Positions 1 through 64,000 of a stretch of DNA of 64,000 nt are shown here, piece by piece. This stretch comes from Lentisphaeria bacterium. GTDB taxonomy: Bacteria > Verrucomicrobiota > Lentisphaeria > JABSQK01 > JAWLHB01. The translations under genes were made by a program, and so were the position numbers. Position 1 is the stretch's first letter. Every line of letters starts with the position of its first letter. Where the stretch lies: positions 186,001 through 250,000 of the forward strand of contig JAWLHB010000003.1 of the NCBI GenBank assembly GCA_041690595.1, in the 5' to 3' direction. The notes beneath the pieces are model-generated. The model was not told where the DNA came from, made no database searches, and worked only from the letters and a program-made list of their open reading frames with translations.

Positions 1-536
1 TGGACCGCCTGGACAACATCGTCAATCAGATCCACACCTTTGCCAATCCCCCGGAATTGAGCTTTACCAAGATCGCTCCACGCGAGCTGGTTGAACGAGC
101 CAGCCGCGAGCTGAGCAGCATGTGCAAGTCCATGAATGCCGAAATTACCATCGAGCCCAAACTGGGGGAGCTGCCCCCCATCTACGGAGATCCCGCCCTG
201 CTTCAGGATGCCATCGGCCACTTGCTGCGCAACGCCCTCGAAGCCTCGCAACACAGCAAACCGCCCAGGATCACCATCACGCTCTCCACCAAAGCCGAAG
301 CCGTCGGCAACGCCAGCTTCCTGATCACCATTGACGACAATGGTCAAGGCATACCCGCCGATCGCTTGCAACGCGTCTTCTCACCCTTCAACACGACGAA
401 GACGCAAGGCATGGGACTCGGTCTCCCCATTGCCAGACGCACCGTTCTCGATCATGGCGGCTGGATCGTCATCGAGCCCCTCCCCGAGGGTACCCGCGTC
501 CTGATCTCCCTGCCACGCTCCCCAAAGCACTCCTGA
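1..536 (+). CDS. Sensor histidine kinase, C-terminal HATPase_c part (5'-truncated by window edge)
   Basis: Frame open from window start; N box (HLLRNALEA), G1 (DDNGQGI), F box (FSPFNTTK), G2 (GMGLGL). Confidence 0.9.
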   Translation, partial: DRLDNIVNQIHTFANPPELSFTKIAPRELVERASRELSSMCKSMNAEITIEPKLGELPPIYGDPALLQDAIGHLLRNALEASQHSKPPRITITLSTKAEAVGNASFLITIDDNGQGIPADRLQRVFSPFNTTKTQGMGLGLPIARRTVLDHGGWIVIEPLPEGTRVLISLPRSPKHS

Positions 537-599
537 ACGACGCGCTTCGCCCTGACTCACCCTTAGCGTCCCAGTCGGCGGAGAGCTTCGCCGCAACCA

Positions 600-890
600 G
601 AAGTTGCTGGCGACCACTCCCTGCCGTTGGTGCGCTGCGGATTCGATCTGCATCAGCAGAATGTTGCAACTCCAGCCGCTTTCGATGGCTGCCTGCATGT
701 ACTACTGGCGCGTGGTCAGATCTTTGACTCTGGCCATAAACACACCATGATGACCCCAAGGGATAGACAGCACCAAGTCGCCTGGAAAAAGTGCAACAAG
801 CTGTTGCACTTTTGGCCCGTTCTCAATTTCCTGTATCGTCTCCATAGAGTTCTCGGGGTGGCGCCACTCGCGCTGGATAGGATCAGACAT
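600..890 (-). pseudogene. Fragment of a DUF1016/YhcG (PDDEXK nuclease-associated) gene
   Basis: One frame reads VQQLVALF...IPWGHH...RQ*YMQAAIESGWSCNILLMQIESAAHQRQG..NF, matching the DUF1016 N-terminal pattern; TAG at 704-702 replaces the usual Trp; C-terminal domain absent. Confidence 0.75.
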
Positions 891-1143
891 TGACCAATGC
901 CGGATCGACATGGGGACGCAGCTTGGGCCGCAGTGCGTTTTTGGCGACCAGGCCGACCGGGCAGCCGAGCAACTCCTCCAAGCAAAACTGGCGCCAAACA
1001 GGGCCTTCCGGATCACGCCGAAACGGTCTCGTAACTCCGGCTTGGCGCGGGTCAGCAGCTTGAGAGCACGCTCTCAGTTCACACTTAGCCTCCTGCAGTT
1101 GATTTCGCACCTGAAACCGCTGGACGAGGTTGCCTAAAGAAGA

Positions 1144-1502
1144 TGGTGGAGGCGGGGGGAGTCGAACCCCCGTCCTAAGCAAGCATGACGATAACTTCTA
1201 CACGTTTAGTCTGCCTTTAATTGCTTATCGTCTCTCCACCTGTCAGCAGACGGGGCCAGCTTTGAGACTAGGTTTCTGTTGTTTTGCCTGTCACCCCGAA
1301 ACCGTGAGTGTCAGACTATCCCGATGAAAAACGCCTCTATCCCATATCGGGCGTCAAAGTAGAGGCGTCGCTGCAACGTTAGGCAGCGAGTGCGAGTTCA
1401 GTGTTCGCAGTTACTTGTTCGGCCGACTGATTAACGAGGCCAACGACCATCCTCGACGTGCCACTATCGCATCACTCACCCAGTCGAAGCCATTTCGCCC
1501 CC
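1144..1502 (-). ncRNA. ssrA: tmRNA (SsrA); tag ORF 1408-1379 encodes ANTELALAA*
   Basis: 5' GGGGGCG pairs with 3' CGCCUCC-ACCA including the G3.U wobble; T-arm GGTTCGACTCC; resume context GTAACT-GCG; tag ends LALAA-TAA. Confidence 0.97.
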
Positions 1503-1536
1503 ACATGAGATAAGCAAAGCTGAAAGTCTGTGCTAT

Positions 1537-1566
1537 AGTATACACCTGCCGCGGGCATAAGTTCAA
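1537..1566 (-). promoter_or_regulatory. Putative sigma70 promoter of ssrA
   Basis: TTGAAC-18 nt-TATACT about 35 nt upstream of the mature 5' end. Confidence 0.5.
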
Positions 1567-1675
1567 TCCGTGGCGTGGATAATTGGCACTTTCCGGATGA
1601 AGGAGAGGGGCTCAAGGGAGCGGGAGGGGACTTGGGAGGTCACAATCGGGTGCTTCAGGCATAGGGTTAGAGGCT

Positions 1676-3781
1676 ATGACAGAGAAGAATTTCCAGGTAA
1701 TGTTCAGTATCAAGTGGAAGATGTTGATCTTGATGCTGATCGTCTATTTCCTTCCGCTGACCCTCTTCTGGCTGGAAGCGCCGGGCTGGCTGATCGCGCT
1801 TGCGGGGATCATGTTGAGCCTGGTGGTGACTTGGTGGTGGCACTCGCGGGTGGTGGCGACGCGACAGCGGCTGGAACGACTGGAGTCGAAGCTGCCACAG
1901 TCCGCGGCCAAGCCCCTGCGCAGTTCGGCCTTTGCCGATGAGTTGACGGCACTGGTACATACCTACGATCGCTTCCTGACCAATCTCGAAGAAACCTTCA
2001 GCGAGATGAATACGCCCACCAACATGGGCACCGGTCCCTTCCGGCGCGATGGCACGCATACCGTCTACAAGGCGGCTCTTTCAACCGGCGAGCCGATTGT
2101 CGGCGAGGCCGCCATCCTGCCGAGACGCGTGGATGAAGATACCGATCTGGTCAACCAGTTGACCGGTGACGAAGCGATCGAGGTTTTCCTCGCCTCCGCC
2201 AATCAGTCGCGGGAAGAGCTGACAGAGCTGCGCGAGACGGCCGAGATCCGCCCGGCGGAAAAAGGCATTATCGATTTTCAGATCATGCTGCTGCAGGACA
2301 AGGCCCTGATGGAAGGCGTGGCCCAATGCCTCTCCGACAAGTTTACGTTGCCGGAGGCGCTGAACACGACCTTCGCCGTGATCGTCGGCAAACTGGAATC
2401 ATCCGCCAATGCGTACGTGAAGGCGCGCGCCACCGATTTCTTCGACCTCAAGCAGCGACTCTTCGACAACATCTACCGGCAGCTTCGCCCGGAGGTGAAC
2501 GAGTTTTATGAGACGACACGGGAGAAGGTCGTCTTCTGCGAGAGCATCTATCCGACAGATGTAGTGGCGCTGTACAAGGCCGGGGCGCGTGGCATTGTCT
2601 CGGTCCAAGGCACGGCGTCGTCGCATGCGGAGATCCTGCTGCAGTCCTTCAACCTGCCGTCGTTGACGAATCTGGAGGGGTTGCCCATCTACATGCTGCA
2701 GGGGCGCCAGGCGCTGGTGGACACCGTCAACAAGCACCTGATCATCGATCCGACTCCAGAGCAGATCGAGAATCTGACGCAGCCGACCCGCATTCACGTG
2801 CAGGATGTCATCCGTGAGCCGGTGAAGCTTGCCTCGGGTGAGCCCATGCGGGTGATGGCCACGATCAACAACGTGACCATCGAGTCGCGCCGGGCTCTGA
2901 CGGCAGGGGCTGACGGAGTTGGGCTTTTCCGCAGTGAAATGAGCTATATCGGCCGCCCCGATCTGCCCCTGGAAAACGAGCTTTACGATGAGTATCGGGT
3001 GCTGACGGATGTCTTCGGCGACCAGCCCGTGGCCATGCGAATGCTGGACTTGGGCAGCGACAAGCTGGCGATGTTTCAGCAGGACGACGAGCATGAAGAG
3101 AATCCCTGCATGGGCAACCGCTCGATGCGGCTGCTCATCCGCCGGCCAGATGTCTTTCGCACCCAGTTGCGAGCCATGCTGCGCGCGTCAACGCGCAACA
3201 CCTGCATCCTCTTCCCGATGATCAGCGGTTGGTACGAGCTGGGCAAGGTGCGCAGCATGATCGACAAGATCACCGGCGAGCTGCAGAATGAAGGATTTAC
3301 CCGCGTCGAGAAGGTGCAGTATGGCATCATGGTGGAGATTCCGGGGATCGTGGAACGTTTCGCGGATTATGTGGATGAATTCGACATCTTCAATATCGGT
3401 TCGAACGACCTGACTCAGTATGCGCTGGCTGCCGATCGCAACAACCGCAATGTCTCGGAGTACTACAGCTTCTATCACCCGTCCGTTCTGTCGATGATCC
3501 AGAAGGTCTGCGTGCTGGGAGCCGAACGACGCAAGGTGGTACGGCTGTGCGGCGAGATGTGCAGCGACATCTCGATGCTGCCGCTGGTGGTAGGCCTGGG
3601 CGTGCGCGAAATGAGCGCACATTCCTACGTAATCGCCAAGCTCAAGAATGGCCTGCGGCATCTGGATCTGCCATCCTGTGAGCAGTTGGCGCGGGCCGTC
3701 CTGCGTCGGCGCTCCGCCGAAGAGGCCCGAGCGGAAGTGGAGCTCTTCCTGCAGAGCCGGATGGAGGCGACGACACCATGA
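1676..3781 (+). CDS. PEP-protein phosphotransferase (PTS Enzyme I family) with N-terminal 2-TM/HAMP-like extension
   Basis: SSHAEI (phospho-His motif), GVGLFRSE, RMLDLGSDK, EENPCMGNR, GIMVEIP, IGSNDLTQY, CGEM; two hydrophobic helices in aa 10-56. Confidence 0.88.
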   Translation: MTEKNFQVMFSIKWKMLILMLIVYFLPLTLFWLEAPGWLIALAGIMLSLVVTWWWHSRVVATRQRLERLESKLPQSAAKPLRSSAFADELTALVHTYDRFLTNLEETFSEMNTPTNMGTGPFRRDGTHTVYKAALSTGEPIVGEAAILPRRVDEDTDLVNQLTGDEAIEVFLASANQSREELTELRETAEIRPAEKGIIDFQIMLLQDKALMEGVAQCLSDKFTLPEALNTTFAVIVGKLESSANAYVKARATDFFDLKQRLFDNIYRQLRPEVNEFYETTREKVVFCESIYPTDVVALYKAGARGIVSVQGTASSHAEILLQSFNLPSLTNLEGLPIYMLQGRQALVDTVNKHLIIDPTPEQIENLTQPTRIHVQDVIREPVKLASGEPMRVMATINNVTIESRRALTAGADGVGLFRSEMSYIGRPDLPLENELYDEYRVLTDVFGDQPVAMRMLDLGSDKLAMFQQDDEHEENPCMGNRSMRLLIRRPDVFRTQLRAMLRASTRNTCILFPMISGWYELGKVRSMIDKITGELQNEGFTRVEKVQYGIMVEIPGIVERFADYVDEFDIFNIGSNDLTQYALAADRNNRNVSEYYSFYHPSVLSMIQKVCVLGAERRKVVRLCGEMCSDISMLPLVVGLGVREMSAHSYVIAKLKNGLRHLDLPSCEQLARAVLRRRSAEEARAEVELFLQSRMEATTP

Positions 3782-4161
3782 CCAGGCGGCTGCCGTTGAG
3801 CTGGAAAGAGTGGTGGTACAGCGCGCTGCTAATCGTTGTTTACATTGCCATCTTTCACGTCTGGACCACGGTAAGCGACTATCCCGTGGTTGCGGTCAGC
3901 GGCGTACTGGTCGGGGTAACCTTGACCGCGCTCCTGATCGTCACTTGGCGAGGCGGCTATTTTACAACGCGGGTGGATATCTTCGCGCATGCGCTGGTGA
4001 TCGGTGACCTCGTTCTGGAGGCCGTGATGATCCGCAATCACGCCAATTACGATTTCTACTGGTGTGCCCTGGCCTATGCCGTGGTGCTCGCAGCCTACCG
4101 GGGCTATCGCCTGCGGACAACCGCCCCTCTCGACGAGCTGGCGGCGGACGGGGGACGATGA
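3778..4161 (+). CDS. Small integral membrane protein (about 4 TM), unknown function
   Basis: Four hydrophobic stretches; ATGA overlaps with both neighbours. Confidence 0.75.
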   Translation: MTRRLPLSWKEWWYSALLIVVYIAIFHVWTTVSDYPVVAVSGVLVGVTLTALLIVTWRGGYFTTRVDIFAHALVIGDLVLEAVMIRNHANYDFYWCALAYAVVLAAYRGYRLRTTAPLDELAADGGR

Positions 4162-7031
4162 CCGGCCTGGCGGACAAGCTGCGCCCTCACCTCGCGGGGG
4201 AAGTGCGCGACGATGCCTTCACGCGCAAGGTGTACAGCGTCGATGCTTCCATTTGCCAGATCGAGCCGCGCCTGGTGGTGCTGCCCAGGACGGCGGCGGA
4301 TGTCGAAGCGACGGTGGCGATCGCCCGTGCGGAAGGTATCCCGCTGGTGCCCCGTGGCGCTGGAACCGGCACTGCCGGAGGCTGCATCGGCGATGGCATC
4401 GTCATCGACTTCACTCGCTACATGCGCGGCATTCTGGAGATCGATCCGGAGCGCGGCGAGGCGCGTTGCGAAGTGGGCGTGGTCCAGGATCAGCTCAATC
4501 AGGCGGCAGCGCCACATGGGCTCCGCTTTGGCCCGGATACCTCGACCGGCAATCGCGCCACCCTCGGCGGCATGCTGGGCAACAACAGCTCCGGTGCCCA
4601 TTCCATGCGTTACGGGAAGACTGTCGACAATGTGCTCGGCGCGGAGGTGCTGCTGAGCACGGGAGAGTGGCTACGCGCGCAAGCCCTGGAGGAGAGCGCC
4701 TTTGCCGCACTGGCGGCAGAGAATGGTGCCAATGGCCGAATCCATGGCGCGGTGGAACGGATTCGCGGTGAGCTTCGGGATGAAATCGAGGGGCGATTTC
4801 CCAAGCTGCAGCGACGGGTCGCCGGCTACAATCTGGACGAAATGATCAAGCCGGGACCGCTCAACCTGACGAAGCTGCTGGCAGGCTCCGAGGGGACGCT
4901 GGGAATTGTCACGGAACTGACGGTGCAGCTCTCGCCATCGCCGGCCTGCGTCGGGTTGTGCGTGGTCCATGTGGCGGACCTGGTAGAAGGGCTGCGCCAG
5001 GTTCCGTGGATACTCGAGTCGGTTCCTTTTTCTCTCGAACTGGTGGACCATTTCATCATCGAGATGGGGTTGGAGAGCCCGATCGTGAAGGGGCGCCTTC
5101 CGTGGCTCGAAGGACGTCCGGATGGTCTGTTGATTGTGGAGTTCGACGGCGAGAGTCCGGCGGAAGTGGGGAGCAAGCTGGAACGCTTTGCCGCGGAGGC
5201 CCAGCGAAATCGCGTGGGCTACGCGCGGGTGCTGCTGCGGACGGCGGCAGATATCGGCAGTGTATGGACGCTGCGCAAAGCGGCCCTCGGGTTGTTGATG
5301 GCGCGGCGCAGCCATGAGCGGGCGATCGCCTTTCTGGAAGACGTGGCGGTTCCCCCGGAACATATCGGCGACTTTATTCATGATTTCCGCGCCTACACCC
5401 GCGGCATCGGCAAGGAAGTGGGGATGCTGGGCCATGCTGGTGTCGGGCAGATCCATACCCGCCCGATGATGGATCTGCATCAGCAGCACGATGTTCAGCT
5501 CATGCTCCAGATGATGGAAGATATCTGCGACATGGCCGCCGGCTACGGCGGGACCATCAGCGGCGAGCATGGCGATGGTCTCATCCGGTCCTGGCTGATC
5601 GAACGCGCCTTCGGCCCGACGCTGACGCATGCCTTCGCCGACGTCAAGGCCGCCTTCGATCCCATCAAGCTGATGAATCCCGGGAAGATTGTCGACCCCG
5701 GCCGACCGGAGAATCATCTGCGCTTTGGGCCACAGACGCGCTATCTGGAATTCAAGACCCAGTTCGACTGGTCAAAGGACGGGGGCTTTCCCTTTGCCGT
5801 TGAGATGTGCAACGGCAATGGCGAATGCCGGAAGCTGGACAAGGGTCCCATGTGTCCCTCCTATCAGGCCTCGCTGGATGAGTATCAGACAACGCGGGCG
5901 CGGGCCGTGGCGCTGCAGGCGATCGTGCGGGGAGAGGTCGACCGCCCTACCCTGGCGCACCCGGAGTTGTACCGTATTCTGGATCTCTGCCTGCAGTGCA
6001 AGGGTTGCCAGAGCGAGTGTCCGTCGCAGGTGGACATGGCCAGGATGAAGTCGGAAGTTCTTTATCACTATCAGGAAGAGCACGGCATTCCGTTTCGGTC
6101 ACGTCTCTTTGGTGCGATCGACACCATCAACCGCGTGGGCACGGCCGTCGCGCCGCTGGCCAACTGGGCACTTGGCCTGCGACTGGGGGGCTTTTTTAAG
6201 AAGCGGCTCGGCATCGCGGCGGAACGGGATCTGCCGCCTTTTACGCGCGAGCGCTTCACCCGCTGGTTTGCCAGCCGCGGCAGCAGACCGACCGCGACGC
6301 GCGGCAAGGTGGCGCTCTTCGTCGACACCTATACCGAGTTCAACTATCCAGCCATCGGTCAGGCAGCGGTGCAGGTACTCGAAGCGCTTGGCCATGAGGT
6401 CGTGCATGCGGGGTACAGCTGCTGCGGCCGTCCAATGATCTCCAAGGGGCTACTTCCCGGGGCCAAACAGAAGGCCCGGGACGTGGTGGAGCGCCTGCTG
6501 CCCCTGGCCATGGAGAATATTCCCATCGTGGGGCTGGAACCGAGCTGCATCCTGACGATCAAAGATGAATATCGCACGTTGATTCCCGGTGAGGCGACAG
6601 AGCAGGTGGCGGCACAGTGCATGACGATCGACGAATTCCTGGCGAGAGAGGTCAAGGCGGGTGCCTTTCAACTGCCCTTCCGCGCGCGGCAACGGCAGGT
6701 GTGGGTACATGCGCACTGCTATCAGAAGGCGGATGGCGGCAGCTCGCCGACTCTGGAGGTGCTGCGGGCAATTCCGGGACTCGAGGTGCGCGAAATCGAT
6801 AGTGGATGTTGCGGGATGGCGGGCAGTTTCGGCTATGAGGCGGAACACTACGAATTTTCATTGAAGGTTGGTGAGACGCGTCTTTTTCCAGCAGTGCGCA
6901 AGCTACCGGCGGACGCTATCGTGGTCGCGGACGGCATCAGCTGCCGCTCGCAGATCGCCCACGGTACAGATCGCCAAAGCGAGCATCTGGTCATGGTGGT
7001 TGCTGACGCTCTGACAACGACTAACTCTTGA
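4158..7031 (+). CDS. FAD-binding/Fe-S oxidoreductase (GlcD-GlcF fusion, YdiJ-like 2-hydroxyacid dehydrogenase)
   Basis: PRGAGTG, GSEGTLG, SGEHGDG, CNGNGEC, CLQCKGCQSECP, CCG domains; start at ATG 4158. Confidence 0.9.
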   Translation: MTGLADKLRPHLAGEVRDDAFTRKVYSVDASICQIEPRLVVLPRTAADVEATVAIARAEGIPLVPRGAGTGTAGGCIGDGIVIDFTRYMRGILEIDPERGEARCEVGVVQDQLNQAAAPHGLRFGPDTSTGNRATLGGMLGNNSSGAHSMRYGKTVDNVLGAEVLLSTGEWLRAQALEESAFAALAAENGANGRIHGAVERIRGELRDEIEGRFPKLQRRVAGYNLDEMIKPGPLNLTKLLAGSEGTLGIVTELTVQLSPSPACVGLCVVHVADLVEGLRQVPWILESVPFSLELVDHFIIEMGLESPIVKGRLPWLEGRPDGLLIVEFDGESPAEVGSKLERFAAEAQRNRVGYARVLLRTAADIGSVWTLRKAALGLLMARRSHERAIAFLEDVAVPPEHIGDFIHDFRAYTRGIGKEVGMLGHAGVGQIHTRPMMDLHQQHDVQLMLQMMEDICDMAAGYGGTISGEHGDGLIRSWLIERAFGPTLTHAFADVKAAFDPIKLMNPGKIVDPGRPENHLRFGPQTRYLEFKTQFDWSKDGGFPFAVEMCNGNGECRKLDKGPMCPSYQASLDEYQTTRARAVALQAIVRGEVDRPTLAHPELYRILDLCLQCKGCQSECPSQVDMARMKSEVLYHYQEEHGIPFRSRLFGAIDTINRVGTAVAPLANWALGLRLGGFFKKRLGIAAERDLPPFTRERFTRWFASRGSRPTATRGKVALFVDTYTEFNYPAIGQAAVQVLEALGHEVVHAGYSCCGRPMISKGLLPGAKQKARDVVERLLPLAMENIPIVGLEPSCILTIKDEYRTLIPGEATEQVAAQCMTIDEFLAREVKAGAFQLPFRARQRQVWVHAHCYQKADGGSSPTLEVLRAIPGLEVREIDSGCCGMAGSFGYEAEHYEFSLKVGETRLFPAVRKLPADAIVVADGISCRSQIAHGTDRQSEHLVMVVADALTTTNS

Positions 7032-7062
7032 TTTCAGTTTTACATCTGGTGGAGGTATTCAT

Positions 7063-7407
7063 ATGTTCTATTCAACGCGCTTCGGGATGATTTTTACGGT
7101 TGTTCTGGTCGTGCATGTGGTGATTGCGGGCGGCATCTATGCCGGATACAAGCTGCATGGGCGCCAGGCGGCGGCGCCCGCTGACAGCCCGCCCGAGGAG
7201 GTGGTCGAACCGCCGGCGGCGGGCGGGCAGGTGGCGCCGGTAGTGGAGGCATCACCCACAGTGTACGCGGTACAACCCGGTGATACGTACTGGGAAATCG
7301 CCCAGAAGCATGGTATCAGTGTGCAGCAGCTCAAGGAGTACAACGGACACGGCGCCAATCGCTTGCTGCGCGCTCACGAAACCTTGCGCATCCCGCCCAG
7401 GCGCTAA
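7063..7407 (+). CDS. Membrane-anchored LysM domain protein
   Basis: N-terminal TM, Pro/Ala linker, YAVQPGDTYWEIAQKHGISVQQLKEYN...LRIP; GGAGG RBS. Confidence 0.88.
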   Translation: MFYSTRFGMIFTVVLVVHVVIAGGIYAGYKLHGRQAAAPADSPPEEVVEPPAAGGQVAPVVEASPTVYAVQPGDTYWEIAQKHGISVQQLKEYNGHGANRLLRAHETLRIPPRR

Positions 7408-7425
7408 CCCACCGCACCAGGTATC

Positions 7426-10400
7426 ATGGTTGATGACCTCTATCCTCAGATACTGAAGGAACGCTATCGCCTGAAGGAACGTCTCGGCGAGGGCGGCATG
7501 GGGGTGGTCTATCGTTGCGAGGATATCCAGACTGGGGCGCAGCAGGCCGTCAAGTTTCTGACGCTGGAGCAGGTACTGAGCAAGGGGGGCGTGCAGCGCT
7601 TCACCCACGAAGCGCGCCTGCTGTCGCACCTCACGCACCCGAACATCGTCCATATCTATGACTACGGGGTCGAAGACGGGCTACCCTACCTGATCATGGA
7701 GCTGTGCTTGGGTACGGACGGAAAGCCGTTCACCCTCAAGCAATTACAGGAAGCATTCGAAGAGCGGCGTCTGGATGCGGAGACCCTGCTCAAGGTCATG
7801 CCGCAGATGCTCAGCGCGGTCAGTCTGCTGCACGAAAAGGGACTCATTCACCGGGATCTCAAGCCCGAGAACTTCCTGCTGAAAATCGATCCGACCGGGA
7901 ACCTCTCGCTCAAGCTGTCGGATTTCGGGTTGGTGGCGCTGTCGGGCGACGAGGAGATGCAGCGGCGATTCGAGCTGTCGATCAGTGTCTCCATGCAGGA
8001 GAGTGTGGTAAAGGATCGGGCTTGGGTCGGCACCTACGCCTTCATGAGTCCCGAGCAGAAACAGGGGACGCAGTTGGAGGCATCGAGCGACGTCTATTCG
8101 TTGGGGCTGATCCTCTATCGGCTGTGCACGGGCTACGAGCGGGTCAATCCGGAGTTGCCCTCGGAGGTGAATCCGCAACTGCCGGCCTGGATGGATACGC
8201 TCGTGGAGAAAGCGCTGAAGGAGAGCCCGCGGGAACGCTGGATGACGGCCGGCAAGATGATGGAGTTTCTGCCCGAGGCTTACCGTTTCGACCCGCGGCG
8301 GCCAAAGGCACAACCTCGGCAGGTACGGTGGCTGTTGCCGGCAACCTTTCTCCTGCTGGTGCTCATGACCGGGCTTTTCCACCTCCTTTCCACTTCCGGT
8401 TCGCCACGCGAACAGATGGATCGACAGGCCAAACAACTCAGCCTGCAGGTCAGCGTCTACGAGGAGAAGAGTCAGGTGCCGACAGCGGACACGCTGCCGC
8501 CGCATGTGCTCCGCCTGATTGGATCCGCTCACGCCGCCGATCTCGAAGAGCGCATGCGCGCGCGGGAAGCGCTGCGGCAAAGCGGACGGGAGTTGCTGCC
8601 CATACTGGGAGAGGCCATCATCGCCGAGAATGAAGAGGCGCGGCAGCAGGCAGCCACCGCCCTTGGCTATCTGGGAGTTGCCGATGCTTCGCCTTTGTTG
8701 CTGACGGCGCTGTACAGCGGGCCCGAGTCCGTGCGTCGGGCGGCGGCGGAATCGCTGGTGCTGCTGCGCCACCACGCCATACCGGAACTGACGGAAGCGC
8801 TGATGTCGCACGATGCCAACGCCCGGGGTTATGCACTCTATGCGTTGTCCTGCATTGGTGATCCAGCCTGGCCGGCATGGGTGAAGGCACTTGGCTCGCC
8901 GATCGATTCCATCCGCGACTATGCGAGCGAAATGCTGGCGCGGATTGGCCAACCGTCGATCCCCGGCCTCATCGAGAGTCTGGGCACCAGCCAGGCAGCG
9001 CCACGGCAGCTGGCCATCTCCTGCCTCACGCAGATCGGCGCGCCGGCAGCGCCCGAACTGATGTTGGCATTGCGCAACGAAAAGGCCACGGTGCGCGCTG
9101 GCGCGGTGGCGGTGCTGGGCCACCTGCACTGGGTCGATGCCACCCTGCCAATGACCGTGCTGCTGCGCGATGCCGAGGCGGACGTACGACTGGCGGCCGA
9201 GAGAGCCCTGATCGAGATTGGCGAACCCGCCGCGCCGGCCCTGCTGCGTGTCTTCCGCGAATCCGGACGAACCGCTTCCGAACATGCCGCCACCGCACTG
9301 GCGGCTATCGGCAAACCGACCGTGGCCAACCTGATGCGCGCGCTGATGACAGAGCCGCCGCCGGTTCGCGAACAGGTATGCAATGTTCTGGTCAGAATCG
9401 GTGATCCAGCAGTGCCTCAGCTAATCGAGACGCTCAACATCGGGGACACCGAGGTGCGGCAGCTCGCCGCGCGGGCTCTGGCGGCCATGCGAAGCACCCT
9501 GGCCATCCACTCCCTGCTGCGCCTGCTGGGTAGTGAAGATGCCATGGTGCGTCAGGTCGCCGCGCATGGGCTGAACCAGTTGCAGGCGGATTCCATACCA
9601 CACATCATCGAACTGTTGAAGGATGAGTCGCCTCTCATCCACCAGAACGCCCAGAAACTGCTTGGCAGACTGGCAGCCAACCAGCCGGACCAGCTCATTC
9701 CGGCGCTGGATCGCCCAGACCCCCTGATCCGCGTTCGTCTGGCGGAGGTCATGGTCTCGCTGAAGGCAGTGCAAACTTTTTCCTCGATCATCCGAGCGCT
9801 GGACGATCAGCGGCTGATCGAGGCGATGCTGGAGCAGAAAGATAGTGAGGAGCGCGTCAATCAACTGATTTTCCATCAACTGGATGTGCTGACGCGGACG
9901 AGCGACGCCGATGGCCGCGCCCGCGTCGAGCGAACGATAGTGCGTCTCGGGAATCGGGCGATTCCCGGTCTTGTGCAGGCACTGCTGACGCGAGACCACC
10001 AGGATCCCACGGATCCGGCTCTGTTGCTGGGGCGCATCGGCACTCCGGAAGTCGTTCCGCCACTCGTGCGAGCCCTGCGTCACGATGGCAACCGCTATCC
10101 GCGGCTCAACATTGCCGCCGCGCAGGGACTGGGTGAAGCTCGGCGGCTGGCCGCGGTGCCCCCTCTGTGCCAGAGCCAGCGCTGGAACAACTCCTTGCTG
10201 CGGCAGGCCGCCGTAGAGGCACTGGGGAAGATTGCCCATTCGACTGCGATTCCCAGCTTGACGCGCGCACTCGGGGACGAGAGTGACAATGTTCGGGCCG
10301 CGGCGGCGGAGGCACTCGGAATGATTGGCTCCGCGGAAGCGTTGCCGGCGCTGCAGCAGGCTGCCGAGGATCCCGATCCACTCACGCGAAGCCAGATCGC

Positions 10401-10443
10401 CAACGCGAGGCGACGCATCCAGCAGCGGTCGACGGGGCAATGA
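7426..10443 (+). CDS. Hanks-type Ser/Thr protein kinase with TM helix and C-terminal HEAT/PBS-lyase repeats
   Basis: LGEGGMGVVY, AVK, HRDLKPEN, DFG, GTYAFMSPEQ, SDVYSLG; TM near aa 303-322; many VRxxAAxALGxIG repeats. Confidence 0.92.
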   Translation: MVDDLYPQILKERYRLKERLGEGGMGVVYRCEDIQTGAQQAVKFLTLEQVLSKGGVQRFTHEARLLSHLTHPNIVHIYDYGVEDGLPYLIMELCLGTDGKPFTLKQLQEAFEERRLDAETLLKVMPQMLSAVSLLHEKGLIHRDLKPENFLLKIDPTGNLSLKLSDFGLVALSGDEEMQRRFELSISVSMQESVVKDRAWVGTYAFMSPEQKQGTQLEASSDVYSLGLILYRLCTGYERVNPELPSEVNPQLPAWMDTLVEKALKESPRERWMTAGKMMEFLPEAYRFDPRRPKAQPRQVRWLLPATFLLLVLMTGLFHLLSTSGSPREQMDRQAKQLSLQVSVYEEKSQVPTADTLPPHVLRLIGSAHAADLEERMRAREALRQSGRELLPILGEAIIAENEEARQQAATALGYLGVADASPLLLTALYSGPESVRRAAAESLVLLRHHAIPELTEALMSHDANARGYALYALSCIGDPAWPAWVKALGSPIDSIRDYASEMLARIGQPSIPGLIESLGTSQAAPRQLAISCLTQIGAPAAPELMLALRNEKATVRAGAVAVLGHLHWVDATLPMTVLLRDAEADVRLAAERALIEIGEPAAPALLRVFRESGRTASEHAATALAAIGKPTVANLMRALMTEPPPVREQVCNVLVRIGDPAVPQLIETLNIGDTEVRQLAARALAAMRSTLAIHSLLRLLGSEDAMVRQVAAHGLNQLQADSIPHIIELLKDESPLIHQNAQKLLGRLAANQPDQLIPALDRPDPLIRVRLAEVMVSLKAVQTFSSIIRALDDQRLIEAMLEQKDSEERVNQLIFHQLDVLTRTSDADGRARVERTIVRLGNRAIPGLVQALLTRDHQDPTDPALLLGRIGTPEVVPPLVRALRHDGNRYPRLNIAAAQGLGEARRLAAVPPLCQSQRWNNSLLRQAAVEALGKIAHSTAIPSLTRALGDESDNVRAAAAEALGMIGSAEALPALQQAAEDPDPLTRSQIANARRRIQQRSTGQ

Positions 10444-10446
10444 TGC

Positions 10447-10839
10447 TCAGGCGCTCTCGAGGATGATGTTGGCGTACTGCGTCGTATCGCCCGTGCGGAT
10501 AAGGCCGATAGCGCCTGGTACCCGAGGCTTGAAGACGCTTTCATGCGCTTCCAGTACGAGGGTCACGCCTCCGAGAGCCCGCTCGACATGTTCGCGTGCA
10601 GTCTCGCTGTTGTGCTCGAGAAATTCCTTGGCCATGTAGGCCTTGCCGAACGACCAGCAGGGAACAATGGCCTTGATGACCTGGACAACAGTCGGCACAT
10701 CGTCAACCAGCGAGATATCGACGGTATGGATGCCCGGCCAATAGGGAAATCCACGATCGGCGATGACCAGGCAGTTAGTGTGCCTGACGCGTGCCAGCAG
10801 AGAAAGAATGCAAGGGTTGAGGATACCTGATTTGAGCAT
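10447..10839 (-). CDS. RbsD/FucU family sugar pyranase/mutarotase
   Basis: MLKSGILNP..., HTNCLVIADRGFP, IRTGDTTQYANIILES. Confidence 0.88.
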   Translation of the reverse strand: MLKSGILNPCILSLLARVRHTNCLVIADRGFPYWPGIHTVDISLVDDVPTVVQVIKAIVPCWSFGKAYMAKEFLEHNSETAREHVERALGGVTLVLEAHESVFKPRVPGAIGLIRTGDTTQYANIILESA

Positions 10840-10983
10840 GGTGCAATCCTGCCATAAAGAGTTGGAGAAATGGAGTTACGCTGATTATATCCTACCGCAA
10901 CTTGGTTGCGGTACTCAAATTGTGGCGAGGGTGGCGTATAGTGTGGTGCCAAGCTACTTCACCAGAACCAGGAGAGAGTTGCC

Positions 10984-12984
10984 ATGATGACTGTACCGGA
11001 CGCGTCCGAACCTGCTTTTCGCCAGAGAGTAAACCGTTACATGGCTCATGCGGCGGATGCCGCGATGGGCTGGTATGACGCCAACGGGGTGTGGAAGGCT
11101 CCATCTCTTCCGGCCGCCAACCGGGAACGCCTCTGGTTGTGCTTCTCCCTCTATGGGATGGATAACGGCAAGCTGGCGGATGCGGTAATTCGGCAGGATG
11201 ATGCCCCACAGTACCGGCAGATCCGCTACAACATCTTCGACACCAACATCGCCGCGGCACTGCTGACTCAGCATCGGCAGCAGATGTCGGATGACGTGCG
11301 CGAGAAGCTGGAGCAGCTTGTCCGCGATGGGTTCTCCTTCCTGCCCGGCAATCGCCAGCCCGACTATCAGTTCCACGGCTACAACGACAATATGCCGGCC
11401 AAGGCAACCATGGGACTGGTGCTCGGCGGCGAGATGCTCGACGAGCCGGAAGCACTCGCGTATGGTCTTTGGGACCTGCGGCAGTTCCGGGCCATGCTGG
11501 TCCGTCGCGGCATCAACAGCGAATACAACTCTCCGACCTATACCGCACTGACGATGCATGCAATGGGTGAGATCGCCGAGCATGCCCGCAACGAGGAAGC
11601 ACGGGAGTTGGCGCTGGGCATCGAAGAGCGTCTGTGGATCGATCTGGCGGCGCGTTTTCATCCCGAGACCGGCCTTGTGGCCGGCCCCTATTCCCGTGCA
11701 TATACGGTGGACACAATCGGGTTGATGAGCTGCGTCAACGCGATGCTGTGGTTCGCGCTGGGCGACTGCGTCACCCCGAATCCGATGCTGCTCTTCGATC
11801 CACCCGAGGGCTATGTGGTGCATCACATGGGCGATTATCCCTTCTGTATCGCGCAGGTGTCGTGGTTCGCGGGCGGATCGTATCACATCCCGCCGAAGGC
11901 TTTGGAGCTTTTCACCCGAAAGTCCTATCCCTTCCACGCCGCGGCCACCGCGGAGGTGGGAGATTTCGGTCCAGACTTTCAAGCCAGGCCCGTACGTATC
12001 GAGACGCATCTGGAGGCCGACTTCACGCAGGGCACCGCCCTCTCGCCCTTCGGTGGCGGCGAGCAGACCATGAGTTGGTTCGTCACCTATCGGCGAACGC
12101 CGCAAGTCCGCTCTTACCGCGAGGTGGGAACAGTCTTCACAAAGCTCTTCGTCGATGACGAGGAACCCGGCATCATCACCGGCCCAGACGATGCGTATAC
12201 GAATCGCGGAGAATCGGATCACGCCAAGTCCCTTGCCAACACACTGGCGATCCAGAATGGACGCGCCGCACTCGTGCTGACGCATCCCCACCTGGCACTC
12301 GGTGGCAAGCCGGATACCAGCGAAGGCGCCAAGCCACTGCATCGCCTCAGCGAATGCATCATCTTTCCCACTCATGACGACAAAAGCGTGGAGTTGATTG
12401 TGGACGGCAAGCCTCGGGCGGAGTGGTCGGGGGATCTTCCGCGCGGCAGTTGGATTGTCTGCCGACGCGGCCGGCTGCTGATCGGTATCCGACCGCTCGT
12501 CTACACGCACGACCTGGGACAACCTCGCCTGGAGCTGGTTCGGCTGCCTCAGTACGACATGATCCGCACGACCTTCTATGGCGGCGAGAGTCGATGCTTC
12601 AGCAGGCAGGAGATGCGACAGATTCATGGGGGATTCGTGGCGGAAACGGCTTCCGTGGACGACTATCCGTCGCTGGCGGGTTTCGCCGCGGCGATGCAGG
12701 CCGCCAGCTTCACCGACTACTACTTCATGACGCGCCGGGTGCGCTATCGGCGGGCGGATAAGGAGATGGAGGTCTCGTGGAGCGCCGGCAGCACGACACC
12801 ACGCCATGCCACGATAAATGGCCGCGAGTTGGACTGGAGCCCAGTTCAGATCGATACGGTGGAGCCTCTGGAGTTCCCTTTTCTGGGGGAAAACTTCAAA
12901 TCGGTGCCTTCCTTCTTTCAATGGGAAGACTTCCGGATCGAGTGGATGGAGCTGCCATGGGCAATCGGGGATCGCGAAGGATGA
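10984..12984 (+). CDS. Conserved-looking hypothetical protein, possibly carbohydrate-active
   Basis: 666-aa ORF with RBS (AGGAGAG); motifs GYNDNMP, SEYNSPTY, GPYSRAY; flanked by sugar genes. Confidence 0.7.
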   Translation: MMTVPDASEPAFRQRVNRYMAHAADAAMGWYDANGVWKAPSLPAANRERLWLCFSLYGMDNGKLADAVIRQDDAPQYRQIRYNIFDTNIAAALLTQHRQQMSDDVREKLEQLVRDGFSFLPGNRQPDYQFHGYNDNMPAKATMGLVLGGEMLDEPEALAYGLWDLRQFRAMLVRRGINSEYNSPTYTALTMHAMGEIAEHARNEEARELALGIEERLWIDLAARFHPETGLVAGPYSRAYTVDTIGLMSCVNAMLWFALGDCVTPNPMLLFDPPEGYVVHHMGDYPFCIAQVSWFAGGSYHIPPKALELFTRKSYPFHAAATAEVGDFGPDFQARPVRIETHLEADFTQGTALSPFGGGEQTMSWFVTYRRTPQVRSYREVGTVFTKLFVDDEEPGIITGPDDAYTNRGESDHAKSLANTLAIQNGRAALVLTHPHLALGGKPDTSEGAKPLHRLSECIIFPTHDDKSVELIVDGKPRAEWSGDLPRGSWIVCRRGRLLIGIRPLVYTHDLGQPRLELVRLPQYDMIRTTFYGGESRCFSRQEMRQIHGGFVAETASVDDYPSLAGFAAAMQAASFTDYYFMTRRVRYRRADKEMEVSWSAGSTTPRHATINGRELDWSPVQIDTVEPLEFPFLGENFKSVPSFFQWEDFRIEWMELPWAIGDREG

Positions 12985-13046
12985 GGCCATGGTTGCTAAT
13001 TGGCGCCACGGCATTAAACTAACGCATCGCTAACGACAGGAGCCAC

Positions 13047-14009
13047 ATGGGCGCATTTCCATTCAGTAACGATCATGAAATCCGACTGGCCATGCTGGGG
13101 ATGGTGGAGGGCAATGGCCATCCCTACTCCTGGAGCGCCATGTTCAATGGATACGACCGTAAACAGATGGCCTCATGCCCCTATGCCGGTATCCCGGGAT
13201 ACCTGAATCGCCAGCCGGAATCGACAATTCGCATTGGCGGCGCACGCGTTACCCATATCTGGGCCGATAACCGGAACGAAGCCAGTCATGTGGCGGCTTG
13301 CTCGCTCATCCCGCATGTCGTGGAGCGCCCGGAGGAAGTGATCGGCAAGGTCGATGCGGTGATCGTCGCCACGGACATCGGTCATGAGCACGTTGAACGT
13401 TGCCGCCCATTCGTGGAGGCGGGTCTGCCGGTTTTTGTAGACAAGCCGCTGACGGATAATGAAGGGGATCTGGAGATCTTTCGGGGATGGATAGCAGCCG
13501 GCAAGCCGATTCTTTCGTCGAGCTGCATGCGCTACGCAAAAGAGTTCGCCCCCTATCGCGCCTCGACCTGTGAGCTGGGAGAGCTGCGTTTTGTTTCGAT
13601 CACCACTCCGAAGAGCTGGGAGAAATATGGCATCCATGCGCTCGAGGCCATCTATCCTATTCTCGGCCCCGGCTTCGAGACGGTGCGCAATACCGGCTCT
13701 ATCGATCGCAACGTCGTGCACCTGACCCATCGACGCGGCATCGATGCGATCGTGATCGCCAACCGTGACATGTATGGCGCCTTCGGCCTGCTGACCCTTT
13801 GCGGTACGCAAGGCAACGTGAGCGTGAGCTTCCGCGATACCTTTCATGCGTTCCAGACGCAGTTGCGGGCGTTCGTAGATTTCCTGCGAAGTGGCGTTCG
13901 CCCTTTTCCCTTCTCCGAAACGGATGAACTGATGCAGCTGGTCATTGCCGGAATATGCAGCCGCGAAGGTGGCGGAACGATCATCGGCCTGCATGGGAGA
14001 GAATCATGA
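13047..14009 (+). CDS. Gfo/Idh/MocA family oxidoreductase
   Basis: GMVEGNGHPYSWSA, VDAVIVAT, VFVDKPL, YGIHALE. Confidence 0.85.
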   Translation: MGAFPFSNDHEIRLAMLGMVEGNGHPYSWSAMFNGYDRKQMASCPYAGIPGYLNRQPESTIRIGGARVTHIWADNRNEASHVAACSLIPHVVERPEEVIGKVDAVIVATDIGHEHVERCRPFVEAGLPVFVDKPLTDNEGDLEIFRGWIAAGKPILSSSCMRYAKEFAPYRASTCELGELRFVSITTPKSWEKYGIHALEAIYPILGPGFETVRNTGSIDRNVVHLTHRRGIDAIVIANRDMYGAFGLLTLCGTQGNVSVSFRDTFHAFQTQLRAFVDFLRSGVRPFPFSETDELMQLVIAGICSREGGGTIIGLHGRES

Positions 14010-14881
14010 TCAAGGTGCTGATGTTGCTGACGACACTAGGCGCCGTCATGCTGGCCGGTTGCGCCCCTCATGAAGCGGAAGTGGCGGCCGCACGCGAGCG
14101 AATTGCCCAAGTGAAGACGCTGGGCGAAAAAGCGCTTCTTTCCCTGGAGGCGGGGGATCTCCGGCAGGCCGCGGAGCAGTACTCGGAGTTACACGTGCTG
14201 GCGCGGGCAACCGATATCGAGGCGGTGGAAATTCCGGTGGATGGAGAGAGCTTTCAGATGGCGGCCGAGCGTTACCGCCTGACCTTCCGCAAGGAGGCAG
14301 CCAACCATCTGGAACAACTCGCCGAGGCCTATCTGCAGTCGAAGGTGCGCTTGATTGACATGGATGCCTTCTTCCATCGCATCCTGCCTGAGCAGTATGC
14401 GAAAACGAGGGCGGAGATGATCGCGAAAGCGAGGAAAAAGGCAGAGCAGGAGATGCGGCTAATCTTCACCGGCGATATCGTCAGCCCCACCCTGCGGGAG
14501 ACGGTGATCGACGGCATCCGTGCACAAACTGGCGAAGTCGGGCTGCATCTGGGCTACGGATTGAAGGAACTGCCCGTAGGTATTGGGACCATCGAAGTCA
14601 TTATCGAGCTTCGCGGCACTCAGATAAACGGGACAGACAACCAGCCAGTCGGCATTCTGCCACATGCCGTGCACCTGGATCTGGTCGCCCACGCCTCGCA
14701 TCCCACGTCGTGGGGGGGCGTGAAGGCGCTGACGGCCCAGATCGACCTACCCTCGGAGAGCCTTGCCATGACCGACGCCGCGAACTTCCGACAACTGCGG
14801 GATGAGGCGCTGGCCCAACTGACGCGTCAAGTTCGCCAGCAACTGGCAACCCTGCCCCCGCTCGTTATCGAGTCGACGTGA
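14006..14881 (+). CDS. Hypothetical lipoprotein
   Basis: MIKVLMLLTTLGAVMLAG-C lipobox; ATGA overlap with upstream gene. Confidence 0.75.
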   Translation: MIKVLMLLTTLGAVMLAGCAPHEAEVAAARERIAQVKTLGEKALLSLEAGDLRQAAEQYSELHVLARATDIEAVEIPVDGESFQMAAERYRLTFRKEAANHLEQLAEAYLQSKVRLIDMDAFFHRILPEQYAKTRAEMIAKARKKAEQEMRLIFTGDIVSPTLRETVIDGIRAQTGEVGLHLGYGLKELPVGIGTIEVIIELRGTQINGTDNQPVGILPHAVHLDLVAHASHPTSWGGVKALTAQIDLPSESLAMTDAANFRQLRDEALAQLTRQVRQQLATLPPLVIEST

Positions 14882-14900
14882 TGGGGGATGGCGGCGCGCA

Positions 14901-16697
14901 TCAGGCAAATCCAGCCTCATCCATCTTAATACGGTGCAGACTGCTCGAGGTGGCAATGGTGTAGAGGCGGTGAAAGAGCCCGTTCATCGCCAGCAACTCC
15001 TCGAAACTACCCTCCTCGACAAGTTGCCCCTCATCGAGAACCAGTATCCTGTCTGCCTTGCGAATGGTACTGAGCCTGTGGGCGATGATGATGGCGGTAC
15101 GATCGACGAAGAGCGCCTCCATGGCGCGCTGGACCAGCGCTTCCGTCTCATTATCCAGGGCCGAGGTGGCTTCGTCCAGCACCAGAAGACGTGCCTCGAG
15201 CAACATGCAGCGGGCGATGGCCAGCCGCTGCCGCTGACCGCCGCTCAATCGCGAGCCCGCCTCGCCGATTTCGTGGTCGATGCCCTCGGGAAACTGGCGC
15301 ACGAAATCGGCCGCGCATGCGCGTTCCAGCGCCTCCCACAGCGTGGCATCGCTGGCGCCTGGCTTCACCACTCGCAGATTGGCTGCCACGGTGTCGTTGA
15401 AGAGGTAGGGATCCTGCAGCACCACCCCGAACTGCGCCCGGTAGTCGCGCAACGGCAGAAGTCGGATGTCCGTGCCGTCGAGCGTTATCCGGCCTGTATC
15501 GGGATCATAGAAGCGCATCAACAGGTTGGTAATGGTGGTTTTTCCTGAACCGCTTCTGCCCACCAGCGCGATCTTCTGACCGGGACGAATGGTCAAATCG
15601 AGCTGTCGCAGGACGGTCCGATTGGCATAGGCGAAGGAGACGTTCTCCAGCACCAGCTCGCCTCGTATGGAGGCCGGCAGCGCTGCGCTTGGCTCATCGA
15701 CAACCGAGCTGTGGGTATCGAGTATCGTGTACAACTGATCAAAGCCGGCCCGTGCCACGGAGTACTGGCCGTAGACATTGGTCAACTGAACCGTAAAGGA
15801 GATGAACTGCCCCTGATAGCCGATGAAGGCGATGAGGGTGCCCAATGGCATATCCTGGCGCAGGATGGCCCAGATGCCGACCACATGGACCGCCGCGGTG
15901 ATCAGATAGCCGACCCCCTCCGAGGCGAAACCAAGCTTGAGCATCTCCCGCTGAGCGCTGATCCATTTCACTTTCGTCGGCTCAATCCTCGCCTCGAAGT
16001 CCTTCTGCACTTCTTCTTCCAAGGACAATGCCTGCACGGTCTTGGTCCCCCGCAGCTTGTCGAGGATAAACGAGTGGATCTGCGTATGAGCTTCGTTGGC
16101 AGCCAGGGATTTCTGGTGAATCCGCGGCGACATCCGGCGGCTCACCAGAACGTAGACAAGCGCGCACACCAACAGCAGCAGCGTCATCGGCACGCTCAGA
16201 TAGAAGCAGGCCGCCAGCGAGAAGAGCAGCCCTGATGCATAGACGGTCAAGTTCGAGAGGATCAAAGCCAGGAAGCTGCCGATGCTGCAGATGGAGCGCT
16301 CGAAGACGCGATCATGCAGATATCCCGATGGATAGAGCCCATGGAAACGCATGCAGAGCCGCTGCAGGTGCCGGAAGCCCTGAACACGAATGGCGTAGAT
16401 GACGTCCTCACGTATTCGCAGCAGCAGGTTCTGCGCCCTGAACCACAAGACCATACGCAGCCCCTGCAGCAGGAGAAAGAGGCCCATGGCTCGAACGGCC
16501 AGATCGAAGCGCTGTTGTGGAATGGCGACATCGACCACGTATTTGGTGAAGAGCGGAATGACCGACATGAAGATGCCGACTATTGCGATAAGGCCGGCCG
16601 CCATCGCGATGCCTCGCCGATACGGCCGCACGACGGGCCATAGCCGCGCGGCAATCTCGCGCGTGCCATAATGTCGAATCTCATTTGCGTCATTCAT
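14901..16697 (-). CDS. ABC exporter, fused permease/ATPase (MsbA/MdlB-like)
   Basis: 6-TM domain; GRSGSGKT, LSGGQRQR, LVLDEATSALD, IAHRLST; GGAGG before ATG 16697. Confidence 0.92.
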   Translation of the reverse strand: MNDANEIRHYGTREIAARLWPVVRPYRRGIAMAAGLIAIVGIFMSVIPLFTKYVVDVAIPQQRFDLAVRAMGLFLLLQGLRMVLWFRAQNLLLRIREDVIYAIRVQGFRHLQRLCMRFHGLYPSGYLHDRVFERSICSIGSFLALILSNLTVYASGLLFSLAACFYLSVPMTLLLLVCALVYVLVSRRMSPRIHQKSLAANEAHTQIHSFILDKLRGTKTVQALSLEEEVQKDFEARIEPTKVKWISAQREMLKLGFASEGVGYLITAAVHVVGIWAILRQDMPLGTLIAFIGYQGQFISFTVQLTNVYGQYSVARAGFDQLYTILDTHSSVVDEPSAALPASIRGELVLENVSFAYANRTVLRQLDLTIRPGQKIALVGRSGSGKTTITNLLMRFYDPDTGRITLDGTDIRLLPLRDYRAQFGVVLQDPYLFNDTVAANLRVVKPGASDATLWEALERACAADFVRQFPEGIDHEIGEAGSRLSGGQRQRLAIARCMLLEARLLVLDEATSALDNETEALVQRAMEALFVDRTAIIIAHRLSTIRKADRILVLDEGQLVEEGSFEELLAMNGLFHRLYTIATSSSLHRIKMDEAGFA

Positions 16698-16894
16698 CGA
16701 ATGCGACTTACCTCCTGAACTTTTCCGCAACTCCCACCATGATCCCGTGCTTGAGCTTAGCTTTTCTTCATTCGAATACAATTCACGCACGGCACAATTT
16801 GGTCACCCCGCAAGATCAGCTTTCCCGTTTGCTTTCGCGCGCGGTCAGGCAATAGTTATGGCCCTGCCATCGTGAGCTGCAACTGGAGGGATTC

Positions 16895-18157
16895 ATGGCT
16901 GTAAGCATCGCCGAAATCATTGTCTTGAGCCTTCTTGCCGACTGGATCTTCCGGCGGATGGGGATTCCCGGGCTGATCGGCATGCTGCTGATCGGGGTGC
17001 TGCTTGGTCCCTACGTTCTGGGCTTTCTCGATCCCGACCTGCTTGCCATAGGGCCAGACCTGCGATTGATCGCCCTGATCGTCATCCTGCTCAGGGTCGG
17101 CTTCGAGCTGAGTCGGTCCACCCTGCATCGTGTGGGCGGCAGGGTGCTGCTGCTGGCCTTTGTGCCGGCGACGCTCGAGGGCGCGATGATTACGGTCGCT
17201 GGCCCATGGTTGCTGGGGCTGACGCTGCTCGAGTCCGCCGTGCTTGGCTCTGTGCTGGCAGCGGTTTCGCCGGCCGTCGTCGTGCCGAGCATGATCCGGT
17301 TCGTAAAAGAGCGCCGCGGCGCGGCAAAAGATATCCCCTCCATGGTGATGGCGGCCGCTTCGGTGGACGATGTCTACGTCATCGTGGCACACAGCGTCGT
17401 CCTCGGGCTCTACGTCGGTAATCGCGTCAACATCGCGGGACAGATCATTGGGATTCCGTTGTCGCTTCTCTTCGGCATCGCGGCAGGGCTGGTCATCGGC
17501 GTCTGCCTGTACAAGCTTTTCGATCGATTCAATCCTCGTGCCACAAAGCGGGTGCTGATCGTCATCTTTGTATCGGTGCTGCTGGTTCGACTTCAGCATG
17601 TTGTTGGCGCCTACGTGCCGTTTGCGGGGCTGGTCGCCGCCATGGCTATCGGCTTCATCATTCTGGAGAGGCGCGAGCACATGGCGCATGAGATATCGGC
17701 CAAGCTGGTGAAGATATGGGTTTTCGCGGAGATCATCCTTTTTTCGATGGTCGGCGCGCAGGTCGACATCTGGCTTGCCTGGCGTGCCGGTCTGGCAGGC
17801 GCGGCGCTCATCGGGCTTGGCCTGATGGCTCGCGGTCTGGGCGTCATGAGTTCTCTGGTGGGAAGTGCTCTGAACCTCAAGGAGCGCTTCTTCGTGCTGG
17901 TCGCCTATTCACCGAAGGCAACGGTGCAGGCCGCGATCGGTTCCGCGCCGCTGATGGCGATGCGAGCAGCCGGCATGGATACCGGGCCGGGCGAGCTGAT
18001 TCTCGCCATCGCGGTCTTGAGCATCGTCCTGACCGCCCCCACCGGGGCGTGGGCCATTGAAGCACTCGGCAAGCGCGTGCTGGAGATCGCTCCGGAAACG
18101 GAACATGAAGCCTATGATGCGGCGGTTGAAAGCAACCCCAACGGGAGCGAGAGTTAA
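16895..18157 (+). CDS. Cation:proton antiporter (CPA family, NHA2/SLC9B-like)
   Basis: About 12 TM; AAVSPAVVVP, AASVDDV, PKATVQAAIG. Confidence 0.88.
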   Translation: MAVSIAEIIVLSLLADWIFRRMGIPGLIGMLLIGVLLGPYVLGFLDPDLLAIGPDLRLIALIVILLRVGFELSRSTLHRVGGRVLLLAFVPATLEGAMITVAGPWLLGLTLLESAVLGSVLAAVSPAVVVPSMIRFVKERRGAAKDIPSMVMAAASVDDVYVIVAHSVVLGLYVGNRVNIAGQIIGIPLSLLFGIAAGLVIGVCLYKLFDRFNPRATKRVLIVIFVSVLLVRLQHVVGAYVPFAGLVAAMAIGFIILERREHMAHEISAKLVKIWVFAEIILFSMVGAQVDIWLAWRAGLAGAALIGLGLMARGLGVMSSLVGSALNLKERFFVLVAYSPKATVQAAIGSAPLMAMRAAGMDTGPGELILAIAVLSIVLTAPTGAWAIEALGKRVLEIAPETEHEAYDAAVESNPNGSES

Positions 18158-18204
18158 GCAGCATCGCACATTCATGCCGCTCGCCCCGCAACCCGAGGAA
18201 CCAC

Positions 18205-19602
18205 ATGAGACGACTGCCAAAGATCGGCCTGCTGCCACTCTATCTGAGCCTGTACGACGAGATCAACCCGGCGCTGCGCCACGACTTTTCGCCCTTCCTG
18301 GATGAGGTGACCGAACGACTGCGACGGGAGCGGATAGAGGTGACGACGAGCGAGATCTGCTGCGTCGATGCGCAGTGCCGTCAGGCGCTGGAGGCCTTCC
18401 GCGCGGCAAAGGTGGATCTTATTGTGACGCTGCATCTGGCATATTCCCCCTCGGAAGAGGCGCTTCCCAGCCTTTGCGCAAGCCAGCTGCCGCTGCTGCT
18501 GCTCGATACCTCCATGGATGAGAGCTTTGGATGCAACGTGGATCCAGGGCGCATCATGTACAATCACGGCATCCACGGGGTGCAGGATCTTGCCGCACTG
18601 CTGCGCCGATGGCGGCGCCCGTATCACATCGTGGCGGGACACGTCGAAGCGCCTGGACTGATGGGGCGGGTGGCGGACCATGCGCGTGCCGCCTTGGCCG
18701 CCAACGAAATGCGGAACGGTCGCGTGCTGCGCTTCGGCGACGCCTTCAAGGGGATGGGGGATTTTGCCGTTCCATCGGAATTGCTGGCCCAGCGCTTCGG
18801 CATCCAGGTCGACGCCTGCGACGTGAACCGTATCGGCGAGCATGTGGCGGAGGTGACAGCGGAGGAGATCGAGGCGGAGTTGCACAATGATCGTGAGCTT
18901 TACCACGTGGAGGCGCCCGAGGAGGTGCACCGGCGTTCGGTTCGCGTTGGGCTGGCGTTGCGCAAATGCCTGGAAGCTCGCCAGGCGAGCGCGTTCAGCA
19001 TGAATTTCCAGGCATTCACCAGCGATGAACCGCCGGTCGATACGGTGCCCTTCCTCGAAGCCAGCAAAGCGATGGCGCGCGGCATGGGTTATGCGGGCGA
19101 AGGAGATATGCTGACTGCCAGTCTGATCGGGGCCCTGTGTCGAGGGTTCGGCATGACCACCTTCACCGAGATCTTCTGTGCCGATTGGCGCGGCAACAGC
19201 CTCTTCCTGTCGCACATGGGCGAAATCAACCCGGAGGTGATACCCGGCAAACCTCTGCTCTTCGAGAAGGAGTATCCCTTCAGCGGAGCGGCGAATCCGG
19301 CAGTCATCTCGGGCTCACCAGGTCCGGGACCGGCGGTGTTAGTCAATCTCTCGCCCGGCCCCGACGCGTCGCTGCGGCTGATACTGGCGCCTGTGGAAGT
19401 TCTTCCTGACCTTTCGGATGCGGCGCTGCGCCAGACTATTCGGGGATGGATCCGCGCCGCCCTGCCGGTCGAGGAGTTCCTTGAGAGTTACTCCCGCCTT
19501 GGCGGCACCCACCACAGCGGCCTGGTTCTGGGCAAGCGCCTGGAGGGGCTGCAGGCCATGGCCGAACACTTGGGACTGGAGTGCCGCACCCTCGGAGAAT
19601 AA
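18205..19602 (+). CDS. L-fucose/L-arabinose isomerase-like protein
   Basis: NHGIHGVQD, GMGYAGEGD, FTEIF, LSHMGE, GGTHH. Confidence 0.8.
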   Translation: MRRLPKIGLLPLYLSLYDEINPALRHDFSPFLDEVTERLRRERIEVTTSEICCVDAQCRQALEAFRAAKVDLIVTLHLAYSPSEEALPSLCASQLPLLLLDTSMDESFGCNVDPGRIMYNHGIHGVQDLAALLRRWRRPYHIVAGHVEAPGLMGRVADHARAALAANEMRNGRVLRFGDAFKGMGDFAVPSELLAQRFGIQVDACDVNRIGEHVAEVTAEEIEAELHNDRELYHVEAPEEVHRRSVRVGLALRKCLEARQASAFSMNFQAFTSDEPPVDTVPFLEASKAMARGMGYAGEGDMLTASLIGALCRGFGMTTFTEIFCADWRGNSLFLSHMGEINPEVIPGKPLLFEKEYPFSGAANPAVISGSPGPGPAVLVNLSPGPDASLRLILAPVEVLPDLSDAALRQTIRGWIRAALPVEEFLESYSRLGGTHHSGLVLGKRLEGLQAMAEHLGLECRTLGE

Positions 19603-19776
19603 GCGATTTGTGCAACTTTTCGGCCAAACTGGCACATAAACCGTTTTGGGTATATACTGATGAGTTAACCCAACAACCTGTGCGTCTTTGCCTGACTGGA
19701 GACTCGTTCGACGCGGTAGTCGGCACCAGAAACAGGCAGAATATCGCATGGAAGAAGAACGCCATAAAGGAGTGAT

Positions 19777-20523
19777 ATGATGAAGTCCCTCAACCGTCTT
19801 TTCATGAGCTGTGCGATGGTCGGCTCGATGCTGGTGCTATCATGCGGCGCCCAGGAAGATGCAGCGGCGAAAGATGCGTTCGCCAACGACAAGCAGAAGC
19901 TCGGCTATGCGATCGGCATGCAGATTGGCCAGTCATTGCAGCAAATGGAAGCGGATATCGACACCGAGAGCCTTATCGCGGCCATTCAGGACGTGCTGGG
20001 CAAGCGCGAGCTGAAGCTGACGGCACAGGAAGCTATGGAAGTGCAGCAGACCTTCTTCATGCAGATGCAGCAGAAGCGCCAGGCCGAGATGCAGGAGCTA
20101 GGCGCCAAGGCAGAGAAGGAAGGGGCCGAATTCCTCGCAAAGAACAAGGCGCAGGAAGGGGTCAAAGTGACGGAGAGCGGTCTGCAATACCAGGTGATCA
20201 CCAAGGGCGAAGGCCCGACTCCCAAGGAAACCGATACGGTCAAAGTCCATTACGAAGGTCGCCTGCTGGATGGAACAGTCTTCGACAGCTCCTATGAGCG
20301 CGGTGAACCCGTTGAGTTCCAGCTCAATCGTGTCATTCCCGGCTGGCAGGAAGGCTTGCAGCTCATGCAGGAAGGAGCGAAGTACAAGCTGTGGATTCCC
20401 TCGGAGCTGGCCTATGGTCCTCAGGGCGCCGGTCAGGATATTCCGCCCAACGCCACGCTGGTCTTCACGGTCGAGCTGCTGGATGTAACGCCTCAGGCCG
20501 CCGACGGCGCCGCCGGCGAGTAA
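19777..20523 (+). CDS. fkpA: FKBP-type peptidyl-prolyl isomerase (FkpA/Mip), exported
   Basis: KLGYAIG N-domain; TESGLQY, VKVHYEGRLLDGTVFDSS, VIPGWQEGL, IPPNATLVF. Confidence 0.92.
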   Translation: MMKSLNRLFMSCAMVGSMLVLSCGAQEDAAAKDAFANDKQKLGYAIGMQIGQSLQQMEADIDTESLIAAIQDVLGKRELKLTAQEAMEVQQTFFMQMQQKRQAEMQELGAKAEKEGAEFLAKNKAQEGVKVTESGLQYQVITKGEGPTPKETDTVKVHYEGRLLDGTVFDSSYERGEPVEFQLNRVIPGWQEGLQLMQEGAKYKLWIPSELAYGPQGAGQDIPPNATLVFTVELLDVTPQAADGAAGE

Positions 20524-20549
20524 GGATCGTCAATCGAGAAGGAGAGCCC

Positions 20550-22040
20550 ATGCTGGAAAGCATCGATTTGAGTCGCGTACTGCCAAAGTCAGAATCGCGG
20601 GAAACGCTCGAACGATATGAATTACAGCTTGCGGCTCTCCAACGCCGCACCCACGAGTTGGGCATCCCCGTCGTCATTGTCTTCGAAGGATGGGATGCGG
20701 CGGGGAAAGGCACGCTGATCAACCGGTTGATCCAACCGCTCGATCCACGGGGTTTTACGGTAAAGAGTACTCTCGCGCCAAATGAGGAAGCAGCCCTGCG
20801 CCCCTTCCTCTGGCGCTTCTGGATCAACACCCCCGCCAATGGGCGGCAAGCGATCTTCGATCGAAGCTGGTACCGGCGGGTGCTGAATGATCGTGTCGAC
20901 GGCACGGTTGAGGGCGGAGAGCTGCAGCAGGCGTTTCAGGACATCCGCTCCTTCGAGCGGCAACTCGCGCACGGCGGCACCGTCATCATCAAGTTCTTTC
21001 TGCATATCTCGAAGAAGGAACAGAAGAAACGCTTTGACAAGCTGCGCAAGAGCAAGACGACTGCCTGGCGGGTGACAGAGGGGGATCTGCAGCGTCACAA
21101 GCAGTACGACGAGTACCTGCTGGCGACTGAGGACATGCTTTCGCGAACGGATTCGGATTTTGCGCCGTGGACGATCGTGGAGGCCCATGACGAGCAGTTC
21201 GCGATCATGAAGATCTTCGGAGCGGTGATATCGGCGCTGGAGCAACGGGTGGCGCAGGCCGAGGGGGACGAACCGCGCCAACGGGGTCCGCTGCTGGATC
21301 TGGAACTGCCGCAGGTTCTGCAGAGTTCGGTAATCGACCAACTGGACCTGACGAAGAGCCTGGAGAGGAGCATCTACAAGAAGCAGCTGAAGGCCCGGCA
21401 GAAGCGTCTTCGCGATTTGGAACACGAGATCTATCTGCGGCGGATACCGGTAATTCTGGCTTATGAAGGTTCGGATGCGGCTGGCAAGGGAGGCAACATT
21501 CGCCGACTGACGGCCATGCTGGATCCACGCGGATATGAGGTCGTGCCAATCGGCGCACCGAACGATATCGAGCGTCAGCATCATTATCTGTGGCGCTTCT
21601 GGAACGAGATTCCCAAGGCGGGTCACATCACCATTTTCGATCGAACCTGGTATGGGCGGGTGCTGGTGGAGCGCGTCGAAGGATTCTGTGGCGAAGCGGA
21701 ATGGAAGCGCGCGTATCGGGAGATCAACGAGATGGAGGAGCATCTCACCAACTATGGGGTCATCCTCCTCAAGTTCTGGCTCCAGATCGATCAGGATGAG
21801 CAACTTGCCCGCTTTCAAGCCCGCAAAGAAACCGCCCACAAGCAATGGAAGATCACGGACGAGGACTGGCGGAATCGTGAGAAATGGCTGCAGTACAAAC
21901 TGGCGGTTGACGAAATGCTGGTGCGGACGAGCAGCCCGAGAGCGCCGTGGACCGTAGTCGAGTCGAACAACAAGCACTATGCGCGCATCAAGGTGCTCGA
22001 TACAGTGATTGCGGCAATCGAAGCCAGAGTGAATGAATAA
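20550..22040 (+). CDS. pap: Polyphosphate:AMP phosphotransferase (two-domain PPK2)
   Basis: Two PPK2 domains: FEGWDAAGKG/FDRSWY and YEGSDAAGKG/FDRTWY; GGAG RBS. Confidence 0.92.
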   Translation: MLESIDLSRVLPKSESRETLERYELQLAALQRRTHELGIPVVIVFEGWDAAGKGTLINRLIQPLDPRGFTVKSTLAPNEEAALRPFLWRFWINTPANGRQAIFDRSWYRRVLNDRVDGTVEGGELQQAFQDIRSFERQLAHGGTVIIKFFLHISKKEQKKRFDKLRKSKTTAWRVTEGDLQRHKQYDEYLLATEDMLSRTDSDFAPWTIVEAHDEQFAIMKIFGAVISALEQRVAQAEGDEPRQRGPLLDLELPQVLQSSVIDQLDLTKSLERSIYKKQLKARQKRLRDLEHEIYLRRIPVILAYEGSDAAGKGGNIRRLTAMLDPRGYEVVPIGAPNDIERQHHYLWRFWNEIPKAGHITIFDRTWYGRVLVERVEGFCGEAEWKRAYREINEMEEHLTNYGVILLKFWLQIDQDEQLARFQARKETAHKQWKITDEDWRNREKWLQYKLAVDEMLVRTSSPRAPWTVVESNNKHYARIKVLDTVIAAIEARVNE

Positions 22041-22093
22041 AGCCGCCTCTGCCTCGTCCAAGTTACAGGCTCCTTCTCCCACGCCTGACTTGC

Positions 22094-23347
22094 ATGAGGT
22101 TCGCCATGTACCGACATTACCACTTGTTCCTACTCGCCGCATTGATGCTTGTCGGGTCGCTTCACGCGGAATTGTACATCGTCACCGATGAAAGTGCCCC
22201 CCTCTACCAGGAGGTGAAGCGGGTGGATACTCTGCAACGCGGGGAGGTAGTCGAAGCATCCATCAATCGTCAGCATGACGACTGGCTCAATTTGCGCCAC
22301 GAAGGCGAGGAGTACAGCTCTCCCCGCAAGCATTTCCGCGGCGAGAGCGAAGTGCAGCTGGCGCTGGAGCATGCCGACATCGACTACCAGACCGAGCAAG
22401 AGCGGCTTCGCCATGAGCTGGAGCTGCTCGAAACCCGCCTCCAACAGGGCTTCTTCTCCCTGCTCCGGCTCAATCGCGAACGCATCCTTTATCAACGGGT
22501 AGATGTGCGCAGCGTCGATCCGCAGACTGGCAGAACGAGGATCGATCACACCCACACGCCCGTGCTCACCGCCCGTTCCGCGCGTCGTCTTGAGCGGGAA
22601 TGGGAGAAACAGACCGAGGACCAACGCCAGGAGATTGCGTCGCTGCAACGTAAGCTGGTGGATGGACAGCTCGACTACCTGCGCAAGCGTTCGGATCTGC
22701 AGGCAAATGCACGCCTCTTGGCAACGCACGCGCGCTATCCGGAACGATACCGGTACGATCCCTACCTGGCCACGACGCGCAATGTCCAGCTCTTCCGTAG
22801 CAATCGGGTGGCAGCCTATCTCAAGCGTGGAGACATCGTGATTGGCGTGCCGCACGACAAGCACGAGGATTGGGTGGTGGTGCGTCATCAGAATGCGGAG
22901 TACCTCGCCCGCAAGAGCCAGATCGTCAGCCGCGGTGACATGCGGCTCAAACATGCCATTAAGGTTACGCGCCTGGAAGGCGCCTTGGCTCGCCTTCAGT
23001 CCGATCTGAACATGCTCGGTGCCCGCGAGCAACTGGTGCAACACCTGCTCGCGGAACTGGAGGTTCCGCGGATCTCGACGGAATACATTGTCACCGACTC
23101 GTTGCACCCGGGCAGCGCTGGTCGTGACTATGGCACGCGTGCGACGGATGTTTATTATCTACACGTACCTTCCGCTCGGCGTACCGCTCGCGACCTCGAA
23201 AAGTTGGCAGAATCCATGAGAGCGCAACACCAGCAACTTGCCGACGCCATCGCCGATCACCGAAGGCAGCTTGCGACCGAGCAAAGCGACTACCAGCAGC
23301 AGGCCGGCAAGCTGGAGCAGGCTTGGCGGTCCTTTCTGGAAAAATAG
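22094..23347 (+). CDS. Exported hypothetical protein with two (beta-domain + coiled-coil) repeats
   Basis: Signal peptide ending LHA-E; internal duplication visible. Confidence 0.72.
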   Translation: MRFAMYRHYHLFLLAALMLVGSLHAELYIVTDESAPLYQEVKRVDTLQRGEVVEASINRQHDDWLNLRHEGEEYSSPRKHFRGESEVQLALEHADIDYQTEQERLRHELELLETRLQQGFFSLLRLNRERILYQRVDVRSVDPQTGRTRIDHTHTPVLTARSARRLEREWEKQTEDQRQEIASLQRKLVDGQLDYLRKRSDLQANARLLATHARYPERYRYDPYLATTRNVQLFRSNRVAAYLKRGDIVIGVPHDKHEDWVVVRHQNAEYLARKSQIVSRGDMRLKHAIKVTRLEGALARLQSDLNMLGAREQLVQHLLAELEVPRISTEYIVTDSLHPGSAGRDYGTRATDVYYLHVPSARRTARDLEKLAESMRAQHQQLADAIADHRRQLATEQSDYQQQAGKLEQAWRSFLEK

Positions 23348-23352
23348 TAGGA

Positions 23353-23925
23353 TCAGTCGGCCGGAGAGATAAAATAGAGAATGGAATCGCCGTAGCGACG
23401 ATTGCGAAGAAAGGTCCAGCGGGGCGGCCCTTCGGGCAGGGGGTCATGACGCACCGATTGGCGAATGAGAAAGAGGGTCTCCGGCCCGAGCCAGTCGTGC
23501 AGTTCCTGACTGGCCAAGAGGTGCTTCGCGCCCTTCTGCTCGGGGGTGGGGAAGAAGGGCGGATCGGCCACCACGACATCCGGGCGTATGCCGGGCAGCA
23601 GTCGCGGCACCTGCACCGCATCGCCGATCACGACCCGCGCCTCGCCGCACCCCTCGCCAATGGACTTGCGCACATTCTCCAGATTGCGCTCGATCACCCG
23701 GCCATTGCGCGGCAGCTTCTCGATCATGTAGACGCTGGCGGCGCCTCGACTCAGCGCCTCCAGGCCCATGGAGCCCGATCCGGAGAAAAGGTCGACGACG
23801 ACCTTTCCCGCCAGTGGCTCGAGCATCGCGAAGAGCGATTCCTTGATGCGATCGGTGGGAGGTCGTACTTCCGCTGGGGGTGAGATCAACTGGATGCCGC
23901 GTGCGCGGCCGGCAATGATGCGCAT
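23353..23925 (-). CDS. rsmD: 16S rRNA m2G966 methyltransferase RsmD family
   Basis: MRIIAGRARG, VRPPTDRIKESLF, DLFSGSGSMGLEALSRGA, DPPF. Confidence 0.9.
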   Translation of the reverse strand: MRIIAGRARGIQLISPPAEVRPPTDRIKESLFAMLEPLAGKVVVDLFSGSGSMGLEALSRGAASVYMIEKLPRNGRVIERNLENVRKSIGEGCGEARVVIGDAVQVPRLLPGIRPDVVVADPPFFPTPEQKGAKHLLASQELHDWLGPETLFLIRQSVRHDPLPEGPPRWTFLRNRRYGDSILYFISPAD

Positions 23926-23926
23926 C

Positions 23927-25474
23927 TCACTCCCACTCGATTGTGCTTGGTGGCTTGCTGCTGATGTCGTAACAGACACGATTGACGCCGCGTACCTCAT
24001 TGATGATGCGACTGGAGATGCGACCGATCAAGTCGTACGGGAGCTTGGACCAGTCAGCCGTCATCCCGTCCTGGCTGTCGACAATCCGCAGCGCAATGAC
24101 GTTCTCATAGGTGCGTTCATCACCCATCACGCCGACGGTCTGCACCGGCAGCAGGACAGCGAACGATTGCCAGACCTTGTAGTACCAGTCGGCAGCCTTC
24201 ATTTCCTCGATGACAATGGCATCGCCCTGGCGCAAGATCTCGAGGCGCTCGCGGGTGACTTCTCCGAGGATGCGCACGCCCAGTCCGGGGCCGGGGAAGG
24301 GCTGGCGCCAGATGACTTCCTTTGGCAGCCCAAGCTGCTTGCCGACCTCACGAACTTCATCCTTGAAGAGCTGCCGCAGGGGTTCGACCAGGGACATCTT
24401 CATGCGGTCGGGAAGGCCACCGACGTTGTGATGGCTCTTGATCATGGCGCTGGGATTGCCCCCAATAGGGACGCTCTCGATCACATCCGGATAGGTGGTG
24501 CCCTGCCCCAGGAATCGCGCGTTCCTGAACTGCTTGGCTTCTTCTTCAAAGACCTCGACAAAGTCGTAGCCGATCGCCTTGCGCTTGGCTTCCGGCTCAA
24601 TGATGCCGGCCAGACTATTCAGAAAGCGATCAGTGGCATCGACATAGTGCAGGTTCATCTTGAACGCTTTGCCGAAGAGGTTCTTGACCGACTCCGCCTC
24701 GCCCTGCCGGAGCAGCCCGTTGTTGACAAAGATGCAGGTGAGCTGCTCGCCAATGGCGCGGTGCAGGAGGGCCGCGGCCACGGATGAATCGACGCCGCCA
24801 CTGAGGCCGAGAATCACCTGCGCGTCACCCACTTCTTCGCGCACCTCGCGGACCGAACGCTCGATGAACGACTCCATCGTCCATGCTCCCTTGCAGCCAC
24901 AGACGATGCGGCAGAAGTTGCGCAGGATCGTCATGCCATTGGGTGTATGAACGACCTCGGGATGGAACTGCAGTCCGTAGATGCGCCGCTCGACATCGGC
25001 CACCGCGGCAAAATCGGTGTTCTCCGTGCGGGCAATGGACTCGAATCCCTTCGGCAGCGCCAGAACCTTGTCGCCGTGGCTCATCCAGACACTCTGCCGC
25101 TTTTCGAGGCCGCAGAAGATATCGGAGTCTCCAACGACATCGAGATCTGCCCGCCCGTATTCGCGACGCGTGGAACCGGCAACGTTCCCCTGCAGATTGA
25201 AGACGGTGAGCTGCAAACCATAGCAGATGCCCAGGATGGGAATGCCCAAGTGAAAGATTCCCGGATCACAGCGGGGTGCGCCATCGGTATAGACGCTGGC
25301 AGGGCCACCGCTCAGGATGATGCCTTGGGGCGCCTCGTCGCGCAATCGTTCGGCGGAGATGTCGTATCTGACGATATGACTATAGATGTTGCACTCACGG
25401 ATGCGACGCGCGATCAGCTGCGTATACTGTGAGCCGAAGTCAAGAATGGCAATGTGTTCAGCAGGAAGCTGCAT
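23927..25474 (-). CDS. guaA: GMP synthase (glutamine-hydrolysing)
   Basis: [55 protein letters not shown]. Confidence 0.98.
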
Positions 25475-25475
25475 A

Positions 25476-25733
25476 TCAATAGGTCATCTTCTTATGGGCT
25501 TTCTTATTACGGATGCGGGTAAGTTCATTGCAGGCGGGGCAGCGGGTTACGCTTTCCACGCGCTTGGCGACAAAAATGAGCCCGCATGCGGTACAACGAC
25601 AGAGATTGTCTTCGGAAACATTCCACTGGCGAGCGGCGCTCTTCCAGAGGTGGCGTCCCCAACATGCACCGAGCACCAGCATGGCAATGCTCAGGTACGC
25701 CACAATGAACATGTCATAGCCAACCTCGATCAT
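25476..25733 (-). CDS. Small membrane protein with Zn-ribbon (CxxC...CxxC)
   Basis: N-terminal TM, CTAC...CPAC; fills the gap directly before guaA; start uncertain. Confidence 0.65.
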
Positions 25734-26586
25734 CTGTATTTGCCTCGTTGGCAGGGTCGCTGGTGTTGGTGACATTGGGGGCGAACCGCCAATGTACCAG
25801 GAGGACTCTATCTTGCGCAAGCCACCAGCTCATCTCTTCACTGATGGTCTGCTGTGATGGATAGGAAATGAAGAGGCGCCGCACGTGGGTAACGGCTAGC
25901 TGATCGAGCCGGGCATTGCCGGAAGAGCGGGTAACGGTGACGCGGAGTTGGCGCCCGTGCGGCATGGTGGTGATCTCCGTCGGACGCCGCGCGGGTACGG
26001 CTTCGCCAAGCTGGGCCACTTGCGCCAGCTGCAACTCCGGAACGCGCGTAAAGGGGTCTCCATCCATATCGGTGATATAGACGCCCGGCGGAACCGGAGC
26101 CGACTTCAGGGGCTGGGGAAGACGCGGCGGCTCCGCCAGTCGCGCCTGATCGAGAAGCACGACGGGATCAGCCGCCTGTGGGGCGATCCGAATGGGGGCT
26201 GTCGGCATGGGCTGAGCCAGATCGAGAGTCATGTCCCGTTCGGGCACGCGCTTGAAGGGCCGTTCGAAGCCAATGCGCAGGATCTCGCTGAAGCCATGTT
26301 TGTCATTGGGAAGGGAGAGCAGGGTCGGATCGCGCAAGGTGATCCATGCCTCCAACTGGCGCTGCCATGGTTCGTTGCCGGTAGCCGAACCGGATGGCAG
26401 CATGATGATGGGAGCAGCCTGAGCGCGCCCCTCGTCTGGAGCCTCCGGCACATTGGGGGCGTTGTACTCGAAGCCGTATGCCATGACCATGAAGAGCAGG
26501 GCCGTAGCCAGTAGTGCGTACAGATAGTAGCGCAGGACGATGGTCTTTCGTCGGGGTGCACTGGGTACTTTGTCTTCGATGGCCAC
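25714..26586 (-). CDS. TonB/TolA-like energy transducer (single TM, Pro-rich, TonB_C-like end)
   Basis: TM, Pro-rich linker, VTVTRSSGNARLDQLA; follows exbBD. Confidence 0.6.
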   Translation of the reverse strand: MAIEDKVPSAPRRKTIVLRYYLYALLATALLFMVMAYGFEYNAPNVPEAPDEGRAQAAPIIMLPSGSATGNEPWQRQLEAWITLRDPTLLSLPNDKHGFSEILRIGFERPFKRVPERDMTLDLAQPMPTAPIRIAPQAADPVVLLDQARLAEPPRLPQPLKSAPVPPGVYITDMDGDPFTRVPELQLAQVAQLGEAVPARRPTEITTMPHGRQLRVTVTRSSGNARLDQLAVTHVRRLFISYPSQQTISEEMSWWLAQDRVLLVHWRFAPNVTNTSDPANEANTDDRGWL

Positions 26587-26600
26587 GGGTCGTCGGTCTC

Positions 26601-27050
26601 TCAGGGAGTGGTGTCTTTGGTCTGCAGCAGGACGCTGGCGCCGTACTTTCGGCTGATGGACATGATGCGGGCCACGTCGCTGTAAGGTGCATCGGCATCC
26701 GCCTTGACGAGGATAATCGGCCGCCGCGAGACTTGTTCCTGGCCTTCGGCTTCGCTACCGCCGCTGAAGCTGTAGACGACGGAACTGAGCGTGTTCTCCA
26801 GATCGTTGAAGCCATCCACCTGTTGATCGTTGAAGTAGAGCAGGTTGTTCTTGGTCAGGGAAATCACCAGCTTGTCGGCGAAGCCGAAGTCGGGTTCCTC
26901 GACGGAGGGCAGGTCAACGGGAAGTCCCTGTTGAAAGACCAGGGAACTGCCGACCATGAAGAAGATGAAGAGGAGGAAGAGCAGGTCAAGGAGCGGCGTC
27001 AAGGTCAGGTTGATGCCGTCGGGCTTCGGGAGCCTCGTCTTGAGGCGCAA
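26601..27050 (-). CDS. exbD: ExbD/TolR biopolymer transport protein
   Basis: TPLLDLLFLLFIFFMV, LPVDLP, ILVKADADAPY; TTG start assumed. Confidence 0.88.
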   Translation of the reverse strand: MRLKTRLPKPDGINLTLTPLLDLLFLLFIFFMVGSSLVFQQGLPVDLPSVEEPDFGFADKLVISLTKNNLLYFNDQQVDGFNDLENTLSSVVYSFSGGSEAEGQEQVSRRPIILVKADADAPYSDVARIMSISRKYGASVLLQTKDTTP

Positions 27051-27063
27051 TCCAATATACGGC

Positions 27064-27735
27064 CTACTTGCCGCGGGCGCTCTGATGATCGTTGTTGGCA
27101 TCGGCATTCTGCAGGGTCAGTGGGTGTTCGACGAGGAAGTAAATGATCTCGGCGGAAGCTTTTTCCATGTCGAGGAGAATACGTTCGATCTTGGAGACGA
27201 AGTACTGGTAGAAGCCGTAGGCGATGATGCCGACGACAAGTCCGAGAGCGGTGGTGAGGAGTCCCTGCCAGATGCCTTCAGCGAGCTGTTTGGTTTCGAT
27301 GAAGGAGCCGGAAGCTTCCATGTTCTGGAAAAGGGTGATCATGCCGATGACGGTGCCCAGCAAGCCGAGGAGCGGGGCGAGATGGGCGATGGCGATCAGG
27401 GGCTTCATATTGCGCTCGAGGCGTGGGATCTCGGAGAGGCAGGTCTCTTCGACGGAACGCTCCATCTGATCGCGGCTGCGATCACAACGGGTTATGGCCG
27501 ACCGGATAACGTGCGCCACCGGCCCGGGTGTGTCATCACAGATACTGATGGCCTCCAACACATTGCCGCGCCGCAAGACATTGATCACGCCGCGGAGGAA
27601 CTCGCGAACGTCAATCTGAGCCCGATGCAGATGAAAGGCGCGCTCGAAGATGATGAAGAATGAGATGAACGCAAGCACGAAAATGATCCAGGAAACCGGC
27701 CCGCCCTGGATAAGCAGCTTCAATACAACCGACAT
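27064..27735 (-). CDS. exbB: MotA/TolQ/ExbB proton channel protein
   Basis: APLLGLLGTVIGMI, LAEGIWQGLLTTALGLVVGI. Confidence 0.9.
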   Translation of the reverse strand: MSVVLKLLIQGGPVSWIIFVLAFISFFIIFERAFHLHRAQIDVREFLRGVINVLRRGNVLEAISICDDTPGPVAHVIRSAITRCDRSRDQMERSVEETCLSEIPRLERNMKPLIAIAHLAPLLGLLGTVIGMITLFQNMEASGSFIETKQLAEGIWQGLLTTALGLVVGIIAYGFYQYFVSKIERILLDMEKASAEIIYFLVEHPLTLQNADANNDHQSARGK

Positions 27736-27875
27736 GTCGCCCCTGCTGTTAATGGCTTCTCTGGCACCCGCCGTAAAGTGGTGAAACAGGTTGAACTATA
27801 GTATAAATGCTGTTTTCCACAATGCGACCTCTACACGGGGAAAAGACAACCGTAGTCAGAGTCTGCTCTTCAGGC

Positions 27876-28577
27876 TCAAGGTTGGCCTCGCTCTCCGAAG
27901 ATAGCCGTGCCGATGCGCACCAGCGTCGCGCCTTCCGCGATGGCGATGCGATAATCGCCCGACATGCCCATGGACAATTCTGGTAGGCGAACGCCAAAGT
28001 CGTCTTGCAGCCGGTCCCTCGCCTCGCGCAGACTGGCGAATATCCTGTGCAGGAGAGGCTCGGGCGCATCGAAGGGCGCCATGGTCATCAAACCTCTCAC
28101 CTCAATCCGCGGCAACTTCAGAGCCTCTTCGAGAAGCTGGTCGAGATCCTCCGGCGGAATGCCGAATTTCGATGCTTCGCCAGAGACATTGGCCTGCAGC
28201 AGAAGTGGCTGCACGATGTCGATCTCGTCGGCGGCTTCGGCCAGGCGCCCGACGAGTCTGGGCCGGTCAACACCATGGATCAAGGCGGAAATGCCGGTGG
28301 CATTACGCGTCTTGTTGCTCTGGAGGTGTCCGATCATGTGCCACTCGATATCGGCCGGGAGAGCGGAATGCTTGCGCTCGAGTTCCTGAATTCGGTTTTC
28401 GCCAAAGAGGCGTTGTCCCGCGGCATAGGCGGCTTCGACAGCCGCTTCCGGCATGGTCTTGCTGACGGCGATCAGCCTGACGCTATCAGTTGGTCGATTG
28501 GCGGCTTCCGCTGCTTCCGCGATGCTGTCGCGGATGCGCTTCAGGTTGCCTGCTATATGATCCAGAGATTCGCCCAT
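27876..28577 (-). CDS. yggS: PLP homeostasis protein YggS/PROSC
   Basis: LIAVSKT, FGENRIQE, WHMIGHLQSNK, LSMGMSGDY, VRIGTAIFG. Confidence 0.95.
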   Translation of the reverse strand: MGESLDHIAGNLKRIRDSIAEAAEAANRPTDSVRLIAVSKTMPEAAVEAAYAAGQRLFGENRIQELERKHSALPADIEWHMIGHLQSNKTRNATGISALIHGVDRPRLVGRLAEAADEIDIVQPLLLQANVSGEASKFGIPPEDLDQLLEEALKLPRIEVRGLMTMAPFDAPEPLLHRIFASLREARDRLQDDFGVRLPELSMGMSGDYRIAIAEGATLVRIGTAIFGERGQP

Positions 28578-28664
28578 GGATACATCTTGCCCGGTTGCAG
28601 TTTAGGGTTCGCGACCTACTTTACCTCGATATGTGCAACCTCAACCTACTCCGACACTTCTCCG

Positions 28665-29141
28665 ATGGCAAATGATCCGCCACGCAAACCGGACGATTGG
28701 ATGACGCCCAGCGACCATGCGGCCAACGATAAGGGCTGGCGACGCCTCAGCCGCCGCGAACGTCAGCGGGAAGAGCTTATGCTCGACTGGTACGGTGAGG
28801 ATGATGGGCCGCGCGAAATTGAAGCCCATCAGGCTCCCAGCGAGCAACTGGGCCAAGTGCTGAACCGGGTCTTTCATGATCTGAACATGGACGACAAGGT
28901 CCTGCTGCGCAAGATTATCGACAATTGGCCGCAGTTGGTGGGGGCGGAGATTGCCTGCCATACGGCCCCTGAGATCATCCAGCGCGACACGCTGCTGGTG
29001 GCCATTTCCGATGCGTCGTGGCGCTTTCGCCTGCAAAGCCAACTTCGGTATCTCGGCCAGAAGCTGGCGGAGTTCACCGACGGAGAAGTAAGAAGCGTCA
29101 AACTGGTGACCGGCGGCCGTTCGGCCACGAGCCGGATATGA
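28665..29141 (+). CDS. DUF721/DciA family protein
   Basis: IDNWPQLVGAEIACHTAP...LLVAISDASWRFRL. Confidence 0.78.
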   Translation: MANDPPRKPDDWMTPSDHAANDKGWRRLSRRERQREELMLDWYGEDDGPREIEAHQAPSEQLGQVLNRVFHDLNMDDKVLLRKIIDNWPQLVGAEIACHTAPEIIQRDTLLVAISDASWRFRLQSQLRYLGQKLAEFTDGEVRSVKLVTGGRSATSRI

Positions 29142-29174
29142 CCCTGTTTTCCACCATGATAACTGGAGCAACCT

Positions 29175-29702
29175 GTGAGTCAACTTACCATCGAGTCCGC
29201 CGTCCGTGACATTCGGGATTTCCCCAAGCAGGGAATCGTCTTCAAGGACATATCACCCATCCTGCAGTCGCCGGCGCTCTTCAAGGAAGTGATCGACCAG
29301 TTGAGCGATCCTTTCATGGCGGCGCCACCGGATGTCATCGTCGCCATCGACGCCCGGGGCTTTCTCTTTGGCTCGGCCATGGCGTACCGGCTGGGCTGCG
29401 GGCTGACCATGGTTCGAAAGAAAGGCAAGCTGCCGGGCAAGACCGTCAGCACGTCGTACGATCTGGAGTATGGGTCGAATCAGGTGGAGATCCACCAGGA
29501 CGCGCTGGTGGCCGGTTCGCGGGCACTGTTGGTCGACGACGTGCTTGCCACGGGGGGCACGGCCCGAGCCGCGGCGGATCTCATCGAGATGCTTGGCGGC
29601 CAGGTGATGGGCATTGTCTTCCTGCTTGAGCTTTGCTTCCTTGACGGACGTCGCCGGCTCAACGGTTACGACATTCTCTCGCTGATCAAGGTGAGCGGCT
29701 GA
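29175..29702 (+). CDS. apt: Adenine phosphoribosyltransferase
   Basis: DFPKQGIVFKDI, IDARGF, RKKGKLP, LVDDVLATGGT. Confidence 0.96.
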   Translation: MSQLTIESAVRDIRDFPKQGIVFKDISPILQSPALFKEVIDQLSDPFMAAPPDVIVAIDARGFLFGSAMAYRLGCGLTMVRKKGKLPGKTVSTSYDLEYGSNQVEIHQDALVAGSRALLVDDVLATGGTARAAADLIEMLGGQVMGIVFLLELCFLDGRRRLNGYDILSLIKVSG

Positions 29703-29712
29703 GCCGCTCGCG

Positions 29713-32700
29713 CTACTCGCCGGTGGGCGGGGCAGGCAACTCCACGCCCTGCAGGAATTGCTGCATGCGAGGCTGACGCAGCGCCAGGTCGACCCGTCGC
29801 AGGGCCAGCTCGAGAGTCTGGTTGATAATGTCGTAGTAGTGTTCAGTATGGAAGAAGAGCTTCGCCACGTCTGCATCGACGAGGTGGGTCTGGTTGGGGT
29901 CGACTTCGGGGACGAGCACGATTTTGCCGACACTGAACTGATCGAGTTCCGGCTCGGAGTCGCCGAAGTTCAGCATCATCATCTGCTTGAGAATAATGGC
30001 GCGCCGCAGTCGAATGAGGTCATCGCGGTTCTGGATGAGGATGGTGTAGTGCTGCATACCTTCGCGGGTTGTCTGGTTGAGATTCCAGAGCAGCGTTCTC
30101 CAGGCGTCCCGATCGGGACAGGCCACGACCTCGACCGCGGGAATGGGCTCGCTGATCAGGCTGCCCTGCTGCAGACGCTGCCGGTCGTAGCTGAACGTGA
30201 CGGCCAGAGCGCGGTCCTTGTGCAATGCGAAGAAGCTCATGGGATCCGTGCCGTCGCCATACTTCGCCAGGGTCTTGTCGAGGAACTCGACACCATAGCC
30301 GCCGGCTTCCTTGCGATCGAGGAAAAGCATCTTGTCCCACTCGATCATTTCATCGACACTCAGACGCTTGATGATGTCGTAGGTCATGCGATGCACCAGG
30401 ACATGGGCACCGGGTATCCCACCTCCGGCAAATTCCCGGAATGGCGTTTCATCGGCCAACAGGACATTCTGGCGAACCACATGCTGCACGAGTCCGCGAT
30501 AGCGCTGCAGGCGCTGATTGCCGGAGAGGAAGTCGAGATCGTATACATCTTCGGCGCGCAGCCGATAGAAATCGCGGAAGAGCATCTTGCCAAAACTGTC
30601 GAAGCGATCTTCGTCCTTTGGCAGCGAGCGAGCCACGTAGTGCTCGGTCGGCAGAATATAGGGGGTCAGGACAATGATCACCTCGCGCTTGGAGATCCTG
30701 TCCTTGGAGCTTCGGAAGGCGGGGCCAAGCCACGGCAGGTCGCCGAGAAAGGGTACCTTGTCAATGGCGGTGGACGTTTCGCGACTGACCAGTCCGCCAA
30801 CGATGAAGGGGGTATTGTTGGCAATGCGCGCATAGGTCTGGACCCGGCGGATGGAGATGGTGGGGGCCTGGGCAAGAAGGTTGCCATCGGTGTCGCGGAT
30901 CTGCAGATCCTCGCCGGCCACGGTGGCCGAGACCGTCGTATCCACCAGGAGGCTGACGTTTCTGCCGTCCTCGGACATGCGGGGGCGTATGTTGAGCAGG
31001 ATGCCGGTGGGAATATAGTGGAAGGTGAAGGAGAGCTTGTTGTTGTTGGCGACGGTACCGCTGGTGGCGATGGGCACATCCCGGCCGACGCGGATGGTTG
31101 CCTGCCGGTTGTCGAGGGCGAGTACGCTGGGGCGGGAGAGCACTTCGGCCTTTCCATCGCGGATCAAGGCACGCAAGGTGGCTCCCCAGTCCTTCGTGAA
31201 GTTGTTGCTGAGGGCATAGTCGCCGGTCAACGTACTGGTGGTCAATCCTTGAAGAATGCCACCGGCGGTCATGCGCCAGTTCGCGTTCTGAAAGAACCAT
31301 TCCACCCCCAGCTCCTTCAGGCCATCCTCGCTGATTTCAAGGACCAGCCCTTCCACGAAGATCTGCCTGGCTGGAATGTCGACAATCTGGCGAATGGCAT
31401 TGTGCACCCGGGTCAGTTGATCGGGAAAGGAAGGATGGTAGAAGATCAGCAACTGGCTGGTGGGCGAACCAATCGTGTCCGGCGGCAACTTGCTGGCGAC
31501 GCTGGGAATAAGAGTCATGCCGAGTGTGCTGCGGTCAACCTGCTGCTCGCCGACCAGCCCGACGGAGGCATCGTTGAGTGGAGGCATGCGAACGACCACG
31601 GGGAGCTGGTGGAAATCGACGTCGGAGCTGACGGGATCGCTGTCAGCCAGTGTCATGAAGCCAAGGCGCCCCAGCGCTTTCATGGCGTTGGCACTGTCGA
31701 TGTAGCTGAGATTGAGGACATCGACCTGCAAGTCCTGCCAGGCGATATAGGATTGCTGCGCACCGCTGCGAGCATCGATGACGCCCTGCGCCACCGCCAC
31801 CACGTCGTCGACCTCCTGAGCCGCCGCCAACTGGCCGCCCTGCTCCACGACTCCCTGCAGCCACAGGTTTGGCGCTTGCGTAAGCGAGCGGGTGTAGCCA
31901 ATGCGGAGCCAGCGAGTCACGCCGTCGAGCGAGCGCTTTAGTGTCTTGACACCTTCTATGCGCGGCGGAACCTGCGGTAATTCATCCTCTCCCGGGCGGG
32001 AGAGCCGATATCCTTGTTCCGTCGACAGCTTCAGCAGAAGATTGCCGATAAGCTCCTCGATTTCAACCTTGCGCATACTGGGAAGCTCGAGCAGGGAACC
32101 CGAAATCTGATCATTGTGCGCCAACGCATGCTGAGCGTAGAGGCTCTCGTCATAGCTCTCCAAAGGGGCGGGAGCCGGCACATCGCCGGCGCCAAGGCGA
32201 CGGGTGGATGATCGAGCCGCATCGATTGCCCTGGCCAGCTCATCCAGTTCGGGTAACTGATCGCCGGTTGCGACCCATCCGGCGCTCGCCTTGGGTTCCT
32301 CGAATTCGATGGACTTGGTGGTGCGAGGTTCCATGGAGCGACACCCGGTGGCAAGCGTAGCCGCAACCATCATCACCGCGGTGAGAACGCGCAGTCCGGC
32401 CCATACCGCATCGGAAGAAGTCGTTGACGCAGGGCTTTGGGGCTTGAAGGGAACGGCTTCATCATCGGCCCGTTCATTGCGAGTGGTGGGGGCCTTGCCC
32501 AGATACTCTTCGCTGGAGCCGTCGAACGCCACTTCACCATGTTGAATGTGCAGCACCCGATCTGTCATCCGAATGAGATTGCGCTCGTGAGTGATCATGA
32601 TCAACGTGCTCGACCTCATGTAGTTGGTGATGGCATGGACAACCTCTTCGGACGACTCCCTGTCAAGGGATGCGGTAGCCTCGTCAAGGAGCAGAATTCT

Positions 32701-34215
32701 GGGTCGCTTCAGCAGGGATCTGGCCAGGGTGATGCGTTGCTTTTCGCCGCGGCTGAGTTCGACGCCAGAGGTACCGATCTGGGTCTCATAGCCATTCGGC
32801 AGACGGGCAATGACCTTGCCGGCGCCGCTGATGCGGCAGACTTCCCGGATTTCATCCATGGTGGCATCTGGTTTGGCGTAACGAAGATTCTCATAGATGG
32901 TGGTGTTGAAGAGAAAGACCTCCTGAAAAGCAATCCCCACTTCGTTGCGCAGGTCCATGGTCGGCAGTTCCCTGATCGGTTTTCCATCTATGCGTACCGT
33001 GCCACTGGTGGCTTCCAGGAAACGCGGGATCAGGTACGCCATCGTGCTCTTGCCACCGCCACTGGGCCCCACCACGGCCACATGCTCGCCCGGTTCGATG
33101 GTGAAATGTACATCACGCAATACCGGGTCGCCATCCGGATCATAGGTGAAGCTGACGTTTTCGAAAGCGACACCACCACGAAAGGGGACAGGCATGGCCA
33201 CATCCGCCCGACGCCCCGTGAAGGCCAAGACGGGCTCCACCAGCAGCTCGAGCACCCTATCAACGCTGGCAGTCGTCTTGGAGAGATAGCTGGTGCCGCC
33301 CATCACCTCGACTACTGCCGGATAGAGCATGCCGACATAGCCGAAAAACATGAAGAAGGTGCCGGCGCTCATGCCATTGCGGACTTCGAGTGCGCCAAAG
33401 CCGAGGAGAAAGACAGTTCCCGCGCCAATCAACAGATCCGCGATCACCTTCTGAATGAAGTGCAGTCTCTGCGTTTCAATCTGGCTTTTGCGACTGCGAT
33501 CGATGTTGCGGTCGAAGATCTGTGTTTCGCGTTCTTCGGCCGCAAAGCCCTTGACCACCTCGATGCCGAGAAAGCGCTCGATAAGGTCACCGTAGGCACT
33601 GGCCAGATTCTCCTGGGTCTCCGACTGGCTCCGCCGCATGGAGCGTTTAAAGCGGTAATAGGTGACCAGATGAAGGGGCAGGACGATGGTACTGGCAAGG
33701 GCCAGACGCCAGTTGGTCGTGTAGAGGACCACCAGCAGTATCTGCAACATGAGGACGTTCAGCAGGAAGGTCGGAAACTTGTCTTGGATGAAGGACTGGA
33801 TCTTGAAGGTGTCGTCCATGACCCGGGACGCCACCTTGCCTGGCTGATTAGACTTGTAGTAGTTGAGGCTGAGCTGCTGGAGATGCTCGAACAATTGCCG
33901 CCGCATGCGAAAGCAGAGATCCTCGCTGACTCGCACGGAGACCATGCGGCTCGAGAAGAAGAGCAGGTTGCGGACGAGGTAAATGAAGAAGAGGGCCGGG
34001 AGAATGAGCCAGAGGAGGTTCCAGTTGCCCAGATTGGTCTCGGTGGGGAAGACTTCATCGATCATCAACTTGATGGTGAACGGCAGGGCCATGTTGGTCG
34101 CCGCCAGTACCGCCAGGAGAAGAACGACCAGGGCGAGTCGCCAGGAGTAGGGTCGCATCAGCGCGATGAGACCACCGTTGCTCCCCTTCTCGCTCTTCGG
34201 CTGTTGCTCCTCCAT
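29713..34215 (-). CDS. Fusion protein: ABC exporter TMD+NBD / internal lipoprotein-like signal / secretin (GspD/PilQ family) / unknown C-terminal domain
   Basis: GPSGGGKST, LSRGEKQR, LLLDEATASLD, ITHE; LATG-C625; QIFVEGLVLEI, LSRPSVLALDNRQATIRVG, GGLV, KVPFLGDLPWLGPAFRS, VLTPYI. Confidence 0.85.
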   Translation of the reverse strand: MEEQQPKSEKGSNGGLIALMRPYSWRLALVVLLLAVLAATNMALPFTIKLMIDEVFPTETNLGNWNLLWLILPALFFIYLVRNLLFFSSRMVSVRVSEDLCFRMRRQLFEHLQQLSLNYYKSNQPGKVASRVMDDTFKIQSFIQDKFPTFLLNVLMLQILLVVLYTTNWRLALASTIVLPLHLVTYYRFKRSMRRSQSETQENLASAYGDLIERFLGIEVVKGFAAEERETQIFDRNIDRSRKSQIETQRLHFIQKVIADLLIGAGTVFLLGFGALEVRNGMSAGTFFMFFGYVGMLYPAVVEVMGGTSYLSKTTASVDRVLELLVEPVLAFTGRRADVAMPVPFRGGVAFENVSFTYDPDGDPVLRDVHFTIEPGEHVAVVGPSGGGKSTMAYLIPRFLEATSGTVRIDGKPIRELPTMDLRNEVGIAFQEVFLFNTTIYENLRYAKPDATMDEIREVCRISGAGKVIARLPNGYETQIGTSGVELSRGEKQRITLARSLLKRPRILLLDEATASLDRESSEEVVHAITNYMRSSTLIMITHERNLIRMTDRVLHIQHGEVAFDGSSEEYLGKAPTTRNERADDEAVPFKPQSPASTTSSDAVWAGLRVLTAVMMVAATLATGCRSMEPRTTKSIEFEEPKASAGWVATGDQLPELDELARAIDAARSSTRRLGAGDVPAPAPLESYDESLYAQHALAHNDQISGSLLELPSMRKVEIEELIGNLLLKLSTEQGYRLSRPGEDELPQVPPRIEGVKTLKRSLDGVTRWLRIGYTRSLTQAPNLWLQGVVEQGGQLAAAQEVDDVVAVAQGVIDARSGAQQSYIAWQDLQVDVLNLSYIDSANAMKALGRLGFMTLADSDPVSSDVDFHQLPVVVRMPPLNDASVGLVGEQQVDRSTLGMTLIPSVASKLPPDTIGSPTSQLLIFYHPSFPDQLTRVHNAIRQIVDIPARQIFVEGLVLEISEDGLKELGVEWFFQNANWRMTAGGILQGLTTSTLTGDYALSNNFTKDWGATLRALIRDGKAEVLSRPSVLALDNRQATIRVGRDVPIATSGTVANNNKLSFTFHYIPTGILLNIRPRMSEDGRNVSLLVDTTVSATVAGEDLQIRDTDGNLLAQAPTISIRRVQTYARIANNTPFIVGGLVSRETSTAIDKVPFLGDLPWLGPAFRSSKDRISKREVIIVLTPYILPTEHYVARSLPKDEDRFDSFGKMLFRDFYRLRAEDVYDLDFLSGNQRLQRYRGLVQHVVRQNVLLADETPFREFAGGGIPGAHVLVHRMTYDIIKRLSVDEMIEWDKMLFLDRKEAGGYGVEFLDKTLAKYGDGTDPMSFFALHKDRALAVTFSYDRQRLQQGSLISEPIPAVEVVACPDRDAWRTLLWNLNQTTREGMQHYTILIQNRDDLIRLRRAIILKQMMMLNFGDSEPELDQFSVGKIVLVPEVDPNQTHLVDADVAKLFFHTEHYYDIINQTLELALRRVDLALRQPRMQQFLQGVELPAPPTGE

Positions 34216-34364
34216 ACCAAATCCGCCACTAGGCTTTACATACTTGCCGATCCGCTATCTTGTCATAAGACTTTGAGCCTTGAGACCCCACGCTTCGCCG
34301 TAGGTTCGCCATGACGAGCTTCTTTTCCTATCAACTTTGGCTGCATTCGAACAAGCGCAGACAT

Positions 34365-34443
34365 GACGCGGGGACGCGGGGACGCGGGGACACGGGACGC
34401 GGGGACGCGGGGACGCGGGGACGCGGGGACGCGGGGACGCGGG
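34365..34443 (+). repeat. Tandem 8-bp repeat (GACGCGGG) x10, one 7-bp variant
   Basis: Direct reading: 9 perfect units plus GACACGG at 34389-34395. Confidence 0.95.
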
Positions 34444-34467
34444 GATCACGCAAATCAGGGCCCTCCC

Positions 34468-34995
34468 TCACAGATCTCTCGCGGCTCCGATGAGGGGCTT
34501 GTATTCCAGACGTAAAGAGCACCCGTCGGCAGATCCCGACTTACTGAAGTTACCAATTAGCTCAAGAAGACGAGCTGCAGGATATTGTGATGAGAAACGA
34601 ATGGAAAACATTAGACAAAGCTTGATAAGTAGGCCAACGTCACCTTTAGCAACAAACTGAACCATGGCAGGCAACCCGCGAACATAAACTCTTTCTAACG
34701 TTATTTTTCGGCGAATAACGATCCATTTAAGCAAGAAGCAGCATAGTTCCAAATCCCCTGTTCTCTTACTGAGAATCAGCTTTCGCCTCGGTATTAGAAA
34801 TAACGCGGCCAGAATAATTGCTAAAACGGAAATGGACAAACAAAATGAATACCATTGATCATCCATCAAGTAGCGCCTATCCAGCTTATAGGCAAGATAC
34901 CACATAAAGATGGATAGGAAAATTGACAAAAGACAACAAACGTAGTTTCTTTCTGTATAGATAGTGAATATACTTTCTCCTTCTTCCATATGCAT
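34468..34995 (-). CDS. AT-rich hypothetical membrane protein
   Basis: 175-aa ORF, two N-terminal TM, visibly lower GC than flanks, AAGGAG upstream. Confidence 0.6.
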   Translation of the reverse strand: MHMEEGESIFTIYTERNYVCCLLSIFLSIFMWYLAYKLDRRYLMDDQWYSFCLSISVLAIILAALFLIPRRKLILSKRTGDLELCCFLLKWIVIRRKITLERVYVRGLPAMVQFVAKGDVGLLIKLCLMFSIRFSSQYPAARLLELIGNFSKSGSADGCSLRLEYKPLIGAARDL

Positions 34996-35037
34996 TAAAA
35001 ACCGCTCCTTATCGACCGTCCCCGTCTTGCCCTTGCC

Positions 35038-35724
35038 TCAGTTCACTTGCGTAATGGCGTACACCAGAGCTGGAGTTTGGCGGCCAGCCCCAAACAGATA
35101 AACCGCATTGCCGATGAAAAGCTGGTAGAAGTCGTGTGGTGAGGGTTCAGGATCTCCAGTCAAGCCGACTTCCATCTGTGGCGGCGCTCCTTGCACGGTT
35201 TCAAACTCAATACTACCGTCAACCTGAAACAGAAAGTACATGGGGTCATGTGCGTCGTAGCTTTCGGGGCTTTCATCTTCCAAGATCCACGCTGGCCCCC
35301 CGCCAACTTGTCCTATTCTGTGTTTGGAATCGGCTCGTTCCAAGCAGATGGGGCGGAACCTGACGCGCTCTTGATATTGACGGACAAGCTGACCTTGGGC
35401 TGTCTCAAATACAACGAAGTGGAAATTCAGTTGGTAGACGTTGAGGAAATTCGCCGGAATGTCTGCACCAGTGAGAACTCCGGAAAGCATTTCCGGAATG
35501 AGGTGGTTTTTGTCTGCACAGCTCGTGCAGGAAAAAACGGCCAGTGAAAGGCCGGTCCAGACATGATCGTCGGGGAAGGCAACTTGAAGGAAGAAGGTCT
35601 GCTCAGCGCGACATAAAGCACATTTCGGAATCGCATTCCCTCTGGGCAATACAGGCTTGCCGCCAACAAAACAGGCTTCGTCCCCCGTTTGCTGCCCGTC
35701 AGTGAGTATCATTGAGGAGCCCAT
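35038..35724 (-). CDS. Putative immunity protein (YwqG/DUF1963-like)
   Basis: VGGKPVLP..IPKCALC...TFFLQV and second half VGGGPAWI...FLFQV; directly downstream of a toxin remnant. Confidence 0.6.
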   Translation of the reverse strand: MGSSMILTDGQQTGDEACFVGGKPVLPRGNAIPKCALCRAEQTFFLQVAFPDDHVWTGLSLAVFSCTSCADKNHLIPEMLSGVLTGADIPANFLNVYQLNFHFVVFETAQGQLVRQYQERVRFRPICLERADSKHRIGQVGGGPAWILEDESPESYDAHDPMYFLFQVDGSIEFETVQGAPPQMEVGLTGDPEPSPHDFYQLFIGNAVYLFGAGRQTPALVYAITQVN

Positions 35725-35730
35725 ACTACC

Positions 35731-35950
35731 TCATGGATTGGCGAATGCCTGGATGACCGTTCGACCCTTGATGCGAGCTTGGCAACACGTACGAAGACTT
35801 CATCACCAGCGCTGCACAACATGCAATCTGCTGCTCAACTGACTGAACGAGCTATGGCTAGCACTGGGTGCTTGCGGGAAGATGTTTCCCCCTTCGGACT
35901 CCTTCAAGACCGCCTACCTCCGTCCGACCGCAAGGTGCAATGCGTCATCA
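35731..35950 (-). pseudogene. Degenerate C-terminal tip of a DNA/RNA non-specific endonuclease toxin
   Basis: Pieces DDALHLAVGRR*, GNIFPQ, EQQIA, AGDEVFVRV, RIKGRTVIQAFANP* spread over three frames with stops. Confidence 0.62.
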
Positions 35951-36079
35951 GCAATGTCAAGCTGCTTTGCCGCGGTAGCGATTTTCTGATGTGGCGGACA
36001 TCGTTCTCTGCGATGCTTGCCTGTCGACCGCCGTGGCTGCATCAGCAAGATTCACCGGACTCCCGCGCCCCGATTAGCC

Positions 36080-36106
36080 ATCCTGTTGATCCTGTCAATC
36101 CTGTCC
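36080..36106 (+). repeat. Tandem 9-bp repeat ATCCTGTNN x3
   Basis: ATCCTGTTG ATCCTGTCA ATCCTGTCC. Confidence 0.8.
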
Positions 36107-36175
36107 AACTCTGCCCTGATGCTCGCCAATCTTCGTGCCTTCTGCTCTTCGCGGTATGGTATCTCCCTGCGAAGA

Positions 36176-36370
36176 CGAATGAGCGGGGATGGGCATTGGG
36201 GAGCGGCGACGCGAATGAGGCCACTCAGGCGAGTGGCGTGCCCGGGAGGGGGAACTGCGGGGCGAATGAGCGGGGATGGGCATTTGGGGTGCGGCGATGC
36301 GAATGACGCCACTCAGGCGAGTGGCGTTCCCGGGAAGGGGACCCGAGGGCGAATGAAAGGCGAGGGGCAT
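36176..36370 (+). repeat. 87-bp-period direct repeat (2 units plus partial) with REP-like palindrome
   Basis: CGAATGA at 36176, 36263, 36350; each full unit has GCCACTC-AGGC-GAGTGGC. Confidence 0.85.
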
Positions 36371-36531
36371 GCCTGGGATTCGATTGGAGTGGCGGCGTCG
36401 GATGGATCGACCATGGGTTTGAGGCGAGGGCGTAATGGTGGGCGGATCGTGCCGTCGGAGGTTGTTCGGCGGCTTTACATCCAGCTCAAGGGGTCTATAT
36501 TTTCACCTCCAACTCCAAGCACAGGTTTCAC

Positions 36532-37605
36532 GTGATCGAGACACCTCTATTTCCAGAGCAGAAAGATGCCGGTCGGGATCGTGCCCTGAATTCGTTGGCG
36601 CACGCGTTGCGCATCACCTTTCGTCTGCTGATCGTGGCGCTGCTTGGCGCGATGGCCGTATTTCTCTGGCGCAGTTTCTTTGTAGTGGAGCAGTACGAAG
36701 CGGGAATCGTGCTGCGCTTCGGGCAGCTGACGAGTGTGAATGGGAATGTGGTGCGGGGGGATGGTCTGCACGTGACCTTTCCTTATCCCATCGACGAGAA
36801 GCTTACGGTGCCGGCCGCGGGTCGAATCCAGACGGTGGAAAGCAATGACCTGTGGTACAGCGACGATCCGACCACCATGGAGCAACGCATCCCCCCCACC
36901 CTGAAACCGGGCATCGATGGGTATTCGCTGACGGGCGACATGACTATTCTCCACAGCCAGTGGGCTCTGCGCTACTCTATCGTACAACCGGTTGATTATG
37001 CCTTTGCCTTTGCCGATAACAGCCCGGATCATCAGATGACGCGCAACTTTCTGCGTCGCCTGCTGAACGGCGCCATCACGCAGGCATCGGCAGCCCTTCC
37101 AATCGATCGCACGTGGGCCGATCGGCAGAATTTTGCCGAAGCGGTTCGCCAGATCGTGGAGGCGGACGTGGAAGAACTCGATCTGGGTGTGCAGGTGACG
37201 GCCGTGCAGCCAGTGGGGATTTCACCCCCGCGGCAGGTGGAGGCAGCTTTCCAGGCGGTGACCAGTGCCAATACGATCAGCGATCAACTGCTGGCGCAGG
37301 CGCGGGCATATCGCAGCCAGGTGCTCAATGCCGCCACCAGCGAGCGGGTGCGCCTGCTGACCGCAGCCGAAACCTTTCGCGATGAGAAGGTGCGCCGCGC
37401 GGATGCCGATGCCGCGTATTTCGCCGACCTTTACGAAAAGGTGCAGCAGTATCCGGAGTTGCGGCGCAGCATGCAGCAGGAAACCCTGCAACGGGTGCTG
37501 GGCCGAGTCAACCGCAAGTTCATCATCACGGGTGATGAAGACGACGAGATCCGCCTGCAACTCTACATGCCCTCCAGCACCCCCAAGCCGCAAGCACAAC
37601 CGTGA
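36532..37605 (+). CDS. SPFH/band-7 protein, HflK-like
   Basis: TM then EAGIVLRFG, FPYPID, LTGDMTILH, PPRQVEAAFQAV; GTG start. Confidence 0.85.
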   Translation: MIETPLFPEQKDAGRDRALNSLAHALRITFRLLIVALLGAMAVFLWRSFFVVEQYEAGIVLRFGQLTSVNGNVVRGDGLHVTFPYPIDEKLTVPAAGRIQTVESNDLWYSDDPTTMEQRIPPTLKPGIDGYSLTGDMTILHSQWALRYSIVQPVDYAFAFADNSPDHQMTRNFLRRLLNGAITQASAALPIDRTWADRQNFAEAVRQIVEADVEELDLGVQVTAVQPVGISPPRQVEAAFQAVTSANTISDQLLAQARAYRSQVLNAATSERVRLLTAAETFRDEKVRRADADAAYFADLYEKVQQYPELRRSMQQETLQRVLGRVNRKFIITGDEDDEIRLQLYMPSSTPKPQAQP

Positions 37606-39578
37606 CCAGTACCACCGCCACCACGCTTCCGTCGCCAGTGCCGGAGATCCCCGGACAGACCGTTCGCCGCACCGGCAGCCGGCTGCTCTGGGCTCTGCTC
37701 GGCGCGGGTCTCATCCTGGATTCCATGTTTATCTCCTGGCTTGGCAGCCGTGCGGGCGATTCCGGTTTGACGGCCTGGGCAGCGGATGAAGGCAAGCTCG
37801 CCGCTCTGTGTGCCGGACTCGGCATTCTGCTGCTCCTCTGGCGCATCTTCGAGATCATTGGCCGCGAGGCCCGCACGGGACATACGCGGATGAACGAGCT
37901 GGTCATTCTGGCAGTCCTCGCCTCGGTTGCACGGGCCAACTTCACTCCTGACGGCGCCATTGCGTTGCAGACAGCGGGGGGGATCGCCTTCTTCATGCTG
38001 CTCAGCCTCATCATCGAGTCCCAGAGCGCGGTGGGCGCAAGGGCCTCGCTCGAAGCATTGGCGCGCCTCACCCCCGGTAAGGCACGCCGCCTCCTGCCGT
38101 CGGGGGAGGAAGAGCAGGTGGAGCCGGCCAGCCTGCAACCGGGCGATCGCCTGCGCATCCTCCCTGGTGAAAATGTCTTTGGCGACGGCAAGATCGTGCG
38201 CGGCAATACGGCGTTGCAGGAAGCGAATATCACTGGCGAATCGCTGCCGGTCGACAAGGGACCGGGGGATACCGTCTTCGCCGGCACGGTCAACCTCAGT
38301 GGGCTGATCGAGGTCACTGTCGATCGAGCAGGACGTGACACCACCATTGGCAAGGTGCGCGAACTGATCGAGCAGGCAGAACGCAGCCGCCTCCCCTTTA
38401 CCCGTCTCATCGACCGTTACATTCACTATTACACGCCCGTGGTTCTGATCCTGGCAGGGCTCGTCTGGCTGGCGACAACGGACTTGAATCGCGTCGCGGC
38501 GGTGCTCGTTGCCGCCTGCCCGATCGCACTTATTCTGGCGACCCCATCGGCCATGATCGCGGCGCTGTCGGCGGCGGCCAGGCTGGGCGTTCTGGTCAAG
38601 AATGTCAACGACATCGAAGCGATGGCGCGCATCGATGCGGTGGTGATGGACAAGACCGGCACAGTGACGACGGGGGAGCTGGGTGTCGTGCGGCTCTCTC
38701 CCATCGCCGACGTCACACCCGCGGAGCTGGTGCGTCTTGCCGCCAGCGCGGAGCAGCGAAGCAATCACCCGGTGGCGGTGGCAATCCGGCAGCTGGCGAT
38801 CAAGGTACGCGTGGTCCTGAGCGAGCCGGAGGAGCTTCATGAGGAGCCGGGGCGCGGCTTGCGAGCCGTGGTTGACGGGCATGCGGTCTTCGTCGGCAAT
38901 CTGGCCTGGATGGAGGAGAATGGACTTGGTGAGCAGGTTTTCCATGCCGAGGGAGGCGAAGATACACAAGGGGTCAGCCTCCTGTACATCATGTGCGATG
39001 GCAGACCGTACGGATGGATAGCACTTGAAGACCAGGTGCGGGAAGGGGCGCGGGAAGCACTGGATGAACTCAAGGCGCTGAACATCCGGCATCTGGCGCT
39101 GATCACCGGCGATCGCGAGGAAGTAGCCGCGCGCGTGGCGCACGAGCTGGGGCTGGAAAACTGGCGCAGCCATTGCATACCGGCCCAGAAGGTCGAGTAT
39201 GTCAACGAAACCAAGCGACGTGGCTACCGTACCGCCTTCATTGGCGATGGCGTGAACGACGGTCCGGCGCTGGCGGCCAGCAACATCGGCATTGCCATGG
39301 GGGCGGCGGGAAGCGATGTGGCCGTGGAGAGCGCGACCATAGCCCTCCTGAACAACCGGTTGAACCGCCTGCCCTTTCTGATGCGCCTGGCGCGCCGGTC
39401 GCGGCTGATCATCATCGGCAACGTCATCATCGGCGGTATCTTCATTTTCGGCGGCATCGCGCTGAGCGCAGCCGGCATACTCTCTCCCTTCATGGCCGCC
39501 ATCATTCAGGTGGTCAGCACGCTTGCCGTGGTCCTCAACAGCGCTCGCCTGGTTCGCGAAGGCGAGGATCTCGGCTGA
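37602..39578 (+). CDS. P1B-type cation-translocating P-type ATPase (atypical CPIAL motif)
   Basis: TGESLPV, ACPIAL, DKTGT, SNHP, TGD, GDGVNDGPALA. Confidence 0.92.
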   Translation: MTSTTATTLPSPVPEIPGQTVRRTGSRLLWALLGAGLILDSMFISWLGSRAGDSGLTAWAADEGKLAALCAGLGILLLLWRIFEIIGREARTGHTRMNELVILAVLASVARANFTPDGAIALQTAGGIAFFMLLSLIIESQSAVGARASLEALARLTPGKARRLLPSGEEEQVEPASLQPGDRLRILPGENVFGDGKIVRGNTALQEANITGESLPVDKGPGDTVFAGTVNLSGLIEVTVDRAGRDTTIGKVRELIEQAERSRLPFTRLIDRYIHYYTPVVLILAGLVWLATTDLNRVAAVLVAACPIALILATPSAMIAALSAAARLGVLVKNVNDIEAMARIDAVVMDKTGTVTTGELGVVRLSPIADVTPAELVRLAASAEQRSNHPVAVAIRQLAIKVRVVLSEPEELHEEPGRGLRAVVDGHAVFVGNLAWMEENGLGEQVFHAEGGEDTQGVSLLYIMCDGRPYGWIALEDQVREGAREALDELKALNIRHLALITGDREEVAARVAHELGLENWRSHCIPAQKVEYVNETKRRGYRTAFIGDGVNDGPALAASNIGIAMGAAGSDVAVESATIALLNNRLNRLPFLMRLARRSRLIIIGNVIIGGIFIFGGIALSAAGILSPFMAAIIQVVSTLAVVLNSARLVREGEDLG

Positions 39579-39633
39579 CGAAGAGCACGCACCCCATTGT
39601 CCCCCCTTTTCTCAACGTTCGTAACGAGGTAGC

Positions 39634-40275
39634 ATGAAAGCTGTAATATTTGACATGGATGGCGTCCTGACGGACTCAGAGCCGATCATCAACGCTGCCG
39701 CCATCGCCATGTTCAAGGAATATGGAATCGCGGCGCAGCCCATCGATTTCGAGCCTTTCATTGGCGCCGGTGAGAACCGCTACGTCGGCGGAGTCGCTCA
39801 GCAATATGGTCTGCAAGTCGATGTGGCCACATTGAAGGCACGGACGTACGAGATTTATCTGGACATTGTCCGGGAGATGCTGAAGGCGTTTCCGGGAGCG
39901 GTCGAGCTGGTGAAGAGCTGTCGCGCCGCTGGTTACCTGACAGCGGTGGCGTCGAGCGCCGACTGGATCAAGGTTGAAGCGAACCTGCTGGGGATCGACC
40001 TGCCGCCGAGCGGCTTCGATGCCGTCATCACGGCCGAGAAGGTGGAGCATAAGAAACCGTCGCCGGAGATCTTTCTGGCGGCTGCCCGCGAACTTGGTGT
40101 GGCCCCGTCGGACTGCACGGTGGTCGAAGACGCGGTAAATGGTGTCGATGCCGCCCTTGCCGCAAAGATGCGTTGCGTAGCCATTGCCTCGAGCTTTCCC
40201 GCCGCCAAGTTGAGTCATGCGCACGCGGTGCGTCCAACCATCGCCGAGGTCACCCTCGACGATCTGCGAGGTTGA
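39634..40275 (+). CDS. HAD-IA family hydrolase (beta-phosphoglucomutase-like)
   Basis: FDMDGVLTDSE, KPSPEIF, VEDAVNG. Confidence 0.9.
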   Translation: MKAVIFDMDGVLTDSEPIINAAAIAMFKEYGIAAQPIDFEPFIGAGENRYVGGVAQQYGLQVDVATLKARTYEIYLDIVREMLKAFPGAVELVKSCRAAGYLTAVASSADWIKVEANLLGIDLPPSGFDAVITAEKVEHKKPSPEIFLAAARELGVAPSDCTVVEDAVNGVDAALAAKMRCVAIASSFPAAKLSHAHAVRPTIAEVTLDDLRG

Positions 40276-40276
40276 C

Positions 40277-41608
40277 ATGAGCACAGAATCACGGCTCATT
40301 CAGAATCAGGGGCAAAGCTATGCGGAGACCCTGTACTACGTGACCGGCCAGATCTTCCGGACGCGGAATCCGGCTGACCGGGTCCTTGCCGCCCACTTCC
40401 GGAAGAATCGGAAGTTCGGCTCACGCGATCGGCGCTTCATGTCGGAGACTTTCTTCAGTGTCTTTCGCTGGTGGGGATGGCTGAGCCGTACGCGAGGCAT
40501 TACCGAAGATTTCTGGGACGATGATCCTGCGACGGCGTCGCGGCTCAAGCCCTGGCTGCGCATCCTGCTGGGGGCGCACCTGCTCGACAACGACGACATG
40601 CATCCGGTAGCCGTCTACTGGAAGGAATGCCTAGGCTACACCGGTTACCTGAAAGCGTGTCGTGAAGCGTCGCTCGAACAGAAGGGCCGCGAATTGAGCG
40701 AGCTTCTCGGGCTGCCCGCGCTGACGTGGCAGGAGCTGGTACCGAGGTGGATATTCGCGAAGCTGCCACTGGCTGAAGATCAACGCAAGTACCTGGTTGA
40801 ACAGCTGCAGGAACGTCCGCCCATGTGGCTGCGCTGCCAGGGCGAAAGTCGCGACAATGTCCTGAATGCTTTGCGCCATGAAGATCTGAAGGCGCACGCT
40901 TCGCCCCACTTGCCCGACGCGATTCGCATTGACAATGCCCATGTGAACCTCTACGAGCTGGATGCCTATCGCAATGGTCATTTCGAGATCCAGGATTTCG
41001 CGTCGCAAGTGATTGGCTACACATGCGCACCACAGGCTGGTGAGCGCTGGTGGGATGCCTGTGCCGGGGCCGGTGGCAAGACCCTGCAGTTGGCCAGTCT
41101 CATGCGAAGCAAAGGGACGGTGCTTGCCACGGACATCCGCGAGTACAAACTGAACGATTTGAAGAAACGAGCGCGCCGGCCGGGATTGAGCAACATCCGC
41201 ACCAAACCTTGGGACGGGCATACACTGCCGACGCGCAATGCCCGCTTCGATGGGGTGCTGGTCGATGCGCCCTGCTCCAATACGGGCACCTGGCGGCGCA
41301 ATCCCGATGCGCGATGGACGCTGACGCCCGACGACGTGCAGGAGATGGCCACCATGCAGCTGGAGATTCTCGAGCGGGTTGCTCCCGCGGTGGAGCCCGG
41401 CGGCAAATTGCTCTATGCCACCTGCTCCCTTTGCCGAGATGAGAACGAGGATGTCGTTCAGGCATTCCTGGCGCGCCATCCGGAGTATCGCCTCGACAAG
41501 GTGCGGCATCCGGTCACCAAGAGCGAAACCGACGGCATGCTGCGCATCTGGCCGGCAGACTCCGACTGCGACGGCATGTTCGTCGCGCGATTGATCCGCA
41601 AGAGCTGA
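40277..41608 (+). CDS. RsmB/NOP family RNA m5C methyltransferase
   Basis: IQDFASQ, DACAGAGGKT, VDAPCSNTG, YATCS. Confidence 0.9.
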   Translation: MSTESRLIQNQGQSYAETLYYVTGQIFRTRNPADRVLAAHFRKNRKFGSRDRRFMSETFFSVFRWWGWLSRTRGITEDFWDDDPATASRLKPWLRILLGAHLLDNDDMHPVAVYWKECLGYTGYLKACREASLEQKGRELSELLGLPALTWQELVPRWIFAKLPLAEDQRKYLVEQLQERPPMWLRCQGESRDNVLNALRHEDLKAHASPHLPDAIRIDNAHVNLYELDAYRNGHFEIQDFASQVIGYTCAPQAGERWWDACAGAGGKTLQLASLMRSKGTVLATDIREYKLNDLKKRARRPGLSNIRTKPWDGHTLPTRNARFDGVLVDAPCSNTGTWRRNPDARWTLTPDDVQEMATMQLEILERVAPAVEPGGKLLYATCSLCRDENEDVVQAFLARHPEYRLDKVRHPVTKSETDGMLRIWPADSDCDGMFVARLIRKS

Positions 41609-41665
41609 CGGCGAGGCGAGAGGACGGAAGCGACAGGCGCCGCTCCCGTCCTCGAGACTTGCCGA

Positions 41666-42862
41666 TCAGGTGTGCCGGGCCAGGAAGCTGCCCATGCGTT
41701 CGAGCGCAATCTCGAGCGTATGGATATCGGTGGCGTAGGCACAACGGACAAAACCGGTGCCGTCACGAGTGAAGGCGGATCCGGGAACGACGGCCACACG
41801 CTCTTCCGTCAGCAGGCCACGGGCAAACTCATGATCGGTCATGCCGGTGGCACTGATGTTGGGGAAGGCATAGAAGGCGCCTTCCGGAAGTGTGCAGCGC
41901 AAGCCAAGCCTGTTCAGCCCCTTGACGATGACATTGCGGCGCTGGAAGTACTGATCCCGCATGGCCATCATCTCCTTTCGACCGTTGCGAAGAGCTTCGA
42001 CCGCCGCTTCCTGTGCCAGAATCGATGCGCAGAGCATGGAGTACTGGTGGATCTTCATCATGGCCTCGATCAATTCATGGGGACCGCAGGCATAGCCGAT
42101 ACGGAAGCCGGTCATGGCAAAGGCCTTGGAGAAACCATGCAGGAAAACCGTCCGCTCACGCATGCCGGGATAACTGGCAATACAGGGCGATCGATCCCCA
42201 TAGGAAAGCTCGGCGTAAATCTCGTCGGTGATGACCAGAAGATCGCGTTCAACCGCGATCCGTGAGATCTCCCGTTTCTGATCATCGGAGAGATTGGCGC
42301 CGGTGGGATTGTTGGGGAAGTTGAGGAGGATCGCCCGGGTCTTTGGGGTGATGGCATCGGCCAGCCGTTGCGGGTCGAGTGCGAAAGCATCTTCCTCAAA
42401 GGTGGTGACCGGGACCGGGACGGCATGCGCCATGCGGATCAGCGGCATGTAGGAGACGTAACAGGGCTCATGATAGATCACTTCGTCGCCGGGATTCAGA
42501 ATGGCGCGAAGGATCAGGTCGAGAGCCTCGCTGACACCGACGGTGACGATGCACTCGCTCGCGGGATCGTAGGCGACGCCGAAATCGCTCTCTACATACT
42601 TGCAGATCTCCTTGCGGCAATTGAGGTTGCCAAGATTGGAGGTGTAGCTGGTACGGCCGCGATCGAGAGCATAGATGGTGGCTTCGCGGATAGCCCATGG
42701 GGTGGCAAAGTCGGGTTCACCGACGCCCAGAGAGATAACATCATCCATCGCCTGGACGAGTTCAAAAAAGTCACGGATGCCACTGCGGGGGAGCGAGCGG
42801 ATGTGGTCAGCCACCCAGCTACGGTGTAACACTGAGTCGTTCATATTCTTCATTGTCTTCAA
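41666..42862 (-). CDS. Class I/II PLP aminotransferase
   Basis: LGVGEPDF, PNNPTG, DEIY, GFSKAFAMTGFRIG; start uncertain. Confidence 0.92.
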   Translation of the reverse strand: MKTMKNMNDSVLHRSWVADHIRSLPRSGIRDFFELVQAMDDVISLGVGEPDFATPWAIREATIYALDRGRTSYTSNLGNLNCRKEICKYVESDFGVAYDPASECIVTVGVSEALDLILRAILNPGDEVIYHEPCYVSYMPLIRMAHAVPVPVTTFEEDAFALDPQRLADAITPKTRAILLNFPNNPTGANLSDDQKREISRIAVERDLLVITDEIYAELSYGDRSPCIASYPGMRERTVFLHGFSKAFAMTGFRIGYACGPHELIEAMMKIHQYSMLCASILAQEAAVEALRNGRKEMMAMRDQYFQRRNVIVKGLNRLGLRCTLPEGAFYAFPNISATGMTDHEFARGLLTEERVAVVPGSAFTRDGTGFVRCAYATDIHTLEIALERMGSFLARHT

Positions 42863-43316
42863 GTTGGAAACCGGATTCCTTGTACTTCTTCAGCATAAAA
42901 TGAGTCCGCGTTGAGCGGACGCCTTTCATGGGGGAGAGTTTGCTGGCGACGAAGTCGGCCACCTCCTGGAGGGTATCGCCCATGATGAAGAGCAACAGGT
43001 CGTAGTTGCCCGACACCAGCATGAGGTCTGTCACCTCCGGGAATTTGCTGATGCTTCGAGCCGTGCGGTCGAAACCGGAGTCACGCTCCGGTTCGACACT
43101 CACCTCGATCATGGCTCGCACCTTCTGGTCGTGCAGTGCTTCATCTCGCACTACGGCATGGTAACCCAGGATTGTCTTGTCCGTTTCCCATCTGCGCATC
43201 AGGTTCTCGATGTCCTGGACGGGAACATCGAGGCGGGTGCTGATTTCTTCAGCGCTGAGTCGGGCATTACGTTGCAGAAGCTTGAGGATGGCCTTCGGCG
43301 GATTGAGTTCACTCAT
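42819..43316 (-). CDS. Lrp/AsnC family transcriptional regulator
   Basis: ILKLLQRNARLS HTH, VSGNYDLL, TRTHFMLKKYK. Confidence 0.9.
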   Translation of the reverse strand: MSELNPPKAILKLLQRNARLSAEEISTRLDVPVQDIENLMRRWETDKTILGYHAVVRDEALHDQKVRAMIEVSVEPERDSGFDRTARSISKFPEVTDLMLVSGNYDLLLFIMGDTLQEVADFVASKLSPMKGVRSTRTHFMLKKYKESGFQLEDNEEYERLSVTP

Positions 43317-43321
43317 AGGTA

Positions 43322-43960
43322 TTATTCCGGTATGTTCAGTTCCTGCCCCACGTATATCGTGTCGCCAGTCAGGTTGTTGATCTGCTTGAGTCTGGCGACG
43401 GAAATATTGAAGGCGGCGGCGATGGCGCTGAGTGTATCGCCGGGCGCCACCTTGTAGCGACGACCGGTCGTGGCATTGGTGCCGGCTGGGCTGGATGCGG
43501 ATTCCTGCTGAATCTTTGTCAAGCCCTTAGCGAGGGCATTGCTTAGCTGGTCGATGATGCGCTTATCGGCCGCAACACGTTGACTGCTCTCGGCAGCAAT
43601 GATTTCCTTGAGTTCGCCGATGTGTCGTTCGATCAATGTCTCGTACTGGCGGTTCTGCTTTTCGAGCTGGGCCAGGCGCTCGCGATTTTGATCGAGCTGC
43701 TGTTGGAGCGCACCGAGAGCGCGGGTCTGGGTGGCCAGTTCGCTGGTGAAGCGACGGATGAATTCCTGTTGCTCGCGCGAGCTTTCGGCACTTGCCACGC
43801 GATCGGCATTGAAGGCCTTGATGACCTTGGCCAGATCGGTCTGCAACCGCACGACCTCCTGCCTGAGCTGGTCATCGCGTGCCTGCCCATAAGCGGAAGC
43901 AGCCAGCATGAGCAGGCTTCCAACCAGAACGCACGTGCAATGTCTGAAAGTGTTCTTCAT
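43322..43960 (-). CDS. Exported coiled-coil LysM protein
   Basis: Signal peptide, coiled coil, [13 protein letters not shown]...[10 protein letters not shown]. Confidence 0.88.
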
Positions 43961-43981
43961 GGTCTCGCTCCTGTGTCCAAC

Positions 43982-44770
43982 TTATCCCGCCAACTGCATG
44001 ACGGTGACGGCAACGGCCACCACCAGTACATAGTAGCCGAACCAGGAAAACTTGCCACTGCTCAGCGCCTTGATCAGAATAGCCAGCGAGATGAAGCCAA
44101 CGATAAAAGCGACAAAAAAGCCAACAACGAGTCCAGAGACACTGGACAAGACCGGAGAGGGTCCGCGCAAAATATCGAGCACATCCAGCAAGGTAGCCCC
44201 GCCGATGGCTGGGATGCCGAGGAAGAAGGAGAATCTGGCGGCACTGGCTTTGTCGATCCCCAGACGAGTGGCCGTAGCGATGGTGGTGCCACTGCGGGAG
44301 ACGCCTGGGAGGACAGAGACGCACTGCATGATGCCAATGATCACGGCCGTGACCCACGGCATCTCCTTCAGACGCAGGTTCTCGTTGTTCTTGTGATGCA
44401 CGACGAGTAGCATGAAGGCGGTAAAGAGAAAACAGACAACGACAAGCCAGATATTGTCGAAGTTGTTCTCGAGCATCTTCATCAGGGGAATGCCGAGGAT
44501 GACCAGTGGCAAGGTGCCCGCCGCCACAAGCCCGAAAATCCGCCATTCGCGCTGTCGGATGATCCGGACAATGTCCCGCGCATAGAAGGTCAGAATGGCC
44601 AGCAGGGTTCCCGCGTGGAGGATGACCGCCACAAAGAGATTCTCCTCGCCATTGGTCATTCCCAGCATGCGCTGGAATACCACCAAGTGGCCGGAAGAGC
44701 TGATCGGCAGAAACTCCGTCACCCCCTGAATGATTGCCAACAAGATTATCTTCCCGAACTCTTGATCCAC
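43982..44770 (-). CDS. uppP: Undecaprenyl-diphosphate phosphatase
   Basis: IQGVTEFLPISSSGHL, PGVSRSGTT, ARFSFFL. Confidence 0.95.
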   Translation of the reverse strand: MDQEFGKIILLAIIQGVTEFLPISSSGHLVVFQRMLGMTNGEENLFVAVILHAGTLLAILTFYARDIVRIIRQREWRIFGLVAAGTLPLVILGIPLMKMLENNFDNIWLVVVCFLFTAFMLLVVHHKNNENLRLKEMPWVTAVIIGIMQCVSVLPGVSRSGTTIATATRLGIDKASAARFSFFLGIPAIGGATLLDVLDILRGPSPVLSSVSGLVVGFFVAFIVGFISLAILIKALSSGKFSWFGYYVLVVAVAVTVMQLAG

Positions 44771-44815
44771 CAGTATCTCCCCAAGCAGATGTCCTGCCGC
44801 ATGATGATCTGTCCG

Positions 44816-44860
44816 CAGCCATCACCGGAGAGTCGACATGGACCACTCCGGTAATGGCTG
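44816..44860 (-). terminator. 15-bp stem-loop just after the argG stop
   Basis: CAGCCATCACCGGAG...CTCCGGTAATGGCTG; the single mismatch is a G.U pair on the minus strand; no U-tract. Confidence 0.4.
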
Positions 44861-44865
44861 GTGCC

Positions 44866-46107
44866 TCAGCGCGCCCGGATCTGTCCCGCGCGTGCCATGG
44901 TCAACGCTTCGACGCTTTGTACTTCCACATATCCCTGTGAACTGACAGGGTTGAGCCCTTCGCTTGCTTCCATCGAAGAATCGGCCTCGTTATAGAGGCT
45001 GGCGGCAACATCCCGCAGAGAGTGGAAGTAGATATTGCCCTTGTAGAGCCCCATTGTCACGGTACCGTCGGCAAACTCGGCCAGCGAATCGATGGCGCGC
45101 TGCGCGGCACAGGTGCCGGGATCAAAATAGCGACCGTCGTAAATCTGGTCAGCGATGAACCGCGAAAGCTGCTGAACGAGCAATCCAGAGCGGCGATCGA
45201 GAACGGCCTGGTAGACAAAGCGCAGACCGGCGCCGAGCAGTTCCATGCCGGGTGCTTCGTAGACGCCGCGACTCTTGGTGCCGATAACGCGATTCTCGAG
45301 GGCGTGCTTGAGCCCCAGGCCGGCTCTGCCGCCGATGTCGTTGGCCAGCAGCATGGCTTCAAGGGGAGAGACATCCTTGCCGTCAATAGCCACGCAGAAA
45401 CCTTTTTCGAAACGCAGCGTGACTTCCTGGAGCTCGTCGGGCGCCTTGTGCGGCCAAACGCCCATGGTGGGTTCGACAATGGTGCAGGGGGTCTGGATGC
45501 TTTCAAGATCCTCGGCTTCGTGAGACAATCCCGCGAGATTCGCGTCAGTGGAATACTTCTTGCGGCCGCCGGCGTAGGATTCGATGCCAAGGCGAGTGAG
45601 GTATTCGGCCATTTCGGTGCGGCCGGGGAACTGCTCGAGGAGGATCGGGTCGCGCCATGGGGCGTAGACCTTCATGTCTGGTGCGAGGACATTGGTGTAG
45701 CGCTCGAAGCGGATCTGGTCATTGCCACGTCCGGTGGCGCCATGAGCCAGGACCGTGCAACCGCGTTCGCGCATGGCGGGGAGCAGACCGCGAACAGTGA
45801 CCGCGCGAGCAATGCCCGTGGTGTTCCAATAGCCGCCATCGTACTGAGCCTGATACTTGAGGACTTCAAAGCATGCCGTCGCCATCTGCTTCTTGAGATC
45901 CACGAGTACGGTTTCCATGCCGCAGGCCGCCATCTTGCGGGTGACATCGCGGATATCGGTTTCATCCGGCTGCGCGAGGTCAGCCGTGAAAGCGATGACT
46001 TTGATGCCGAGTTCTTTGAGTTTACTGGCAACAGTCCGGCTATCGAGACCGCCGGAGGCGCAGAGGCCGAGTGTCTCGCCCTTCAGATGTTCAACGGTGT
46101 ACGGCAT
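44866..46107 (-). CDS. argG: Argininosuccinate synthase
   Basis: ASGGLDS, HGATGRGNDQIRF, APWR, YSTDANL, ENRVIGTKSRGVYEAPG. Confidence 0.95.
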   Translation of the reverse strand: MPYTVEHLKGETLGLCASGGLDSRTVASKLKELGIKVIAFTADLAQPDETDIRDVTRKMAACGMETVLVDLKKQMATACFEVLKYQAQYDGGYWNTTGIARAVTVRGLLPAMRERGCTVLAHGATGRGNDQIRFERYTNVLAPDMKVYAPWRDPILLEQFPGRTEMAEYLTRLGIESYAGGRKKYSTDANLAGLSHEAEDLESIQTPCTIVEPTMGVWPHKAPDELQEVTLRFEKGFCVAIDGKDVSPLEAMLLANDIGGRAGLGLKHALENRVIGTKSRGVYEAPGMELLGAGLRFVYQAVLDRRSGLLVQQLSRFIADQIYDGRYFDPGTCAAQRAIDSLAEFADGTVTMGLYKGNIYFHSLRDVAASLYNEADSSMEASEGLNPVSSQGYVEVQSVEALTMARAGQIRAR

Positions 46108-46188
46108 GATTGACTACTCATTCTGGTCGTTTACGATAATCAGGAATTGGCCGGCGGGGTCAAGCAGCTTGCTTCGGCCGGCAAGCAA

Positions 46189-46216
46189 CGAACGCCGACG
46201 CAGTGGTCGGCGTTCG
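46189..46216 (-). terminator. 11-bp hairpin downstream of 46254-46637 gene
   Basis: CGAACGCCGAC-6 nt-GTCGGCGTTCG; weak U-tract. Confidence 0.35.
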
Positions 46217-46253
46217 GAACAGCTGCAAAAAGTGCCGCGATGCCCTTGTGCGG

Positions 46254-46637
46254 TCAGTAAGCGTCGCGAGTCTCAACGGCCCATACGTCTTCTTCACGCT
46301 GACCGACCACAAACTCCGGATAGAGGATGGGGCCATTGTCATAGGGGAAAGTGAGGACTTCGTAGGTTCCAACGCCCATGCGCATGGCGGTACGTTTAAC
46401 GCCGAGGAAGGTTCCCCAGGTGAGACCGGCCACATCTCCGTGTTCCTGCTTGACGTCCTTCCAAGCGCGGGGAATCTCCAGAAAGCCGAGGAAGAAGTTG
46501 CTGACGCCGCGCCCGAGTTTTCGGGTTGGGCGACTCGCTTCATCCTGAGCCTGGCTGAAAGATGTGACGCCTAACCAGCAACATGCTATGGTCAGGGCGA
46601 GAACTAGCCGGCTGATACGTTTGGTTCTGTTTTGCAT
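46254..46637 (-). CDS. Exosortase system-associated protein, TIGR04073-like
   Basis: Signal peptide, RKLGRGVSNFFLGFLEIP...GTYEVLTFP. Confidence 0.78.
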   Translation of the reverse strand: MQNRTKRISRLVLALTIACCWLGVTSFSQAQDEASRPTRKLGRGVSNFFLGFLEIPRAWKDVKQEHGDVAGLTWGTFLGVKRTAMRMGVGTYEVLTFPYDNGPILYPEFVVGQREEDVWAVETRDAY

Positions 46638-46715
46638 ATGCTTCCCTCGCTCGCCTTTATGTGTGTTGTGATCGTCCGTGACAGTCTACGGCCCCTGCTC
46701 GGCGCCACCAGGTCT

Positions 46716-47912
46716 TTAACTATAGTGCACCAGAAAGAAAGTTTTACCGATTTCCGCTACATCGCCAGCATGGACGCGCGCTTTCGAAATCTTCTCATTA
46801 TTGACATAAGTACCATTGGCGCTGTAATTGTCAATGAGATGGAAGCTCTTTCCACTGGGAATAATTTGAGCATGTGCGCGGGAGACGCCCATATCGGGGA
46901 GGGTGATGCCACAGGAACTGGAGCGTCCAATGGTGATTGCGCCGCCGTAGGCGGGCACGATGAACGACTGGTTGGTGGCTCCGCCCAACGGGGTGAGGCA
47001 GAAGTTCTCGAAGTCCAGACCATCGGCGAAGAGTTCTTCGCCACGGCGAATCGCGTCGCCATAGATCTCGACATGAAGCGCCTCGGTACCAATGACAATC
47101 TGATCGTCCTGCTTGAGACGGTAAGGTTCGTCCATCATCTGGCCGTTGACCTGGATCTTGAATCGTCCCATGGGCTCGACGTAGATGCCATCGCAGCTCC
47201 AGTAGACCATCGCGTGAAAGGGACGCACGGTCTTTTCGGGAATGATGAAATCGCAAACCATGTGTGAGCCAATGAGAATGGGCTCCTGATTGGAGTCGAC
47301 GGTCATCTTGGCGTTGCTGATGAAGACCTGGCTTTCGGTAATGGGGGGATCATAGACGACTTCGAGGCGGCGGCGCTTGGCCGCGAGCCGACTGGTATCG
47401 AGGAAGTTGCTGCTTTCCGCTCCGGTGAAGACGAGGCAGCTGTTTCCCATGTGGATGATGGTGCGGCAGTTCCACGGTGCAATGGCCTGTCGAGTGAGTA
47501 TGCCATCGAAGCGACACAGATCCTTGACGCCGCGATCGACGAACATCCATTCGCGACCGATGCGCGTGATGACCAACTGCTTCTTGCTGATCTGCGCATC
47601 GTTGATGTAGACGTCGCACTCTTCCTGCGAATTGCCGACGGAGACCGTGACCTGCTCGGGGCTGTACGAGAGGCTGGAGACGGCACGGTCACTGACAATC
47701 CAGAGGGTGGGTTGGATGTCCTGCTCTGAAAAATCGTCCTCCAGCTCCGGCTCGACATGGGCGATATCCTGATACGTATAGGGGGCGCCGGGGGCGCGAT
47801 CCATCGGGAAGTCGACGATGGTCTGTTCGCCAAAATCGTCGTCATACCCGTCATTCATCGCCTCGTCCTCTGCGTAATCGTTCTGGTAATGAGGCTGGTT
47901 CGGATACGCCAT
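46716..47912 (-). CDS. Multi-FHA domain protein
   Basis: Canonical C-terminal FHA (IGRSSSC, VSRAHA, SANGTYVN) plus two degenerate copies; acidic N-terminus. Confidence 0.85.
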   Translation of the reverse strand: MAYPNQPHYQNDYAEDEAMNDGYDDDFGEQTIVDFPMDRAPGAPYTYQDIAHVEPELEDDFSEQDIQPTLWIVSDRAVSSLSYSPEQVTVSVGNSQEECDVYINDAQISKKQLVITRIGREWMFVDRGVKDLCRFDGILTRQAIAPWNCRTIIHMGNSCLVFTGAESSNFLDTSRLAAKRRRLEVVYDPPITESQVFISNAKMTVDSNQEPILIGSHMVCDFIIPEKTVRPFHAMVYWSCDGIYVEPMGRFKIQVNGQMMDEPYRLKQDDQIVIGTEALHVEIYGDAIRRGEELFADGLDFENFCLTPLGGATNQSFIVPAYGGAITIGRSSSCGITLPDMGVSRAHAQIIPSGKSFHLIDNYSANGTYVNNEKISKARVHAGDVAEIGKTFFLVHYS

Positions 47913-47996
47913 GGGGAAGTGTTCCGCTACCTGGAAGAAGTTATCAGCAAAAGGACGCTTCGTTACTGTACCATCCCTGTGTATGTTTTCAAACAG

Positions 47997-48698
47997 CTAT
48001 GCAGAGAGTAAGTCCAGCCAGCGATTGAAGACCACCGCGCCTATCTCATGCAGGTTGCCAATGCACTCCGCGCATCCGCGTCGAACTGCCGCGGGATTGA
48101 TGTGCAACGGCGCGATGTCGGGACCAAAGCTATCCAGCATCTTTTCAACCGTAGCATCAAGAACCTCCAGATGAAAAAGCAGGCCATAGGCACGCTGGTT
48201 CACGGCGAATGCCTGGCAGGGTGAGTAGGTAGAATGCGCGAGATTGACTGCCCCCGGCGGTGCCTCAAAGGTGTCGGCATGCCAGTGAAAGGCCATGAAT
48301 GGACTGGCAAGATCGTTGAAGAGTCGGTCATGAGCAGCACTTGCATTCAGTTCGACAGGTTGCCAGCCAATTTCCGGCTGGGGCCCTCTGACAACCTCTT
48401 CGCCGAGGGCGGTCGCGAGAAGCTGGCTGCCGAGACAGATGCCGAGGATGGGCTGGTCGGCATCAAGAGTAGTCTCGATAAGACGCAGTTCATCCTGAAT
48501 CCATGGATACTCCTCGACATCCAGAACGGACATGGGGCCCCCCATGATGACGAGGCCATCGTCAGCGGCCAGCGTCTGCGGCACCTCATCGCCCATATCG
48601 AGGCGGACGATTCGCATGTCGATCCCCCGTTCCACGAGGAGTTCTTCGAGCAATCCGGGGGATTCGCACGCGACATGCTGTAAAATAGTGACCGGCAT
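47997..48698 (-). CDS. Class I glutamine amidotransferase domain protein
   Basis: ILQHVACESPG, MGGPMSV, GICLGSQ, FHWH, FHLE. Confidence 0.88.
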   Translation of the reverse strand: MPVTILQHVACESPGLLEELLVERGIDMRIVRLDMGDEVPQTLAADDGLVIMGGPMSVLDVEEYPWIQDELRLIETTLDADQPILGICLGSQLLATALGEEVVRGPQPEIGWQPVELNASAAHDRLFNDLASPFMAFHWHADTFEAPPGAVNLAHSTYSPCQAFAVNQRAYGLLFHLEVLDATVEKMLDSFGPDIAPLHINPAAVRRGCAECIGNLHEIGAVVFNRWLDLLSA

Positions 48699-48827
48699 GA
48701 TGAAGGCTCCTAAGGCCGCAGCCTTGTTCTGTTTGGCAGATTTTCCGCGAATCGGAGAAAAGGTCTTGCAGTAAGGTAGATTTTTTCGTGCCATGGTGCA
48801 AGATGAAAGGAGCAACAGGGAGAGCTC

Positions 48828-51266
48828 ATGAAAGTGGTACTGGCGGAGAAGCCATCCGTGGCGCGCGATATCGCGGCGTACCTGGGGGCAGACAAGAAGC
48901 GCGACGGCTGGCTCGAGGGTAACGGCTATCAGGTCACGTGGGCATATGGCCATCTGGTGACCTTGAAGACGCCGGACCAGTACGATGCGAGCTACAAGAG
49001 CTGGTCCGTGGAGGTCTTGCCGATCATCCCGGAGCAGTTCGAGCTGACGCTGGTCAAGGAGCAGCATGCACGGCGTCAGTTCCCGATCGTCAAACGGCTC
49101 TTCCTTGGTGCCACCGAACTGATCTGCGCGACGGACGCTGGACGGGAAGGCGAGTTGATCTTCCGGTACATACTGGAATGCACCGGCTGCCGCTGCCGAA
49201 AGATCTCGCGTCTGTGGCTGCAGTCGCTGACGCCCCAGGCCATACGAGCTGCTTTTGACAATCTTCGGCCGGCAAGCCACTACGACAGTCTCTTCCAAGC
49301 AGCGCGCTGCCGGAGCGAAGCAGACTGGATTGTCGGCATCAATGCCACGCGCAATTATACTGCCCGTTTCCGCGACAGTGGAGTCTTGTGGAGCGTTGGC
49401 CGCGTGCAGACGCCCGTGCTGGCGATGATTGTCGATCGAGACGACGAGATCCGTACCTTCAAGCCAACCCCCTTCTGGGAACTGATCACCCGCTACCGGG
49501 GCGTCAACTTCCGCTGTCAGTTGGAGCGGTGCACGACGGAGAGTGCCGCGCAAGCGCTCCTGCAGAGAATCCTTGGGGAACCGCTCGCCATCACCGGAGT
49601 CGAGCAACGGCCCCTGATTGAGAAGCCCCCGTACCTGTATGATTTGACGGGGCTGCAGCGCGACATGAACCGCCGGTATGGGCTATCGGCCGCGGACACG
49701 CTGAGTGCGGCACAATCCTTGTACGAGAAGAAAGCCATCACCTATCCCCGCACGGACAGCGCCTTTCTGAGCAGCGACATGCGGGAAAAAGTGCCGGGCA
49801 TTCTGCGGGAGCTGCAGGCGTCGCGACCAGAGGATATCGCTCGTCTGGACCTGACCGCCCTCCCCTTCACGGGACGCATCATCAACGACAGCAAAATCAC
49901 GGATCACCACGCGATCATTCCGACGGGCAAGAGCATCACCTGCAGCGGCATGGAAGGCAAGGTCTATGAGGCGCTCGTCACCCGGCTGATTGCAGCCTTC
50001 TACCCGCCTTGCCGCAAGCAGCAGACAACGGTGAACGCCATCAGCAACGAGATCCCCTTTCGTGCCCGGGGAGTGCGGGTAGTGGATCCGGGCTGGACCA
50101 TTCTCTATCCCGCTCCGGCGAAGAAACGCCAGCGGGAGGGGGACGAGGAGGAGAGTGACACACAGGAGTTGCCGGCTTTCAGCCGGGGCGAGAGCGGACC
50201 GCATGAACCAACGGTTCGACAGGGGGAGACGCAACCCCCTCATGCCTTCACGGAAAACTCCCTGCTCGCCCTGATGGAGACCGCCGGGCGACTGGTGGAT
50301 GACGACCAGCTCAAGGAGGCGCTGAAGGAGAAAGGTATCGGCACGCCGGCCACCCGCGCCGCGATCATCGAGACGCTTTTGACGCGCGGCTATATCGATC
50401 GGCAGGGAAAGGCGATGCGAGCGACAGACCTGGGTCGTTACCTGATCGCCATCGTGCAGGATGCAGCGCTCAAATCGCCGGAACTGACCGGAGAATGGGA
50501 GAGCCGCCTCAACCAGATCCAGCAGAAGCACCTCGCGTCGGAGCGCTTCATGGCGGATATCGTGGAGTATGCGCGGGAGCTGATCAGGGGAAGCAGTGAG
50601 ACGCCTGCCGTCACCGATTCGCTTGGCAGGTGCCCGCGTTGCGGCAAGGACGTAATCAAAGGGCGCACGGGGTATGGGTGTTCGGGATGGCGGGATGGCT
50701 GCGGTTTCGTGGTCTGGCCAACTTATGAGGGCATGGCGCTGAGCGACCTGCAGCTGCGTACCCTTCTGCAACAGCACGTGCTACGCGAGCCGGTCAGGTT
50801 ACCGAGCGGAGACGACGTCCTGCTCTACATGGCCAGGCACGGCTGTATCGTGCATGTGCCGCTGCCGGCTCGCAACAACGCACGTCGCGGCAAGGGGGGC
50901 AGAAAGGCAAGCGCCAGCAAGGACGTGAAATCGGCCGGTAAGGCTGGCCGTCGCACTTCCGGGAAAACGACTGCACCAGCCGGGGAGAGCCTGGGCGCCT
51001 GTCCGCTCTGTGGCAAAGAGGTGATCGACCAGAAGAAATCGTACTCGTGCTCGGGATGGCGCGAAGGCTGCGGCTTCACGATCTGGAAATCGATCGCCGG
51101 CAAGAAGATTGCCGCCAGTACCGCCAGGAGTTTGCTGACCAAGGGGATTACGAGCGAGCTGAAGGGATTCAAGAGCCGCCAGGGACAGCCATTCTCGGCA
51201 CGCCTGCACGTGGTGGACGGGAAGGTGGAAATGCGTTTTCCGGACCGGCAGGAGCCAAAAAGCTGA
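48828..51266 (+). CDS. topB: DNA topoisomerase III with C-terminal Zn-ribbon repeats
   Basis: AEKPSVARDIA, ATDAGREGE, SVGRVQTP, TYPRTDS, GIGTPATRA, two LGxCPxCGK repeats. Confidence 0.95.
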   Translation: MKVVLAEKPSVARDIAAYLGADKKRDGWLEGNGYQVTWAYGHLVTLKTPDQYDASYKSWSVEVLPIIPEQFELTLVKEQHARRQFPIVKRLFLGATELICATDAGREGELIFRYILECTGCRCRKISRLWLQSLTPQAIRAAFDNLRPASHYDSLFQAARCRSEADWIVGINATRNYTARFRDSGVLWSVGRVQTPVLAMIVDRDDEIRTFKPTPFWELITRYRGVNFRCQLERCTTESAAQALLQRILGEPLAITGVEQRPLIEKPPYLYDLTGLQRDMNRRYGLSAADTLSAAQSLYEKKAITYPRTDSAFLSSDMREKVPGILRELQASRPEDIARLDLTALPFTGRIINDSKITDHHAIIPTGKSITCSGMEGKVYEALVTRLIAAFYPPCRKQQTTVNAISNEIPFRARGVRVVDPGWTILYPAPAKKRQREGDEEESDTQELPAFSRGESGPHEPTVRQGETQPPHAFTENSLLALMETAGRLVDDDQLKEALKEKGIGTPATRAAIIETLLTRGYIDRQGKAMRATDLGRYLIAIVQDAALKSPELTGEWESRLNQIQQKHLASERFMADIVEYARELIRGSSETPAVTDSLGRCPRCGKDVIKGRTGYGCSGWRDGCGFVVWPTYEGMALSDLQLRTLLQQHVLREPVRLPSGDDVLLYMARHGCIVHVPLPARNNARRGKGGRKASASKDVKSAGKAGRRTSGKTTAPAGESLGACPLCGKEVIDQKKSYSCSGWREGCGFTIWKSIAGKKIAASTARSLLTKGITSELKGFKSRQGQPFSARLHVVDGKVEMRFPDRQEPKS

Positions 51267-51283
51267 TCGCGCTGCCGAGCCTA

Positions 51284-52711
51284 TCAGGCGCCACCGCCGC
51301 CGAAAACCACATACCAGGCGACGGCAGCGGCGGCGCTGGCAGCGATCACGGCAATGATCAACCAGAGAATCAATTTGCGCATGAGCCTCTTGCTGATCTT
51401 CAAGGAAATCTTCTTTGCCTTTGACTTTGCCTTTGCCTTCTTCTTTCCCTTTGCCTTTTCGTCAGCCTTCGCCACGGGTATGGCTTCCTTGACGTCGGCA
51501 TCAACAGCCTCTGCCGCGGGCACGGGAGCATCTCGCCGCAGTGATGGTTTTTTCCTGGCCGCGGCTACGGCTTGAGGCTGCTTCTGGAGATTGTCGGTAC
51601 TGCCGATCGTCTGGGGGCGTGCAGTCGGGCGGACGCGCTTGTCGGAAGCGGTTTGAGCTTTGGGGGATGGCGCAGGCGCAGCCGAGGGGGGCGCTGGAGC
51701 CGGTCGGGCCTTGGGAGCCGGTTTGCTGACCTTGGCACGCTGAGGCGGCGCAGGAAGTGGAGGCGCGATAAGGAACTCGGCACTGCATTCTGGACATTCA
51801 GCTACCGCGCCCACGAATTCCGGCGTGATTTCGAAGGATTGGGAACAGCCGGGGCAGGTGACGACATCGTCGACCGGATGCACTTCCGGGAGCTGCGCGA
51901 CCCTTTCCGGCGGGGGGGGCGGCGCCAGTTCCTGCCGCTTCTGCTCTGCTTTGCTCATATTCCGGGAGAGCCGCACGGTGGCGGTCGCATGATACTGCTT
52001 CGGGGCAAGCTCATCCCGCGACACTTCAATGCCGCTGGTTGTGACAGCGGGAGGTGGCGCGGCAGGTCCGGCGCGACGGGCTCCCGGGCGATTCGAATCA
52101 TCCAGCGGGCCGGGCCGCCGGATTCCGCCCTCCACGGTGGCGCGAAGGAACTTGTCGGTCCCCTCGGTGGAGCGAACGCGAATCGAGCGGAAGCTGTCGC
52201 TCTGGCTGGTATCGGAAGCAGGACGCTTGATGAGGAACTCGCTGTTGCAGTCAGGGCATTGCCCAACGGCGCCATAGAACTCCTTCACGACCTCGAAACT
52301 GGCCTGGCAGTTTGGGCAACTGACGCTGCCCTCTTCGACCTCGACCTCGGGAATGCGCTCGACATCCTTGACGACGGATTGTGGCAGATCGTTCTTGAGC
52401 TGCTCCATGACAGCCTTGTCGCGGGTCAGACGCACGGTCGACATGGGGGCGAACTGATCTTCGTCAACCTCCTCGATCTGGATACCGCTGGCGGTGAGTC
52501 GCTCCTCGACGCGTGTAGGGGGCGGCTCCTTATCGATGACGGGCCTGGCCAGGCGGGCACTACCAAACTTATCCTGCGGCGGCTGGATCTTGAACTGGCA
52601 CTGACACTGTGTGCATTCAACTTCCGCCCCGTAGAATTCGGGAGTAATCTCGAAGCCAACTCCACATTCCGGGCAGTTGACACTCTTTTCGCTGGCGATC
52701 GCTAGTTTCAC
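51284..52711 (-). CDS. Tail-anchored protein with three Zn-ribbon repeats
   Basis: Three CPxC-x(16)-CxxC units, Pro/Ala/Lys-rich linkers, C-terminal TM. Confidence 0.78.
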   Translation of the reverse strand: MKLAIASEKSVNCPECGVGFEITPEFYGAEVECTQCQCQFKIQPPQDKFGSARLARPVIDKEPPPTRVEERLTASGIQIEEVDEDQFAPMSTVRLTRDKAVMEQLKNDLPQSVVKDVERIPEVEVEEGSVSCPNCQASFEVVKEFYGAVGQCPDCNSEFLIKRPASDTSQSDSFRSIRVRSTEGTDKFLRATVEGGIRRPGPLDDSNRPGARRAGPAAPPPAVTTSGIEVSRDELAPKQYHATATVRLSRNMSKAEQKRQELAPPPPPERVAQLPEVHPVDDVVTCPGCSQSFEITPEFVGAVAECPECSAEFLIAPPLPAPPQRAKVSKPAPKARPAPAPPSAAPAPSPKAQTASDKRVRPTARPQTIGSTDNLQKQPQAVAAARKKPSLRRDAPVPAAEAVDADVKEAIPVAKADEKAKGKKKAKAKSKAKKISLKISKRLMRKLILWLIIAVIAASAAAAVAWYVVFGGGGA

Positions 52712-52826
52712 CCTTCTTCCTCTCGTAGCCGCTCCTCACGCGGCGTGCGGGTGCCGCGTCGGGAAGCAAATCCCACAATAGCGGCACTTCCGCACGATGC
52801 AAGTGAGGTGTATGCAGACTGTCAGC

Positions 52827-54125
52827 TCATACAGCCTTGCAACACGCTTGGTAGATATTGCTGAAGAGATCATCGAGAAGATCAAAGGGAGTAGCCGAGA
52901 AGGCGATACGAATCACGCCCGAGACAGCGATGACGCCCGTAGAGAACTCACTGAGCAGGATCTGTCTCACCTTTTCCGGATCGGCCTGCTTCAGCTTCAC
53001 GCACATGAAGTAGCCGGAGTTGAAGGGAAGCGCGGTAAAGGCTTCCGCATACTCACTGTGCTGCGCGAGGATCTCACTCACCTTGAGGCAGCGCCGTTTC
53101 AGCGTCTCGAACTTCTGCTGCTTCTGGGAAGCATAGGACGAATCGCTGTAGGCAACCGCCATGAGGGACTGAGAGAGCAGCGAGCTGTTGGAGATGTTGC
53201 CGCGAACGGCCCCGCCAGTCTTGGCTTCGAGCGCCGCGTAGAGCTTGTCGCTGCCACCCTTTATGCCATAGGTGATGAAACCGACGCGGAAGCCCCAGAC
53301 ATAGTCTTCCTTGGTGGCCCCGTCGATCTTGACGGCGAGCAGCCGCTCATGCGCAGCCGCCAGCAAGGAGAACATCGATTCGCGATATATACCCTCCTCA
53401 TAAACAAGCCCAAAGTAGGCATCGTCGATGAGAACGATCACGTCGTTGCCGGCATCGGCAGCCTCGACCAGAACGTCGCGCAAGGCATGTGCCTCGCTGT
53501 CCGTCACGGTATAACCGGTTGGGTTGTTGGGGAAGTTGAGGAGGACGATCTTCTTGCCTGGCTTGCCGCTCATGAGGGCATCGCGCAGGGCATCGACATC
53601 GTAGCCGCCGGCCTTGAAGGTATTGCAGCTCTTCAACTCGATGCCATAGGCATTGGTGAAGATCAGGCGGTAGTTGCCCCAGAACATGTCGGGGACGAAC
53701 AGGGTGTCACCTTCATCGCCGAAGAGATAACCGCAGATGCTGAGCGCGTGGGTGAGAGCATTGGTCACGACGGGGCGGCTGATGGGCGCGTCCCCAAGGG
53801 AGGGATTCTTGGTGCGGATCATGCTCTTCCACAGATCGCGCAGCTTTGGCACGCCGGGGCTCGGGGCATAGGGAAAGACGTCGGCGGGATCGAGCTTGAT
53901 GCGTTCTTCAATGCAGCCGAGGCGCAGGGGAGAGCCATCGTCTTCGAGGGCGATGCCGATGGTAGCATTGATGCGCTTGCCCTTGGCATCCGCGGATTGC
54001 CCCAGAATCCCCTTGCTGGGCCAGAAGATCGACTTGCCGCGCTGCGAAAGCATGGCAGTGACGTGGTTGTTGAGGGCTTCGATCGTTTGGTTCAATTCAA
54101 CGGCTTGTGGATTGATGGCAGCCAT
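52827..54125 (-). CDS. Class I/II PLP aminotransferase
   Basis: INATIG, NFPNNPTG, DDAYFG, KIDGATKEDYVWGFRVG. Confidence 0.9.
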   Translation of the reverse strand: MAAINPQAVELNQTIEALNNHVTAMLSQRGKSIFWPSKGILGQSADAKGKRINATIGIALEDDGSPLRLGCIEERIKLDPADVFPYAPSPGVPKLRDLWKSMIRTKNPSLGDAPISRPVVTNALTHALSICGYLFGDEGDTLFVPDMFWGNYRLIFTNAYGIELKSCNTFKAGGYDVDALRDALMSGKPGKKIVLLNFPNNPTGYTVTDSEAHALRDVLVEAADAGNDVIVLIDDAYFGLVYEEGIYRESMFSLLAAAHERLLAVKIDGATKEDYVWGFRVGFITYGIKGGSDKLYAALEAKTGGAVRGNISNSSLLSQSLMAVAYSDSSYASQKQQKFETLKRRCLKVSEILAQHSEYAEAFTALPFNSGYFMCVKLKQADPEKVRQILLSEFSTGVIAVSGVIRIAFSATPFDLLDDLFSNIYQACCKAV

Positions 54126-54317
54126 CCTGACTCCTCCCTGCTGGTTACCTGGTGATTGCGGTTTCCAGAGTAAAATCGCAGAACTTCGTTAGCTTGCAAG
54201 TGCGAAAGCGCGGTTAATTGCAGAAAGAGTCGAGAAAGCTCTTCGCTTGCATTGCAACGCCGAGTCGGCCCCTTACATTTGCATAGCCGCACAACAAGCA
54301 GGAGGTGCCGTTCAACC

Positions 54318-56336
54318 ATGATCGATCTGCAGAGTCTGAATCCTCAACAGCGCGAAGCTGCCCAGACCCTTCACGGCCCATTGCTGGTGCTGGCGGGGGC
54401 CGGCACGGGAAAAACAATGGTGATTACCTGCCGCATTGCGTGCCTGCTCCAAGCCGGCATCAAGGCGCAGAACATCCTGGCCGTAACCTTTACCAACAAA
54501 GCCGCGAGAGAGATGCGAGAGCGGGCGGCCCGCATGATGCCTCACCTGGGCAAGAACGAACTGACGGTCAGCACCTTTCACTCCTTCTGCTGCCGGGTGC
54601 TGCGCAAGGATATCGGCCTCCTCGAATATGATCGGCGCTTCGGCATCGCCGACGATGGCGATCAGGATGGCGTCATCAAACAGGTGATTGGCGATCTTGG
54701 CATTCGCAACAACGAGGAAAACAGCGCCCAGGCTTTCCGCATCGGCATCAGCAACGCCAAGAATCTCATGATGAACCCGCAGGAGACGCGGGCCAGCAGC
54801 CGCAATCCATGGTATCACCTTCTCGGAGACGTCTACAGCGCCTATCAGCGCCACCTCAAGGATATGAACCTCGTCGACTTCGACGACCTGTTGCTGCTGA
54901 CGGTGCAGCTCTGGCGTGAGCATCCCAAGGTCCTGGCAGAGTACCAGGAACGCTTCAAGTACATCCTGGTCGATGAATTCCAAGACACCAATCAGGTCCA
55001 GGCGGAGATCGTGCGGCTGATCGCGGGCAAGGAGCGCAACCTCTGCGTAGTTGGCGACGACGATCAATCCATCTATGGCTGGCGCGGCGCGGATGTTTCG
55101 AATATCCTTGGCTTTCCCAAAGCCTATGCCGGCGCCAAGGTGGTCAAGCTGGAGCAGAATTACCGCTCCAACAACGTGATCCTCAAGGTGGCGAACCGGA
55201 TCATCGCCAACAATGCCGACCGGCACCTGAAGGAGCTGTGGAGCGCCAAACCCGAAGGCGAATGCATTCGTCTCATCGCCTGCGATACCGAAACCGACGA
55301 GGGGCGGCTGGTCGGCCGCATGCTCCAGGAGCAGAACGTGGACCAGCGCGTGCCGTACAGCGACATGGCGGTGCTCTACCGCTCCAAGTACCAGTCTCGC
55401 GTGCTGGAGCAGGAGCTGCGCAAGCTGGGAGTCCCCTATCGCATTGTCGGCTCGAAGTCCTTCTACGAGCAGCGAGAGATCAAGGATGCGGTAGCGTATC
55501 TGCGCATCGCGCACAACGAGCGGGACGACCTGAGCCTGCTGCGCATCCTGAACGTGCCGCCGCGGGGCATCGGCTCCAAGTCTATCGACGCGCTCAAGCA
55601 GCAGAAGAACGAGTTGAACATGCCGATGTTGGCGGCGTTACGCAAGCAAAACGGGGCCGAGATCAGCGCCACCGCCGCCAGCGGCGTGCGCGACTTCGTC
55701 TATGCGTGCGACAAGGCGCGCCGCGCCTTTGTGGAAGCGGGTGATCTTGCCCGGAAGATGGAGCAGTATTTCAGGGATACCGGTTATCTGGACGGCCTGA
55801 AGAAGATCTACAAGAATCATGAAGAGGCACTGCAGCGGCTGGAGAACATCCACGAGTTGATCAATGCGGCCGCCGAAGCAGAGGAGCGCCGGGGCGTCGG
55901 CATGACGCTTCAGGATTTCCTCGAGGAGTATTCCCTCACCGATGACAATGATCGGGTCGATGAGCATGCCGAAGAAGGCTACGGCGCCACCCTCATGACG
56001 GTGCACGCCGCCAAAGGGCTGGAATTCCCGATTGTCATCATTGCAGGCATGGAAGACAAGCTCTTCCCGCACGAACGCTCCATCCAGGAGCACAATCTCG
56101 ACGAAGAACGACGCCTCTTTTATGTGGCGGTGACGAGGGCCAAGGAGCGTTGCTTCCTGACCCGAGCGAAGGTGCGAACCCGGTTCAACGGGAAGCTGGC
56201 GCAACGCCCATCCCGCTTTCTCGATGAGATTCCAGAGGAGCTGCTTGTCAGTGAAAGCGCGGCCGAAGCCCTTCGTCCCGCGAATGCCGATGAGACGCAG
56301 AGCTTCTTCGAGATGATGAAAGACCGTTACGCCTGA
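54318..56336 (+). CDS. UvrD/Rep/PcrA SF1 DNA helicase
   Basis: AGAGTGKT, TFTNKAA, VDEFQD, VGDDDQSIY, LEQNYRS, HAAKGLEF, EERRLFYVAVTRA; AGGAGG RBS. Confidence 0.95.
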   Translation: MIDLQSLNPQQREAAQTLHGPLLVLAGAGTGKTMVITCRIACLLQAGIKAQNILAVTFTNKAAREMRERAARMMPHLGKNELTVSTFHSFCCRVLRKDIGLLEYDRRFGIADDGDQDGVIKQVIGDLGIRNNEENSAQAFRIGISNAKNLMMNPQETRASSRNPWYHLLGDVYSAYQRHLKDMNLVDFDDLLLLTVQLWREHPKVLAEYQERFKYILVDEFQDTNQVQAEIVRLIAGKERNLCVVGDDDQSIYGWRGADVSNILGFPKAYAGAKVVKLEQNYRSNNVILKVANRIIANNADRHLKELWSAKPEGECIRLIACDTETDEGRLVGRMLQEQNVDQRVPYSDMAVLYRSKYQSRVLEQELRKLGVPYRIVGSKSFYEQREIKDAVAYLRIAHNERDDLSLLRILNVPPRGIGSKSIDALKQQKNELNMPMLAALRKQNGAEISATAASGVRDFVYACDKARRAFVEAGDLARKMEQYFRDTGYLDGLKKIYKNHEEALQRLENIHELINAAAEAEERRGVGMTLQDFLEEYSLTDDNDRVDEHAEEGYGATLMTVHAAKGLEFPIVIIAGMEDKLFPHERSIQEHNLDEERRLFYVAVTRAKERCFLTRAKVRTRFNGKLAQRPSRFLDEIPEELLVSESAAEALRPANADETQSFFEMMKDRYA

Positions 56337-57259
56337 GTTCCCCTGCACTCACCCACCAGATGAAGGCAACGATCGAGAACCCGCGGAAAGGGCCATTCGG
56401 CATCGATGGGAACCATGACGGCGCCGGGATGCTGATGACGAAACCAGGTGCGCTGGCGGCGCGCGTATTGCCGGGTGCGTATGATAAGCTGTTCCGTCAG
56501 CGCCTCGAGGTCGCGCCGTCCGGCCGCGATCCACTCGGCGATCTGAGCGTAGCCCAGAGCTTGAATCGCCGTAGGCGATTCAAGCAGGCCATTCGCCACC
56601 AGCCGCTCTGTCTCGTCAATCCAGCCATCGGCCAGCATACGGCGGGTACGGCGGGCGATATGCTCTCGTGCCAGAGCTGGCTCCTGGACGAGGACGAGCT
56701 GGGGACCGGCAAAATCCGGGGGATTGGCCTCTACCTGGTCGGGAACCGGTTTCCCCGTTAGCCGGACGATCTCGACAGCTCGCTGCAAGCGCCTCGGGTT
56801 GTCGCCGGCACGTTCCAGCGCCGCGGGATCGATGGCGCGCAGCTCCTCTCGCAACGCCTCCTCACCAAGCTCGTCGAAATCGCGGAGGACGTCGGCGGCG
56901 ATGGTCGGATCGCTGGGCGGCAGCGGCAAGCCATACAGCAGGACCTTGGCGTAGTAACCTGTCCCGCCGCAGAGAATGGGCTGCCGTCCTCGCGCCAGGA
57001 TATCGCGGATCGCGCGCTGGGCGCGAACCGTGAAGGCCTGCACATCGTAAGGTTCCGCAATATCGAGCGCGTTCACCAGATGATGCGGCACCCGCGCCAG
57101 TTCATCCGGTGCAGGTGTGGCGGTGCCGATATCCATGCCGCGATAGACCTGCATGGAATCGCAGGAGATAATCTCCCCGTCGAGCCGCTCGGCCATGGCC
57201 AGGGCCACAGCGCTCTTGCCGCTGGCAGTCGGTCCGAGAATGCTGATCAACCGTTTCAC
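56327..57259 (-). CDS. miaA: tRNA dimethylallyltransferase
   Basis: GPTASGKS, DSMQVYRGMDIGTA, GGTGYY, TRQYARRQRTWF. Confidence 0.96.
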   Translation of the reverse strand: MKRLISILGPTASGKSAVALAMAERLDGEIISCDSMQVYRGMDIGTATPAPDELARVPHHLVNALDIAEPYDVQAFTVRAQRAIRDILARGRQPILCGGTGYYAKVLLYGLPLPPSDPTIAADVLRDFDELGEEALREELRAIDPAALERAGDNPRRLQRAVEIVRLTGKPVPDQVEANPPDFAGPQLVLVQEPALAREHIARRTRRMLADGWIDETERLVANGLLESPTAIQALGYAQIAEWIAAGRRDLEALTEQLIIRTRQYARRQRTWFRHQHPGAVMVPIDAEWPFPRVLDRCLHLVGECRGTQA

Positions 57260-57804
57260 GGGTTGGGGGCGCTCTCCGTCTGCGCTTCCAGTCGCGGCTC
57301 ATGCTCCGGCCGCAGAAAGGAGGAAAGCAGGTAGATGCCGACACCGATACAGATGGCGGAGTCGGCAATATTGAAGGCCGGCCAGTCGTAGGTGATCAGC
57401 CGAAAACTGAGGAAATCGACCACGCCGCCGTAGAAGAGGCGATCAATCAGATTTCCCACAATCCCACCAAGGATCAGGCTTATCGCCACGCAGCGCTCCG
57501 TCCAGTCAGCCGTCATGCGCCCATAGAAGAAGGCCACGATGACGAAGACGACAGCGGAGATCAGGGCGAGCATCTCCGTATGGTCAGCAAAGATGCCCCA
57601 GGCAGCGCCAGGATTCTTCACGTAGACCAGATCGAAGAAGCCGTGTATGACGGAGATGGGCAGCCGATGCTCATGCGCCATCGTCAGATGCTTGGTAGCC
57701 TGGTCGAGGGCGACGATGAGCACGGCGGTAAGCAATGGGAACTGCCACACGCGCCGCCATGCCATCGGTGCTGAGCCGCGCGCGGGTTGTGTAGCAGATT
57801 CCAT
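57256..57804 (-). CDS. lspA: Signal peptidase II
   Basis: LDQATK, NPGAAWG, GNLIDRL, VVDFL, FNIADSAI; start uncertain. Confidence 0.95.
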   Translation of the reverse strand: MESATQPARGSAPMAWRRVWQFPLLTAVLIVALDQATKHLTMAHEHRLPISVIHGFFDLVYVKNPGAAWGIFADHTEMLALISAVVFVIVAFFYGRMTADWTERCVAISLILGGIVGNLIDRLFYGGVVDFLSFRLITYDWPAFNIADSAICIGVGIYLLSSFLRPEHEPRLEAQTESAPNP

Positions 57805-57817
57805 TAGCTGATGGACC

Positions 57818-58228
57818 TCAACCCCGTTCCGCTTGCTCGCGCGCCGATTTACACTTGACGCAGAGACGAGCGTATGGAAGGGCTTCCAGTCGTCCGTCAC
57901 TGATCATCTTATTGCAGTCGATGCACTTGCCGTACGTGTCATTCTGGAGGCGCCGAATGGCATCGTCAATGAGGCGGATCTTGCGCCCTTCTTCGCTCAG
58001 TAGACTCAGTTCCATGTCGCGGAGGAAGTTGTCGCTGCCGATGTCGGCCAGCTCTTCACCCGCCTGCTTGTTGGAAGTGAGTGAGTTGTCCGACAGCACG
58101 CGAAGCTCGTCGAGAATCTGCTCACGCAGCTCAACCAGTCTGTCGTACTGTACCCGCTTTTCGCCCTCGAACGCAAGATCGTGAATATCGGCATTGCCGT
58201 TCACTGCAGAGGATTTGCTGTCCTGCAT
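57818..58228 (-). CDS. TraR/DksA C4 zinc-finger protein
   Basis: ADIGSD coiled-coil tip, YGKCIDC...RLEALPYARLCVKC. Confidence 0.9.
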   Translation of the reverse strand: MQDSKSSAVNGNADIHDLAFEGEKRVQYDRLVELREQILDELRVLSDNSLTSNKQAGEELADIGSDNFLRDMELSLLSEEGRKIRLIDDAIRRLQNDTYGKCIDCNKMISDGRLEALPYARLCVKCKSAREQAERG

Positions 58229-58304
58229 AATGATCAATGTCTCCGTGTAAACCAGCATGTGAATGCAATTGAGAACGCACCTTTTTCCGCCCGAGAAGGG
58301 TTAT

Positions 58305-58332
58305 ACTATATTCACAAATGCAATTTTTGCAA
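58305..58332 (-). promoter_or_regulatory. Putative sigma70 promoter of dksA-lspA-miaA
   Basis: TTGCAA-16 nt-TATAGT in an AT-rich intergenic stretch. Confidence 0.4.
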
Positions 58333-58564
58333 CGCCTGGTCCAAAGCCTTACCTAAGTCGTTGCCCTGCAGCTAGTTACAACGCCACCATGAATCCGCGA
58401 AAACCTTTACCCCAGCGGATAGCAAAGTGGGCCAGACCTTCCTGCCTGCCTGATCGCAAGGAGGGGTAGACATTCCTCTCTGCCCCTCCCCCATCTAAAC
58501 CTTCATACTCTTCATGGTGCACATTTCGCCCGCGGCGTCCCGGCGTCTCCGTGTCACCGCGACC

Positions 58565-60898
58565 TCAAGCCAAGGCACTTTCGTCGCCGCCGTCCTGCGT
58601 GAACAGGCAGGAGGTGCCGGTCGCGTCCCGCAGGCTCCACAGCGCCTGTGCGTCCAGTTCCTCCGGCAGAGGAAAAATATTGAGGTCGGCCTGGGGAGCA
58701 TCCTGCGCATAACGACCAAAATCGCCAGTGACTTCGTGCACATGGGTCTCGGCCGGCAACCGCGCCAGGTCGACCAGACGGTCGAGGAAAGTTTTGGCCT
58801 TTTCCTCGTCGACACGGTTCTTCACGGTGCCAATCACCGTCAGTTTAGCATCCCAACTATCCAGCATGCGGTAGGCCAACAGCACTGCCAGATCGAGGTT
58901 GGCAAATTCCATCTCCAGCTTCCAGTCGGGCCCCTGGTCAGGGATCCAAAGGTTGATGCGTTGACGCCGCCCCAGCCCCGCCACCTCGTGATGCACCAGC
59001 AGCGCGATCCCCATGCGCTGTCGTTTGCCCTCCCGCATTACGTTCTGCAGGGACGCGTGGGTTTCCTCGTTCTTCGGCAGTTCCAGCAGCAGCAGGTTGG
59101 GCCGGAAAAAGGAACCCGCCATGGCCTGCATGCCGATTCGCACGTCATCAGGGAATCGATCCGACTCCATGACCGTCGAGGAGGTGAACACCCCAGCGTC
59201 GGTCAGCGCCTGCTGAGTGCTCAGCAACTGCCGACGCAGATCGTCCACCCCGTCGGCGGGGGCCAAACCCAAAAGCCTCACAGAGCCCATGGGATAGGCG
59301 AGTTGTTCGACCATCTCGAACGAACCACGGAGCCGGTGGGGATTTTCTACCGGAATTAGGATGTTGGGTTTCCAGGCGCGTTCCGACATCCCGTGGGAGA
59401 GTTTCACTTTCTTCGCCGCCCATTCGGCTGCCGCGGTAAACAACCCACTCCGCACGTCGCCGGTGGGCGCGGAGAGGCGGCGCTTCAACAGGAGGATGTA
59501 GATGACAGCCACCAGAACGAAGGCGACGAGGCTGAACATGGCGTTGATGATAAACATGGCGAAGATGCAGCCGACAAAGCCGATGAGTGAGACCAGACGC
59601 GGTATGCGCATCAGGGGGCGGAAACTGATCAGCCGCAGGCTTTGTTCGACCGAGACCACCAGGTTAATCGTGGCGTAGGTCAGCAGAAAAATCATGGCGA
59701 TCAGCGGCGCGATGGCATTGAGTTCCCGCAGCATGATGGCAAGCAGCACCAGCGCCGCGGTTAGGTAGATCGCGTTGCGCGGCTCGCCGCTTCCACTTCG
59801 CTTGGCAAAGATCTCGCTGGCGGGTACGATCCGGTGGCTGGCCAAAGCCTGGAGTATGCGCGGGGCGCCGACGAAGGACGCAAGCGCCGACGAAAAGGTG
59901 GCGGCAAGAAGCCCAGCCAGCACCGCGGGTCCCCAGAACGCACGGTCGATCATGATCGTATAGTTGCCGGTCAGTTCGTCCACGGAGGCGCTACGCATCA
60001 GCCAATACGCCAGCGCCAGATAGATAATCAGGCTCAGCCCGATAGCCGACAACATGCCGATCGGAATGGATCGGCGCGGATTCTTCAGATCCCCCGACAT
60101 ATTGGCCCCAGCCATGATCCCGGTCGAGGCAGGAAAGAAAACCGCGAACACGGCCCAGAAGCTGATCCCGGAGAAATTCTCCTCCACCGTGCCGGGAAAC
60201 TCTCCCCACCACACGATCGGATGATCCATCGTGCCCTGGATCGCGCTGGTCGCCACGGATGCCAGGGAGGCGATGATGACCACAAGAATAACGTACTGAA
60301 CTTTGAACGTCAGCGCGGTACTCACCATCGTAATGCCGAAAATGACCGCGAAGATCAGCAGATCGATAGCGAGCGGGTGGAGGAAGGGGACACCCCAGGC
60401 GCCAATCGCCCACTGATACCCCTCCCGAAAACCGAAGATGTACATAACCACCGCCAAAGCCTGTGAGAGATACAGCGGCACGCCGATCGCCCCACCGGCC
60501 TCCAGCCCCAGCGACTGGGAGATCATAGAGAAGGCCCCTCCGGCCCCAATCCGAATGTTGGTGACGAAGGAAGACATGGAAAGACCCGTCGCCGCCGTTA
60601 TTCCGAAGGACAGCAGAATGATCAGCCAGGCGCCGCCAAGGCCCGCATTGCCCACCACCCAGCCTTCCCGCAGGTACATGATCACCCCGAGAATGGTCAG
60701 AAGAGTGGGCGTAAACACCCCGGCGAAGGTCCCAAACTTCTTCGGCTGCCGTTGCTCGTGTTTCTCCGCCTGCTCCTGGATGTCCTCCACTTCCTCGTCG
60801 CTCCCCGCGGCACTGGTCAGCACATCCACTCCCTTGTCCCCTTCATCAGCCTCTCCGGCGGACGGATCTGGGGGCAAATCTGCATCAGTGTGCGACAC
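58565..60898 (-). CDS. APC-superfamily transporter, cation-chloride cotransporter (SLC12)-like
   Basis: FGTFAGVFTPTLLTILGVIMYLREGWVVGNAG, FAVFFPASTGIMAGANMSGDLKNP, cytoplasmic tail WKPNIL...RPN. Confidence 0.88.
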   Translation of the reverse strand: MSHTDADLPPDPSAGEADEGDKGVDVLTSAAGSDEEVEDIQEQAEKHEQRQPKKFGTFAGVFTPTLLTILGVIMYLREGWVVGNAGLGGAWLIILLSFGITAATGLSMSSFVTNIRIGAGGAFSMISQSLGLEAGGAIGVPLYLSQALAVVMYIFGFREGYQWAIGAWGVPFLHPLAIDLLIFAVIFGITMVSTALTFKVQYVILVVIIASLASVATSAIQGTMDHPIVWWGEFPGTVEENFSGISFWAVFAVFFPASTGIMAGANMSGDLKNPRRSIPIGMLSAIGLSLIIYLALAYWLMRSASVDELTGNYTIMIDRAFWGPAVLAGLLAATFSSALASFVGAPRILQALASHRIVPASEIFAKRSGSGEPRNAIYLTAALVLLAIMLRELNAIAPLIAMIFLLTYATINLVVSVEQSLRLISFRPLMRIPRLVSLIGFVGCIFAMFIINAMFSLVAFVLVAVIYILLLKRRLSAPTGDVRSGLFTAAAEWAAKKVKLSHGMSERAWKPNILIPVENPHRLRGSFEMVEQLAYPMGSVRLLGLAPADGVDDLRRQLLSTQQALTDAGVFTSSTVMESDRFPDDVRIGMQAMAGSFFRPNLLLLELPKNEETHASLQNVMREGKRQRMGIALLVHHEVAGLGRRQRINLWIPDQGPDWKLEMEFANLDLAVLLAYRMLDSWDAKLTVIGTVKNRVDEEKAKTFLDRLVDLARLPAETHVHEVTGDFGRYAQDAPQADLNIFPLPEELDAQALWSLRDATGTSCLFTQDGGDESALA

Positions 60899-61025
60899 AA
60901 CGGAACCTCGAATGCGACTATTGGAGCTTTCTCATGATTGATCTTCACCGCCAATCAGCCGCTTCAAGCAGACTGAGCAACGACCAGGATCACGTACCCT
61001 ATGATGGGATACTCATACTATAATC

Positions 61026-61102
61026 CAAAGCCCTGAAACGGCATGACATACCAGCCCCGCCAGCCCCCTGTGCGCAAAGCCCTGAAACGGCGTGACATAC
61101 CA
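61026..61102 (+). repeat. 28-bp direct repeat x2
   Basis: CAAAGCCCTGAAACGGC(A/G)TGACATACCA at 61026 and 61075. Confidence 0.85.
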
Positions 61103-61286
61103 ACTCATCCCCAAAACCTCTCACTCCACCGCACCTCAAACAGACAAGGTTGCCAAGCTCCCCGCAACCATCCCTGCTCGCGAAATCCCGGGTCTTCGAG
61201 CCGCTTGCCCAAAGGGGCTGTCAACTTATACCCGGACAAAACAACATTTTCGCCTCCCCATCTCCCTCCCTTTTCTAACCTCATGG

Positions 61287-61327
61287 CTTGTCGGGATCCG
61301 GAGATCCGATCTCCGGATCCCGACAAG
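61287..61327. repeat. Perfect 20-bp inverted repeat (REP-like hairpin)
   Basis: CTTGTCGGGATCCGGAGATC-C-GATCTCCGGATCCCGACAAG. Confidence 0.88.
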
Positions 61328-61406
61328 AAGCACCGAGGGGTCTTTGGAGGCGCTGCCTCCAGCGGGGCCCGCGGCAGTGCGCCGCCGATGGTCCCCCCTT
61401 CGCTCA

Positions 61407-62591
61407 TCAGCCAAGGTAGGAAGCGGCGGCTTCTTGGCCCAGCTCCCGGACAATCAGCTCACGGCAGTCGATGGTGATGCCGCTGGTGACCCCATCGGCG
61501 ATGGAGGTCCCCTTCTGGAGGCTTTCTTCGGCCGCTTCCAGCACGACGGAGGTGAAGAAGCCAAGCTCGTTGGCGGTCATCATCTGATCGCGCACAGCCG
61601 GATGCAAGCTGTCGTTGCGGCTGGCGAGGATCTTCTGGTAGATGCGTCCGGGGGACGCCATTCCATAGCCAGTCACCAGACCGTCTTTCTCGAAATTGCG
61701 GAAGAGAGGATTGATCTCGGCAATGCCTTGAGCATGCAGTTCGTGGTAGCCCGGGCAGTCGAGATCGAGATCAATCATGCCATCGGTGCAGATCAGGCGG
61801 CTCGATTGCACGGTGAGCGCGTGAGCGGTGTTCGGCAGATGCCAGCCGGTGATGATGTGGGCGACGGCGCCGTTTTCGAAGACGATCTCGGTATCGCAGA
61901 GATCATAGCCCTTGACGCCGATCGGCTCGAGCGACGGCAGCTTGTGAGAATAGCCAATGGCACGCACCTGAAGCGGCTTGAGATCGACGATCTTCATCAA
62001 AGCGTCGGCCATATGGACGGTGAGGAAGGAGATCGGCGTGTTCTGGGCGGCAAAGTTGGGTGAGGCAAAGAAGGGCGGCTGATGATTGGGATCGGCAACG
62101 CAGAGCTTGTCGAGCATGTACCAGACCGTCGACTGCAGTTGTCCATAGCGCCCGCTCTGATACCGTGCCTCGGCTTCCTTGATGCGCGGATCTTCGCGCT
62201 TGTGGAAGTCGATGCCCATGAGACGCCCAGTGCGGCGAGCCGCCTCGATCATGGCATGGGTTTCCTTGACGGTCGCGGCGGTGGGCTTCGGTACGACCAC
62301 ATCGCAACCGGCCTCCAGCGCCGCTATCGTCGGCTGGCTGTGCAGATGGTCCGGTGTGTTGACCTGCACGGCATCGAGTTCCACGCTCTGGAGGAGGAGA
62401 TTGTAGTCCTTGAAGCGACGATTCTCCGGGATGTTGAAGGTATCGCCGAACCAGTTGCGGTACTCGTCGTTGGGATCGGCCACGGCCACGATGTCGAGCA
62501 GGTGGGTATAGTCGCTGCGGAAGTAGAGGTACTGATAGATTTCGCGCACCACCGAACCAACGCCGATAATGCCGACTTTTAGCTTGTCCAT
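61407..62591 (-). CDS. Gfo/Idh/MocA family oxidoreductase
   Basis: KVGIIGVG, VNTPDHLH, VVVPKP, DFHKREDP. Confidence 0.88.
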   Translation of the reverse strand: MDKLKVGIIGVGSVVREIYQYLYFRSDYTHLLDIVAVADPNDEYRNWFGDTFNIPENRRFKDYNLLLQSVELDAVQVNTPDHLHSQPTIAALEAGCDVVVPKPTAATVKETHAMIEAARRTGRLMGIDFHKREDPRIKEAEARYQSGRYGQLQSTVWYMLDKLCVADPNHQPPFFASPNFAAQNTPISFLTVHMADALMKIVDLKPLQVRAIGYSHKLPSLEPIGVKGYDLCDTEIVFENGAVAHIITGWHLPNTAHALTVQSSRLICTDGMIDLDLDCPGYHELHAQGIAEINPLFRNFEKDGLVTGYGMASPGRIYQKILASRNDSLHPAVRDQMMTANELGFFTSVVLEAAEESLQKGTSIADGVTSGITIDCRELIVRELGQEAAASYLG

Positions 62592-62622
62592 GTTCACAAT
62601 GTCCTGTCGTTGATCGAACTGT

Positions 62623-64000
62623 TTAGATAGAGCCGGTCTGATGGAGAATGAAGTGGGCGACCGTTTCGACGGCGCGCCGCATCTCCTCGATGTCCAGTTG
62701 CTCCTGGTCGGAATGAGCATGCGTCAACTTGCCCGAACCGAAGGTGAGAACGGGCATCTGAGGATACTCCGTGGCAAAGAGCCGCGAATCGCAGGAGACG
62801 GTCCAGCCGCGAATAGGTTCATCGGCGCATGGAAGCCCGACGGCGCGAGCCGCCGCCATGGCCGTCTGCACCGTGGGTGACTTTGGATCCCCGTCAAAGG
62901 CTGCATTGTGCAGCTTATCGTAGCTGACCGCGACGACGTCGCTGCCGGCTTCGGAACGACCGATGCGCCGCAGGTAGCTGTCCGCGCCCCGTTCGGCGGA
63001 GCGCGCAAAGCGGCTCATCACCTCCTCCATCGGATGGGTGGGGACGAATCCCTGTCCACCTTCGAGGAGCAGATCGCCAGCGGGCATGGGCGAGAGCGTG
63101 AGATGGATATCCTCCGCTCCGGCGCTCATGGCGATGGCACGGCGGGAGAAGACGAGACCACGGACGAAATGCGCCATCTTGGTGATGGCGCCGTCGTTCT
63201 CCAGGATGGAGCCCATGTGCCCGGTCGAGCCATGCACATCCACCACAAAGGCGTTCCCTTCGCGGCGCATGTCGTAGTGACTCGCGACCTTCGGCTTGCC
63301 GGTATCGGGATTGAGCACCTTTGTCTTGTCACCATACATGCCCACGTATGTCTCGAGGGCGAACTCGAGTACATCGCGCACCATGGTCTCCGCCTCGGCC
63401 GAAGGCTCCCGATCGAACTCGATGCGGAAGGAGACTTCACCGCAGATGCGGCTGGGATGTTCGCCATAGGAACCAATGCAGCCGTGGCAGGTCTGGACCG
63501 GGCGTTGCGGGAAGAGGTCGTGGCGGCTCTCCGCACGAATGGAACGTCCTTCCTTCTCCATCTCTTCATTGACAAAGGCGAAGAGTTCGAAAAGGTTCAG
63601 GCCGGGGCGGTCGCGCAGGAGGCACTGGTACCAGACCGCACCGCGATTGGCGGGATAAACCACGTTGTCGGTGCATTCCATGACCATGATCGACTCGTAC
63701 CGAGCCTTCAGCTCACGGTCGAGCGCCAGCGAAAGCGAGCCGTTGCCGCCGGTCTCTTCCTCGACCACGAACATGCAGGTCACGCCGCGATTGAGGGTGC
63801 TCTTCCGCTCGGCCAGGAGCTGTGACACCACCTTGAGAGCGGCGATGATGGAAACCACCTGCCCCTTGTCGTCGCAGGAACCACGGCCGAAAACGATCCC
63901 GTCTTCCACGCGAGGCGGGAAGTAGGGATGGACGATGTCTACATGCGCATTCAGCGCGAGAGAACTGCCCGCATTGCTGCTTTCCGCACCCGGAATCGTG
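62623..64000 (-). CDS. M20 family metallopeptidase/amidohydrolase (ArgE/DapE-like), 5'-truncated
   Basis: Frame open to window end: LNAHVDIV, GRGSCDDKG, VEEETGG, HAHSDQE. Confidence 0.88.
   Translation of the reverse strand, partial: TIPGAESSNAGSSLALNAHVDIVHPYFPPRVEDGIVFGRGSCDDKGQVVSIIAALKVVSQLLAERKSTLNRGVTCMFVVEEETGGNGSLSLALDRELKARYESIMVMECTDNVVYPANRGAVWYQCLLRDRPGLNLFELFAFVNEEMEKEGRSIRAESRHDLFPQRPVQTCHGCIGSYGEHPSRICGEVSFRIEFDREPSAEAETMVRDVLEFALETYVGMYGDKTKVLNPDTGKPKVASHYDMRREGNAFVVDVHGSTGHMGSILENDGAITKMAHFVRGLVFSRRAIAMSAGAEDIHLTLSPMPAGDLLLEGGQGFVPTHPMEEVMSRFARSAERGADSYLRRIGRSEAGSDVVAVSYDKLHNAAFDGDPKSPTVQTAMAAARAVGLPCADEPIRGWTVSCDSRLFATEYPQMPVLTFGSGKLTHAHSDQEQLDIEEMRRAVETVAHFILHQTGSI

Follow-up and report, generated by a model that had tools for sequence, protein, structure and literature searches.

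A conserved gene fusion of an ABC exporter and a secretin, joined by a predicted internal lipoprotein signal peptide, as candidate for a paired export route

Within a 64,000-nucleotide stretch of contig JAWLHB010000003.1 from a Lentisphaeria bacterium (hereafter the window), we identified a gene (P0001) whose 1500-aa product combines the Pfam domains ABC_membrane, ABC_tran and Secretin, an architecture shared by 100 of the best 120 database clusters. With a probability of about 0.55 for the whole of this reading, we interpret the gene as having arisen by natural fusion of adjacent genes for a complete ABCB-type half-transporter and a lipoprotein secretin; in its product, signal peptidase II would release the liposecretin from the ABCB-type exporter, the two then acting as a dedicated pair. 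Secretins are the outer gates of type II and type III secretion systems (T2SS, T3SS), type IV pili and filamentous phages, where they are driven by hexameric or phage ATPases, and ABC exporters reach the outside through TolC. The fusion probably represents secretin-based export in a previously undescribed form. A first, sequence-only reading of this DNA knew of no characterised protein combining the two parts, and our literature search, within the library searched, found no description of an ABC-secretin fusion.

As that reading had claimed, the frame runs uninterrupted over 1500 codons (Table 1); it is open on the minus strand only, the plus-strand translation of 29713..34215 being full of stops. 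The exporter transmembrane and nucleotide-binding domains that it had assigned to the N-terminal half were recovered by Pfam, and the Walker A, LSRGE signature, Walker B glutamate and H-loop motifs proved invariant in an alignment of 63 fused relatives (G383, S385, G386, G388 and K389; S488 and G490; D511 and E512; and H543, slightly past the Pfam ABC_tran boundary at aa 515). With a six-helix transmembrane domain, a nucleotide-binding domain and all four catalytic motifs, this half is an ABCB-type (type IV fold) exporter, and its nearest solved chains were ABCB1/ABCB19 halves, Sav1866 (4e-95) and MsbA (4.5e-73). The secretin core, initially placed at aa ~950-1185, was delimited by NCBIfam GspD at aa 937-1189, and the Pfam match (PF00263, 132.9 bits against a cut-off of 27.5) covered profile positions 1-168 of 169. 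Three further elements had been missed: a signal-peptide-like helix with a lipobox (LATGC, Cys625) between both halves, the N-terminal region of the secretin part (roughly 390 aa), and a conserved domain of roughly 310 aa C-terminal to the secretin core.

Table 1. Features of the ABC exporter-secretin fusion gene, in the order of the encoded protein (positions within the window).
Feature	Position	Strand	Basis
Whole gene P0001, 1500 codons + stop	29713..34215	minus	ORF; same architecture in 100/120 best clusters
ABC exporter transmembrane domain, aa 28-297, six helices	33325..34134	minus	Pfam ABC_membrane, E 5.9e-40; hydrophobic segments
Nucleotide-binding domain, aa 366-515 (Pfam)	32671..33120	minus	ABC_tran, 1.6e-29
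Junction, aa 576-625	32341..32490	minus	Pro/Ser/Thr-rich linker, Arg, hydrophobic core aa 603-621, lipobox L-A-T-G-C
N-terminal part of mature secretin (predicted), aa 626-822	31750..32340	minus	Structure model, pLDDT 76.8
Secretin ring-building N-domain (predicted), aa 824-951	31363..31746	minus	VIA matches of predicted model
Secretin core, aa 1016-1188	30652..31170	minus	Pfam Secretin, 1.1e-38
C-terminal alpha/beta domain, aa 1189-1500	29716..30651	minus	Model pLDDT 88.8, pTM 0.85; no Pfam family

The junction between both halves looks like an internal lipoprotein-type signal peptide, ending at Cys625 (codon 32341-32343). Across 100 fused forms, a [GAS]C motif placing the lipobox cysteine after the hydrophobic core was present in 68, and 30 of the 32 forms without it carried a strict AxA-type site ([AVSGT]xA[QEA]), giving a signal-peptidase-type site in 98 of the 100; a K or R preceded the hydrophobic core in 95. 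At three control helices, these site patterns occurred in just 0-4 and 1-11 of 99 forms; the AxA site was scored with the strict pattern, a looser one being unspecific (26-96 of 99 at the control helices). The arrangement is that of an HxcQ-like liposecretin, with the lipobox signal peptide directly before the secretin, here internal instead of N-terminal, and all 20 split secretins inspected (20/20) bear a lipoprotein signal at their N-terminus. The genome itself encodes Lsp and Lgt. Because a signal-peptidase site is conserved in nearly every fused form, two mature proteins are more likely than a single chain.

On this basis, we propose that the secretin's own signal peptide has been turned into an internal seventh helix. 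The ABC part would insert into the inner membrane and the seventh helix would carry the secretin part into the periplasm, where Lgt and signal peptidase II would lipidate and cut the chain at Cys625. After the cut, the ABC exporter, as a dimer, would retain a short stub of the helix at its C-terminus, and the liposecretin, now free, would move to the outer membrane and multimerise, as described for HxcQ. The exporter would then take its cargo from the cytoplasm or the inner membrane, and the secretin would provide the exit through the outer membrane. Cleavage of an internal signal by signal peptidase II has, to our knowledge, no precedent in bacteria.

The same junction could instead be a tether, in an uncut chain whose seventh helix joins each secretin subunit to an ABC half-transporter and makes a two-membrane machine out of a single gene. 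The distribution of the fused state, which recurs in dispersed parts of the secretin tree, where well-supported branches require 5 or more changes, and is kept down to about 40% identity, lends some weight to this reading, since so many changes suggest that the covalent link may itself be advantageous; the roughly 75 poorly structured residues behind Cys625 could span the periplasm. An acidobacterial protein (P0237), in which a cytoplasmic cNMP-binding domain precedes a similar signal and secretin, would suit direct signalling along the chain, and its layout fits a tethered regulator as well as a cleaved one. However, neither a lipobox cysteine nor an AxA site is needed for a tether, whereas one or the other is retained by 98 of 100 fused forms and far more rarely by control helices. 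The stoichiometry would also be awkward, because solved secretins hold 12-15 chains per entry and ABC exporters work as dimers, and 33 split forms, making up a clade, do without any link. We consequently regard the uncut chain as unlikely. The export route drawn by the sequence-only reading is in this respect sustained in part: both halves are evolutionarily locked together, whether fused, upstream or downstream, but its single-chain form fits poorly with the cleavage sites.

This coupling was apparent from the gene context of the 89 rows of the secretin tree, among which 24 were fused, 35 had the ABC gene directly upstream and 3 directly downstream, 10 had no ABC gene and 17 were unreadable, meaning that the exporter is fused to or directly adjoins the secretin in 62 of the 72 loci with readable context. 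In a FastTree phylogeny of ABC parts grouped by gene context, the 58 context-coupled ones fell on one side of a branch with a support of 100, the other side gathering 15 ABC paralogs encoded in the genome of the window, along with 3 further ABC genes. The claim of a genuine fusion is upheld by the same architecture in the best clusters (100/120), and homologues are far from all being split, 24 of the 72 readable loci also being fused. As exporter and secretin stay coupled in evolution in all three arrangements, there is strong genomic evidence for a shared ABC-secretin function, predicted to lie outside the classical type I secretion system (T1SS) and T2SS.

A looser relationship can also be envisaged, with no export link at all: the secretin subfamily would be an autonomous outer-membrane channel, for example a duct for solute or osmotic release, and the ABC protein would serve its biogenesis or simply be co-regulated. 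The secretin can indeed work without this exporter, given the 10 loci in which it has no ABC neighbour; of the genomes with such loci, the five that were searched contain no ortholog of the exporter, their ABC exporters sharing just 28-31% identity with the query where any passed the threshold. An MscS-type channel gene lies directly downstream of the secretin in 6 of these 10 loci, in 4 of the 9 unreadable-context loci with enough flank, and in a separately branching locus (L091) where it carries a cNMP-binding domain, and MFS fusion proteins occur near betaproteobacterial members. A Myxococcus secretin paralog (Om031 / Mxan_3106) is moreover reported to act in osmoregulation (PMC12475490), which would be a parallel if the two are homologous. 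Against an autonomous channel, the ABC gene is kept fused or adjacent in 62 of 72 readable loci, in either gene order, and a single dedicated clade unites the coupled ABC parts, as would be expected of a working partner more than of a helper; we consider this reading improbable. An assembly or sequencing artefact, which would have merged two genes of this one assembly through a frameshift or the loss of a stop codon, can be set aside with near certainty: one wrong base would be enough to mimic a fusion, split forms with abutting or overlapping genes being common, and contigs from public reads (3 runs, one study) span 31900-32345 with no indels, stopping short of the junction with 32346-32520 outside their coverage, but on either side the reading frame stays open, the sequence being conserved throughout, and the nearest relative (60% identity) and 98 further of the best 120 clusters are fused alike in independent assemblies drawn from NCBI, JGI, ENA and Logan, some on megabase-size contigs and one on a 3.9-Mb chromosome.

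The secretin half, a predicted outer-membrane pore, belongs to a distinct subfamily. Among solved chains, its family profile best matched the T2SS GspD (5wln, 3.7e-30). Behind Cys625, a conserved motif opens a linker of roughly 75 aa modelled with low confidence, which is followed at aa 700-822 by a predicted helix-grip (BamC-N / Bet v 1-like) domain; Foldseek returned BamC matches (probability 0.96-0.99), and VIA gave middling Z values for 1vjh (Z 8.6) and BamC-N (2laf, Z 8.4, rmsd 3.1, 95 aligned). The predicted model of aa 824-951 resembles, again at middling Z in VIA, the EscC periplasmic domain (3gr5, Z 7.7, rmsd 2.4, 68 aligned) and the XcpQ N-domain (4e9j, Z 6.7, rmsd 1.9, 60 aligned, 20% identity), indicating that a single periplasmic ring-building N-domain precedes the core. 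The secretin part showed no recognisable N0 domain, and a Pfam search at E up to 10 on its N-terminal region returned nothing.

The hallmark of the subfamily is the C-terminal domain, which has no confident known fold. It was detected in 290 cluster representatives, at the C-terminus in every case, with a Secretin domain alongside in 26/26 and 15/15 of the proteins checked, and is present as a single copy in its own genome. Foldseek against the PDB gave a best E of 0.16, Pfam at E up to 10 gave just a chance-level match (PIF6, 0.19) and the ESM Atlas no usable match. A wide VIA search reached at best a LysM-like piece (Z 5.0, 48 aligned) and GGDEF-like matches (Z 4.7), both too weak to name a fold.

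The genomic surroundings were also examined for further components. Of 13 ORFs tested from the gene's vicinity, not one recurs in related loci, and the 31 neighbouring ORFs scanned contained no GspE-type ATPase or platform genes (GspE/F), no pseudopilins, no membrane-fusion adaptor or TolC-type duct and no phage genes. The OEP (TolC-like) genes of the genome are located solely on other contigs. A role as T2SS secretin was rejected, with no GspE-type ATPase within 173 kb, the distance of the nearest T2SSE match on the contig, and a TIGR02517 (GspD) score of 162.5 bits, short of the cut-off at 351.35; by comparison, GspE-type ATPases are encoded 1-10 kb from three further secretins of the genome. 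No MacB_PCD match (0/8) is located near the genome's other secretins. Among relatives, a giant glycosyltransferase gene stands behind the secretin in 12 of the 25 loci whose flank was long enough, in one split clade only (0/17 fused loci, and absent from the window), an S8 protease neighbour in 18 of 30 loci is likewise confined to the split clade, and no third component or cargo gene conserved across loci was found.

The exporter itself offers an indication of cargo. Neither Pfam, NCBIfam nor the comparison with solved chains detected a peptidase or accessory domain (C39, CLD) in the ABC half, and it scored below every NCBIfam cut-off. An identity as MsbA (TIGR02203) was rejected on score (353 bits against a cut-off of 602) and on rank (9th of 16 matches within its own genome). 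Being close to Sav1866, MsbA and ABCB1 and devoid of such domains, the exporter type points, by analogy, to an amphipathic small molecule, a lipid-linked glycan or a peptide as putative cargo, and not to folded proteins.

If true, a conserved and dedicated ABC-secretin pair would be a new wiring of known parts among envelope-spanning systems, and the Planctomycetota, whose envelope biology is poorly understood, would gain a specific and testable export route. More tentatively, and with somewhat less than even confidence, we envisage an undescribed two-part export pathway in Phycisphaerae and some other bacteria, in which a secretin replaces TolC and adaptor for an ABCB-type exporter, the C-domain secretins being a modular outer-membrane duct that different lineages set on different inner-membrane transporters, be it an ABC exporter, an MscS channel or an MFS protein. 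Taken furthest, this modular pathway would have the fused proteins uncut, one chain spanning both membranes. The gene would also offer a natural bacterial fusion protein in which an internal signal peptide is seen with unusual clarity, and its C-terminal and helix-grip domains are direct targets for structural work.

Among known systems, filamentous phage export relies on an inner-membrane ATPase (pI/pXI), which is not a GspE-type hexamer, and on the pIV secretin. The proposed ABC-secretin pair would resemble it as a minimal secretin system with a non-GspE inner-membrane ATPase working directly with the secretin, but pI is not an ABC exporter, the pIV chain was matched weakly (7ofh, 1.3e-13) and the fusion gene has no phage genes around it. 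With GspD and HxcQ of the T2SS, the fusion shares the full secretin core, nearest to GspD among solved chains, and one predicted ring-building N-domain. HxcQ of Pseudomonas aeruginosa is furthermore a liposecretin with a lipoprotein signal cysteine (PMC3230066), as predicted here. Unlike these systems, the fusion has no GspE/F or pseudopilin genes nearby and its signal peptide is internal; the helix-grip and 310-aa C-terminal domains are present only on the side of this subfamily when compared with the solved secretins matched. Secretins described as polysaccharide nozzles in cyanobacteria and myxobacteria provide a precedent for the export of non-protein cargo (PMC12475490), to which the glycosyltransferase gene of one clade of relatives may be likened; these nozzles are T2SS GspD/PilQ proteins, and the glycosyltransferase accompanies none of the fused loci. 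T1SS and tripartite ABC efflux (HlyB-HlyD-TolC, MacAB-TolC) likewise pair an ABC transporter, the component found here as ABC_membrane plus ABC_tran, with a dedicated outer-membrane channel; in our case, the channel would be a secretin instead of TolC, with no adjacent membrane-fusion adaptor, and the exporter is a plain ABCB-type one without C39 or CLD domain. Finally, the ABC half shares its six helices, nucleotide-binding domain and all catalytic motifs with the ABCB-type homodimeric exporters Sav1866, MsbA and TM287/288, from which it differs by the extra helix and the secretin carried at its C-terminus.

The gene lies on the minus strand as an uninterrupted frame of 1500 codons (ORFs being defined stop to stop), its plus-strand reading being broken by stops, and encodes an ABC exporter followed by a secretin. 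The sequence-only reading had proposed this combination as a candidate one-gene secretion system; because Pfam matches both halves and 63 aligned fused relatives show no change at any catalytic residue (Walker A; S488 and G490 of the LSRGE signature; Walker B and its Glu, D511 and E512; H-loop His543), its domains and motifs hold and only its strand has to be corrected. The nearest NCBIfam models were MsbA-like and other ABCB-type exporters for residues 1-575 (all below curated cut-off), and GspD for residues 937-1189 (score under curated cut-off). The most economical interpretation is a dedicated two-part export route, produced from one polypeptide cut at an internal lipoprotein signal, for which exporter-secretin docking, cargo and transport direction are each something we infer.

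Coordinates of the fused gene, its parts and other features of the window (aa, residues of the fused protein)
Feature	Position	Strand	Remark
Fused gene	window 29713-34215	minus
ABC_membrane	aa 28-297	minus	Pfam E 5.9e-40
ABC_tran	aa 366-515	minus	Pfam E 1.6e-29
Junction	aa 576-625 (window 32341-32490)	minus	hydrophobic core aa 603-621
Helix-grip domain	aa 700-822		tentative fold name
Ring-building N-domain	aa 824-951		tentative fold name
Secretin	aa 1016-1188	minus	Pfam E 1.1e-38, profile positions 1-168 of 169
C-domain	aa 1189-1500
LysM-like piece	aa 1214-1249, 1432-1438		too weak to call
tmRNA gene	window 1144-1502	minus	Rfam RF00023, 187 bits; sole Rfam match in window
Second, ordinary ABCB-type exporter ORF	window 14901-16790	minus	629 aa; 29% identity to fused exporter
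ExbB/ExbD-type proton-channel pair	window 26601-27735	minus	2 kb downstream of fused gene
Low-GC segment	window 34001-36000		just upstream of fused gene; GC 0.52 vs about 0.60 elsewhere
Low-GC ORFs	window 34468-34995, 35038-35724	minus	no Pfam family; no counterpart in related loci
Signal peptidase II (Lsp)	window 57316-57726	minus	sole match of genome; ~23 kb from fused gene

Relatives sought among 5.8 billion protein clusters numbered 548; among the best 120 of these, 100 were single chains (1214-2037 aa) with both ABC and Secretin domains and the remaining 20 were secretin-only proteins of 905-964 aa, aligned to the query's last 59%. Relatives with a named source were MAGs labelled Phycisphaerales, Phycisphaerae or Planctomycetota. 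Loci came from a one-genome-per-species scan (80 loci), with further ones from a phylum sample, most of them MAG-derived, with possibly incorrect organism labels. In the phylum sample, a match at E <= 1e-30 was obtained in just 12 of 401 genomes and in none of the four genomes of the same order, and the gene is therefore patchy. When the 89 tree rows were sorted by gene context, exporter and secretin were fused in 24; the ABC gene was directly upstream on the same strand in 35 and directly downstream in 3, no ABC was within reach in 10, and the contig was too short for a context call in 17.

The ABC-part tree (FastTree) also included 15 other ABC exporters of the window's genome, which are 24-33% identical to the fused exporter, and 3 unrelated locus ABC genes; all 58 secretin-fused or adjacent exporters, grouped by gene context, were separated from these by a branch with a support of 100. 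On the unrooted secretin tree (FastTree), the upstream-split loci (n = 33) formed one clade and the fused state was scattered, with at least 5 changes, by fusion or fission, forced by well-supported branches. Exporter-secretin coupling is well supported, and the ABC partner of the secretin is, as judged from sequence relationships, a dedicated one.

Between the NBD and the secretin, the protein carries in order a Pro/Ser/Thr-rich linker, an Arg, a hydrophobic core and the lipobox L-A-T-G-C625. Across the 100 fused proteins, K or R precedes the hydrophobic core in 95, [GAS]C follows it in 68, and a strict [AVSGT]xA[QEA] site (typically AxAQ) is found in 30 of the 32 without [GAS]C; at three control helices elsewhere in these proteins, the latter two motifs occurred in 0-4/99 and 1-11/99, respectively. 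Split secretins start with a lipoprotein signal in all 20 cases (20/20), and both Lsp and Lgt are encoded in the window's genome. The motif conservation suggests that the chain would be cleaved into an exporter and a liposecretin. A split pair may have become fused through read-through into the secretin's signal peptide, which is topologically allowed since the NBD end and the signal-peptide start are both cytoplasmic, and the signal-peptidase site would have been retained ever since.

The main rival is a chain that stays uncut, tethering exporter to secretin. The recurrence of the fusion keeps it viable, as does P0237, a related 1050-aa protein from an Acidobacteriota MAG in which a cytoplasmic cNMP-binding domain (aa 35-114) precedes a signal-like helix ending SVAAQP, the secretin and the C-domain, so that cytoplasmic domains of two kinds are seen joined to a secretin. 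However, a tethered chain is at odds with the conservation of the peptidase sites, and ABC exporters are dimeric, which mismatches secretins of 12-15 subunits (chain counts of solved structures).

Sequence matches of the secretin half to solved secretins were confined to the N3-plus-core region (best, T2SS GspD, 3.7e-30), and no N0 domain was recognised in this half. The AlphaFold model of residues 626-1015 (pLDDT 76.8; all structural models being monomers) has three parts, namely a linker of low prediction confidence, a helix-grip domain (BamC-N, Z 8.4; Bet v 1-like 1vjh, Z 8.6; Foldseek BamC probability 0.96-0.99) and a ring-building N-domain (EscC, Z 7.7; XcpQ, Z 6.7), for which the fold names are tentative because the Z values are middling. 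The final 312 residues, the conserved C-terminal domain of this secretin subfamily (C-domain), have a confident predicted fold (pLDDT 88.8, pTM 0.85), and Foldseek, ESM Atlas and VIA searches gave no convincing fold match for it. The C-domain was found in 290 representatives (50% clustering), always at the protein's C-terminal end, with one copy in the window's genome and a Secretin domain alongside in every protein checked (26/26 and 15/15). In the C-domain model, residues ~26-61 and 244-250 resemble a LysM beta-alpha-alpha-beta unit interrupted by a large insertion (VIA Z 5.0 over 48 aligned residues, 25% identical to a LysM domain from Thermus), a resemblance that would fit peptidoglycan binding but is too weak to call. 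In addition, some relatives have extra domains, either peptidoglycan-binding (SPOR, AMIN) or CBM9, that would be consistent with a periplasmic C-terminus. The shared scaffold of secretin and C-domain is extended in P0145, P0233, P0182, P0211 and P0224 by SPOR behind the C-domain, by AMIN at the N-terminus, or by CBM9 or a Cds6_C NTF2-like domain.

Of 13 ORFs tested in the vicinity of the window's gene, none turns up again in related loci. The ExbB/ExbD pair, separated from it by YggS, DciA and phosphoribosyltransferase genes, is not conserved beside relatives. In 18 of the 30 split-clade loci with sufficient flank, an S8 protease gene precedes the pair, and in 12 of 25 a GT1-methyltransferase-GT2 protein of 1500 aa is encoded immediately after it; the corresponding counts in fused loci are 0/15 and 0/17. 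This gene content hints at a possible glycan link, for the split clade only. The upstream protease of the Phycisphaerales split clade is a subtilase with a P-domain (e.g. loci L028:2294-5344 and L031:11562-16142), and methyltransferase and ABC-2 genes lie beyond the GT1-methyltransferase-GT2 gene.

Where no ABC gene accompanies the secretin, an MscS-type channel gene follows it in 6 of 10 'none' and 4 of 9 'unknown' loci. This gene is directly downstream in L064, L066 and L072 (about 10.6-12.0 kb), and an 820-aa NMT1-like and TrkA/RCK protein is encoded near the secretin in these three loci and in L054. In L091, on a separate branch, the MscS gene (10487-12016) includes a cNMP-binding domain and overlaps the secretin gene's end. 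Betaproteobacterial members (MAGs labelled Usitatibacter, Burkholderiales and Oxalobacteraceae) are found near MFS fusion proteins of 800-850 aa with the MFS domain in the C-terminal half (L082:11495-13891, L083:8522-11083); a DUF3943 protein is also close by in L083. Of five searched genomes in which the secretin lacks its ABC neighbour, four encode ABC exporters that share no more than 28-31% identity with the query, and the fifth had no ABC exporter at the threshold used. Under a second rival, the secretin is an autonomous duct whose inner-membrane partners can change; this reading does not conflict with the two-part export route, and would raise, not lower, the interest of this secretin family. 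Finally, a fusion created by the window's single assembly is very unlikely, given that exporter and secretin are kept together in 62 of 72 rows with readable context and that long contigs also hold fused copies, including a 3.9-Mb chromosome (L013). Public contigs resembling the window cover 31900-32345, on the secretin side of the junction, with no indels.

The literature searched contained no account of an ABC exporter fused to, or paired with, a secretin. PMC12475490 shows GspD/PilQ secretins acting as polysaccharide nozzles and mentions a secretin paralog of Myxococcus with a reported role in osmoregulation.

ATPase distance, neighbour scan and MsbA rank set the fused gene apart from T2SS, T1SS and MsbA. 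No adaptor, TolC or T2SS part occurred among the 31 neighbouring ORFs scanned, and the TolC-like genes of the window's genome sit on other contigs, away from the fused gene. Scored with the MsbA model, its ABC part comes 9th among the 16 matches of that genome. Furthermore, of the genome's other five secretin ORFs, three have a GspE-type ATPase at a distance of 1-10 kb, whereas the GspE-type match nearest to the fused gene is 173 kb away.

Follow-up and report, generated by a model that had tools for sequence, protein, structure and literature searches.

Lipoprotein signals are treated as N-terminal elements, and predictors look for them there alone. Internal signal peptides within one ORF are found in viral (bunyavirus) glycoprotein polyproteins, which are cut by host signal peptidase. 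In bacteria, LtaS of Staphylococcus aureus is a polytopic protein cut by the type I signal peptidase (SPase I) SpsB (PMC12260438), and RodZ shows SecA-dependent targeting via an internal segment (PMC9360617). Among secretins, HxcQ of Pseudomonas aeruginosa is a self-piloting liposecretin, as cited in PMC3542185.

We analyzed a 64,000-nucleotide stretch of a Lentisphaeria bacterium contig (the window), whose minus strand carries a 1,500-aa ORF (34215..29713) that joins an ABC half-exporter to a secretin. Like HxcQ, it contains a secretin with a lipoprotein signal that is predicted to pilot itself to the outer membrane without a pilotin. It differs from HxcQ in that the signal follows 600 residues of ABC exporter, the neighborhood yielded no type II secretion genes, and extra helix-grip-like and C-terminal domains are present. 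Like LtaS, it is a polytopic membrane protein for which a cut by signal peptidase, with release of an outside domain, is predicted; however, the cut in LtaS inactivates one enzyme, whereas that of the fusion would yield two unrelated mature proteins, each for its own membrane, mostly by SPase II. The organization of one ORF with an internal signal peptide is shared with the viral polyproteins, from which the present gene differs in being bacterial and chromosomal, in its lipoprotein-type site, and in its products, a transporter and a pore. In the literature searched, which lay outside subscription journals and supplements, no report of an ABC-secretin fusion or of an internal lipobox was found, and two ABC-transporter reviews held nothing relevant on secretin. 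The pairing of a secretin with an ABC exporter, and not with a pilus or needle, suggests a route of export of which that literature gave no account. If the internal signal is used as we propose below, Lgt and LspA can act internally and such lipoproteins are missed by annotation.

Architecture of the fused protein and its relatives

The order of parts in the ORF is ABC half-exporter, polar linker, hydrophobic stretch, LATG-Cys625 and secretin, and fused homologues were found. A query with the secretin half found 378 proteins, and the 120 listed comprised 32 ABC-secretin fusions (query included) and 88 stand-alone secretins, mostly of about 930 aa. A query with the ABC half, restricted to proteins longer than 1,007 aa, found 653, and a Secretin domain was present in all 120 listed. 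The union of the listed rows from both queries, 122 proteins with that of the window, was used as the fusion set. Fusions with a named source were mostly from Planctomycetota and mostly annotated as ABC transporters; no named, cultured carrier occurred among 10 proteins checked, and no plasmid record covered 80% of the secretin. The distribution near the window's genome was patchy, as 10 of 401 genomes of its phylum matched at E<=1e-60, its own genome counted. The closest relative among the listed matches, P0002, is also fused; its ABC and secretin parts are 68% and 56% identical, respectively, to those of the window. Two fused homologues (L048:7795-12781 and L096:7805-12335) have a broken frame, which affects the ABC part in one and the C-terminal domain of the secretin in the other; assembly errors may account for these breaks.

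The exporter half consists of a transmembrane domain (ABC_membrane, Pfam PF00664, aa 28-297, 33325..34134, E 5.9e-40) and a nucleotide-binding domain (NBD) at about aa 349-572 (32500..33171), within which PF00005 (ABC_tran) covers aa 366-515. In the window, Walker A (GPSGGGKS), Walker B (LLDE) and the His switch are intact, and the signature is the non-canonical LSRGE. Across the family, Walker A was present in 121 of 122 fusions, and 117 of the 119 that were parsed had the His switch and the Asp-Glu of Walker B. The signature was LSRGE in 68 fusions, LSHGQ in 40 and another R/H/F variant in 11, with three unparsed; none of the 119 parsed had LSGGQ, and therefore ATP hydrolysis may be slow or depend on a partner. 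Beside the gene, no dedicated partner with which the exporter could form a heterodimer was found. Except for the canonical LSGGQ signature, the ABC half has the TMD-NBD organization of a type IV (MsbA/HlyB-type) half transporter, and its best NCBIfam similarities were to MsbA-related models, all below cut-off. Unlike MsbA/HlyB and type I secretion exporters, it has LSGGQ in no parsed signature, it is not accompanied by an MFP or TolC gene that recurs from clade to clade among the neighbors scanned, and its partner is a secretin. A MacAB-like operon with its own ATPase lies upstream of the fusion in one marine clade (L116).

The polar cytoplasmic linker (aa 573-603, 32407..32499) lacks in-frame ATG, GTG and TTG, and its length is highly variable among homologues, with a distance from His switch to Cys of 50-410 aa (median 60) across fusions. 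An extreme case is the fusion P0038, in which a linker of about 380 residues still has the hydrophobic stretch and lipobox at its end.

The monomer model of aa 625-1500 (pLDDT 77.5) comprises a flexible tether, a helix-grip-like domain, N3, the barrel and a C-terminal domain. The predicted periplasmic helix-grip-like domain (aa 701-822, 31750..32115) gave a middling match to the BamC N-domain and KA1 folds (VIA Z about 8), and the modeled N3-type ring domain (aa 828-948, 31372..31734) matched the N-domains of EscC and XcpQ (Z 6.8-7.6). The beta-barrel domain (aa 949-1190, 30646..31371) was recognized by PF00263 (aa 1016-1188, E 1.1e-38, 132.9 bits against a cut-off of 27.5) and by Foldseek, with PulD, ExeD and GspD at E 6e-17 to 1e-15 (PulD 5.7e-17) and a VIA Z of about 12. 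With its barrel preceded by N3, the protein belongs to the secretin superfamily and shares this fold with the T2SS, T4P and T3SS secretins (GspD/PulD, PilQ, InvG). Unlike these, it scored below the cut-off of the GspD model TIGR02517 (162.5 against 351.35) and is not assigned to type II secretion GspD; moreover, no pilin, ATPase or platform genes were recognized among the neighbors scanned, where the recurring genes belonged to unrelated families. The family-specific C-terminal domain (aa 1205-1500, 29716..30603) was modeled with confidence (pLDDT 91.9) and resembled no solved structure clearly: Z reached at most 5.0, among weak rows of LysM-like and GGDEF-like type, Foldseek returned none at E<=0.001, and the Atlas match was 0.78. 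The weak LysM-like rows (Z 4.5-4.8) fell at both ends of this 296-residue model, a possible peptidoglycan-binding lead.

Signals at the junction

An earlier note on this DNA had described a lipoprotein-type signal buried inside the ABC-secretin ORF, and this description held. Downstream of the NBD and polar linker, AVWAGLRVLTAVMMVAATLATG-C occupies aa 603-625, with an internal signal-peptide-like stretch at aa 604-624 (32344..32406) and the Cys625 codon at 32343-32341; lipidation is predicted at this Cys, which would become residue +1 of the mature secretin. Arg609, just before VLTAVMMVAATL, supplies a positive charge ahead of the h-region, and the net charge of the 10 residues ahead of the h-region is 0 in the window. 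The lipobox, LATG-C625, is of the [GAS]-Cys type and has Ala at position -3, where the consensus is L/V/I; Ala at -3 was also found in 9 of 83 stand-alone relatives. The signal (aa 604-625) is not N-terminal in the translated chain. The note's observation that the linker contains no in-frame ATG or GTG was likewise confirmed, none being present over aa 563-613, and TTG is absent there as well. The nearest in-frame starts upstream, ATG550 and GTG562, are both within the NBD; GTG614, ATG615 and ATG616 lie inside the hydrophobic stretch itself, and in-frame CTG codons occur at aa 572 and 608.

Conservation of the helix and Cys in homologues, on which the note had made its proposal depend, was complete for the helix and partial for the Cys. 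Signals were called by our own hydrophobicity and pattern rules; the automatic call assigned 90 to the lipobox type, 27 to the SPase I-like type and 5 to neither, and re-reading of seven rows by eye (P0133 and P0175 to lipobox; P0184, P0188, P0189, P0190 and P0209 to Cys-less) gave 91 lipobox and 31 Cys-less. A hydrophobic stretch was present at the same place in all 122 listed fusions and ended in a [GAS]-Cys lipobox in 91 of them, the remaining 31 having an SPase I-like site instead. The junction stretch is far from chance. Positive net charge in the 10 residues ahead of the h-region was found in 93% of the 90 lipobox fusions. The Cys is nearly invariant in stand-alone relatives, and 82 of the 88 start with the same lipobox signal by the automatic call; therefore, the mature product also occurs as a protein of its own.

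With site patterns that were chosen after the sequences had been seen, A-x-A-[QDE] followed the stretch in 18 of the 31 Cys-less fusions and the looser [AVS]-x-A-[QDE] in 26, versus none of the 91 lipobox fusions in either case; in the five remaining Cys-less fusions the stretch ended in small-x-Ala. In a first pass, in which 28 of the 31 were parsed, the strict site was present in 17, compared with 3.5 on average and no more than 10 in 2,000 shuffles. Related sequences are not independent, and the 31 Cys-less rows therefore represent about two events: SPase I-type fusions occupied two places in the tree, a basal group (support 94/93) and P0125 within the lipobox clade (100/100). The fusion with its internal signal is a real, conserved feature, and its conserved element appears, from these comparisons, to be a cleavage-type signal that was kept over deep divergence despite changes in the linker.

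The genome encodes lgt, lspA and lnt as well as an SPase I. The LolA Pfam family was not found in the genome and the best LolC/E match was below cut-off; LolA-like genes exist in it. The single lspA match of the genome is located inside the window (57316-57726, minus strand), about 23 kb from the fusion, which is probably coincidence.

Fused and split forms of the gene

To the window we added the best 80 of 282 genome matches, giving 81 loci. The gene was fused in 19 of them, the ABC protein was encoded by a separate ORF directly upstream in 32 (two-gene form), and no such ABC gene was seen in 30, several of which were cut off by contig ends. In the secretin tree (102 rows, short matches and near-duplicates left out), the 32 two-gene loci formed one clade (SH-aLRT 100) among the fusions, and the window was not in that clade. 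For the ABC tree, 85 of 158 rows and then 40 were chosen in the same way. When it was rooted on the genome's other exporters, which are long branches as outgroups, both sub-root branches were or contained fusions and the split clade was nested. An AU test rejected keeping all fusions apart from split forms (p=0.024), the grouping having been named after the earlier secretin tree had been seen. Because the rooted ABC tree nests the split clade among fusions and the AU result agrees, these trees suggest an ancestral fusion that was later split, once, to give the two-gene form. The family carries its own experiment, one gene being available in lipobox and SPase I versions and in fused and split form.

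Readings of the junction and gene neighborhood

The best-supported of the readings, by sequence comparison, is one that the earlier note had raised, namely that the ORF encodes a polyprotein whose chain is cut at Cys625 by the lipoprotein pathway, releasing a lipoprotein secretin; we regard this as fairly probable. Sec would insert the six exporter helices and the NBD would fold in the cytoplasm, after which the seventh hydrophobic stretch (N-in, C-out) would restart translocation of about 875 residues. Cys625 would be lipidated by Lgt, the Gly624/Cys625 bond cut by LspA, and the new N-terminus acylated by Lnt. The lipid-anchored secretin, piloted by its own lipid, would form the outer membrane ring and the exporter would dimerize in the inner membrane; in the Cys-less relatives SPase I would make the cut instead. 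Such a fusion would guarantee co-expression of the two partners of a two-part export route that lacks an adjoining MFP, TolC or pseudopilus gene, and we infer from their co-inheritance that the two products may work together in this manner. The sequences show the architecture and its conservation, both types of signal, and a genome equipped with the processing genes; lipidation, cleavage, localization and transport are predicted steps. The wider proposal is that an ancient polyprotein, split either by SPase II, after lipidation 624 residues into the chain, or by SPase I, provides Planctomycetota and further PVC bacteria with a secretin-gated export route of two parts that has not been described. 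It is plausible, and we advance it tentatively.

The polyprotein reading is favored by the two conserved signal types, the stand-alone forms with the same signal, the fused junctions devoid of start codons (10 of 41), the nested two-gene clade, a hydrophobic stretch that is not lengthened, the short spacing in L175-L179, the presence of lgt, lspA, lnt and SPase I, and the LtaS and HxcQ precedents. Against it, the bulky exporter might block Lgt and LspA, and no report of either enzyme acting after 624 residues was found in the literature searched. An exporter has 2 subunits and a secretin ring 12-15, and the equal output of both halves misfits these numbers, which also counts against it, as do the LolA and LolC/E results and the possible starts in the linkers, to which we now turn. 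The main remaining rival, which the earlier note had not raised, is a nested in-frame start, by which the secretin would be made mainly from inside the linker and the long chain would be cut, degraded or minor. We consider this unlikely, although it could supply surplus secretin for the ring and would mean that the signal is kept for the shorter product. An ATG, GTG or TTG was present between the NBD and h-region in 31 of 41 distinct fused DNA junctions; however, the other 10 (the window, L050, L051, L076, L087, L122, L175, L176, L178 and L179) had none, including 5 of 7 Cys-less junctions, and start-codon positions were not conserved between clades. In the window, a start at CTG608, which is of a rare type, would yield a well-shaped 17-residue signal, and P0002 has a Met 15 residues ahead of its Cys. 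The strongest resemblance to an internal start comes from a marine clade of about 45 proteins in which MKHP is kept 20-30 residues before the Cys. Used as a start, MKHP would make a textbook signal peptide, and it looks like an internal start, with ATG in all but one distinct junction and A-rich DNA upstream; yet L122 has TTA at this codon, all 20 members aligned share the His and Pro, and the position showed no Shine-Dalgarno motif. The exporter could be obtained solely as a fused chain anyway, and an internal start is compatible with cleavage of the long form.

The earlier note had also offered an uncleaved trans-envelope tether, in which a seventh membrane helix, perhaps lipidated, ties the secretin ring to the exporters. 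The retention of the fusion over deep divergence would suit it, as would the window model, with about 75 low-confidence residues and two domains between Cys625 and the barrel. However, two kinds of cleavage-type motif are retained, with an SPase I-type site where the Cys is lost, and one whole clade has the halves as separate genes. The uncharged run before the Cys (median 17 in fusions versus 19 in stand-alone forms) is not longer in fusions, and greater length might be expected of a permanent anchor. Furthermore, in five fused genomes (L175-L179) that have A-x-[AG] sites and are devoid of the helix-grip-like domain, the site lies about 9-15 residues ahead of N3, which seems too short to tie an outer-membrane ring to the inner membrane. 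This anchored form is thus disfavored and, in our estimate, quite improbable. Less probable by far is the note's other caveat, an assembly error or recent frameshift in which a one-base artifact made the fusion and the true secretin start is the out-of-frame MMKPF. The overlapping peptide does exist: MMKPFPSSPKALRQRLL begins at 32465 in the +1 frame and runs for 30 codons to a stop at 32375 (32373..32465, minus strand). Over 17 codons its codon-usage score is about equal to that of frame 0 (-0.11 versus -0.15), and two-gene relatives frequently have the ABC stop codon next to, or overlapping, the start of the secretin gene. Nevertheless, 122 fused proteins are listed, P0002 is fused with a frame-0 linker whose beginning is similar to that of the window, frame 0 has the better score over the linker as a whole (0.08 versus -0.08), and the two-gene form is a separate clade with the window outside it. 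MMKPF was rejected as the secretin start on these grounds, the small ORF was judged incidental, and the caveat found no support. Four low-share public DNA runs from one study had listed pieces over 32195-32345 and 32567-32717 and none across the linker, with no indel listed there, and RNA runs were absent from the listing; because public reads did not cross it, the reading frame of the fusion rests on homologues.

Gene neighbors gave no substrate clue, and the flanks of fused genes varied by clade. Secretins without an ABC gene were often found beside an MscS-type channel, a TAXI-type binding protein fused to an ion-channel/TrkA domain and an SdiA-regulated-family gene (L097:5987-13541, and similarly L054, L065, L066, L068, L072, L073, L102 and L107); in loci labeled Verrucomicrobiota, the neighbor was an MscS with a cNMP-binding domain (L079:12381-13886). 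In one subclade, the gene immediately upstream of the split ABC-secretin pair encodes a subtilase with a P-domain and dockerin-like tail (L093:4776-7829, with 16 further loci like it), which may be a substrate or may reflect mere synteny. The promoter and terminator scan gave chance level only. In L111-L136, a recurring motif similar to TG-x-TA(C/G)(G/C/T)AT was seen about 7-12 bases before the ATG of the fusion; it resembles an extended -10 element and suggests a nearly leaderless mRNA. In the window itself, a tandem array of GACGCGGG (34365-34445, 10.2 copies) lies about 150 bases upstream of the fusion start codon, and an 88-base tandem repeat (2.2 copies) occupies 36176-36370, a region with no clear gene.
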